A program made the position numbers and the translations under genes. The notes beneath the pieces are model-generated. The model saw only the letters and a list, made by a program, of their open reading frames with translations. It did no database searches and was not told the origin of the DNA. Of a stretch of DNA of 55,995 nt, positions 1-55,995 are shown piece by piece; position 1 is the stretch's first letter; each line of letters starts with the position of its first letter. The stretch is from Pelomyxa schiedti (Eukaryota; Protista; Evosea). The stretch covers positions 1 to 55,995 of the forward strand of contig JAHLWZ010000422.1 of the NCBI GenBank assembly GCA_020536535.1, given 5' to 3'.

Positions 1-1253
1 ACATCAATCATCATCTACTTGGTGGTATCTCGTAGATATTACAGTCACAGAGTGAGGAGGAGGTGCCTGTGCGTTTTGCAGTTAGAACTAAGAAGTAATA
101 AGCACTCAATTAAATACCAAGTGGATGATGGCTCAATTCCCATATCGGCCTCTGTGTTTCTTCAACAATAGTGAAGCTACCACCAATAAATTTGTCTCCT
201 ACCACCGATTAAGAACAAGACACAGAGAAATTTACATCGTCTTTGTATGTTGTGTTCCAAGTTGGAGTTTTCGAAAAAAAAAAAAACAAAGACAAACCAA
301 ATCGCGATAGACATACAGTGGTATTGTTGTAATGTGTACTTGAAACAACGACTGTAGCGTTAAGTGTCGGTGTTCCGGGTGTGGCGCATCTCTAACTCTT
401 TTTGGTTTTTATTTTTTTTTTGTTTGTTTTTTTTGTCTTGTGTCTAATGTGTTTCGGCTTCCGCATAATTTTCTGTTCAACTTTTTGCGTATTGCAATTG
501 TGAGTCTCAATAGTATTTTACCTTGCAGATCTGAGGGATACCACTCGTAGTGTGTCTGGATTTCCCCGTAGTCTTCTAGCTTTTGTTACCAGAGTCCATG
601 GTCAGATGTGCTCAGAAATCAATCTAAATTTATTTTGGTGTGTCGGGTTAGGTTCGCTAAAGAGGTGATGGTTAAGGGTTTTAGGAGCTGGAGTAAAATT
701 AGTGCCAGTGAGGCTACATCAAACTCAAAAGGGTTACAGTCTCTTCATTGTTAACACCAAGTAGCGGCGCAGCTATGGGGTTTTTCATCTGTGAAGGCTT
801 CGTTGTGGGAAGTATCTTGTTATTCAGTTGTATTACATGCTTTCTGTTGTTACAGGAGATGGGCTCCAATTGTTACGCGGAACTTACATTGAGCCGCTCA
901 ATCGACTACCACCCCAGGTACCTCATCAAAGAGCTCCCAAAGTGTAAGCAGCGAGAATGTCCTCTACTCATGCGAAACAGAACCACCAATATACGATTAT
1001 TTCGAAACGCAAGGTACGGAACCGTAGGAAGGAAAAAGAGGCAACAACCGGTAGCCCTCTCTTCTTTTTCGTTCGAACGAAATTTTTGCAGGAAAGGGAA
1101 AAAAAATGTTCATCATTTTTCTTCCGTTGGAAGAACTGATGTGTTGTTGGGCTTCATTTCCTCAGTCCGTGGAAAGAACAAGAAGCACTGCGCTTGCCAA
1201 TGCATTACTTGGCCTGTCTTTGTTTTTTTATGACTTTGTCAAAAACATCCAAT

Positions 1254-3245
1254 TCATGGTGTGGCCAAGGCCTTCAGCCCCGCAAGAACGGAAGTGATAT
1301 GCGGGCGCTATTCAAGTAAGAATAAGTAAGAATGGGGAAAAAAAATCAAACTTGGCAAGGGTCCTGATGCCAGCAGCTAGTGATTAAGTTTGCCTATTGT
1401 TGGATAAGTATTTTGTCAGAGACAATGGGCAACAAACCAAAAGAAAGGGGGTGGTGGCAATGCAGTGGTTCAAACTATGTGGACAGGACACACTGTATGG
1501 GACATCTGGCCTGTATCCTCGGGCCACCTCATGCATTACAGTTTGCAAATCCAGTGTGCCAAAAGGCAGGGCCTCCATAAAAATTTCGAACAGGATCAGA
1601 CCGGTAGAGTAACTGTGTACAGTGAAAAACTAAATATAACTACAGGTAGGTACACGTCAGATTCCAAAGTCGACATTGCACCCCGGGATTGCAATTCTGG
1701 TGCCCAATAATAACCTTTTTACTACGTAAGCTTGCAGAAAAAGAATAATTGGCTAGTACATGCACCACGAACACCTTCTTCAGGCAAAATCAGAAAGCTT
1801 TTTTAAATGAGAAATCTCTTGTGGTATATTTATAAATTACCTTCACAGAACACTGGGAATCCACCAAGAAATTGTTTAACTTGAGGTCACTGTTAGGAAA
1901 AAAAATGAGAAATAAGTACTTATTCTGAGGTGATTAGATACCCATGTACGATGTTGCTACAGTGGGCAGTTGTTATGCCAAGCACCTGAAATACATAAAT
2001 AAAAGGAAGTTCAGTGAATACACTACCACTTGAATGGCTAGGGAGAGCTTCATTACAAAGGGTAATCCTTGCGTAATATGAAATCTAAAACCTTGCTCTG
2101 GGTGGTGCACCAACATATCCAGAGTACCTGCCATCTTCTCTAGGAAAAGTGTTGGTACACCAGATGTAGAAATCCCTTAAAGAGAGTGAAAAGGCAAAAA
2201 GTGGAGTGGACAATAACAAGGTAAACGTACCAAACATAGTAGTGACGTGGGGACCAGCAGCATGCCTAAATATTTACAATTATCACAGGAAAGGAGGAAC
2301 TGGGGCACAAACTGTAGAAGAAGGACCTCCTTCCACAACATCTCCCTCTCACACTGCTTGACAACCATTATTTCGTGATCCACCAATGCTGTGAAAGTAT
2401 GAAATATAGATAAGCATTCAGCTCCCGTCTATATAAAAATGCAAAACATCTGTAGAAAACCTTTGTAAACCACACTAAAGTGGCCTCGGCCAATGACCTC
2501 GAGCAACTGCACATGCGAAGGCTCGATGTTCCGAANNNNNNNNNNNNNNNNNNNNNNNNNNNNNNNNNNNNNNNNNNNNNNNNNNNNNNNNNNNNNNNNN
2601 NNNNNNNNNNNNNNNNNNNNNNNNNNNNNNNNNNNAAAAATGCAAAACATCTGTAGAAAACCTTTGTAAACCACACTAAAGTGGCCTCGGCCAATGACCT
2701 CGAGCAACTGCACATGCGAAGGCTCGATGTTCCGAATATGTCGTATTTCAGAACTCGCAGTGGGTGTGCGTACCAGTGGGGCCATTTCGAATGGCCCCTC
2801 GAGCTTCAGCAGGGAGCCGTTGAACAAAGGGGGGTCCTCTACTGCCCTTCTCGCGGCCTCATAACGTTGGAAACGGAGCTCGGTCAACTCCGTCGTTTTC
2901 TTCACATACAGAAGATCTCTAATCAAGTGTTGTGAGGAGAGTAATGCGAACATCTCGAGACAATACATATAGCGAGTTCACGCGAGAACAAAGACTTCAC
3001 TATTAACAAAAAAACGATGCACCACATACGATTGGAGTGTGTTTGGTGCGAGATTGAGCGGTATTGTTATTTTTCAGAGTGAGTTCACACGGGGGAGTCC
3101 AGGGAAACAGTTCTTTGATCCTGTCGACAGAAGTGCCTTTCGGCCACCGTTTTGTTGTAGTCACCAACCACCTCGTGGCCTCCATTGCCTTCACTTTTTT
3201 TCTTTTTCTGGGTTTTTCATCTGGATCTTGGAGTCTGGATGGCAT
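1254..3245 (-). CDS. TKL-group protein kinase; apparent frameshift at the DFG motif (pseudogene or assembly indel); 5' end uncertain
   Basis: Spliced exons give IGRGHFSVVYKA, IMVVKQ, LFLEKM, IVHG|DLKLNNFLV, LSDF..., RGACYYWAPE, SDVYS.GLILFEIF, LPF, RPDVP and LITSCWHQDPCQRP...LATP*. The locus is interrupted by an N-gap at 2536-2635. Confidence 0.7.
2536..2635. other. Assembly gap (100 N); other gaps at 21778-21877, 47630-47729 and 54448-54547
   Basis: Runs of exactly 100 N. At two gaps the flanks are exact duplicates. Confidence 0.99.
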
Positions 3246-3959
3246 CTGTCTAAGGTGTCATTTACTTTCGTTGGCAGCCAGCCTAAAAAAGACAGTGAGT
3301 GACATCGACTACTGGGTTGACTGAGACAAGCCTGAAGTCATCAACAGGCATTCTTGGTAATACATGAGTTTCTCAGCGTCCCCTCAGCTGACTGAGATTT
3401 GGTGGTCAGTTTGTTCAGTGGTACATTTACAGAGGAAGCTGTGCTGCTAAACGTATTGCAGGTGTTGCTAATAGTTGCAATGAGACACATAGGCAGCTCT
3501 TTGGCTTTCAATGTCAGCAACACCAAATCAGCCGAATATACGAAAGCTGCACTCCTCCTTTACCCTGTCATGTTTGAAGATTACTTGACTCTCTCCATTG
3601 TGTATTCCACCGAGGTTCGGTGTAATGCCAGGAGTTGGAAAAAGTGAGACCCCGCAGACAAATAAGTCAGGAGTCATCAGGCCAAAAACTGATTCGGTCA
3701 ACTAACGAGGGAAAAAAAACCCGGCACCACAACGCCAGCGACAAGCCGTCCTGGGAGATCGATCAAGATTTTCCGTTAACACGAAAATTTTGAGGAGGCA
3801 CGAATGGACCCAACACGTAACGGCACCCGCCCAATCGTCACGTTTTTGTTTTTTCCCCATTTCTTGTTGCAATCGCGCCTTGTGATGTGTTTGCTTCCCC
3901 CCAACAAAACGCCGAAACTAATCTTCACCGCCAGTGAAGTCGTCGAAGGTATCGTCATT

Positions 3960-6900
3960 ATGGGGCACCAGGCTGTCAGTCGATCTGGCCCAACTCCATG
4001 GTTGGTTTTTTCTTTAGTTTTCGTCGATTGACCATGGGGTTTTTTTTTATTTTTATTTTTTTTTTCTCAGATGGTGGATCAGCAAAGCCATCATTTGCCT
4101 CAGTTGTGACTGCTGCTGTTGATTCTAGCATTCCTAGACCATCTGTGAGTGCACCTACCAAGGCCCCTGGTAGTGCTCCTGATGAGCTAAGGCTGCTGTC
4201 AGCTATCACCCCTGATCAAGCTGCTGTTTGTGCCCTTTTTATTTTTACTTTTTTTTTCCCTTGAAAGTCTCATTACATAAAGATGAGGACAATGTACAAG
4301 GGATTCCAAGCCGATGTACTTGGTGCTTTTGGAAAGTTGGTGGCCTTTGCCAGAGAGTGTGCATTGCTTGTTTTTGAAGTTTTTTTTTAAACTGGTAACT
4401 TAGGACCAATGTAACAATGGAACCCCCTCAGATTGTTTTCGTGGGGCAAAAGGGTGTTGGGAAGACATCTATTCTTGAAGCTATTTTAGGAAAGCCACTT
4501 TTTATGAAAAAAGATGGCTCATGTATGTGCTTCCCTTTTCCTGTGAAACAACCAAGAGTTTCGCAAATAGATTCAGAGACAAATAGACCAATAATTGTGT
4601 CTGTTGTTTATAACAGTGAGTGCAGCACAAACCCAAAGATCACTGTGAGACGTGATCCCTTTATGAAGGATTCAACTAATGTGGAAGTTCCCCTCGCATC
4701 TCTCCCTGACGTTCTTCAAGAACAGTTGTTCCCTATGAATCAATTTAACCTAACCTTCTTGTCTACAGTAATGCTGAAACTGAAATGCCCCTTACAATAA
4801 TATACGAAACTGCTGACTCGATGAATGTCACTTTTGTTGACACTCCTGGTCCATCACCTGTACCAAATGTGTAACATTTAACGTTAGCGCAGGACTGCTT
4901 AATGAGAATGATCCTAAAAGAGAGCAGGTCAATTGATTTTTTTTTTTTTTTTTAAGACTTTAATTTTCTTGCAGAGAGATGAACTTGTTCAGCGATTAAT
5001 TGGACAAACTAGTGATGCTACTAACCGCTTGATTGTTTGCGTTTCTATGGCAGCAGCGTGGCCTTGCTGGCTTCATAGTGTAAGAGCAGGATGACTCTAG
5101 GGATAACTAAAATCCTTTAGTGGGTGAGAAGGTCCAAGACTGGGGGCTACCAAGCTCGCACTTCGAATGTTTTTGTGGAATCCAGAGACCACTTCAAGAA
5201 ATTCACAAACGCTGGGGAGGCCAACAAATATCTCTCAGAGAGACCAACTGACAGCTTTTTTGTCACGCTTCCCTCTTCTGAGGTACATTATTTACTGCAC
5301 CACCTGGGTAACCCTTATTTCTAGTTAATTGCTACGACTCGAGATCAAATGCAACAGCTCATTTATCAATCATCCCAGTTAGATATAAAAATGCTAAATG
5401 ATCTTCACTTTGATAAGAAGTATGCTTGTAGTAAGATTTTTTTGTGGTTCACATACCAATATCTTAAAGTCATGACAAATGTGTTGGAACACCAAAGTTA
5501 ATCTCGTTTGTCAACTCCCTTGTTCTTCGTACTTACCAGCAATACGCCCCTCTTATCAAGAATCACCAACGGTACCTTTTACTTTCCATTTGTCAGCAAT
5601 GACCAATTCCATAGCCTCATTGTATCCAATATCACTGCCGCAATGCAACTTACAATTAAGAAGCAAGCTAACCTAACTCCCTTCAAGGTAACATGGCATT
5701 TCGGTTAATCTTTCCATAATATAAACTTCCAGCTTCGTGGCACAGCCATGAATTACCTCACACAATTCGTGCATAGTATAGAAACTGTAATTCAAGATGG
5801 AACTCTTGAAAATCTTCCTCCACAGTATGGAACAACAACAGCAGACGAATGGCGACTTTTAGAAGATAGAGGTAGAAGAATAATATGATTTTATCGATCA
5901 AGTAAACTAACAGAATGGTCTTAAGGGGAAAAAGTGTGGCACATGCCTGGCTCAGTAAGTGCAGATGAATGGAATATTCCAGCTTGGTCAAGACCTCTTT
6001 TCGGAAGACAACAGATGGAAAGGCTGCTCTCCGAGTTCAGGATTCTTATTTCTAGAACAAAGATCATTCCCATCAGCCATGATGAAATTGCTATTGCAGC
6101 CGGCTCTCTCCCTCTTTCTGATCCAGCTACTTTCCTTCACGCAGTAAGTTGCACATCTTCTTCTCCCATTTTGTGTTAAAAATCTTCAGGCTTTTGATGT
6201 TGCTCAACAAAGATTGCCCGATCAACTTACCCCTGTGATCAAGCAGCTTCAAGATCGAGCTGCCCACATCATGAGAGCTGTAAAGCTTATCTTTTTATAA
6301 TATTTCGGCCTCATTTTTTCCTTCAGGTCTGTGATTTAGCTCATACATCCATCAAGAATCCTAAAAGGCGTGTTGGTTTCCAGCGAACCCCTACCGCCTC
6401 TACACCTGCTGTGGTAGAACAGGAGTTGGAATACCCCTTCTTCATTCATTGGTGCTTTCACTTTTTTATCCTCGCATTTCCCTAATCCATACCCAAGGGT
6501 GTCAAGAAAGTTTTTCATGTTCGTGGAAAACCTTGTCAAGACTTTTGCGGAACAATGTGCAAATGAGATAGCTTCCACCAAATTTTTGTTGTGGGAAGAA
6601 GCTAAGTAAGTTACAATTAATAAGCCATAAGCCAACAACTCACATATACCTCAGGTTCACTGGGAGCCTTAAAGGTGCACAGATTGAAGATGCAGTGAAC
6701 CTTGCATCACAAGCATTTGACAATATGAAACAGATTGTAGCACAAAATATAATGCTGAAGTGTCACAGCACATTCCTAGAGTAGCATCCCACAACCTCCC
6801 ATAATTGAACTAACAGCCGAGCTAGGCAGCCACACATGTGGGGAGAACTTCAAAGCTCAATCACGATGGAGCTCACTGAGGAACTTCTGAATGAGCTGTT

Positions 6901-7024
6901 CGAGGTTCCGGCTGAGCAAAAGCGGCTCGAACAAGAATCTGCTGAGCTCACTTCTCTCAAGAGTCACTTGGACAAGCAAGACGCGATTGTGGGACCGGCT
7001 ATCTCCATCCTTACAAGGAAGTAA
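3960..7024 (+). CDS. Dynamin-related GTPase of the DRP5/ARC5/Dictyostelium Dlp type (multi-exon; start approximate)
   Basis: G1 is IVFVGQKGVGKTSILEAILG, G2 is ETNRP and G3 is FVDTPG|LL. Also present are the family-like WNIP..RPLFGRQQMERLLSEF and a C-terminal NIMLKCHSTFL..MWGELQSSIT..LLNELFEV. Stop at 7022-7024. Confidence 0.85.
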
Positions 7025-7261
7025 GATTTAGACACACACCAGAAGAGAGTGAAACCAAATCACAAATTGGATAGATGACCCATCACCACATTTTCATTTT
7101 TTCCTCGCGCTTTTGATGAAATTGGAGGCGGGGTGATCCAAATCTGCTTCCGCAAACGTTCGCCCAGGGAAAAATAAAAAACAACCCCTTTTTTTCCCTT
7201 CTTCCAGTTATTGTTCAATAACAATAAACACACTACACAGTCCGCGGATTAGATTTATAGA

Positions 7262-8337
7262 ATGGCTACAGGTGGTGCGCCGGGAAAAGAATATGACTTC
7301 ATGTTCAAAATTCTATTGATTGGCGACTCGGGCGTTGGCAAAAGTGCGTTTTTCAACCTCTTGTGTCCTGTGTCAATGCACGTGCACTAACCTAGAAAAA
7401 TTTAATTAACCAAAACCATGGGAGTTTTATTTTTGTCAAGTGTAGCAAAGCAGCTGCATAGCCAAATTTACTGAATCATTATTTATTAGGTTGTTTGCTG
7501 TTGCGGTTCGCTGATGACTACTGGACCGACACATACATATCCACAATTGGAGTAGACTTTAAAGTAGGTTCGTTTTCAACTGCTTTGTGTACTAACGGAA
7601 ATACAAGATCAAAACTATAGATTTAGATGGAAAGATAGTCAAAATGCAAATTGTGAGTCCCACATCCCTTTTCTTTCGTTACTTAATTTCTCACATATAC
7701 ACAGTGGGACACAGCAGGTTCTTTGTTCTTTTTTCCTTAACCTTTCTAAACGATATAACCTACAGGGCAAGAAAGATTTCGAACAATCACAAGCTCATAC
7801 TACAGAGGTGCCCATGGAATTATGGTCGTTTTCGACGTAACCGACCCACAATCCTTTGGAAATATCAAACAGTGGCTGACTGAGATAGACCGCTACGCTT
7901 CAGAACTTGTTACCAGAATCATTGTAGGAAATAAAATAGACTTGGAGAACAAACGCTGTGTAACACAGGCCGAAGCACAGGTACCTCCCTCCATTGGACT
8001 GTTCACAACCAACTCAACTCCTCAATAACTCAGAGCTTTGCCGAATCCAAGGCTGTACCATACATTGAAACAAGTGCCAAGAACAGCCTAAACGTGGACA
8101 GAGTACCGCCCCCCCCCCCTTCCCAAAACAACATTACACAAAACAAGAAAACCCTGGGGCTTGTCAAACTAACTATTAAAGGTGTTTGTGGAAATGGCCA
8201 GGGAAATAAAGAAGAAGAACAACCAACGTGGGCCAGGTCAACCAGGGCAACCAGGCACTGGTGGCAGTACTGTACTTGTGAATGAACCACTCAAAAAGTC
8301 AACAGCTCCTCCAAAGAAAGCTGGAGGTTTTTGTTAA
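7262..8337 (+). CDS. RAB1: Rab1-family small GTPase (7 exons)
   Basis: [76 protein letters not shown]-terminal GGFC*. All introns are GT-AG and keep the frame. Confidence 0.95.
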
Positions 8338-8431
8338 TGATGTTTAAAAAAAAAAAAAAAAAAAAACAAGAAATGTCAGGCTTTTTTTTTCCCCAGAACT
8401 GCACTTTACACACAATTTTCAGAAGGGAGTC

Positions 8432-9247
8432 TCATTCGCTCTTTTCTGGTTGAGGTGCCTCTTTGGGTTTTTCCTCTGTTTTAGTTTCACTTTCATCCTC
8501 ACTATCACCATAAGTCTCACACAAAGCACTCAATCCAACAGGCTTTTCAGCAGAGGCTTCTTCACTCTTTTTCTCCGTTTCGTCGGGTTTTGGTTCTTCC
8601 TCTTCTGCTTCCTCTTCGCTCTCGCCCTCCTCTCCACTTTCTTCATCTTCGTCCTCTTTCTCACTGGCCTCTTCACCCTTGTCATCAACACAGGGTCTCT
8701 TTTGAGCTGAAACTGGTGAAATTTCCACTGCCTGACCGGGCCTCTTTCGTTCCACCTCTGACTGAGTAGTACCATCCTTAGGGGATTGTTTGGGTTTTTT
8801 AGTGCTGTTCCACAATGAAAATTCCCTCACTTGCGCCATTGCACCCACACTTCCAGGTTCGCTAGCTTGGCTCGTCGCAGCCGTTCCCGTCCCTCTCCCC
8901 CTCCCAATTGGAGGTGCCATTAGCAGCGGCGGGGGCAAGCTCGCCCTGCTCTGCAGAAACGGGCAGTCACGCACAAAGTGGCCGGGCTTCTCGCACGCGT
9001 GGCACACTTGCGGCTCTCGCCGATTCCGTCTGCGCAAGTTGAAGCACTCAAGGGCCGTGTGCCCGCGGAACCCGCACTTCTCGCAACTAACTTCCTCGAG
9101 CGATGTGGCAGTTGTAGGGGGTAGATTCGGGTTGAACGGAATGGCCGTAGCGCGGTTCTTGCGCGACTTAAGGTGCGTAGATGTGAACGATGTCGGTAAT
9201 GCGTTGGGGTCATTGGGATCTGGACGTGGTACTCGTGTCTTCTGCAT
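8432..9247 (-). CDS. Tandem CCHC zinc-knuckle protein with acidic C-terminus (probably nucleic-acid binding), intronless
   Basis: 271-aa ORF with CEKCGFRGHTALEC and CHACEKPGHFVRDC (CX2CX4HX4C), an RGRG motif and a Glu-rich tail. Confidence 0.8.
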   Translation of the reverse strand: MQKTRVPRPDPNDPNALPTSFTSTHLKSRKNRATAIPFNPNLPPTTATSLEEVSCEKCGFRGHTALECFNLRRRNRREPQVCHACEKPGHFVRDCPFLQSRASLPPPLLMAPPIGRGRGTGTAATSQASEPGSVGAMAQVREFSLWNSTKKPKQSPKDGTTQSEVERKRPGQAVEISPVSAQKRPCVDDKGEEASEKEDEDEESGEEGESEEEAEEEEPKPDETEKKSEEASAEKPVGLSALCETYGDSEDESETKTEEKPKEAPQPEKSE

Positions 9248-9402
9248 CCCCTTTTATTGTAGTTTTTATGAAAGGGAGAAAAAAAAACGAAAAATCGAAC
9301 TGTGATGGCAGGTGTTTGGCACATGCATTGACACATTAATGTGCCTGCGGTGTCACAAAGAAGCGACATGGGGAGATCTTGCCAAGTCAAATGTCATATT
9401 TT

Positions 9403-11565
9403 ATGTGGAGGATTACACTAGTCGTTTTAGCGATTACCTTGGCTTGTGGTGGGCTGAATATTACTGTGCCCACTGAAGCAGGAACTTTTTGGTATCTTTC
9501 ATTCCTTTTACTTCCCTTTGCTGATTGACTTTAAGGCACATCACTGGTATTCATTTCCAACTTCATTGTTCGGCAGTCACATCACTCAGATGTCCACGCC
9601 CAGCCTGACTACAAGAAAGATTCTAGTATTCGTGAGCACTGCATTAAAGGCGTGTTAAAACTCACTATCTTCGAATTTACACAAACTCATAGGAAAGGGA
9701 AGAGCAGGGGAGTTCGGTTCAGATTATGCGTGTGATACACCAAAGAGTACTATAGACCGCACGTTTTATTATATGACCAGTTATTTGTATGTAATCCTTG
9801 TGAGTTCTATCTCTGAGTGTCTAAGTAGCCAAGACCCTGATTTTATTATCTACACTGGAGACTGGGTACTTTACTCATTCCAGAAATATCTGTAACTTCC
9901 CCCAGATGCCGTATGAGAACTATAAACCACTGGACCAATTTTCAGGTTAACAAAGTTCACTAGCTAGAAGACCTTTCAGTGCTTAGTGCCTACAGTTGTG
10001 GAGTACCAGAAAGCGGTGGCTTCTTATTTCCTGACATATTTTGGGGGCAGCAATACAAGAGTTTTTCCTGTCCTCGGTGATATTGATACACTTCCCCAAC
10101 ATCAAGTGACATAACTCTAAACTTTCTTTGTTTCTCACACCTTGAAGATGTATCCCTATTCCTATTGGCTATACCAAGAAACTGCTGAAGGTCTCAGGCG
10201 ACATCCTCATCCACGTAGTAATGTTAATTCCAGCTTGGAAGGACTTAATTCAAGACCCAATTGCTGTTGGGATGTTTTCTGCTGGTGGCTTTTATGACAC
10301 CCTAATATCGCCTCAACTGCGGTATGCCCCAGTTGATTGATACTTCTAACTTCCACTAGACTAATGGGTACCACTTTCCCTGCCATTTGTGAGTAATACT
10401 TATTTTCAGCTCTGAATACTGCCTTGTACAATTCCAAGAATGATGCACTTTCCTTATCTGATCACGGTATTTTCTCTCCATTGATGGTTTTTAGAAGTAA
10501 TTTTACTTTATTAGATCCACTTGGCCAGTTTGCCTACATCACCGCCACCCTTGAAAGGGCAAGAGTTTTAGAGGAACGAGTAATAATTATTTACCACATT
10601 CCGCCAGGTTAACAGCATTGCCATATTGTGAACTCATTTTTCCACCAGGCTATGATGACATTACTTGCTCAATGAACCAGGTTAATTGACACCACTATCG
10701 GCAGTAGTCAACAATTAGTAGAAATTTCACGATAGGTTTGTTCATGCGTTTGATGGATATCACGACTTGATTGTGTCGCATTTCGCCGGGCATACTCACA
10801 AGGATTTGATAAGATTTCTAGGGGTTTGTACGCAATTCGGATAACTCACATCACTTCCCTGCTAGGATGTTCAACTGTATGATACTACAAAAGCTTCTGT
10901 TGTATTTGTTGCGCCTTCTGTGGATCCAAGAAATACTGGAGGTACTCATTTCTCTTTTTGTGTATACTGAGTTGTTCAGAAATAAGATTGAGGCAATTTG
11001 AATATGATCGCGTTTTCCCGTTTTCCGTATCTGACTACACACAATACACAGCCGACATCTCCAAGTCAAATAAAAATCACGGTGAGTAGTCTTTTCTCCA
11101 AAATCTTTTTTCTGAGGTAGTTCTTGCAGCACTAGTTTTTTCTGAGCAGTATCGAGGTGAGAGTTATTTTTCCCGTTTCATTTCTAAACTTTTCTCAGCC
11201 CGGGTGTCCTATGACCTTGCTGACCTTTCAATGTAATTTTACCCCTAATCCCCCACAAACTAAAACTCGACAGTGAGAGCATGTTAGACTTCTGGCACGA
11301 GCTTCCTGAAGTACATTGCCCTGACTTAACAGTTCAACACAAATCCCTTTTCAGGTTGCATACGAATCACTCCTCAACCAGTATCTGTCACATGTCGTCA
11401 GTGAAAATAGTTTAAAAACCGAGGTTTGCTCCCACGTAGAGTTTTGCAGGAGACTGACAATCTGGTATCTCTTCCACATTCATTTGTTTTCTGCTTACGC
11501 GTACCAGTACTATGGGCTATTCCGAGATCAGGGATATTGATTGGTGTATGATGGAAATAAAATGA
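9403..11565 (+). CDS. Secreted acid sphingomyelinase-like metallophosphodiesterase (SMPDL3/ASM family)
   Basis: Signal peptide MWRITLVVLAITLACG, then GTFWHITDVH, GEFGSDYACDTP, PDFIIYTGD, VFPVLGDID, ALNTALY, DPLGQF, YHIPPG, FAGHTH, APSVDP and C-terminal ICTMGYSEIRDIDWC..*. Confidence 0.88.
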
Positions 11566-11601
11566 AAAAGCTGAAATGTACAAAAACAATTTGTTTCCCT
11601 A

Positions 11602-13208
11602 TTAGCTGTCTTTTTGTAGCTTTCTGAAGAAAAAGTTGTGGCATTTGGCCGTTGGTGCACAGTACACAGTCTCTGGCCACTGCACAACAAATTCCTGAAC
11701 AAAATTGAAAAGAAGTCTTCCTGTGAGAGACAACGACGTAACACGGCAAATACTTTCAATGTACACAACACTTGTTGAGTGCCACAAGAAGACCTACAGA
11801 TGGAAAATAAGTACTCTTAGAAGGGACAACAGAACAGCGTACTCGCAGAATCCAGGCAGATATAACAATAGGCAAACAGGTGCCAGGGCCGTTGCACAAC
11901 ACCTAAAATTGTAGTACCATTAGCACTTTTTTTCTTATTTGGAGTTTTTGGATACCAAGTTCGGGCGGATCCTCATTACCAAATAGAAGGAAAATAGGAA
12001 GGAATATATCTATGAGGAGTTAAAAAGAACTGTAACCCAAAGTACATTGACCGTTGTAAAGATACTAGTGAAGTACGACTGGCCAACGCGTCTGCTCCTT
12101 GGGATGTGGTGAATCACACTACCACCATCTTCACCCTATGTTGGTGTCACGTTTTGGGAAAGTGCTGTAATGCCAATTTTACCTCAAACTTATTTGCCTT
12201 AGTTGTACTTATTACATCCCCTGTTGCAATAACATAGTGGCGTGGCGCAAATTTAACCTTGTCAATTGCAGCAATTTCCTGCAACATCTCCATTGTGTGC
12301 CCACCTTGGCATGATAAGTTTGCTTTTTTTTCAAAGGAAAAATCTAGAAAAATAAAACCTGAGCCTAGAACAATCATTGTGGACACAGGGGAATTTCTGG
12401 GTGAGCGGCTTGAAGGTGGAAGAATTGTTTGTGATTGGTCAACTAAGGTAGTAAAGGAATATTCACTGCGTCCAAGGTGGGGGTCGATATTGGGAATAGG
12501 TTCGTCGGCACCTGGATCCTGCTCTAGAGTGTCAAGGAGGAGCGTTGCACTATGGCCCAGGTAAGTAGTTCTCAAGTAAATGCAAGGAAAAACCGTTTAA
12601 CTAAAACAATGGCCCCTAGGGAGCTCATTTTCGTTGCTAGCTCTGTTTGATGGTTGCCCATAAGAGTGTCATTAATGACCTCAAAAGTGAATTATCCTAG
12701 CTAAGAAAAGTGAGAATTGCAAACCACAAATGTCTTGCGCTCGTTCCGGACAGCTTCCACAATGGAACCAGCCCCTTAAATTCCAATTAGTAAAAGCAAT
12801 GAATCTTCTCCAGTCAAAACATAGCAAGGCACACCAGCATGTGAAATGACCAAGGCTGCGTTCTTCATATCAGCATCGAGGCTATCTTTGAATCTATAGA
12901 ACACCGCACGCCACTTCCCCGTTTGTGACGACGCCTCGGCCTTCGCGGAATCCTCAAGCCCTCGAGGAGGCACGCACACACAAGATGGAAGATACGCTCC
13001 ATTCCCAATCTGCATGACCACGCCGGTGTACCCCTTCTTCATCATCAACACACGAAACTGCTCAGAGTCAGCAACCTACGCGCCGCGGGGCAAAAGTAAA
13101 TGGCCAAGCCTTGTCGTCCCAATGGGAAAGAGGGGGGCAAAAACTCACGCGTATAAGAGGATCGAAGTTTGTCGTTCCCACCGTCACAAAAACCGTCCTT
13201 TCCTCCAT
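11602..13208 (-). CDS. ALG13/ALG14: Fused UDP-GlcNAc transferase ALG13 (N-terminal) + ALG14 (C-terminal), dolichol-linked oligosaccharide synthesis
   Basis: ALG13 motifs: VFVTVGTTNFDPLI, QIGNG, LVISHAGAGSIVE, VINDTLMGNHQTELA. ALG14 motifs: TMIVLGSGGHTMEM, PRHYVIA, IPRSRRVGQSY, VLCNGPGTCLPI, VYIESICRVTSLSLTG, FVVQW. A 44-nt intron (12550-12593) joins the halves in frame. Confidence 0.88.
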
Positions 13209-13267
13209 CTCCTCCGGCGGCAAATTTTCTTCTTGTGGGGTTTTTTTTTTTTTTTTGATTGTGCCTG

Positions 13268-13621
13268 ATGACGGGACGCCACGCGAGCTCAGACATTGTT
13301 GCGTTGGTTCGCGACACGTGGCTCCAGACGGAGAAGGAAAATCCCACGGCGTTGAGTGATGGCGACCGTGCCCAAATGTGGGCGAGCCTCGAGGCCGATC
13401 TCAAGGCCGCGTCGCCGTCGGAAGGAACTGCAGCTCATATCGAGGAGGACGGGGACGGCCTCGTGGACGACGATCGGCAGCCGGCACTCTCTGGGCTCCA
13501 CGACGCCAGCGCGGCTCTCAGGGACCAACTTGTGTTCACGAGGGACAGGGTATCTGAACTACGCAACACGTACACTGCAACATCGGCAAAGGCGGCAACA
13601 GGTGGTGCTGGCCACATCTGA
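13268..13621 (+). CDS. Small hypothetical protein (117 aa) with a helical/coiled-coil C-terminal part
   Basis: Intronless GC-rich ORF with coding-like composition. I recognise no family. Confidence 0.5.
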   Translation: MTGRHASSDIVALVRDTWLQTEKENPTALSDGDRAQMWASLEADLKAASPSEGTAAHIEEDGDGLVDDDRQPALSGLHDASAALRDQLVFTRDRVSELRNTYTATSAKAATGGAGHI

Positions 13622-13867
13622 ACGACATGACACCGGAGTCATTTTCTGCTCAGCCTCGCGAGGTCCAACTGGACAAATGGCCCTTGATTGCAGCCAATCA
13701 CCGTTGCTCTGCGAAGTGATCCCAGAGCTCACCGCCACTCACTGTGAAAACCAATCAGAAAAGGTGCATGTTCCTGATGTACAGACAAAACCAACCGACA
13801 CAACACCGGGCGACCCAAAAATCTTTCGTCTATCTGGCGGTTTCTTAAAAAAACAACCTCGTGCACG

Positions 13868-16658
13868 ATGGTGAAGGCTGTACTTTGTGGGCTGGTGGTC
13901 GCTCTGGCGTTGAGCGGTACCGCGAGCGCGTGGCAGCGCACGCAGTGCGGGCCTGGCGACCAGATCACGTCGTGGGGGGAGGACCTCGACCCTGCTAATG
14001 TTCTGCCCGAGTACCCAAGGCCACAAATGGTCAGGGACACCTGGAAAAACCTCAACGGCGTGTGGCAATTCCAAGTACTGAATCGCCTACCTTCTTCTTC
14101 TTCTTTTTTTTTTTTTTTTTTCTTTTTTTTGTTTTCCCCAGGCATGTGACTTGTTGTTGTGTGGTTTGGTAACATGACTTTCCTTTGTGAAGGCTGGATC
14201 GAGTGGGGAGGTGCCTCCTTTTGGGCAGAATTTGACATCGGAGATTCTGGTACCTTTCCCTGTGGAATCGTGCCTTTCCGGAGTTGGCGAAACCTATAAG
14301 TATGTTAGTGTTCTTATGATGTTATGGGTGTCATATGGGGAATGCACCTAACCTCTTTTGTGCCACTTGTAGGTACCTCTGGTATAGGTTGGTATTTGAC
14401 AAACCAGCTTCGTTTGCGAATCCCAGAACATTGCTTCATTTTGGGGCAGTCGACTGGCAGTGCACAGCATACATTAATGGAGCGGTATTTCCCGCCTACT
14501 AAACCATAACCTAGATCCAGTTTAACAAATCATCAGACTGTTGGTTCACATACAGGTGGCTACGACTCTTTTTGGTTTGAAATTACGGATTACCTCAAAC
14601 CAACTGCCAACGAGCTTATCCTTTATGTATATGATCCATCTGATGATGGTTACCAAGTAAATGGAAAGCAGGTAAAATCTCCTCTTCCTTTTTTTTTTTT
14701 TAAATAACCTTGACAGCGAATTTCCGCCATCACTGACCCAGGGGGTGATACCTACACTCCCGCGAGTGGAATCTGGCAGACTGTATGGCTTGAAAATGTT
14801 CCAAGCGTATTTGTTTCAGATCTGAAGATGGAAGCTGATGCCTACACTTTTAAGATGATTCCTACTGCCAACCCTGAACAGCATGTATACATAGCTCCCA
14901 AAGACACCTTGGCGTTCAAACATGTTAACATGTTTGCAGGTTCAAGTATCAGTCACTGTCTATGATAATGGTGTAGCAGTAGCATCTGTTACCGGAACCA
15001 CTGGCAATTACCTTAGTGCAAAGATTCCAAACCCAAAGATTTGGTGCCCAGCCAACCCATTCCTCTATGACCTGGTTATTAAATTGTCCACGGGAGATAC
15101 CGTCACAAGCTACTTTGGGATGCGAACTGTATCACTTGGAAGTGTGTGGCACCCGGGAACACCTGACACTGGAGCTCAGATTGGAATTGATAGACCTGGC
15201 CAGGTTTTTAAAATTACCGTACTACCTTCTGTTAATTGCCATTTAACATTAGGATATGTCTGGATACCCCATAACACTTGATGAAGCTGATTACAACTTA
15301 TGCTGGGCTCTTTGCAATGAGACCGCTGAGTGTCAGGTCCGTCCCGTGCAAGAATGAAACGGAAATTTTAACAGGATACAGGCTTGGGCTTATGGAATCC
15401 CAGGCTGTGACTCTTACAGAAATCCGCAATGCTGGTTGAAATCTGGAATCCCAGGCACAAGCAGCAATCCTTGCCGCGTATCTGGAGCCAAGGGAATTGA
15501 TCCATTCACAGCTCGTAGGCCATTCCTGAATGGAGGGTTTGTTTACCTCGCAGGCTGGCTTGACCAGTCATTCTGGCCTGATGGTACGTTAAAAGCCACT
15601 TTACTGCATCATTTTATACCCCTAGGTATATACACCGCTCCCTCTGATGAGGCCCTTCGATATGATCTCGAAGCACTATCCATATTTGGAATGAACACAG
15701 TGCGCTTGCATCAGAAAGTGAACAGTGAAAGATGGTACTACCACGCAGATACACTTGGTGTTATTGTCATACAAGATATGCCACAAAAATACGGTGGTGC
15801 TACTGCAGCAACAGTCGATCCTTTCATGGATGATTTGCAGTACCCCTCCACACTTGGTTCAGAAAATAATACTGATCGCTCTTTTCCTGCATAGGGCAAT
15901 GATTTATGGAAAATTCAATCATCCAAGCATTATTCAATGGGTAACTTTCAACGAAGGTGACTGCGTGGGTGTATTTGATGCAGCTTCTGTTGTGGCAACT
16001 GTCCAAGCTTGGGATCCCTCACGACTTGTTGACACCAACAGGTTTTCCCACCCTTGTAACACTGTTATCAGAATTAATTCAACCATAAGTGGAGGGCCCG
16101 CAAACGACCTTCATGTTGGAGATGTGAATGATTACCACAATTATCCATATCCAGGAGATCCCAGGGTGTGCATCTAACATACTCAGCACACTACTAAGTT
16201 CCCTTGTGCAGCCATCCAGCACACAATATGGCATGGAAGGAGAATTTGGAGGCATTGGAGCTTTCATCACCGGCCATGAATGGGTTCCCAATCAGTGCAC
16301 AACCTATCTGGTAACTATTTGTCCCTTTTTTTATAAAGAAAAGGGAGGGAATACTACATGCGATTCTCAAAAACAGTCAAGGAGGTTGATACACCACAAG
16401 AGGAGGCGGATACCTACGTAGCCATGGCAGACACACTATTTGATGAGAGAATGGATGTCTCGTGCTCCATCTACACACAGATTACTGATGTTGAGAGGGA
16501 ATGCGATGGTTTGTGTTTCCCACCTCCTTGTTGCTAGTGAATTGCTGATACCTGTGAATCCAGGGTTCCTCAACTATGACCGGACAAATAAGTTCACTCA
16601 AGCACAGACTGACCAGATTTGGGCTGCAAACCAAGCACTGATATCCGGCACCAAGTGA
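13868..16658 (+). CDS. Secreted glycoside hydrolase family 2 (beta-galactosidase/beta-glucuronidase-like) with inserted PAN/apple domain
   Basis: Signal peptide, then PEYPRPQMVR..WKNLNGVWQF, LHFGAVDW, HTGGYDSF, SGIWQTVWLE, WCPANPFLYDL, SYFGMRTV, GWLDQSFWPDG.YTAP, MNTVRLHQK, NHPSIIQWVTFNEG (acid/base), GEFGG (nucleophile) and YTQITDVERECDG. Confidence 0.92.
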
Positions 16659-17063
16659 TCACTACAACGGATAATGGGGAAAAAAAAAAAAAAAAAAAGA
16701 CTACTTCGCGTAACCAACCATCAACCCACAATTCCATTGCCATTGGTTTTTTGTTTGGGATCACGCCGAACAGAATGAAAACTTCAGGGAGCCCGTTCAG
16801 GCCCGGGCTGCCCATCGACCACGCTAGGATTTGGTTCAGAATTGGTGAGTGAGAGTGTTTACTTCGTTGGTGTCATAGTTTGTGCTTGTACTGTGCTCGA
16901 AAACACACAATAGGAGCAAGGGGGCTTGACCCCCAAAACAATTTTTTTTTTTTGCTTTCGACTTGGACAGAAGGAGGTGGCTTCACCAGTGGAATACGAA
17001 TCAATGCCAATCTATTAGATACTAGATAGAGAAATTTCATTGCCACATTCCAACTTGGAGGCG

Positions 17064-20000
17064 ATGAGTGCCGCAACCGGTGGGGACACTCCCGATCCGA
17101 ACAGGCACTACTCCGAGTGAGTACTCTTTTTCTCCCCCTATACATCTCGAGGTTCGACGCGCGCGGTCCCCCGGGTCCTTTGCTCACTACTACTCGTACT
17201 GCAGCATCAACACGCCGCTGGCGCGGCCAGCAGCCCACAGCAGCGCGGTCGTTTCGCCGTCTCCCCCGCCGCAGGCGTCGCCCACGCCCACCCCCACGAC
17301 GTACCGCCTGCCCCCGCGGCCCTACTGCCCCTCGTCGACCCCCAAGACCGGCGGCCTGTGCAGCCCACCCCCCGTGGGCGGCCTGCAGTCGTCCGCGGCG
17401 TCCTCCCAGACCCCCTCGCACCTCGCCCGGCCCGCCGCCAGCAAGCCCCTCGCCCTCAAGCAGGAGCCCCCGCACCCCCAGCCCCCACCGCAGCACCAGC
17501 ACCGCCCCCAGTCTCCCCAGCCCGGTGTTGTTGCCCAATCCCGCGCCCCGCCACCCCCGCAGCAGCAGCAGCAACAGCAACAACACCAGCAGCAACCACG
17601 CCCACAACCACAGCAGCAACCACGGCCGCAGCAGCAGCAGCAACAGCAAGCTCCGCCGAGGCAGCCGCAGGCGCAGGGGCCGCAGCCCGCACAGAAACTT
17701 GCACCGCAGCCGCAGCTGCAGCCGCAGCCGGTTTCGGCGGTGGTTGTGGTGCCGCCGCCGCCGCCGGCTGCCACCACTGTCGCGACTAGTAGTGCCACTG
17801 CCGCTACTAGTGTTAATACTACTACTATCAATAATAATCATCCAAACACTAGTTCATCTACTACTACTACTACTAGTACTACGGCGATCACAACCAACAC
17901 CTCGTCGTCGTCATCTATGACGATACCAGTAGCATTGCCACCTACAGTATCAATTGTGAAGAGAGAGCTTCATCCTGCCAGCCATAAGCCTCAGCCTCAG
18001 CCTCAGCCTCAGCCTCAAGAACAGGCGCAGGCTCAGGCTCAGGTTCCTCCTCCGCAGAACAGAGATAGGATGCAACGGAAAATGCTCCCACAGACCGTAG
18101 GCGCCAGCGAACAGCAACAAAAGAATCATACACCTACTGTACCTGCCCCTATCCAAATGAAACAGGAACAAAACCAACAACAGCAACATGTTCAACAACA
18201 GCCACACCCCATGCACTCTGGAAATACAGAAGCTACGATGTTCGCCGTTGATGATCTTCTACAGTACATGGACGTCTTCGACACGGAACAACCCGGCTCC
18301 AGTGCTGTGCAATCTACTACAAATGCAATCCCATTGCCGAATCAAACAGTAGTAAGTCAAGTGATGCCATCCAACTCGGCAGAATTTAGTGAGAACAATG
18401 TTGTGGTATGCACCCCTCCTTTTGCCCATAACTTATAGGAAACAAGAAACCAGTTCATGAGTTCGAAAAACTGGAAAAAGAAAATGCACAGCTAAAATCA
18501 ATCCAAAGAGAATCTGAGAACAAAATTCAGGCTGTGTGTAACTCGAACATGACCTACCTCGGTTCTCACCGGTAGAACAGATGGTTAAAGACATTGAAAT
18601 GCTTAAAGCACAACTTTCCCAACTCCCGAAAGAAACTGTTGACCCCAAATACGAAACAATCATTGCAGATCTAAAGGCCAAGCTCGAACGTCATGAGGCA
18701 GAAGTTAAACAGAAAGTGTGTTAGCGTTCATTTGTCGTGTTACTCAAATATACAGGAGCAAGAGATCCACCAACTTCAATCCGAGCTGAGTTGTAAAATA
18801 GCTGCGAAATCGCATACCGTTCAGGACCAACATCCACTCACGAAAGTAACTCACTCCGAAACCGCTATCTCTCTTGCACCACGGCCTTCTGCCTTGGGCT
18901 CTTCACGATTGTCCCCTATTAAAAGGTCACACTCACATGGTGATACAGCAATGATCAGTCCTGCTGAACAGCCAATCAAACCTCTTTCTGCTCTCCCTGG
19001 TTCCCCACTGGCTACACCCGTACCCGAAAAGAAGAAGTATTTCTCCCCAGACCTCAAAGTATGCGTGCCCATAGATTAACTACTTCCTCGACCTTTCTTT
19101 CTGACCGCCTTCCCAGAAAGAATCTTGTACACACAGTCGACGTGTGCAACAACAGCTTGCTGATCCAGTTTTCGCCCAGTTCTTTTTGGTATTCACTGAA
19201 ATATAATTATTCATTCCGTAAGCAAATCAACATCCACCAGGAAATTTCTGAACCATCTTCTTCCACACCCGATCTCTCGTCGTGTTCTACTGCCACAACA
19301 AACAGTACAGCAAACACTGAACGGGAACTGCCCGTCAAGCCTCCTCCCCAGCCACCCCCTTCCCGAACTGCCACTCAGTTGGATACCCAGTCACCCCTGA
19401 CTTGGTCGTATTTTGGGCAGTTCCAAGAGTACAACAACCCTTGTCATTTCTTAGTTTTACCCATGCTTCGCATATACAATGACCCCAATGTAAGATGAAT
19501 TCTCTCTCTAATTTTTTAGGCACACTCCTTCTAGTTGTGTCATGCAGAATTGGCTTGTCGAGTGATATTTACAATAGTTACATCATGTCAAATATGCTGC
19601 GATATACTCACTGTGGGCCACCCACAACTGTCCAATCCGTTTTCCAGCTTCACACATTGCTCGAGTACTGCTGCATTACGCAGCCGAATGTCCAATCTGA
19701 ACATAAAGAAAGATCAGGCTTGGACAATTCATCCTAAATATGGATCAATCAGCCCTCGATTTGTAACCCCGACCAAAGACAAAGCCCCACCCAACCAGAA
19801 CACAGCTCCAACTGACATTACCGTTGACCCCTTAGTAACTGACACTGGTATAGCTGAGCCACCGCCACCCAAACCAGCTGAGCCACCTCCTATCCCTGCG
19901 AAGGAAAGTGCATCCATTCTCGCCTCTGTTCCAAGACACACACCGCACCGCCGCATGCCTATGAACACTTCTAGTTCACCTGAGTCCCGTACTGGTGCAG

Positions 20001-21247
20001 ATAAGGACGGTGTTGTTCAGCCACCTGAAAGTGCCGTTCCCCGCCAAAAACGACGAAAGTTGCCACCACCAAACACACCCCCTGTTGACCTATTCAATGA
20101 ATTGCCACGCCGACTGGCCAAGGATGATATTGTTAAAAAGGAACCTACTTCCCCTGGTGGACAACCTCGAAGGGTGATCTATCCAACTGCAGTACCACTG
20201 TTAATAACATCCATACGAACTTTACTTGCCCTTGCCAGAAAGAATGATTTCGTCACCAGGTATTAATTCCTACACAGCCATTCCTCAAATCCTCCAGACT
20301 ATTTCCATTGATGTGTGACGGAATCCTCTCAATGGCACTGGATGTACCCTCCTCCGTTCCCGAAAGTACCTCACTCAAGCTGTGCGTTTTGGATGTTTTG
20401 CAGAGGCTCAGGCCATGTTGGTGTTTTTTTCCTTGGTCATATTCTTAACATTGCAGATATAAAGATTCACTTTAAAGAACGAGATACAAAGGCCGACCCC
20501 GCAGAGCAGGTAGTATCTCCAAAGGAGGCTCCTTGCCAAGTACTTGATCAAGTAACTAAAATGATAAGCTCTGTCTCACTTGGTACAGAGAAAGAAGTAA
20601 GTTCATTGTGTAACTCGTCTTTCCTCTCACTCCTATGTCAGGTTATGAAAGTGAAACTTAGTGCTCTCATTTTCTTCATATCAGTAATAAGTAGAAACCA
20701 ACAGTTGCATGAAGGTTTTCACACACCCCCGCCGAAGACACTTCTTAGTGGCGGGACTGAAAGCACCCCCCCTACGCTCAATATTGGTTTCCGCGTGGAT
20801 AAGCTCATCAACGCACTCGTCTTAAAACTGGAAAAAGACCTCCAAAAGTACCTCCAAGTTGGATTTCACACAAGCGAAGCCAAAGAACTGTATGCCCTGT
20901 TAGCGTTTTAGCGGCCATTAACCAAGCTTTTGAATTGCAGACTCGATCACCTCACACTGTCACAATCACTAATAAGGGAACTCTCACAAATTGTTGGCTC
21001 GGAACCCTTCAGCATCGCTCTTTCCGACCGTGGATTAATATCCGCAACAGTCAGCACTCTTTTAGACGAGGTTGTGGACACCTTTGCAGCAAAGCCAAAG
21101 CCACACCCAGAATGGGCTCCCACTGAGATACAGCTAACACAAATGCACCACACAGCTGTGTTTCTACAACAAATCCAAAACACAACAAACCACATCTACA
21201 CCGGGTTTGAACCCACCACTCCCCCAGAAAAATCCAAACGTACCTAA
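17064..21247 (+). CDS. Large Pro/Gln/Thr-rich protein with central coiled coil and helical C-terminal region; function unknown
   Basis: MSAATGGD..HYS splices in frame (intron ~17117-17204) into a long polyQ/P exon. Coiled-coil exons (EFEKLEKENAQLK..) and further exons run to the stop at 21245-21247. Confidence 0.6.
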
Positions 21248-21317
21248 CTGTCAACAACAAAACAACAAACAATTTTGCTCAAATCAAACCATAATAAAAA
21301 AGGACATAGTTCGTCGA

Positions 21318-21984
21318 ATGGGTTGTGGCGGGTCTGTTAATGTACAACAAGGAAGCAGGCCACCACAGGCAAAACCAATAGGCGCCAATGCAACTGAGTC
21401 AGCCTCTGTGCCTAGCAGTATTTGACTGACAAACACCCAGTTTTTATGGGGATGGTACACTAACACTGGGCTTTTTCCATTTGTGCAGAGGCTGTTGTGG
21501 GGTGCCCTGATGCTGTGAGGCAGATAAGTGGACATGTGTGTACAAAGGATTGCTCTGTGTTTGTGAAGAAAAGAACCAGTATCACTCTATTTTTCGACTT
21601 TCCTCCACTCCCCCACGTATCTTTTTTTTGTTTTTATTAATTCTTACTACAGAGCATGCTGTGCAAGGGTGCCCAAATATGATAAACCCTTATCACACCT
21701 GCACTTCCTTTTGCAAAGACTATGTGAAAACGGATCATGAAACACCACAGCCATCAGCATCAACAGCAACAGCAACANNNNNNNNNNNNNNNNNNNNNNN
21801 NNNNNNNNNNNNNNNNNNNNNNNNNNNNNNNNNNNNNNNNNNNNNNNNNNNNNNNNNNNNNNNNNNNNNNNNNNNNNCAACAGCAACAGCAACACCAACT
21901 CCAGTGGCAACTGCAACAACAACACAAACACAGGAGGCACCAGAACAGCAACCTCCACAACAAAAAGCCACTGGAAGTGAATGA
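21318..21984 (+). CDS. Small putatively N-myristoylated/palmitoylated protein with a CPNxxNPYHxCxxFC motif and a Thr/Ala/Gln-rich tail (spans an N-gap)
   Basis: MGCGGS N-terminus and an in-frame splice to HAVQGCPNMINPYHTCTSFC. Stop at 21982-21984. Confidence 0.6.
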
Positions 21985-22050
21985 TGTTATCCATGCTGTG
22001 TTATTCACCTGAACGTTGTACATACGAAAATAATAGAATTTTTGGATTCT

Positions 22051-24805
22051 TCAAACCGTAAAGGTGGTTTGTAGTCTGATATCACGGGAAGAGCTGCCAA
22101 CATAGGCTGTAAATGTGCCGTGCACTTGAATGAACATGTGACTTTCTACATCCCAAATGGAGAAGTCTTGAGAACTGAGTTCAAAATAAACACTGCTTGA
22201 CTCGCCAGGAGACAGTAGAACTTTGTTGAAACCGCGTAAGACCTGTTTGAAAGTTAGTTGGGAGCTTCCTTCTTACTAGTATGAACCTTTGGTGGCTCCC
22301 CAGCCTCTGGAGGATATCCTAAATAAAGCTGAGCAACTTCAGCCCCTGCAACACTGCCAGTGTTTTTGAGGACAAATTTCACTCCAACACTAGAGGCGTA
22401 AATGGTACTGTAATCAAAAGAGGTGTAGGAAAGTCCATGTCCAAAAGGGTACAAGGGTGTCTCATTCTGTGCGTCGTACCAGCGATATCTTTGTGTTGTG
22501 AACCACTTCCATTAGAGTTTGTGTATACCCCACAAGAAGCCCTTCACTGTATGTTACAATGCGGTCTACGCCTGGGTATTGCTCCTTTGTTTGTAGTGGG
22601 TTCTGATCGTCCGTCATAGGGAATGTCAGTGGAAGTTTTCCAGATGGGTTGACATCACCAAACAAAATTTGGCTCAACGCATGGCCGTCTTCCTTTGAAA
22701 ATAACTTAAAGGCGATAGAGCAAAGGTTATGCAAACCTGCCCAGGGAAGAATCTCTCTACAATACTTGGAACCAAAGACTCCCAGGGCATAAGTACAGCT
22801 CCAGGAGAGTTGATAACAACAATTGTATTAGGTTGGGCATTAGCCACAGCAGAAATGAGGTCATCCTTGCTACCAATGAAAAATTATTAAAAGAGGTAGA
22901 ACTTGCCTCTGAGTTTCCAAGTTCACCAAGTGCCAGGGTTAGTCTATCTACACCCTCAGTCGATTCTGCTCCAACAACAACAATTGCTACATCGGCGTCC
23001 TATCTACTGTGAGAGTTTGGAAAGTACTTCTTCAAAAGTACTTTGGCGGCCTGAACAGCCTCAAATTCAATTGTGCCGTCAGTGTAAGTTACATTTACTC
23101 CAGTAGCTCGCTCCACTATTCCATCATATGGTGTGATAATATACGGGGTTCTAACATGACCAGAGCCATAGCCACTAATGAGAGGTACATCATGGCCTTG
23201 ACGTCCAATGACCGCGATTTTTTTGAGATTTTCTGCATCAAGAGGAAGAAGCTATGTGAAGTTGGTGATCAGAAAAGAATCGTAGAATGACCTTGTTACT
23301 GTTTTTGAGGAGCACTGTACCAGCTGCACTAAGGTCTCGTGCAAGTGTGTTGTGTTCTGTGCTGGTTGAATCAACACTGAAATAGTAGTTAATTTGTTAA
23401 ACATTGGCAATAAATAGGACCTCCTATTTCCAGTTTGTGGGTTGTCAAACAATCCCACAGCAAACATTGATGTAAGAATTCGCAGCACTTTGTCATCAAT
23501 GCAGGCCTCAGAAACCTGCAAATGTATTTATTTGTTTGTATTGTGGGACTGGTTAAATACCTCACCAGAGGCTACTGCCTCTGCTAAAGCGGTACCAAAG
23601 TATTGGTCATCCGGCATCTGTACAAGTATAAACATATTTAGCGTACCCAGAACTCACCTCTAAGTCAAGGCTGAGAAGTAATAATTGGTGAGTGCACATC
23701 ATCAACAATTTTGCTTACCCGCCAAGGGCAGATTCCACAGTACTATGCACAGCTCCCCAGTCAGAAACAACAAATCCCTGGAATCCAAGTGTCGCTTTCA
23801 TATCTCCATTCAGCAAATGGTCGTTCTCACAAGCCCATGTATCATTTACTCTTTTCCAGTTAACAATAACCCTTTCGATGTAATGCACACTTATTGTAGG
23901 AACACATCAGAGACCCCACGCCGGCATCAATGGCAGCTTTGAAGTGGGGGTAATAGATCTCTACACGGATTTCAGGCAAATACAAAAGTTACAAGCCTAC
24001 CGTACTGTGTGCGTTCATCAACGTGAGAACTCTCAAGTTTGCGCTCAAATTCCTGGTTGTTGTCAGCCACATGTTTAGAGCAGGCAATTACGCCTTGGCT
24101 TTGTATTCCTGGAAAAGCTATGAGGAGAGTACAAGGAAATATTGGCGGCTCACAAGACCTTTTACACTCTGAGCTGCATACACGGAGGCCAAAGTGGGGT
24201 CCTCGCCGGTGCTTTCAAAGTTCCTCCCACCAACTGGAACGCGAGCAATGTTTGTCATTGGGCCAAGCATAACGTTTGAGCCCTGCAAAGTCACTTGTGG
24301 GAAAATAGTCCCTTTCCACATCTTACCTTGATTCGTTGCTCTGAACTCATGGCGGCTCCAAACTGGTAAAACAAGTCAGCATCCCATGAGGCAGTTACAG
24401 TTAGTGCAGATGGCCAGCACGTTGTCTGTTCCGTTTGATCTCCTACCTTAAATTGCCAAAAAGGCCCAAAATGAGAGTTGCACTTGTGTGACTGTAGTGG
24501 TTGGCACATTACAACAAGAACAAAGCACTCACCCCTTGTGGGCCATCCTCCAAGTGCAAAGAGGGAATGCTTAGTGATCCTATTTCCACAGTGTTCCCTA
24601 CGTAATCTCCCCCAACGCCGTGCACCTAGAGGAGAAACCGAAGTTATGGGACATGCATAGTTACGAGGAATGTGGTTACCATTGAGAGTTTTTGGTCGAG
24701 GGTCATCTGATCCAACAAGGCCTGCGCCCTCTCAGCCGGGGTATCTGTTGCAACAAGCGCGGCCAACAGCAACGTCAACACAACCCCAATACAAGATCTA
24801 CGCAT
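22051..24805 (-). CDS. Secreted glycoside hydrolase family 3 beta-glucosidase
   Basis: Signal peptide, then [55 protein letters not shown] (nucleophile Asp), [49 protein letters not shown] and [10 protein letters not shown]. Confidence 0.95.
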
Positions 24806-24954
24806 CTTCCTACTTGTTATTAAATTTGTTATTATTCTTCCAATTAAGTTTCTCACACTCTCATCAGACACTCCAAGTTCCACGCTTTTCGTAGCTACGA
24901 ACATTTTTGGTTTGTTGATAAACAAGAAAAAAAAAAAAAAAAAAAAAACCGAAA

Positions 24955-27900
24955 ATGAGTGTCTACGGGATGTGCGAGATGGTCCTCTACTTCGACCTGT
25001 TTCGCAACGTGGACCTCAGCGAGCAGGGCTACTACAGCGTGCGCGCCACCGTGTCCGTGCCGGCGCGCCCCAAGCCGCGCCACCGGCGGCGCCGCCGCCC
25101 CCGGCGCTCGCCCACCACGCCGCCTCCGCCCCCTCCGTCGCCCTCGAAGGGTGCCGCTGCGTCCGGCGCCGGCGCCGCCGCGGCGTCGTCGTCGTCGTCG
25201 TCGTCGTCCGCCGCGTCGCAGTCGCTGTCGGTCTCGCTGCCGACGCCGTCGTCGACGGGGGTGGACGAGCCCGGGCCGCGGCATCAGTACAAGCAGCCGT
25301 CGACGACGACGTCCGGGTCGGCGCTGTCGTCGTCCTCGTCGTCGTCCTCCGTGGGCAGCATGAGCATGGAGCGGAAGGACGAGGGGGAAGCGGGCGGCGG
25401 CGACGAGCGGCCGGGCTTCCGCCCCCACTCCAACAGCGTGGGCAGCACCAACAGCAGCTACAGCAACCGCAGCATCGACGGCGACGACACCATCGACAAC
25501 GGGGACGACGACTTTGACGAGGAAGGGGAAGGGGAAGGGGAAGGCGACTGCGGGGCGGGGGGCGGGGGCGGCAGCAGCAGCGGCGGGGAGGAGGAGGAAG
25601 AGGAAGTCAGCGAGGGGGAGGAGTTCTATTACTCGCAGTCGCCGCCCCCGCCGTCGCGCCCCCCGCCGAGCAGGCCCCCGCCTCCTTTGCCACCCCACGC
25701 ATTGATTGCTGTTGCTGCCGCTGCAAACGCCACTCCCACAATGCCCACTACACCAAGACCAACAGCCGCCACCACCACTACGACGACTACAACTACTACT
25801 ACTACAGTTTCTACAATGACTTCCATGGGCACAATGGCACCTAATTCTTCAGCTTCTGCAGTTGCAAGTACACCTGCAACTGCAGCCTCAACGGCTTCTA
25901 CAACTGCAACTTCAACTTCAACGGCTGCTGCAACGGGGTCATCATCTTCTATGGGGAGTTCAGGAGGTGGGGTCGGGCTGGCGGATTCTGTGCTGGCCCT
26001 TCCTGTGTCCTTGACTTCTGTTAGAAGCAATTGTGAGTGATGGACAATTGGAGTGCGTTGTGTATGGGATGTGTGTGTATGCATAAGTTAAAGTTCGTCG
26101 GTTTATTGACTGTTCTCATGCTTTTTTTGGTGGCTTACTTGGTGTGCAACTTTAGATGATATGGTAAGGCACGGCGACGTACCAGCGGGATTTGATCCCT
26201 ACATCTTCATGTCAGAAAATGCGTTTCGGACTAAAACATTTTGGATAAGATATATACATGAAGAGGTAAACAGATTTTCCCAAGTCATACATTCTCCTAA
26301 ATCGACGCAGGTACCGTTGTGTGAAGCTGTGCGCTTCCAGTTTCAAGTTGAGGCTGGAACTCCTGTATGGCACTTCATTACCACAGAGGTGTTCCCTTAA
26401 TTCTCTTAGGAGTTCTTTCAAAGCACTTTTGTTCACCTTGAACTCGACCTTATGTTTTCACAAAACCAATCGTGCGCACTCCCTCATTTGAAGTTCTGAC
26501 TTACCATTAGGCAGATTAACAAACCCAGAGTGCCTCACCTCTCTTGCTAAGAAACAGTACCGTATTCAATGTTTTCCACAAAGTTCAAATTCAACTTTCC
26601 TGGTTGTCTTTGGCGACTTTCACTTCTGCAGTGTTTTAGCATATGCGAAAACGGTTCTTCTTGGATTCACCTATAAGAGAAAGTGCGCCATTACTTTCTA
26701 TTGATTGTTCGTTTTCATTGTTTACGAAAGTATCAGAGGGCACACTACCAGTAAAAAGCATCTAGAATCTGTACTCTCCACCTCTATCCCAGTACAGAAA
26801 GCACCACTTACTATGGCACCGAATCAGTATGCTGACTTATTCCTAAGAGTGTTAATTTTTAAAAGGAAAGGGGAACTTTCTTCACGACCACTTTCTGCAC
26901 AATTTTTATCAGGTTTATCCCCTTTCTTTTGGGAGTTGAGAGCAAGGATGAGTGAAGGGAGAGTTCCGAGAAAAAGTAAGAGAAAAGTATTTGACTTAGA
27001 GCCTCAAAGATGAAGACTGCCGCTTTATACAGTGCTATGCAATGATGTTATACGTTTTCCACGAAGACTTGGTCAAGACAATAAACCGGTGCCTTGGATT
27101 GCCAGAATTTATTGATGCCTCCAAGGGAGTGAAAGACCCCACTCTCTCTGATGACTTTTCCTCCGATGCAGACCCCACACTGTCATCCAGTCGCTTAGCA
27201 GAAGCATTAAATCCCTGGGTCTCAAGTAAAATATCATTCTCCAAAGACCCTCTCTCCCATCTCAAGGAAACAGAGATGCTCAATGTAACGTGTTTTCCTT
27301 AACCGTTTATGCTTAATATAATGAAATGGAATGACTAGTCTAATCCATGTTTTCCACAGTTCGTCTCCACTTGTAGCACACTTGGTCAACTCAACGAACT
27401 TTCTGCCAAGGTTTTGCACACCAAATTTCCTTGCAATACTCATCTTTGGCTCAAGGTTGTTTCAATGTGGAACCATTTCCGCTTTTTATTTCGCAGACAT
27501 GGCTCTTCACTATGTCACATTTATTACCATGCACTGCCCACAGCCCTTCGTCAAGTTTACTCAAAACTTGTTGTTGAGGAACCTCTGGTTGTTAATGACT
27601 TTTCTGAATTGACATGTTCACCTCCCTTGAAGTATATTGTACCACAAATATTTCTTTTCTTTAACGGAATACTGTAGAAAGGACTTGCCTACTCGCTACA
27701 AAGAAGTAATACCCTCCGGAGCAGTCCCTCTATTAGTTCACGATATCTCCCACCCAATGTACATTGACGCAAAACCAATATTTTCTGTACAGTCGTTGAA
27801 TCTGAAGTACTATGATTTCCCTATTTGCCTCCGTAACCCAATCTTAGTTTCAAAACACCTATAAATACACCCACTACAGCATCCCCCACGGCTACAGATA

Positions 27901-29305
27901 ATCCCAGTTTGATTTTTTCAACAACCTCAAGCACTGCTTCGTCTCTGGAAGTTTCATCCCTAATTAATGCTCCTGATGAAACACTGGAGAGTTTTAGTAC
28001 AGTACCATCAATCACACCTCATGGCAGTCCAGAAACTTTTCCAGAATTCTTGGTGAATTCTCTACCAGATTCAGTAACCTTAAACAAAGTAGCCTATACT
28101 GGTTTGGGGTGTACTGTGTGTAATTACAGTGTAAAACACCTTGTTGTATTTGTTCACGGGTTTGCTGGTAAGAAAGGTACTAAATATTTTATGCCTCATT
28201 CAGCATAGGAAACATGTGGGATCTACGATTGTTCAAAGATCATTTATCCACACTTTTTCCTCATTTCACCTTCTTGGTCAGTTTTTTTTTCCAATTGGAA
28301 TTGCTTACACTCTCCCAGCTATGTGCTTCAGTTGAAAGAAATACCTCGCAAGATATAAGTGACCTTGGGGAACAAATTGCTGCCGAAGTGCATCAATTCA
28401 TTTCTACTTCATTTCCAGAAATCCAGAAGCTTAGGTTAAATTCACTACCTACCCCTTTTCCCTCAACAATTTGTAGTTTTGTAGGACATTCCCTTGGTGG
28501 AATTGTCATCCGCGCTGCCCTAACAAGTACGCGTCTAAAACAATACGCACACCTTTTTCATGGGTACATTTCTTTGGCCTCTCCACATCTTGGGACCATG
28601 TACTCACAGACGCGGATTTTCCCAACAGGTTTTGGACTTGATAGCCTTCGACTCGTCTCTAACTCCTTACAGCAATGTGGATGGTCCAAAAGTGGACTAA
28701 AGCAACAAGTTTGAAGCAACTCCGGCTTCAAGATGCAAAAGACCCATACAAAACTTTTCTGTACCTGCTGAGCCTCGAGCCGGTATTTCAACATTTCAAG
28801 AAAGTTGTCTTGGTATACTGTGAGCAAGACACGTACGTCCCCTCACATTCCGCCAAAATAGAAGTTTGTGCCGCTTCACTTAAAGATGATAAATATGGTA
28901 CATGTGCACTTATGCTCTTTTCCTACTTTCTAAAGCAAACAAATAGGGCCAGTCATCTCCAACATGGTAATTAATATTCTATCAAAGATACTGGCCAACC
29001 CCGAATGCCGTCTTGTTAGGTTGGTCTGCTTTCACCCATTTCTGTTGTGTGCTTCTCTAATTCTTGGTTCCACACACAGATGCGAGGTCAGCTTTGATAC
29101 CTCGACACTTACTGGTGTGGATTCCATTATTGGCCGTGCTGCACGTGAGTGTTTCACAGCTTCCTTCTTTTCCTTTCCTAACTTCAACTCAATTATCTTG
29201 CCTCTATCCCCAAACAAACAATCAAAACACTCAGACATCCGGTACCTCGACAGCTCACCCTGGATACACTATTTCTTGCACCTTTTCCAGTCCCACTTTC
29301 TGTAA
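24955..29305 (+). CDS. FAM135: FAM135-family protein (C-terminal DUF676 alpha/beta-hydrolase)
   Basis: N-terminal FRNVDLSEQGYYSVR and FRTKTFWIRYIHEEV. C-terminal HLVVFVHGFAGN.WDLR, SFVGHSLGGIVIRAAL, SLASPHLG, QDTYVPSHSAKIE and IGRAAHI. Confidence 0.9.
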
Positions 29306-29456
29306 ACAACAACCGAAAAAACATCCGAGGAAACTGTAAAATAAACCAAAGTTGATCTCTTGTTCCCTTAATTTTCGCTAGAAGCTGAAACAAACACCGA
29401 TTCGGCGTACCCCATCTCAAAAAAGAAAAAAAAAGTTCAATTAGGGTGGCTACATC

Positions 29457-30269
29457 ATGGCCTTTGACGATAGTGAAGTTCGGGTGCTGGTACTTGGTGA
29501 CGTGGGTTGTGGGTGTAGGAGCCTCATAAGGGCTGCTGTGGGTCTCCCATTCTTATCTGATCCGCAGCCAAGGTCCCTCACTTTCTCCCACAAGGTACTT
29601 TTGCCTCTGTTTCGGACACCCTTTTTTTCGAATCGGTGACGGTCAGTAAGGTCAAATTGACAAAGAAAGGAGCAAAAGTGAAGATAGTCGCAGTAAGTTT
29701 CGCTTTTGCTTTTACTTATGATATATTCTCAATAATTTGTATTAAACAGTAATTATGCTGTATCTCATTAGATTGTATGAGGGCAGGAATCATCTCACAC
29801 GTGGCAACAAGGAAATGTGGAATTCCCCAGGTGCAATGCCGTGATGGTATGCTTCAGCCTGGCTGATAAATCCAGCTGGGAGAGTGTAAACAACTGGGCA
29901 AGGGAGGCCAGGAAACGCGGCTTAATATGGCTACTGGTGGGTTGTAAGTCCGACCTGGATTCTACAGTGGATAAGAATTTACCAAAGGTGTGGCATGTTT
30001 TCTGAATCAATCCTCTTGAACTCACAGTTTCCCTCACACTCCGTACCTTTCCACATGGCAGAGGTTTGCAGAAGATGTATGTGTTAACAAAAAAATAAAT
30101 TCTTAATAATATAAGCACTCACTGCACGTAGCATGACACAAGCTATGTGGAAACAAGTGCCAGAGAAGGCTGTTATGTGACAGACGTGTTCCAGAGGCTA
30201 TGTGAAATGCTACAGGAAGCTATGGCATTGGGTGGTCTACATGCAAAGAACCGCTGCTTGCTATGTTGA
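29457..30269 (+). CDS. Divergent Ras-superfamily (Rho/Rab-like) small GTPase with a degenerate P-loop
   Basis: VRVLVLGDVGCGCRSLI, AVMVCFSLADKSSWESVNNW, LLVGCKSDL, YVETSAREG and C-terminal RCLLC*. Confidence 0.75.
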
Positions 30270-30399
30270 GTGATTGCGATAGTTTGGTGAGTGTATTTTC
30301 TATAGTTGTAAATGAATGGACTAAAGGAAAGTATCCTTTTGGCTGTTCAAAAACTCTTTTTTTTCCTTTTCGAGTGTTATTGGTGTCACACTTTCACTT

Positions 30400-33300
30400 T
30401 CACAACACAATCCTCAACATTCCCCCACTTTTATCTGGACTGCAATCAGAGTACCTAAGTCTCTTCTATTTCCGTGTTAGGTTAAAAAGTGGAAAAGAGG
30501 TGTAACCTCGTCCAACAAACAGATGACTGAATTGAGCAGTTTTGGTTGTTTGTCATATGCGTGGTGCCCTGTTCCCGTGATCACATACAAAGTGGTGCCT
30601 GATTGGTGTTAGAGATGCGATAAAGAATAGAAGTACTACCTCGAGAGGCCGTTTTTAGGTAATCACCCAAAATCCCACAGGCTTCTTCTGGGTGAAGACC
30701 ATGAAGGTCCAGAGTTTGTTCCCCAAGTTCCAGGAAGACACTATTCCTGTGAGGAAGTTAAATTTTTCGGTTCCTCTCCACGAAACAACCTGCTGGTAAA
30801 TATAGAATCTTTAGCTGCCTCATGGTACTCCTTCATTTTTTGAGCATAATAGCGTCCCTGAAGAGTTGTTACCATGCGGAAATTACCGCATCAGGAATTA
30901 CCTTGCGAGAGTGCTCCTTAGCAAGAATCTTATCTCCCACTAAATAGGCATCAGTAGCAAAGGCATAGTGCATGTTACGGAGCTGTGCACAGACAATTGC
31001 GGGCGCTCGTTGTGCGTCATACAGGTCAGCTTAGGCCGGAGTATTAGAGGATGAAAATGTAAAATAACACATACAAACACTCCGGCCTGTATCAACCCAC
31101 ACTGGTAATTGTTCATCAGGTGACTCACTAGGTTGGGGCTTGGATTGTGGGTGCATGGTTGGGCTCTTTTGTGGGGTCTCTACAAGCAATGGCTCTAATT
31201 CCCCTGAGTTGAAGGCTTCTGTTAGAAACTTTCTTGCAGGCTCGGGCTTATTTTTGTGGGTTCGAAATACAGCTTCTACTATGCCAGATGGTACATTTGG
31301 AAACTATGAACCTCATATGAGTGAACGGGAAGCAATTAATTAATAATAATAATTAATAAAATTAATAACCAAAAAGCGAACCTCCGCTTTGATTTCATTC
31401 AAGTGAAGGTGTTCGGACATTTCGAGAGACTCGAGGTAGTGGGATGTCTGTGGATCATAGGGCTGAATATCTTTGGGAAGATACATAGGGGCAGGTTGTT
31501 GCCTTGACGACTGACTGAGGTGCGGGCGTGGAACAGGCATGCGAACTGGAGCACCTCTGCCACTTGAAAGAGGCCTGCAGGGTTATTCACTACATATACA
31601 CAACTCACACACGCACACACTCTCACAGAAATCAACAGTTACCCTGGCAATGCAGGAAAATCTTGTATTCGAAATTGAGCGCCGTAGGGAGTCTATTTTT
31701 GTTTGTTTAGGTTGAGTTAATTGTTGTTTCCATTTTAGGGTAGGCTGGAATGGACCTTATTTTCTTGCACCACAGGAGGATCTTCGGGAGGTGGGGGAGG
31801 TGGATGTGCATGCCGATAAAAGCAAGCATCACCACGTACACAACAGCCCTTCAGCCAGTACCTGTCCATGCTTAAGTTGTTTAAAAATAATCTTATGTTA
31901 CACACGTGCATGTAACATTGGCATCATGTTTGAAGGGACAATTCTTAACCAGGCAGTTCCCCTTTTTAAGCAATAAATATAAAGAGCAAGCTTTCTTGGA
32001 AACTGTACCTGAAGGAAAAATTTGCATACAGGAACGGGATCTGTTTTTGAAAATTGTTGAGACCTTGGTTGAGGATTTAGTTAACACAGACCTTGACTCT
32101 GTGTATCACTTTTGAGGGACTTTGCTGCTTTGTGCAAAACACTTGAAGAGGCATCTACTGGATTCTCTTCTTCTGTGCTAACGAGATACCCATAAGCCTA
32201 TAAGCATGAGTAAACTTTTTGGCAAAGGTAGATGTACCTGGTCCACATCCCCATTGAACATACCCAAGATTGCTTTTAGGGAAGGGATATCAAATCTCCC
32301 CTCAAACGCAGCATGTAGTTTTTCAATCTGTGAATTTCATAAAAATGCCGGGATAAACTCTAAGTAGGTACCTTATTATCCTCAGGTGAGGAGTCACATG
32401 GTTCAGAATCTCCAGGTAGAGTATGGTCACTTGAAGCTGGAGGTAATTGTGTTTGCTGAGGATCAACTTGTTGTAATAGGAGTTGTTGCTGTAACAGAAG
32501 TTGTGTTTGCTTTTCAATAAGCTGATGTTGATTATGTAAGCGTTGTTGCTGTTGTTGTATAATCATTTGCTGCTGGCTTGGATCCAGAGGGTCAACTAAC
32601 TGTTCCTCTGGGAGGAGAGTGGGGGCATCGGAAAATTGTTGCTGTTGTTCCATCAATTGTTGTTGTTGCAAGCTGCCAAGTTCCACTCGAAGCTGATCCA
32701 AAGCCTTTTTTTATTACTATTTGGTATTTGCTTTGTTCAGTACAACCTGGTCAAAATTGAAGTTGGATGCTTCAAACACCTCAGCCACTTTTCTGAGGGT
32801 ACATAAGTCAAGAACTAGAAGAAGGTGCCCTTACTTGTGTCCAAGAAGGTTACCATACACATCACACAGTTCTCTAAAGCCCTTTTCTAGTACAGGTGGG
32901 TTAGAGTTATTTTTAGTTTTGTTTTGGTTGTTATGCACCCTCATTTGGAACGCTTTGGCTGGCAGCATTCTCTTGTATTTGTGTGCCTTTTCCTATTCCA
33001 AGTTATGCAATAAGATTTGAGGGATGTCAACCTTTTTTGTTCTTTTTCTTTTTTTTAGATTTACTGCCTTCCTGTAGGGGTATTGACTGGAAATTAGTTG
33101 AGGAGGCACTTGTCACTTTTTCACCCACAGCTTGAGTATTAGCAGGTTTATTGAGAGGGGTTTTTATTGGTTTCTGTGAGGTATTGGTGGGAAGTTGTTG
33201 AGCATTTTTAGTTGGAATTTGCTTGGAGGCTGATTTCCTGGATGCAGATGTGGATTGCTTGGGGACACTTGTTATATTTTTGGAGGTTTGTGGCTGTGGC

Positions 33301-33914
33301 TGTTGTTGATGAGCTGAAGAGGGTACCCCTTTGCTATTGTCTTGCTCAATCTCCGCTAAGTGTTCATATGCCTGCTGAAATAAGCAAATCCCAGAACAGT
33401 GATAAAGATAATATTACCGCATTGGAATCGCCGTCGTTCATTGCCAGAATTGCATCAATTGACTTCATGTCAAACCTTCCTTCAAATGCATTGAACAACA
33501 TTGTTGTTGGCTACATGCACCCCAGTGAGAACGAATACAAGGAAAGGGCGAAAATAATTCCAAATAAATAAATGGCATATAATAAAGGTTGCGTACATCA
33601 TGGGACGCTGGCATGGTAGACGATGGCATCCCATAATAGTCACCAGGGGGCCCTTGAGCAAAAGCGAGTGCGGCGGGGTCGGCGCTCGGTATGTCCTCCC
33701 AGGACTGCATCACGCCACGGGGCACGAACTCCTCACATCCCAGAGCCCACGACGTGGGGGCAGAGTCCGCCCCGGGCGCGCTGGGCGATGACGTCATCGG
33801 CGGAAGCTGGGCACCACCCCAGTTCCACTGTGTTTGCAGTTGCATTTCATTTTGTTGTTGTTGCCTTTGCTGCTGCAGACGGCGACCCCCACGCACGCTC
33901 CCGGTCACTTTCAT
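30400..33914 (-). CDS. Smr-domain protein with PAM2-like motif, CUE/UBA-like segments, tandem CCCH zinc fingers and DUF1771 (Cue2/N4BP2/NONU-1/CID7-like putative mRNA endonuclease)
   Basis: LGCEEFVP, CSLYLL..GNCLVKNCPFKH, CKYWLKGCCVRGDACFYRH, AKEHSRK.GRYY..KMKEYHEAAKDSIF, TLDLHGLHPEEA, LYVITGTGHH and GGMLRIVL*. Confidence 0.85.
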
Positions 33915-34370
33915 CACACCACAAATAAAAAAAATTCCAGAGCCAGAAGCAAGATCCGAGAAAGTCTAAGGTGAAAGACCTCTGTACCTGAGTAATAACT
34001 AGGGGAGCTATTCCATACTCCGAAGACAAAGCAGCTGTCCCACACCACTCCAGCCCCAAAGAAAGAGCATCACAATGAAGGAACACAAACTCACCTCGAG
34101 TAACCCATATCAACAAGAATCCAGACGTCGTCTCCAAGCAGTGGCTGGCCGGGTGGTACAGCAAAGTCTCCGGTCAACTCTGAACAAGGGATCCGAATTT
34201 GGCATTGTGGCAAGTGGGTGTACGCCGCTCGATATCAACAATCCTCAAAGAGGCTGAATTTTTCTTCAAATTTCCGTGTGACATGTCTTAATTATAGTTG
34301 GCATCTTTAAAGAAAACATTTGGTCGCCATCCATTTTTTTTAAACAAATAAAAACCCAAGACCAAGATCT

Positions 34371-36093
34371 ATGGCAGCCACAACACCCGCCGAAGTACCC
34401 GTCCTTCGCAACTACATCAATGGTGCGTTCGTTGAGTGCAGGGGAACCAGAGTCCTCGATGTCATGAACCCCGCTACCGACGAAGTCATCAACAAGGTCC
34501 CAATGTCCACCGCCGAAGAAGTCGACGAATGCGTTCAGTAAGTTTTTTACTACGGCGCTATCGTTTTTTTTTTTTTTTTTTATGTTTTTTTTTTTTTTTT
34601 CCCCGTTCATACGTATTTTTTTTCCCTTCACTGACTCATCCCTTGTTTCTAACTCTAATCGTTACCTTTAGGGCTGCCCAACGCGCTTTTCTTAAGTGGA
34701 GGGAGGTTCCCTGCATTCAGCGCATCCAGCCCCTTATGCGCTGCCTTCAGTTCATCAAGGATCGCAAGGACGAGATTGCTCGCTCTATTACCATCAACCA
34801 CGGAAAGGAAATCAAGGCCGCCGAGGCAGAAGTCGTCAGAGCTTACCAAATGATCGAGAGTGCTTTGTGCACACCCGAATGGCAGAAGGGAGAGTTCATG
34901 GAGAATGTTGGTGGGTCTTTATCCTTTTCCCTTCGTTCCTCACTTTGTTCTAGCCCCCGACATTGATGAGTACTCTCTCCGCGTACCCTTGGGTGTTTTC
35001 GTTCACATCCCACCCTTCAACTTCCCCGGAATGGTTCCTTTCTGGTTCTGGCCATATGCAGTTGCTGCTGGAAACTCATACATCATCAAGTCCAACGAAA
35101 TTACACCTCTTTCAATGCAATTGATGTTCGAGTGCATCCACCAGGCTGGTTTCCCCCCCGGCGTCATCAACTACATTCACGGTGATGTCGAAGTTGCCAA
35201 TCTTCTGATTGATCACCCCCTCACCAAGGGAGTCTCCAGTGTTGGGTCTACCCCCGTTGCCAAGGCCATCTATGCTCGCGCTTCCGCCTTGGGCAAGCGC
35301 GCTCAATGCCACGGTGGTGCCAATAACTACCTCCTCTTGATGCCAAGCTGCAATTTGGAGGAGATTCTCCCCAACGTGCTGAACAGCGTCTTTGGAAACA
35401 CAGGCCAGAGGTGCCTTGCCGGGTCTACAATCGTCGCTGTAGGTAACGAGAAGTGGTACCATACAGTCCGTGATCAGTTCATCGCCGCCATCAAGGCTAA
35501 GGTAATAATCTCTAATACTCTGGTTTTTCTAACTTGTTTAGGTCCGCCCTGGAAGTGGTTTTGACCTTGGTGCAGCAATGGGACCAGTTGTCAGCAAGAA
35601 GGCTCTCGCTACTCTTCTTGCCCAAATTGAGGAAGGCGTTGCTGAGGGTGCTCACCTCCTCCTTGACGGCCGTGGTGTTGTTGTACCTGGTTTCCCCAAG
35701 GGATACTGGTTGGGCCCGACAGTCTTTGAAGGAGCTCGCCCAGGAATGAAGTGCTATGAGGATGAAATCTTCGGCCCAGTTTGCCGAATTGACCACATTA
35801 CAACTCTCGATGAGGCCATTACCCGCATCAATGCTCACCCCAAGGGCAATGCCAGCACCATCTACACCGAGAATGGCAACGAGGCAAGGAAGTTCAGGCA
35901 CGAGTGCGCTCCAGGCATGGTTGGAATCAACATCGGCCTTGTCGCTCCAATTGCCTGGTTCCCTTTCGCCGGCGCTAAGGACTCCTTCATTGGCACTCTC
36001 AGGGCTCAGGGCAGGGAATGCTTCGAGTTCTTCACCCAGGAGCACGTTGTCGTTGAGAGGTTCCACGGACACGGAAAGATCGAGTGGGATTAA
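34371..36093 (+). CDS. mmsA: CoA-acylating methylmalonate/malonate-semialdehyde dehydrogenase (ALDH6/MmsA/IolA family)
   Basis: LRNYINGAF, VMNPAT, PLGVFVHIPPFNFPGMVPFW, VGSTPVAK, KRAQCHGGANN, FGNTGQRCLAGS (catalytic Cys), EIFGPV, GMVGINIG and FPFAG.KDSF. Three introns and strong C-ending codon bias. Confidence 0.93.
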
Positions 36094-36184
36094 GGAAACC
36101 AAGAACCCCTTACAGTCTCACCCTCCTCTTTGCTAAACAGGAAGAGGAGAAAAAGGAAAACATAAAAAAAAAGAGAAAATTCTT

Positions 36185-37735
36185 TTACACACAAGTGAAT
36201 GCTTCCATTTCTTCCCTTACTTCGAGAGGCAGGCTCTCCACATACTCTCTGACTTCGGGTATTTTTGTGTTTGTGGCCAGCCAGTGCAGGCACAGCTCCC
36301 TGAGGTTGATGAAGTTGGGGGAATAGGATTGCTCTGCGAGTCCAAGAATGGCTTTGCTTGTCTCGAAAGTAAGGTTGTCCTAATTGGTGATTACTAGTTG
36401 AGAACTGAAGAGGAAAAGATACCGCAATGAACTTCTCACAGAGGGAGCAAAGGTGAGGCAAAAGAAAGAGGTTTCCCATGGTCCAAATTTCCATGACATT
36501 CTCGCCGTCAACAGTAACGTGGTCGGTGTAAAGATAGCGTAGAATATTTCGCAAAGTGGCCTGTGGAATAGTGGAAAAACTATATGGCCCAGTGGGATTC
36601 ATTTTGAAAAGTGTCCGGAAGTACTCTGACCTTGCTTTCAAAATCTGTTGAAAATTTTTAGAGAACGGAACACAATACCAGGAAATTACATTGGAGTGAG
36701 CCCCTACGCTTTCGTTGTTGGCAGCAATAAGTGTGACATCACATTCAGCTGGTGGTTCTGCGCTCAAAAGGGCTTCCATGTCAGCCACCATGGAGGAGGA
36801 TTTCATTGTGACAGTGGAGAAGCCAAAGAAACCTGTCTCATCTGACCATTTCAGGCGAACTGCAACCGTTGCCTGTGGTGACTTGGGAGTGTTGCCTTGC
36901 AATTTGTCACGAGCAGCCACTCCAGGGATGCACACCAAGGCGTAAGAGTACCTATCACCAAGAGCAAAATCTCGAGCCTCCAGCGTTGATCCCAGACGCT
37001 GCAGGAGTGCCAGAGCATCAGGTGTGAGAAGGTTGGTAAAAGCATCCGCCGTGACAATCACCACAATTACATCCCTATCAAAGAATGCATTTAGACTAAA
37101 AACCCAACAAAGCAACACCCCTCAAATAACATCATAACAAACACAGCACAACCAAAACAAAAAACGAAAATTAAAATTTGAACAACTCAAAAAGAAGTGA
37201 GCCCCTAATTATAGACAGATAGATTACGAGAATACCTCCTGTCCACCAATGGGCCACACTCTCGCACAAAGTCAGCCGAGGCGCCTTCCTTCCCCCATGT
37301 GTCATAAGTTGCCGAGAACAGCACGCCGCCGTCGCCCTCCTCCGCGGGGTGTGCCCGCGACATCACAACCACGTTCATCCCCCTCATCCCCTTCCTGTCC
37401 CCTAATTGCTTGTGGTGGTGCCGAGACGACTTGGACGAGGACGAGCCTGACACGGACACTGACACGGAGACGCACGCCGAGCCCGTCACCGAGACTGACA
37501 CGGAGCCGCTTGGCCGCCAGCTCAGCACCGGGCGCCGATTCACTACGACTGATGGCCCACGGGGGTCCTTGCTGTCTGTCATGTGGTAGAAATTGGCCCC
37601 TGTGGCTACAAGCAGCATCGACCTCGACGCACCGCCATTGGGTTCCGCTCCCATAATGGTGGTTGTGGTGCTACTGCTGGTGCACGTTGTGGGGGCAACC
37701 GAGGCGCCGTCTGTGGGTTCTTCACCGCTTGTCAT
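36185..37735 (-). CDS. ILEI/PANDER(GG)-like domain + BTB/POZ domain protein
   Basis: ILEI-like: RGMNVVVM..TYDTWG..DFV..VIVVIVTADAF..ALQRLGS..GDRYSYALV. BTB with BACK-like tail: CDVTLI..AHS.ILKARSEYFRTLF..ILRYLYTD..L.SLCEKFI. Confidence 0.8.
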
Positions 37736-37792
37736 CGTTTTTCGATGAAAACTGATTTTGAAAAACTTTATTTTGTTTAGCGCCGGGATAGA

Positions 37793-40700
37793 TTAGGATA
37801 GATCAGTGATGCCTAGCTGCTGCAACAAATTTTTTTGTTGCTGAAGGAGGGACTCTGAAGGAGGTTAGTTGCAAGAGAATTAACATGACAAAGTACAACA
37901 AACCTGCAGTGTCGAAATCATCAGCCTGAGAAGCTTCCTCAATCATCTGTGCAAGTTTTCCCACTTGGGCTTGCAGCTGTACTTTCTCAGACTCACTGAG
38001 TTGTTTAGCAGGAACAGAGTTTCCATTGTTTTCCTTGGTGTCTAATTCAAAGTTGTTAACAGCCCATTATACTATTGTTATTGAGTAGCCCGATTTGGGC
38101 AATGGTAACCTTCGGATTTCGTGTTTGCGGGAACAGTCTGCTTTTGGTGACTAATGCACACAGAGTTGGGCTCCAAATGGTCAGGTTCGGTATCACTGGG
38201 AAATGGTAGGTTGTGCTTGTTGCACAGTAATCTCAATGTATCTCTCCTTTCGACTAGCTCCAATTGCATCGCCTCTGCTTCATTGAAGTCTTCAACAGCA
38301 ACAGAACTGCCAAGTTAGAACAGTTAACTAGGGTAATGCTATTTGCGTGTGGAAGTTATTTGTGATGAGAGAATCGGAATTTGGGACACCTGCCATGAAA
38401 TTAGTGCTTTCATGCTGATGACAAGTTGCCGAAGGTGTTCTACCAACTTTGTTTCTGTTTCAATGTGAGATTCAAAAAGGTAGTTAACTCAGCCACACCG
38501 GCATCGATTTTACACTGTTTGAGCTGGGTGGAGCATGAAGTACAACACTCCGACGCTGAGTCGAGGTCTGATGTTGCCTGTGCAAGGGTCTGCTCATGCA
38601 GTTTGATTTCCGAGGTGTGTTTTTGCTTCTGCTCATTTTTTATCTGGAAACTTTGGTTACTGGAATGCAGCAGAAAAGTTGTACCTTGATTTCATTGGCG
38701 CACGCTCCTGCCGTTTTGAAGTCTTTCGCTATAAAACAGTAAGGACTACGAGGAAGAGGGTTTATAAGCAGTACCCTGGGCAGCAGCCTTTTTCTTTGTC
38801 TCAAGGGAAGGGAGAGCTGTATCAATGGAAGAAATCGCAGCCTGGAGGGTTGAAACGGCCTCTCGAGATGATGCACAAAGAGCTGTCTGTTGCACCATAG
38901 ATTGCTCTGCCTTTGCGAGTTGTTCTTCAATACTTTTTTTTATTTGGTAAGGAAAGGGAGTTGAGGTGGCAAATATACCTAGCTGTGTTGACACGAAGGT
39001 CAGTCTCTACGTCGAAAATTTTGTGTTGAACACTGCGGATTTCCTGTATGAAAGTATCTCGCTTTTTGAGCAATTGTATTTTCTCCATTTCCTGATATAT
39101 TCGTTGGCAAAAAAGAAGCTCTGGAATGTGTTTTTCGACTTTATCGAGGATAGCATTCATGGATTCAATCTCAGCTTGAATGGTTGATTTGACTTGTTCG
39201 AGTTGTTGTATTTCTGCTTCAGATTTTTGCTTGAACTCGTTCAAATTTTCCTTGGGAATGTTGATGGAAGAGAATTTCCACAGTAAATCCAGGTAACCTT
39301 TTCTTCATTTAGCTGTGCCGCTGTGGCAGCAATTTGCTTTCGCTCAGAGGAGATTTTATCTAACTCCTTTTTGTGTCTTGCACTAACAACAGAAATTTTC
39401 TCATCTACAACTATTTAAAAAAGAGAAAAACGTAGTACCAAACACACCACACTCATGTATACTTTTCTCACACAAAGAAGCCTCCTCCTTTAAAAGAGAG
39501 ACTTGTTTCAGTAATTCCTCAATTTTCCCCTATTCAGCTGTTGATCAATCTTAGGCATGGTTGTTTAAATGGAAACCTACTTGTAGAAGAGATAACTTTT
39601 CTTCTTGAACTCTTTTTTCTTCAAAGTGATCAGCAGCCTGGTGGAATGGTGAGTGAGATCAATTCATATGCCAAAAGTACTTGAGTGTGGATAGCGCAAT
39701 TCAATTTGTCTTCTGTTTCTGAAAGAATTTTTAGATCTAGTTCCGCGTGCCTATGAATAACGTTACTGAAAATACAGAAAAAAATGTGACTAACCCACTG
39801 TCCCTTTGTATCTGTGTTGTTTTAGCTGTTATTGTGTCAAAGAGGACTGTTTGTTTTTTTTCGATTTGCTCCTCAATATCTAGCACCGTACTTCGCTTTT
39901 CCTCCTGCGGGAATTATTCACTGAAGTATATTAAATGGCTAACCAGTATAATTTTAAGTTGTTCTACAGTCTCTGTGGCCTCTTTCATTTCAAGCAGAGA
40001 AAGCTCACACCGAGTTTTATCAACTTCTGATTCAAAATTGTTTATCTCCGCTTGTTTCTCCTTCAAATGATAAATTGTTAGGCCTGAGTTTCGAACATTA
40101 TATTACATTTTACGTTATTTCTAACACTTTTGGGCTATACAGCAATTTGTTCATTTATCTGCGCAATTTGCTTGGTCAGCTGGTCTGCGGTAGTGTAATC
40201 TTCGCTAGCCGCTGCTTGCTGTTGCTGCTGCTGAAACTCATCCAAGTTATGGGAGAGCTTTGCAAATTAGAAGAGAAATGAAGTGTTTTGGTGAAAATAC
40301 CAGCTCGAGCGCGGACTTTGTTTCCCGCTGTGAAGTTATGAGGTCAGAAACTTTCTGCCGTAACACTTCAGCTTGATTATTAACGGTATCATTAGGTTCA
40401 CATGCAATCGTCTCCTTTCTTGAGGCTTCCACAGATAAGCCTGATAAAATATTCGGTAAAGTAGAGTCTTGTTCTACAGAGACATTCTCAGACACCTCCA
40501 CACTACTGCTGGGAAGGATTCGTGGACTTGAGGTGTCACTTTGAACATCAGCAATAGCAGGCTTAATTTCCACTGTGGGAGAGGGACTTGTTGTGGGCTC
40601 AGAGGTTGAAGGAATGGTGGCAGTACAGGAATTTGTTGCGGTTTCTTTGCTGGACACAACTATATGTTCTTCAGGGACAGGTGGCTGTTCTTGGATGGGT

Positions 40701-41488
40701 TGAGGTTTGGTTTCGGTACTTGGTTCTTCTGAATGAGCCACCCCAATGGTTAACTTTGCTTTCTTCTTTTTTATTGGCTTTTGAGGTTCTGGGGTATTGT
40801 CTACACCATATTGACTGGTAGTCTAGATGTCAAACATGTCAATAGTAACTCCAAAACGATTTGAAAAAAAAGACAGAAATGAAAACAGGAACAAAGAAAA
40901 AAATGTGAAGGTGAGCAGAACAGAATTCACGTTTTCTGTTTCCTGTGATGCCATGAAGGAGAATGCACTGCCCACATTGGCATCACCAACACTGACACTC
41001 TGATCACCACCAGTACTGCTGACATTGGGTTTTTCCAATTCCCCACTAGTGGTACCACCACCATTCCCAGAAAGGAAAGAGAACGCCGAGACGCCTCCTT
41101 CGCCGTCGCCTCTTCCCGCTGGCCCACCTCCTCCCATAATCCCGATTCCCGTCTGTCTGTTGTCCACCGCCTCCCTCGCGCCCCCCGCGGGGTCGTTCTC
41201 GTCGGGGGGCTCGGCCGCCAGCATCAGCCCGTCGAATATCCCCTCCTCCTTTTTCCCCTTCCTCCTGTCGTTGCTGCTACTGGCACTGTCGTTGGTCTTG
41301 GCCGCGTAGTTCGAAGTACTTACTTTCGACCCCACGGTCGATGACGTAGGTTGTGGTGGTGGTTGATGCTGCTTCTTGTTCTGGGGGGGTGTTTCATGGG
41401 TAGAATTACTGCTCGTCGTAGTCGTTGTGAGGGTTTCCTTACTTTGTGTTGGTGGATTGTTTGTTGTTTTCTTCTTGAACAGCCTCAT
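37793..41488 (-). CDS. Long coiled-coil protein with several UVR-like motifs and N-terminal tepsin-like AP-4-binding motifs
   Basis: Disordered N-terminus with GIFDGLML, SAFSFL and SAFSFM, then many heptad exons. UVR-like motifs: AAASEDYTTADQL, AKDFKTAG, VAVEDFNEAEAM, ASQADDFDTA. Stop at 37793-37795. Confidence 0.75.
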
Positions 41489-41799
41489 GATTGCGGGTGT
41501 AGCGGGTATCACCTTTTCTTTAATGTTTAATTTATGCTTTTTCGAAAGCCAAAAGAGATAGATGTGTGATTTTTCGGCGATTCAATCAGAGGCTGCGCCA
41601 AAGAGTGATGTTGCGGATGCTATCAGGGACTTCTGTTCTGGGAGTTATGATGAGGGTGCATAGGAGGGAGGATTGTGGTGGTGAGATTGTTGTGGTAATG
41701 AAGGGTTTGATGCTCCCACTGAACAGCGGCGGCATAAAGGTGGCAACAGTTTGGGCAGAACCGGGAACACTCATGGGATTGGCCACAGGCACTGGCACT

Positions 41800-42746
41800 C
41801 CCGGTGGCAAGTGCACTTCAACTTATTGATGCAAATGGCCTCAAATCCCCAGTTTCTGTAATTATCAGGATTGTTTTTAAAAAGAAAAGTCAGAAACTTA
41901 CCTGCCGAGCTCTTTTCTGGGGCAAGATGTCTTCGTGTGTGAAATGAGAGACACACTGGTAAATGCACAGCACAAAGCAACGCCGCATAATATTCGGGCG
42001 TACATCACAGTATCACTATCTGCAGCAAAAGGTGGGATTCTAGGAACCCTTTTCTTTGGGAGGTTTGAACTAAGGAGAAAAACAAACATGCACACTTGGT
42101 TTTTTAAAGTCCGGGTGTATACCTTTTCTAAATCTTTTTCCGTTTTTTCAGAACGGCTTGGTGGCCACTGACAAACCTGTTTTATGTAGGAATAGAGGCC
42201 ACCGCCAGGAATGAATTCAATAAGGAAGTAAAGATGCACTCCATCGTCAAATGTAAACCTAGAACTTAGTCTTGAAGGAAGGTGGATAAGGAAAATCAAC
42301 TGAATTTCTTGCACTTGTGGGACCCCCTGATCCTGGTCAGCTGATTGCACTTCATCTCGTGGTGAAGGTGGCAAAGGTGATCGTGCATTATCCTTCTTCT
42401 CAATGAGGGAGGAGGATGGTGGTGCTAACATTTCCTTGGTGCTGGTAGAATCAACAACGCGCGGTCCCATTATCTCCTCGTTTGGATCACTTTCATTGTT
42501 CACAACATGAATGCCAGAGAAGTTCCCAGAAACAATATGGGGCTGTAGTTCTACAACTTTTGAACCGGTATTTTCATCTTCACTCCCATCCACATCGCTC
42601 TCAGAATTTTCATTTTCTTGAGACTGCTTCTGCTGCCTCGCACTTCCTCCGCCACCACCAAGTCGCTGCATGAAACTGCACCACCAAGCAACAACTTCTT
42701 GTGCACATACACGCCACTCCTTGTGTCTAACAGTAAGCCATGGCAT
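41800..42746 (-). pseudogene. Chimeric/degenerate AGC (PKA-like) kinase remnant
   Basis: FTFDDGVHLYFLIEFIPGGGLYSYIK (subdomains IV-V) and PPFAADSDTVMYARILCG (IX-X) are present. I find no G-loop, HRD, DFG or APE. The segment is joined to unrelated low-complexity sequence. Confidence 0.55.
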
Positions 42747-42987
42747 AATGACATAGGCCTGTCGAAAGAATCACAAAGTTTGGGCTAAGAACAGAACGAA
42801 GATCTGCTGATGGTGCATAACTGAGAGTTGGTGGAGACCCTCTGCGTCAGACACCCTTTGGGGCATGAAATTTCGCGCACGGGGGTTGGCACGAAAGGAA
42901 CGATATGCTGATGCCAGATCGGGCCTGTGTCATTATGCCATGGCTTACTGTTAGACACAAGGAGTGGTGTGTACGTGCACAAGAAGT
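42694..42987. repeat. 66-bp inverted repeat (arms 42694-42759 and 42922-42987, 3 mismatches, 162-bp spacer)
   Basis: Left arm is acttcttgtgcacAtacacGccactccttgtgtctaacagtaagccatggcataatgacaTaggcc. The reverse complement of the right arm differs only at the three capitalised positions (G, A, C). Confidence 0.95.
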
Positions 42988-44569
42988 AGTTTTGGGTGAT
43001 TGACACTGTTCTGCCAGTAAGTCTGCGAGATCTTGGTTTTACTTTGGGATCTCCTTAAAAACCGGAGAGAGAAGTTGATGACGCAATGGCCATTTCATCA
43101 CCTCAGGGAGCCGTTTTTAGGTTTGGTATTCAGGAAAGGTGGCTACAACAGTGCTCAATTCGAAGCAGTACACTGTGGAGGGATTCTGTTTGTTGGACAA
43201 CAAACATAAGTTCACTGCCTCCTGAGGTATTTGTTTGTTGGGTCACAAAAAATAGGGCCAGATCCAAGCTCGAGAAATCAAATCTGCTCACCAAAGCAGC
43301 GATGTCGCGACCCGATGCACAAGGCCTTGAAAGAGGACGTCACGTAAAAGCAATTGAACCCGCTGAGTTATACCTGGTCAGTTTGCAGGCCAAGTAGGGT
43401 GGGAGCCTTGATGCCAAACTGGGAAGGACGGCTCGTCCTGTTACGGCAGGCAGCAACGGATCCTGTTGATTTCAGGATTCGTAGGATGGTGTGTGACTGG
43501 GAATAGGAGGCAGATAGCGTTTGGGGATCAGCGAGAGCCTCGCGGTTTTTTGATTGAAATTTCAGTTTTTAATCACTCATTCTCTTTTTTTGGGGTCATG
43601 TACTTGATGCTGTGGGTGGTGTTGGCATCGGCATCGGCATAAGCTACGTTGGCCAGCGGCGTGTGCTGGTGTAGGACTCGTGTATGCATTCGGCTCCCGT
43701 AGGCACTCCCTAAAAACGATGGCGGCTGTTTGTGTCAAGAGATGTTATGGGTGCGAGACATATCCCACAATGCACTTAGCACGGGGTTCTGGGAGAGGAA
43801 TGCAGATTTTATCGGCCAGCGGATTCCTATTATGAGTTACTCCACATCGCAGTCTTTGATTGTCTTTGTCATGGTTGGCTGACTTCAATTGATGTACTTG
43901 CAAACTCCCTTGTTTTTTGGCCTTTCCTAAAGAAAAAAATTTTTTTATTCAAAAAGAGTCCAGTCTCTGAATAGACTTCACTAAAATCACAGATATGTAA
44001 AGATGTAAACCCCCTGTTATACTTGGCTGTTATTCTTATACTTGTAGTGCTTTGCACTGGGCATTCTCTGGGAGCTACAATTTCTGGATTTACAGCACAT
44101 CTCTGGAACATCTTACTGAGATATGGGAATACGATGTTGGATTGTACAAAATACCTGTACCTCTTCACCCCAAAATACCATACCATAATGCCCCCCATTC
44201 ATTCCTCGCCAATAACATAAGGTGTATGACCTAACTGGAGAAGACCCAACCTATGCCGACCCAATACCACCACTGCAGTGGTCTCCTGATGACCACACGG
44301 TATATACGGATGTGCGACTGCTGTGGCCCCTGCAAGACTTAAATATGAATGTGAACTTAGTTCTAACTCGAGTTCTCATCGTTGAGCAGGGAAAATAAAT
44401 TAATATTAAATATTAATTAAATTATCTTCCAGGCACCCAGGGTGCAACACGCGATTATGGGATAGATGACCCCAGTAGCAACAACAATAACAGCAGCAAT
44501 ATATTCAAACACAACAAGTTTAGACCACGCAACTGGAAGTTGTGCACAACATCAACTTGGCGGCCAATA

Positions 44570-46480
44570 GCGCGACTTTGCGGACTCAACAATGTACTCG
44601 CTCATTCAAATGCAACTTGCAATGCTGCTGCAGCCTCAATTGACACCCTTGTTTGAAAGTTCTTATTCTGCCACTGGTGTATCATTGGATACAATGAAAT
44701 ATGGAAAAAAACAAAGTAAGTGCTCATCTTTATTCACATGGAATTATGGGGAGAGTGGTTTGTTTTGCATATTTACTCTTGAATAAAGCCCACCTGTGTC
44801 ACGCAGAAATTCACAGGCACTTAGAGCTCATTCTGAAATTTAGTGAAACCTTGTCTTGATCAAAACTATCACTACCTACCACCAAAGGTTACATTATGCT
44901 GAGCAAGCCCAACACAGAATTTGTTCAGAGGTTGAAGTGATCTAAAGCCTGAGACCCTCACCCTTTTGGCAGGTGGTTGGTTAAGTTCTTCAATATGGAA
45001 CAGGCCTATCTTTATGAAGTCCACAAGCCTCAAAGTTTATTGGCACTCCAGACACAGTTTGACTTGCAAAACAAAGGATCAATCTCATTTCTTGGCAGAG
45101 ATCCTGCAACTGAGTTGCAGATATTTTTTTGGTTACTCAGACCAAAGCCATTTCAAATGCGACTTCACAAAGAATTTGATCATGAGTTTGGTGACAAAGT
45201 TTTTATACCATTTGTTCTAAATTTTCTATAATTCCAAACAAAAAAGTATGGCACAAAGACAACCGCAAGTCTTTCTGCCCTAATTATCACTGATGGGGCA
45301 GTATCTGGAGTTATCCAGCTTGTAAATAAAATTTCTTACCAGAAAAATTCCATACTGTTCACAAGATGACTTTTGTTACAATGTGTTCTGCCATACATAG
45401 GTTTCCCTTTTTCCCCCCTTCCTTTATGTCTTACACTGTGAAAGCGTCCATTATTCGTCATTCTCAAATACTGTCATCCAGAAATATACTACTAACTGCA
45501 AATCGTACAATTTCGTAGGAATTGGAGCTACCTCATCTCTATTGGACTGTTACGGCCAATGCCCACCTTAATTTCTTGGTTTCACATTCAATTGAAGGTC
45601 TTTTGCACTCACAGCACCTCTTTTTCCTAAAATACTTTTAGGCGAATTCATTCACCTACTGGGTGCACAGGCATCAACACTATTTAATCCTCTGGTTGAC
45701 AAACCAAAATCCGTGGAAACCGTAGTAAATGGCGGACCAATTTTCAACTCCAAGTCAACGATAGGTCTCTTTGTGCTCCTTACTTAATCCACTGATTTTC
45801 TCTGAGTCATTCAAGTAGTTAATAAAATGGGATGTTTCACAGATGAAGATGTATTCCTCCTGCAATTGTTTGCATCTCAGGTATGAAAAGTGTTTTATCA
45901 TGCACCAACTGCAAGGGATTCTAGATCTATTAGGCTGTTGGCAATGCTACAACGTTCATTGCTACTTTGAGAAGATTCCAGGCAGTCATGTCGACTCAGC
46001 ACAAGTTCCAAGCATCTTGATGGAGAAAATCTAATTAAATGATCTCTCAAACGAACTCTTGTCGATTCTGAAAGGAGCTCCGTTTTTCTTATTAATTCAA
46101 TTGCTGAGCTGCAGGCATTTCACTGGCTGTTCCTTTTGTTATTCTTATTACAAGGAACAGGTTTTATTCCTACGGCAGATTGGATACTATGACTTTGTTT
46201 ACGCTTCATGTCTTAACCATTCTGTGAGAACACCCCTACATACAAATGTTCTTTTTACAATGCCTGATTTGACGATGCCTGACGTTCACTGCATCGCCTT
46301 CTTGCTTGATCTTCAAACGACTCAAGGCATTACTTACAGGATTCAACTCTCGCTGATCTATATGTACCACCGTGCAGGTACATTCCCGCAATGCTAATAA
46401 TGGCCAACTCCATTTTCCTTCTCTCAATTGCAGTTTCATCGGCAATCAGAGTAAAGTGCCTGCCCAAAAGCCTCAAATTG
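44570..46480 (+). pseudogene. Decayed GAF-domain protein, probably a GAF-type cyclic nucleotide phosphodiesterase
   Basis: GAF remnants: GAVSGVIQLVNK, LLTANRTIS*ELELPHLL (in-frame TAG at 45516-45518) and VVNKMGCFTDEDVFLLQLFASQ. A later PDE-like DSTLADLY fragment is a weak match. Many stops and frameshifts. Confidence 0.6.
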
Positions 46481-46534
46481 ACATGCCGGGTAGTGGACTG
46501 TGTTTCTGCACCTTTGCAACTGAGCTTTAATAAG

Positions 46535-47245
46535 CAGGAGACTCAATGATAAACAGCTTGTTCCAGTCTGGATGAGCCAATACAGGCGAATTCATCAACC
46601 TCCGCTTCTGTTCTGCAAATGGGTGCTCTTGTGCAAGCCCCACTACCCAAGGTTGATGTTTGCAGCCCATATCAAATACTCAAGCACACTCTCAGCAAAT
46701 CCTGTGGTATGAAGCGCCTCTGATAAGCCACCAGTAAAAGCTTAGAAAACTTCTCACTTCCGTTACAGTTAATGTCTGCAACTTTCACGTTATCTGGCTG
46801 AATGCCCTAGGTACTACGTTGGTTGTTGCCATCTGACGTTCCGTAAGGTTCACTTGGCTGCCCAGCTTGTGCAAGTAACCCATCAAGCACTTTGCTAACT
46901 CGATTGCGCTACTCTGACAGTGGTCCCTTGGTGAAAAATGATAACAACAATGCTTGGCTCAGGTTGAATTCCTTGTAACACACAAAAGAATTTCCCAGGC
47001 CAACAGTCATCATGCACCTTGAACTGATAGGATGGATCCCCTTGTTGTACGAAATGCCCGTTTTGAGGTGGAATCTTTCTTACCAAAACAACAGGTGCAT
47101 ACGGCGCCGGGAAATACACGGTTCAATGATGATGTCAGCCTGTTTTGAACCTCCTTGCCAGGAATATCATGTTCCACCCTTAACGAACCGAACCGCACAC
47201 TGCCTGCATCACCACTGTTGATTTCATTTCATGTTCGGTATGCAG
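46535..47245 (-). mobile_element. Degenerate Ty3/gypsy LTR-retrotransposon pol relic (start of RT to RT-RNase H connection)
   Basis: Across shifting frames: EINSGDAGSVR..KEVQNRL, DIIIEPCIS / PYAPVVLVRK, GIQPDNVKVADI, TVTEVRSFL, YQRRFIP / GFAE and KRRLMNSPVLAHPDWNKLFIIE. The RT core (YxDD) is missing and I see no LTRs. Confidence 0.8.
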
Positions 47246-48223
47246 TTCTTCGTGTTGTTTTGCCCATCACTAATAACTTGCAGAGGCACGATCCGCACAG
47301 CAAACAGTTGCAATCCCATTTGCAGTTGCATTCTACGCCGGAAAGAATGTGCTTCCCGAATTCTGTTCTAAAAATACAACTGCTCGACTAGCCGTTACGC
47401 CTTCGGAATGCGATGGTGGGTAGGTTTTAAAAAACTTTAAAAGAGAAAAAAAAAAAAAAACACAACTGGCGGTTCCGGTTTCGCAACACGACAGTCAGCT
47501 ACAAACGGTGCCGCACGCGAGCGATTCCAAATTAGTCGTGAGTGCGGCGTTGGGCGAGGCGGCTCTCGGTGCGGGGTCGAGACAGGGCGGTGCGGCAGCT
47601 TCAGGGGCGGCGTCGTCGGTGCGGTGCGGNNNNNNNNNNNNNNNNNNNNNNNNNNNNNNNNNNNNNNNNNNNNNNNNNNNNNNNNNNNNNNNNNNNNNNN
47701 NNNNNNNNNNNNNNNNNNNNNNNNNNNNNAAGAGGTGTGTTGGCACACATCACCTTTGCACAACTGCAAGTTCTCCACACGCCAATTACCTTCCTGCCTC
47801 ACACCTTGTTGACTTGCTTGGGTCTCTCGAGGAGGGAGATGCATAAGTGGAGTAGCTAACTGAGCAGTTGTGTTGCTGTGGAACACAGAGTAATATTTTG
47901 CAAGTGTTTACTATGGTGTTTTCTCATGTGGTATTTGGGGCCTTTTGTTTTTGCAGAAAGAGTAGATGCGGCTGATTACAATAATATGTTGCCAACAGTG
48001 TCATCTTTGTTGTAATAACTTGAATAAGATGTGTGGGGTTTTTTTGGTGTTATGATTGAGCAGCATTGTTGAGTGGGTGTTGGACAGAGACAATAAGGGA
48101 AGTACACTTATATGTTCCGTGGTGCGGAACAACCAGTGGGGATTGGTTTCGATTTCGCGTTCCTGCGAAAAACAACTTGCTTGTGACTCTGCATCAATTG
48201 TTTTTCGCTGAAGAAGACTGGCC

Positions 48224-51200
48224 ATGGTGCACCGGTGGAGTGCCGGCGTGGTTGGGCTTGTGTGTATTTTGGGTGCTCTACGGCTGCCCTTCGCGAGCGG
48301 CAGCAACGAGCGGGTCGCCCTCCTTTCGGACGGCGTCTCCCAGTCTCCTCCCGCATCGGGCAGCCCGAGCCCCCCGGGCCCGCCCCCGGAGAACTGCAGC
48401 GTCGTAGTCCCGCCAGGCCGTCCGCCCGCGGGAGGCGCGGGCAACCTCAGCGGGAGCAGTGGCAGCGGCAGCGGGTCGTTCGACGGCCACTACGAGGCCG
48501 TGGGGCGCCCCTTCGCCGCCGCCGTCGCGGCCCTCGTGGTCAGCTACACCACGGGGCTCGTGGTCATCCCCTGCGGCGTGCTGCTCTACAAGCTCGTCAA
48601 CAAGCTCACGCACCCGTACCTGAGGTACATCTCGAGGACGGCCCCGAAGCCGCACCCCGACGGCACTCCCTCAGTCTCGCCGCCCACCTCCCCAGTTCCA
48701 GCGCCGGCGCCCTCGCCTTCCGTGCTTATGGGAGGCGGCGGCGGCACCGGCTACGGCTCCGACCCCTCACAGTCTCCCTCGCCGTCGCCGTCTCCCAGAA
48801 TAGCACCAATGTCACCCCCTGAGAGAATGGCCACGATCGCATCTGCATCTGTAAGCGCCTTGACTTCTGCGAATTCGTTGTGGAGAAACAGGGGAATGAG
48901 GCGGGCGTGGTACGGCTCAGTGCCCGATGACTTTGACCTGGATTCGCGGAATGACGATGATGACGGGGATTATGACTGCTCGAGTGATGCCAGTGATTAT
49001 GAGCCGTGTGAAGAGGAGATAGAGTGAGTGGCAGTCCGCCCCAATCTTACAAAAGTTTTGTTAGCATTCTCACCCACACAGAAAGGGCAGTGCTTTAATG
49101 ACTAATTTGGGGCCGAGTGTAACATCTCCCCCTGAGGAAAAACCAATCACCAATATGGCAACTAGCCCAAATATCCTTCGGCATGGACCTGGGACCACTG
49201 CATCAATGAACAATCTTCTTGTCATTGGCGCTATTTTTACAGGAGCAGGTATCACCACAGCACCAACAAAACAAAATTCTTTATGTGGTGTTTAATAGCC
49301 TGCAGTTAGGGTTGTATGTTTCCTGTGCTCCCTTGACCCTAGTGCCCGAGGTCCACTCATTACTGGTTTCTGGATATAAAAAAAATTCTCAGTAACTCAT
49401 ATCAATAGATGTATTAGACATCGGTCCTACATTGATTTATTTTACCACTGTGTCCTTATTTGTATGCGTCTCTGAAACAATATGAAGTTTAATGCAGATT
49501 TAGTTATTTAAAGCTCTTGAATCAGAGACTGAAGTTCTTGGTCTTCAAGTTTTTTTTTTTTTTTTATTGAATGTTTACCCTCTCTAAAGGCTTTGGAGAT
49601 CTCCGAAAACGTATAAAAATTTTGGCACTCGCGAACCTTGCATACTACTGTGCCTTCTTTGTTTTATTCTGTGCTGATTGTTTCGTTTCAGGAGCACAAA
49701 GTAATCGCGAGAAGTGTGTAGTACTTTTAACTTTCAGACAGTCTCTGAGGTTTCAATCTTAATTTTGACAGGGAAGAGGCAATGCAAATAGCTTTTGATG
49801 TTCTCATTGCTCTGGTGTCACTCTTTTATGCTGTTGGTACTTTTCCATACAAGTTCAAATCCTTTCCTTATTTTATCTTTTGGCAGCCCTTGTTTTGTGT
49901 GCAATCCTGAAGTGGTACAGGGTATCCCATGGTCAGAGTACACTCACGTGGCCTGTAATCCACAAATTTTGAGAGGTTTGTTGAACTCAAGTTGACCCGT
50001 GCAGGTTTTTTGCACTGTACTTGTTGGGGTTGGTGTTGCTGTGCTGTCCTGTATCTACCGATTCTTTTTGTTGGTGCTGCCTAAAGAATTCTTCCAATCC
50101 TACTGTGATGAGTCTACTGGAAGATATCAGTTAATAGGTATGTGTCTTCCATCTCCCATCCCTGGGTTAGCCCACACCCATTTTAGACCAGTACACATAT
50201 CTGCAACCTGACTTTACCAAGTCACTTATATGGATAATCCTGTATTACGTTGGTTCAGAAGTCATTCCAGGGGCAATGCTTCTGTGTGGCTACGTACTAC
50301 TTCCAGCAAGTAAAATGTCTCTTCTGTATTACTACTACTATGAGGAGATGCCGGATGGTAAAAACACTATTGCTATTTTTACATGGTAACTTCCCTTGAG
50401 ATGAAATTCGAACTCTTCTTGGAGATGCTGTGGCTCAAATTCCCTACACTGAAGTTCAACTTATTAATAAGATTGGGTAGGCATGAATCCCAGTTACTTG
50501 GTACTCACCCACTGGTTTCAGGCCCGAAACCTCGCATGTGCATCTGGCAAAATGGCGTGGCCTGGATGTCTGTGTCAAAATGATAACAAACTCCACAAAA
50601 AACCTCAATGACCCTCTTCTTCTAGCTTTTTGTGGTGAAATTAACATCATTTCCAAACTTGCTCATACACACATCTGCCAAGTACTGGTGCGTTTTCATT
50701 TCACTTCCGTTTTCCTCTTACTTTTTTAAGGCAGCTACAATATCGCCAGTCTCTCTTGTGACAGAGTACTTTCCAAGAGGAACTTTGAGAGAGGTTCTAA
50801 AAAAAGAGGTACTCCTTTCACTTGACCTTCTTTCCTCTTACCAAAACAGCCTCTTCCCCTTATAAAAAGATTGAGACTTGGGAAGGAAATTGCCCTAGCC
50901 ATGAACTATCTGCACTGCAACAACCCTCAAATCCTTCACTGGTACCATTTCCCTTCATATTTTACCTGTGTTCTGAGCCCCTACAGCGATTTATCTACAG
51001 AAAATATACTCGTGTCCGATGAGTATCATGCCAAGGTTGCTGATTTCGGGTATTGTCCCAGAGTGCCTCAGTTGATTATTTATATTTGTTTTGAGACTTG
51101 CAAAAACCAAGCGGCAACATTCGATCACAAAAAGAACAAAAAGAAAGGAGATTATACAAGAGATTCTCAATGAAGCACCTCAGGTTTTCCTCCAAAAAAA

Positions 51201-51921
51201 GAAAACTTTTCCTCACTTTTTTTTTTTGAAAGTATGTTGCACCAGAGTTCGGCACGACTTGCGAGTTTACAACTCAAATTGATGTCTTCAGCTATGCTGT
51301 GTGTCTGTGGGAACTGGCAACACAACAAGGTGTTCCATTTAAAGGCTGGTCACCTGATGAAATTGTGTCCACAATCGCACGTGGCGGAAGACCCTCAATC
51401 CCAAAAGGTACCCCATCCTGGGTAGGTTCCCTAATTTCCACATGCTGGCACCAATCACCCCACAAAAGGTACTATTTATCACCATCCCATTTCCGTAAAC
51501 ATTTATACGAAACTATTTACATCCGTCACTGGTGCACCCCTCCCTCTCACCATTTTATTACAGACCCTCCTTCAACACCGTCGTCTATGTATTCGATGAG
51601 CATTCCGGCGAATGCACGGAGCAAAACATTATACAGCAGTTCCGGGCCTCTCACCCCAATTTCAGCCTCAATCTCGCCAGCAGCACCACATCACTCAGCG
51701 CATCCTCGTCATCCTCAACGTCGTCGTCCTCATCAAGCTCAGTAACTCCCTTCTCACACATCAGTCCTGCACTCCCAACAACACCAAAAACACCAAAAAT
51801 GGCTCCTGCAGCTGCAATTCTCACAACAACCGGCACTCCTCCTACCACTACAACTACAACCACAACAACCACAACAACGAACACTACGAATGTAACATCA
51901 CTACGGCTAAGTAATTCTTAA
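48224..51921 (+). CDS. Signal peptide + multi-pass (about 7) TM region + TKL protein kinase fusion
   Basis: Hydrophobic helices: FAAAVAALVV..GVLLY, NLLVIGAIFTGA, IGPTLIYFTTVSLF, ILALANLAYYCAFFVLF, IAFDVLIALVSLFYAV, VLVGVGVAVLSCIYRFFLL, EVIPGAMLLCGYVLL. Kinase: AKWRGLDVCVK, EINIISKLAH, LVTEYFPRGTL, AMNYLH..ILHC|DLSTENILV, KVADFG|LAK, YVAPE, IDVFSYAVCLWEL, CWHQSPHKRPSF. Confidence 0.85.
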
Positions 51922-52030
51922 GATAGTTGTTCCATGTAATTGTAGGTTTTTTTTCTCTTGCAATACCCTTCTTGTTTATTTCCCATTCGAAAACAGAGTG
52001 TGGTGTGGTTGGTGATAGTGTGAAGCAGAA

Positions 52031-55000
52031 TTAGGATATAGAACACTTGCCACTCTTGGGCTTGGTGCTGGTGCTGGGTTTTGTTGTGTTGTAAAGCACG
52101 TAGTAGGCAATGCATTCCATCAATTCCTTCAGTCCTACTCTCCGCAAGGCGGATACTTCAACATAAACTGCATCATGCTTCCTGTTGTGTAGTGAGAATG
52201 AATAGCAATTAAAGAGATGGAATTACTGGGCAAATGTTGCTCCCTCTGCGTATGAAATCAAAGTCTCATTTGGTGTTTCTCTCAAATCACTATGGGAAGG
52301 AAGAAAATGGTGAAGTGAGGTAGCTAGAAGAGAGTTCGCATTGTACATCTTATTTGCAACCACAAAGCGTTTGGCATCCGGACACTCTTCTCGAGCTTCT
52401 GGAATCCACTTCTTTTCCTGAGCGACTGGTTTGTTGGATTAAAAAAAGATGGAATGCTACTATATGGGCCAGAGAATCACGATCGTTCACTGCAAAAACT
52501 ATAACAAAAATCACTGTACCGGGGTACCTTTGGGGAAAGCAACTTAAATTAAAGGCATCATGGATGGTTGTCAGAGTATACCCTAGAGGGCGTAATCTGT
52601 TGAATTCTTCCATGGAAGACTGGTAGTGTTGTTTTAAATAATGCACTTAAGACGTGAGGACATACTGTATCCCAAAGATTGAGAAGATATGGCGTTTCTC
52701 GAATAGTTATCACTTTTGTTGCATAATCGGATGGCATTCCAGGAATGTAGTGATTCCTGGGTCCAATTTTTTTAGTGTGCACAGACATTGAAGGGATGGT
52801 AGGGGGGAATACAGGTCATAGCTCTCCATCGTGGAAGAGTATATAATGGATGTCTTCCCAACACAGTTGTCCCCAATAAACGTAATTTTCAGTGTTTGAG
52901 ATAAGCCAACTGGCAGGCATCTCAAGCCCAAAACCTGTCCTACTCTTCAGATACTGAAAAAAATGGATTAGAGCTTACTTTAGACCGAGCTGTTAAGGGT
53001 GATACATGCCCGAAAAAGTTGGACCCCAAAGATGGTGCAAATGGAACCCAGAGGGAATCATTTAAGCAACATATATGGTACCACTGGTGTGAGACCATGG
53101 AACAACTTATGCAGGTGACTTGGCTGAAAAAATAAAATGTGCAATAACCTAATGAGATCCTCAACATTACTCAGAAATGTAAATATGTAGTATAACATGT
53201 CATCGTTCAACGGACTGTTCTTTGATGAAAGTTCATTACCGGCGGCTAATAGGTTACAGCACAATGGTTCCTTTCCATTTATGGAAACTTGCCCACCAAC
53301 TACAAACATCACACCTCTGTATGTTTTTGTGAGTTTGTCAAAAACTAGAAGTTCCGAGGTACCTCAGTACGCAAGCAGCACCATATGTATGTGTGTTGAA
53401 GATAAGAGGTGAATGGAATCCTGGAGTTATCTTGCTGCAACATCTCTCTTGTATTTCAAACGCCCATAAATCTCTTGAAGTTTTTTCCTTTATTGATTGT
53501 GGAGTTCCACCGTAAACAAACATAGTCTGAGTGGGATGGTCAAAAGCACAAGAACATCCCCACCTTGGGGGTGGCAACTGCCCTGACAAATTGACAACAG
53601 ACCATTGATAGGTGGTTAAATTGAGGGACCAAAGACGTGAGTCTACTGCATCCCTCCCATTCACTGAGATGCCGCCAAACACATACATAAATCCGTTACT
53701 GTGGCATGCTGAGTGAAAATATCTGAGATTCCTTATGAGAATCAAAAGGAAAGAGCAGCATTTCTCCTACCTTGGAGGAATTTGGCCTGAAGTATCTACA
53801 CAAGACCAAGAGTGACTTGTCAGAGAATATGAAAAAACATCATTGTCTGGCATTCTGGATGTCCTTCAATACAACTAAATAAAAACTGTTGTAGCTCACC
53901 CAGCACCTGTGTATCCTCCAAAGATCCACATTGTCGAATCTACAAGGATTGCTGAATGTCCAAACCGCACCTTCGTGAAGTAAATAATTTCTGGTCAGTG
54001 GGATAGGGAGAAGAGAAAGAACATACAGAGGGAGCTCCATCTGGTAGGCCTTTTGGCGATGATAGCAGATTCCATGTATTTGACGCAAATAAGAACTGCC
54101 ACAGATCATTCAGAAGAAATCTGCCTCACGTTTAGGTGCAGACACACAAACAGAGATCTCCTCAACTTGTTTCTACCACCAAAAACAAGCAGAGAATCTC
54201 TTGCAGAGCAATAAACGGCGGAGTGATGGACGCGCCCTGATGGCCTTTGGTGCTCTCCAGAGTCGTTCGCGGCAATCTGGATCTCGCTCCACTCTGGTTC
54301 CTGATCGGGAAACTCTGAGACTCTTCTCATCTGCCACAAGTCGTCGAAGTACTCCACGGGTGGAGCCACTGTCCCACCCGTGGCGCACGACGCGGGGTCC
54401 GCGGGTCCCACAATGGGGAGAGACGACCCGCCAAACATGATTGCATANNNNNNNNNNNNNNNNNNNNNNNNNNNNNNNNNNNNNNNNNNNNNNNNNNNNN
54501 NNNNNNNNNNNNNNNNNNNNNNNNNNNNNNNNNNNNNNNNNNNNNNNTCATCTGCCACAAGTCGTCGAAGTACTCCACGGGTGGAGCCACTGTCCCACCC
54601 GTGGCGCACGACGCGGGGTCCGCGGGTCCCACAATGGGGAGAGACGACCCGCCAAACATGATTGCATAGGACCCGTAGTCCCACAACGAGCTGGGCCCCA
54701 AGCTCCCGGTCCCGCACGAGCCCGAGTACCCCGACTTGGCCAAGAGCGCTGGCACCAACTTGGGCGCAGACGCGGCCCCGCTGTTTGGCACGCGCGACGT
54801 GCGTACGTCGTAGGCGGGCGCAGGGACGTGCGTGAGGCTGTGCCCGAATCGTGACAGATTGGGGGCAGATTTCCCAGTCTTTTTCGCAGCGTCGCCTCCA
54901 CCACTTGACGAGGTGGCGTCAGGCGGAGAATCATTTGGGAGAGGCGGAGAGCTGCTGCGACTGCATTGTGGGTCGATGTTGCACAGGAACCACTTCCACG

Positions 55001-55166
55001 AGGAAAACCTGTTGTTGGGGGTTGCCTTGAGGGTTTTCCTCATCACCATCACGTGCAAGGTTTTTTCCGGGCAGACGAGTCTACGAAGCCAGACATCACG
55101 TTTTCTTTGATGTGAGGGTTTGATGGATGAAGTTTTGCTTCTTTCGGGAGCGACAATTTCGAACAT
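52031..55166 (-). CDS. Kelch-repeat + F-box + atypical Rho/Rac GTPase + CAAX fusion protein (spans an N-gap)
   Basis: Kelch blades: RFGHSL, YAIMFGG, RVHHSAVY..LLVFGG, PR.FHSACHSNGFMYVFGG, PRWGCSC..MFVYGG, VMFVVGG. F-box: PLNDDMLYYIFTFL..DLI.CSMVSHQWYHI..NDSLW. Rho: KITFIGDNCVGKTS, LNLWDT, FNRLRPLGYPGT, KKWIPE, NKSDLR, EVSAL..GLKELME. Ends KSGKCSIS*. Confidence 0.85.
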
Positions 55167-55322
55167 TCGACGAATCTGTGATTTGATTGGAATGCCCTGC
55201 ACAAAAAACGTCTCGTGATGTTTCCTTCGCGTACGATATCAAATCATTATTTTTCTTTCCAGTCCACGCAACAGCCCGTTGTTTGGTGTGCCATTTGCTG
55301 TGGCGGAGATCTACGTGGCAAA

Positions 55323-55995
55323 ATGTGTTCGGCAGTAACCTTCCAGCCCTGTGTTGGTGATCCGTCTTCCGGATCTGCGTCTATGGCGCCAAATGTCTGG
55401 GAATTGTGCCAGTTGCAGCAGCAACAAGTTCAGCAGCAACAATTGCAGTCCTCTGCTTTTAATCAACTGCAACCACCGCAGCTACAACCGCAACAAAATG
55501 TGGCGAGGAACCAGCTCTCATATGAGTCCTTTGTAAATGAAGTCGACCAAGAGGCCTTATTGTGGTCAATGAACAATTCCGGGGACCAATTGGACTCCCG
55601 GTTTAAATTTCCTTCTCTTCGGGTTTTCGGTTCTTATAGAGAAATAGCGCTGTAGAACCTTTGCCCATTCCCCTGGATTACCCTTTACCAGGTCATTACC
55701 CCATTTTCTAGTGCTTACCGTAAAGGTTTCTTCTCAATACAGGTAGTATTATATCACCAGACCTAGGCGCTCAACCCCAAGCATCTCCAAGCAGGACCCC
55801 TAGAGGGTCCACAACATCGTCCCCTGTTACTTCAGCAGTGGGAACAGATAACCAACAACACCTCAATCCTACCATAAGTTCCCTTTTCCCATTGATGCAG
55901 CAAGCAACCCAGATAATGCAGAAAATCCCACAGTTTCAACCTCCTTACTCTTCAGCTGTTAGTCCGTTCACCCTGGACGCATCTCCGTCAATTGT
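55323..55995 (+). CDS. 5' part of a Gln-rich hypothetical protein running off the window
   Basis: MCSAVTFQ..QQQQVQQQQLQ..EVDQEALLWSM followed by short intron-like segments. No family recognised. Confidence 0.4.

Follow-up and report, generated by a model that had tools for sequence, protein, structure and literature searches.

Tepsin-type motifs in a DISC1-like protein of the amoeba Pelomyxa schiedti suggest that the DISC1 family may work with AP-4

Introduction

DISC1 has hundreds of reported partners; to our knowledge, it has no agreed ancestral function, and no mechanism has been accepted for its Ser/Phe-rich head motif. Few accessory factors of AP-4 have been described, and we know of no scaffold protein for its coat. 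Loss of the AP-4/ATG9A pathway leads to hereditary spastic paraplegia. The consensus for binding the epsilon appendage of AP-4 is reportedly S[AV]F[SA]FLN, as given by Mattera et al. in 2015, and in tepsin the epsilon motif comes after the beta4 motif.

DISC1 is built of UVR hairpins with conserved aromatic residues (Y371 and F598 in mouse), after which a linker leads to one more UVR hairpin at the C-terminus (PMC13273187). The core of mouse DISC1 is a compact, UVR-mediated tetramer, which is folded back and forms no long rod, and the C-terminal UVR module, carried on a low-complexity linker, binds NDE1 (PMC13273187). The head is disordered and contains two conserved motifs, of which one is basic (Arg-rich) and the other Ser/Phe-rich (PMC6046077). 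Listed homologues come from Dictyostelium (Q550K0), Monosiga (A9UYG7), Arabidopsis (Q8L4Q6), rice (Q84Z60) and T. brucei (Q57ZU7) (PMC13273187). The literature that we searched describes no connection of DISC1 with AP-4.

The beta4-appendage motif is defined as LFxG[M/L]x[L/V] and is found at about residues 470–477 of the 525-residue tail of tepsin (PMC13335578). Among other AP-4 partners, RUSC2 contacts both AP-4 ears (10.1101/235226), and Hook proteins are coiled-coil dimers (PMC7185972).

Gene structure and expression

The 922-residue protein described here is the product of a spliced and expressed gene on the minus strand of the window (the whole stretch of DNA that was analysed, 55,995 nt of contig JAHLWZ010000422.1 from Pelomyxa schiedti). 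The coding sequence (37793–41488) runs from an ATG at 41488 to a TAA at 37793–37795, the same limits as in a preliminary description of this DNA, and a check of frame and splice sites gives 18 exons and no internal stops. Exons 1–6 are located at 41488–40931, 40822–40301, 40257–40141, 40060–39944, 39904–39795 and 39750–39681; exons 7–12 at 39637–39581, 39529–39448, 39404–39298, 39250–39139, 39090–38979 and 38932–38775; and exons 13–18 at 38728–38685, 38643–38499, 38454–38394, 38306–38110, 38041–37904 and 37854–37793 (all on the minus strand). The introns are 41–108 nt long and of the GT-AG type, plus one of the GC-AG type (38307–38393, minus strand), the joint of which (38306/38394, plus-strand ends CT..GC) is found in two RNA runs.

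RNA contigs (single-cell RNA from one study) contain 13 of the 17 exon junctions as joints. The 14th junction, between exons 1 and 2, is represented by a 17-letter loose end in the RNA that is the start of exon 2, and the remaining three are consistent with the independent NCBI model Pelo_5169, residues 196–1081 of which are identical to residues 37–922 of our model. The RNA contigs extend only to 41409, leaving the start codon at 41488 uncovered. An in-frame 48-nt intron (39091–39138, minus strand), the joint of which (39090/39139) is found in two RNA runs, is missing from P0001; its retention would insert 16 residues.

Helical core and its similarity to DISC1

When a profile of the core (A2) is compared with 177,635 PDB sequences, 9rux_A, the mouse DISC1 core, is ranked first (E 7.9e-5, 24.6 bits). 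The alignment is a 77-column stretch over the CC3-UVR turn, and the invariant signature LPxLExxKxxAxxxRDFKxA is aligned there. The profile of the whole protein (A1) gives a weaker DISC1 match (E 0.033). In an Atlas feature search, DISC1 clusters score 0.84–0.86 and the UVR clusters of plants and mucoromycotes 0.91–0.95. The nearest clusters, as a lead only, are from Streptophyta: the plant UVR coiled-coil family mentioned in the preliminary description probably exists, and its members are probably the plant homologues of DISC1. We conclude that the Pelomyxa protein is very probably a member of the DISC1 scaffold family, and therefore its kind is not undescribed. The earlier proposal of an undescribed protein gives way to this placement by the core profile, in which 9rux_A comes first (PMC13273187). 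The similarity to DISC1 consists of one 77-column stretch and the UVR repeats.

UVR-like motifs, of which four had been described, are indeed present, but the sequence contains five [ED][DE][FY]xxA sites (SEDYTTAD, ADHFEEK, AKDFKTAG, VEDFNEAE and ADDFDTAE, all on the minus strand). AlphaFold2, run on a single chain, models three of the five as helix-turn-helix hairpins. SEDYTTAD (40183–40206) forms the predicted turn of hairpin 1 (core residues 44–46, pLDDT ~90) and is matched by Pfam UVR below threshold; its Tyr is in the position of Y371 in DISC1. AKDFKTAG forms the predicted turn of hairpin 2 (core residues 374–376, pLDDT ~90), and its Phe corresponds to DISC1 F598. This turn is part of the family signature LPSLETKKKAAAQ-AKDFKTAG (38706–38814, spanning the intron 38729–38774), which occupies invariant columns of A1 and A2 and is aligned to DISC1 LPALLEAKMLALSGSCFSTAKELTEEI in PDB 9rux_A; the DFK motif has its Phe in all five aligned sequences. 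The C-terminal hairpin 3 (core residues 539–581, pLDDT 82–91), made up of predicted helices 539–561 and 565–581 with ADDFDTAE (37853–37925, spanning the last intron) at the turn, is preceded by a disordered linker of ~50 residues (488–538, pLDDT below 50). The other two sites are recognised by sequence and have no modelled hairpin: ADHFEEK (39614–39634) is within the long helix 47–373, and VEDFNEAE (38273–38296) is within helix 377–487 (pLDDT 60–80). The Pfam UVR score of the Pelomyxa protein is below threshold (15.2 bits vs a cut-off of 21.5) and that of an Umbelopsis relative is above it (31.4 bits).

The predicted core (~560 residues) is almost entirely helical. Together with ear-binding-type motifs at one end of the protein (see below), this long helical region favours a golgin-like rod, as the preliminary description had it, which would be anchored in a target membrane and capture AP-4 vesicles by its motif-bearing tip. 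However, the protein has no transmembrane segment, Pfam shows no GRIP, GRAB or other anchoring domain, and the single 327-residue helix of the model drops below pLDDT 60 in its middle, with an overall pTM of 0.32. As the homologous DISC1 core moreover folds back into a compact tetramer (PMC13273187), the golgin-like rod is improbable. A Foldseek search against the PDB returned nothing at E <= 0.001; the matches listed are SMC, SH3BP5 and chemoreceptor-type helical proteins and do not include 9rux, but the library ends on 2026-04-08, the DISC1 structure paper is dated 17 April 2026, and 9rux may be missing from this library. An Atlas shape search gave generic helical matches only (TM at most 0.29 by query).

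Short motifs in the disordered head

Exons 1 and 2 (40301–41488, minus strand) encode a disordered head of 360 residues, which is rich in Gly, Ser, Thr, Pro and Asn by composition and carries all of the short motifs. Pfam finds no significant domain in these exons (nothing in exon 1 and one sub-threshold, 13-bit match in exon 2). The layout of the head resembles that of the DISC1 head domain (order compared with PMC6046077). Its basic cluster, KKKKAK (40754–40771, minus strand), pairs in alignment A1 with KKKRTR of the relative P0005, and we infer that it is equivalent to the conserved basic motif of DISC1 heads.

Three further motifs are encoded by exon 1, all on the minus strand and exactly where the preliminary description had placed them; the imperfections that it had recorded, an Ile for Leu in the first motif and the lack of a final Asn in the other two, are borne out as well. 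GIFDGLML (41219–41242) is of the beta4-appendage type and fits LFxG[M/L]x[L/V] except for Ile in place of the first Leu. The epsilon-appendage type follows 44 residues downstream, in two RNA-covered copies. SAFSFL (41072–41089) agrees with S[AV]F[SA]FLN at six of seven positions, with Ser for the final Asn, and SAFSFM (40952–40969) at five of seven, with Met for Leu and Ala for Asn.

Short linear motifs are easily over-read, and these were picked after the fact, both of which speak for functionless chance matches in an ordinary coiled-coil protein. The composition of exon 1 (186 residues, with 26 Gly, 24 Ser, 20 Thr, 13 Asn and 13 Pro) argues against this, as it includes only six Phe, five of which fall within the three motifs. 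Among 300,000 composition-preserving shuffles of exon 1, nine contain one epsilon-type match and ten contain one beta4-type match; none contains two epsilon-type matches, and none contains both motif types. A chance origin is rejected because of this last result. The analytic joint probability of the motif set is ~2e-14, and relatives in distant lineages have three to five copies of the motif in their heads. Chance matches are thus a highly improbable explanation. Among the inspected sites of the genome that code for SAFSF, no other is in a comparable disordered coding context.

Recurrence of the motifs in distant relatives

Word-index searches with residues 196–1081 of P0001, with profile A1 and with the core of P0006 were capped at 8000 candidates, most of which seem to have been taken up by low-complexity and coiled-coil words; among the matches listed there are two distant relatives, close kin from Umbelopsis and no others. 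An exhaustive HMMER search with exon 10, the query for which included 16 intron-coded residues, returned nothing beyond the NCBI model of this very gene, one fragment copy and two matches that are spurious, both of which fall on the intron-coded part. A metagenome scan with A1 gave 600 pattern matches, none of which was confirmed. Even between the Pelomyxa protein and the nearest relatives found, identity is ~20–25%. The head motifs of P0006 to P0009 are independent of the discovery of these sequences because the search scored the core only.

The epsilon-type motif recurs in distant relatives, both in P0005 and in Umbelopsis, and so passes a test that the preliminary description had set for its own proposal. 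P0005 carries an N-terminal MFGGLEV and the copies SAFSFLN, SAFSFLY, SSFGFM, TSFSFL and SAFSFLG, of which SAFSFLN matches the epsilon consensus at all seven positions. The Umbelopsis relatives have three S/F copies (SGFSFL, SAFAFI and SQFSFI), and the beta4-type motif is absent from them. Every S/F copy across all relatives conforms to F-x-F-[LIM]. In the comparison, which comprises three lineages only, the beta4-type motif is found upstream of the S/F motifs in two of the three.

The same copies could be an ancient head motif of the DISC1 family that serves another partner, either Atg8, through an F-x-x-[L/I/M] LIR/AIM core, or some other conserved protein, in which case the likeness to tepsin would be convergence on a small hydrophobic peptide. 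All copies in all relatives contain this core, the Pelomyxa schiedti genome has three ATG8 loci, and tepsin has a predicted LC3B-binding site that overlaps its beta4 motif (PMC13335578). Furthermore, no AP-4 subunit was detected in the sampled Mucoromycotina genomes (Barlow et al. 2014, PMC4022609). Umbelopsis, a mucoromycotine outside the sample of that survey, keeps the S/F motifs; therefore, the motif can persist without AP-4, unless Umbelopsis has AP-4. On the other side, the likeness to S[AV]F[SA]FL exceeds this core, with Ser at position -2, a small residue at -1 and Ser or Ala separating the Phe pair, the full SAFSFLN is present in P0005, and the Atg8 reading does not predict the upstream beta4-type motif of two of the three lineages. 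LIRs are usually preceded by an acidic run, and Met is non-canonical at their last position. The Pelomyxa motifs are preceded by Gly, Val and Ser, with no acidic run. We consider a partner other than AP-4, such as Atg8, rather unlikely.

AP-4, ATG9 and ENTH genes in the genome

The presence of AP-4 in Pelomyxa schiedti, on which the preliminary description had made its proposal depend, is borne out by genes for two subunits. The epsilon subunit (C949, with the appendage at 33481–33828) has Adaptin_N and the family-specific appendage platform AP4E_app_platf (PF14807, 50 bits). The beta4 subunit (C812) has AP-4 beta-1 as its best PDB match (6.4e-8, vs 7e-5 for AP-2 beta); its ear exon has no match in the PDB. 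PF09066 was tried as a marker of beta4 and rejected, its sole match (C517) being beta1/2, and two other candidates (C800 and C792) turned out to be beta3-like paralogues. ATG9 is also encoded. In a non-conclusive search, the family of the NDE1 partner, NUDE_C, was not detected in the genome.

Pfam detects neither an ENTH nor a VHS domain in the single exons or in residues 196–1081 of P0001; the protein is therefore not tepsin, as had been stated at the outset. The genome has four ENTH loci: C448, C359, C509 (epsin-R-like) and C889 (divergent; a piece of it has no match in the PDB). Neither beta4-type nor epsilon-type motifs are present within 6–9 kb around each of them. No tepsin gene was recognised in the Pelomyxa schiedti genome, so the motifs have no in-genome calibration.

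Discussion

As a whole, the data are best explained by a DISC1-family scaffold with an AP-4-engaging head, an explanation that we hold with evenly divided confidence. Judged from the sequence of the motifs, binding of AP-4 by the Pelomyxa head may be regarded as an even call. By homology with the tetrameric core of mouse DISC1, the core would self-assemble by head-to-head contacts between UVR motifs, and the flexible linker would carry the C-terminal UVR hairpin as a client-binding module. The head would act like the tail of tepsin: by the identity of the motifs, GIFDGLML would bind the beta4 appendage of AP-4, and the two SAFSF[LM] copies would bind the epsilon appendage. This would give about 12 weak peptides for the AP-4 ears per tetramer. 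At the trans-Golgi, AP-4 might recruit an oligomer of this kind with high avidity, and the oligomer might either cross-link AP-4 complexes or couple AP-4 carriers, with their known cargo ATG9, to the client of the C-terminal module.

A wider proposal is tentative, and we consider it rather unlikely: throughout the DISC1 family, and in human DISC1 too, the conserved Ser/Phe-rich motif of the head would bind the epsilon appendage of AP-4, joined in some lineages by a beta4-binding motif, and DISC1 would have begun as an oligomeric scaffold of the AP-4 coat, either accessory to it or forming an outer layer. In the amoeba head, a motif of the DISC1 family is near-identical to an experimentally defined tepsin peptide and is adjoined by a second tepsin peptide, which turns a vague resemblance into one that can be tested cheaply. 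Were AP-4 binding true, DISC1 would gain a conserved cell-biological role in the traffic of ATG9 and in export from the TGN, and AP-4 would gain a multivalent, oligomeric partner; were the family-wide proposal true, a psychiatric-risk scaffold would be linked to the AP-4/ATG9A pathway. If AP-4 binding is false, the S/F motif is still an ancient interaction site.

Among the known systems, golgins and other coiled-coil tethers are also long helical proteins with a peptide at one end that binds a vesicle factor. Unlike golgins, the Pelomyxa protein lacks a membrane anchor, and its homologue DISC1 has a compact core. RUSC1/RUSC2 and FTS-Hook-FHIP are cytosolic, are recruited by AP-4 and couple AP-4/ATG9A carriers to microtubule motors, in which the Pelomyxa protein may resemble them; it differs in that it is without RUN, SH3 and Hook domains, and Hook binds mu4 rather than the ears. 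Similar to tepsin (ENTHD2), the Pelomyxa protein has a disordered region with two candidate peptide types, the beta4-ear type first and the epsilon-ear type tens of residues on. Unlike tepsin, it is without an ENTH or VHS-like domain, its motifs are N-terminal and not in a C-terminal tail, its epsilon-type motif is present in two copies, and its remainder is a putative oligomerising helical scaffold.

The protein shares most with DISC1 itself. At the level of motifs and composition, both have a disordered, Ser/Gly-rich head with a basic and a Ser/Phe-rich motif. This is followed in both by a helical core with at least two UVR-like hairpins, the conserved Tyr and Phe and the LPxLExxK...F.TA signature, and then by a flexible linker and a terminal UVR hairpin. 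Unlike DISC1, the Pelomyxa protein has five UVR-like sequence motifs rather than three, and its S/F motif is duplicated, is nearly exact to the epsilon-ear consensus of tepsin and has a beta4-type motif alongside.

Gene structure and expression

The coding sequence runs on the reverse strand from an ATG at 41488 to the end of a TAA at 37793. The gene model, placed in a P. schiedti assembly of 52.4 Mb in 5337 contigs, was first drawn from open frames and GT-AG sites and then amended with RNA; its final version, resting on frames, splice sites and RNA contigs, has 18 exons and encodes 922 residues. Thirteen splice joints are seen in contigs from three single-cell RNA runs of one study, while the exon 1/exon 2 junction is a 17-letter loose end in RNA contigs. 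RNA joints define an in-frame 48-nt intron (39091–39138, reverse strand), which keeps the frame if retained, and a GC-AG intron (38307–38393, reverse strand). One RNA contig, from sequencing run X3, stops at 41409 and carries 9 extra letters (reverse complement, GTACATGGG) that we take to resemble the end of a SMART template-switch oligo. This contig end, which falls 79 nt inside the coding sequence as counted from the proposed ATG, may be a cDNA 5' end or else mark a truncated cDNA; the start codon itself is thus not confirmed by RNA. Between 37739 and 41051, the DNA-like run X4 and the RNA contigs disagree with the window at a handful of single bases and short indels (e.g. T>C at 38898 and A>G at 39455), a pattern that fits variation between alleles or strains in single-cell data.

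The database copy of the product is 'hypothetical protein Pelo_5169 [Pelomyxa schiedti]' (P0001, 1081 residues). Its residues 196–1081 are identical to residues 37–922 of our model and represented the spliced product in searches; exons were searched singly. The first 195 residues belong to the adjoining upstream kinase-like gene, so Pelo_5169 looks like a fused misprediction. The fusion point is at NKKQHQ, and the kinase domain is broken mid-fold at ...FLIEFIPGGGLYSYIKQ (41380–42746, reverse strand). The downstream neighbour (36090–37118, reverse strand) has a long open frame with a segment that, read by eye, appears BTB/POZ-like (...TLIAANNESVGAHSNVISWYCVPFSKNFQ...RNILRYLYTDHV...). A degenerate partial copy of the gene lies elsewhere in the genome (G000:C1056:8525-9099, locus L056:3538-4099, forward strand). 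It covers the exon 10–11 and exon 15 regions at ~60% identity with in-frame stops, and, having no head region, is probably a pseudogene fragment, from which the 118-residue database protein P0003 seems to derive.

Very probable membership of the DISC1 family

Pfam gives no match above any curated cut-off (UVR reaches 15 bits) and finds neither ENTH nor VHS in the product, so the protein is not tepsin, in agreement with the preliminary description. Large protein searches were nearly blank and returned two distant relatives: P0005, 1251 residues, from a Logan assembly, and P0006, a 773-residue protein from Umbelopsis isabellina annotated as 'UVR domain-containing protein', to which P0007 to P0009 are closely related. 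All share one plan, comprising a disordered head, E[DE][FY]xxAD, EIEEL, an invariant signature LPxLExxKxxAxxxRDFKxA and a terminal motif A..E[DN][FY][DE].A.

A profile of the helical core, run against 177,635 PDB sequences, has as its top match 9rux_A, 'Disrupted in schizophrenia 1 homolog' (E 7.9e-5), and the family signature aligns with DISC1 LPALLEAKMLALSGSCFSTAKELTEEI, the CC3-UVR turn bearing F598. According to the 2026 DISC1 structure paper (PMC13273187), head-to-head UVR hairpins hold the core as a tetramer, homologues from Dictyostelium, Monosiga, Arabidopsis, rice and T. brucei conserve Y371 and F598, and NDE1 is bound by a UVR-like module at the C-terminus, attached through a low-complexity linker. 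In the AlphaFold2 model of the Pelomyxa core (mean pLDDT 76), turns occur at SEDY and AKDF, and a disordered linker of ~50 residues leads to a hairpin at the end of the chain. The profile match, the shared layout and the S/F (SAFSFL-type) and basic head motifs make it very probable that the protein is a DISC1-family member. The suggestions of an undescribed family and of a golgin-like rod give way to a scaffold of known type, and the plant UVR family that the protein had been said to resemble is most likely that of the plant DISC1 homologues. An Atlas language-model search returned Streptophyta clusters at 0.91–0.95, a mucoromycote UVR cluster at 0.92–0.95 and DISC1 clusters at 0.84–0.86, scores that serve as leads only.

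AP-4-type motifs in the head

GIFDGLML (41219–41242), SAFSFL (41072–41089) and SAFSFM (40952–40969) lie exactly where they had been reported, in an exon of 186 residues, 52% of them accounted for by Gly, Ser, Thr, Asn and Pro. Of the six Phe in this exon, five fall within the three motifs, and the head also carries a KKKKAK cluster. The epsilon consensus, reportedly given by Mattera et al. in 2015 as S[AV]F[SA]FLN, is matched at 6/7 and 5/7 positions here and at 7/7 in P0005 (SAFSFLN). GIFDGLML differs from the beta4 consensus LFxG[M/L]x[L/V], as given in PMC13335578, only by Ile for Leu. Neither both motif types together nor two epsilon-type matches arose in any of 300,000 shuffles, and the analytic expectation of the set is ~2e-14.

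Genome-wide, a loose DNA pattern for S-A-F-S-F-[LIMF] matches 265 places versus 191 for the reversed control. Eleven loci reading S-A-F-S-F, fetched and translated from the first 100 of these places, are non-coding, antisense or within a large, apparently folded open frame, and none has a comparable Gly/Ser-rich head. Two near-identical large open frames (G000:C385:504 and G000:C574:50028; >500 and >800 codons open) both contain ...HFWHSAFSFIRDGSH..., which looks to sit in a folded domain; the two contigs probably represent alleles or a duplication and have no bearing on the finding.

The S/F motifs recur in the three lineages that could be compared. P0005 has five S/F copies and an N-terminal start MFGGLEV, and the heads of the Umbelopsis proteins hold SGFSFL, SAFAFI and SQFSFI. 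Because the search that retrieved the Umbelopsis kin used the core alone, it did not pick these proteins for their head motifs. Set against an AP-4 reading of this recurrence, Barlow et al. (PMC4022609) place complete AP-4 among fungi only in Rhizophagus and give 'no AP-4 subunits' for the sampled Mucoromycotina, the group holding Umbelopsis, which was itself outside the sample. Either Umbelopsis keeps AP-4 or the S/F motif there has another partner. A second point against the AP-4 reading is that every S/F copy also matches the Atg8-interaction core F-x-x-[L/I/M], and P. schiedti encodes ATG8.

AP-4 in P. schiedti and a possible accessory role

AP-4 is encoded in the genome. On contig C949, Adaptin_N precedes PF14807, the epsilon appendage platform specific to AP-4 (50 bits versus a cut-off of 27), and the adaptin on C812 matches AP-4 beta-1 best (9u9i_B, 6.4e-8, versus 7e-5 for AP-2 beta). 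C517 holds a beta1/2 adaptin with a full sandwich-plus-platform ear. Two closely similar beta3-like adaptins with long acidic hinges (G000:C800:1070-5000, forward; G000:C792:46700-50710, reverse) look like a lineage-specific AP-3 beta duplication. ATG9, the best-known AP-4 cargo, is encoded as well. Tepsin, sought in the genome to calibrate the motifs, was not recognised; NUDE_C was not detected there, which does not imply its absence.

By homology, the protein would be an oligomeric, probably tetrameric, DISC1-type scaffold. Judging by motif identity, each flexible head would offer three peptides to the ears, one of beta4 type and two of epsilon type, hence about twelve per tetramer. Singly weak contacts would sum on an AP-4-dense membrane patch, recruiting the scaffold and letting it bridge adjacent AP-4 complexes, and AP-4 carriers could be joined to clients of the C-terminal hairpin. 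There is good reason to propose such a role beside AP-4, and we give this hypothesis roughly even chances, the Umbelopsis motifs standing as a clear counter-observation.

Comparison with known systems

In the full-text literature searched, DISC1 meets AP-4, tepsin or AP4E1 only as reference-list or gene-list co-mentions; most subscription papers lie outside this coverage, so novelty is not proven. Two further points are leads rather than results: the human DISC1 head presumably has an S-S-F-S-F-I stretch, and flies, nematodes and yeasts are not known to have DISC1, nor AP-4 and tepsin. The gene adds a member to a family already described. It is through such peptides that known AP-4 accessory proteins grip the ears, but no description was found of the near-identity of the DISC1-family S/F head motif with the AP-4 peptides of tepsin.
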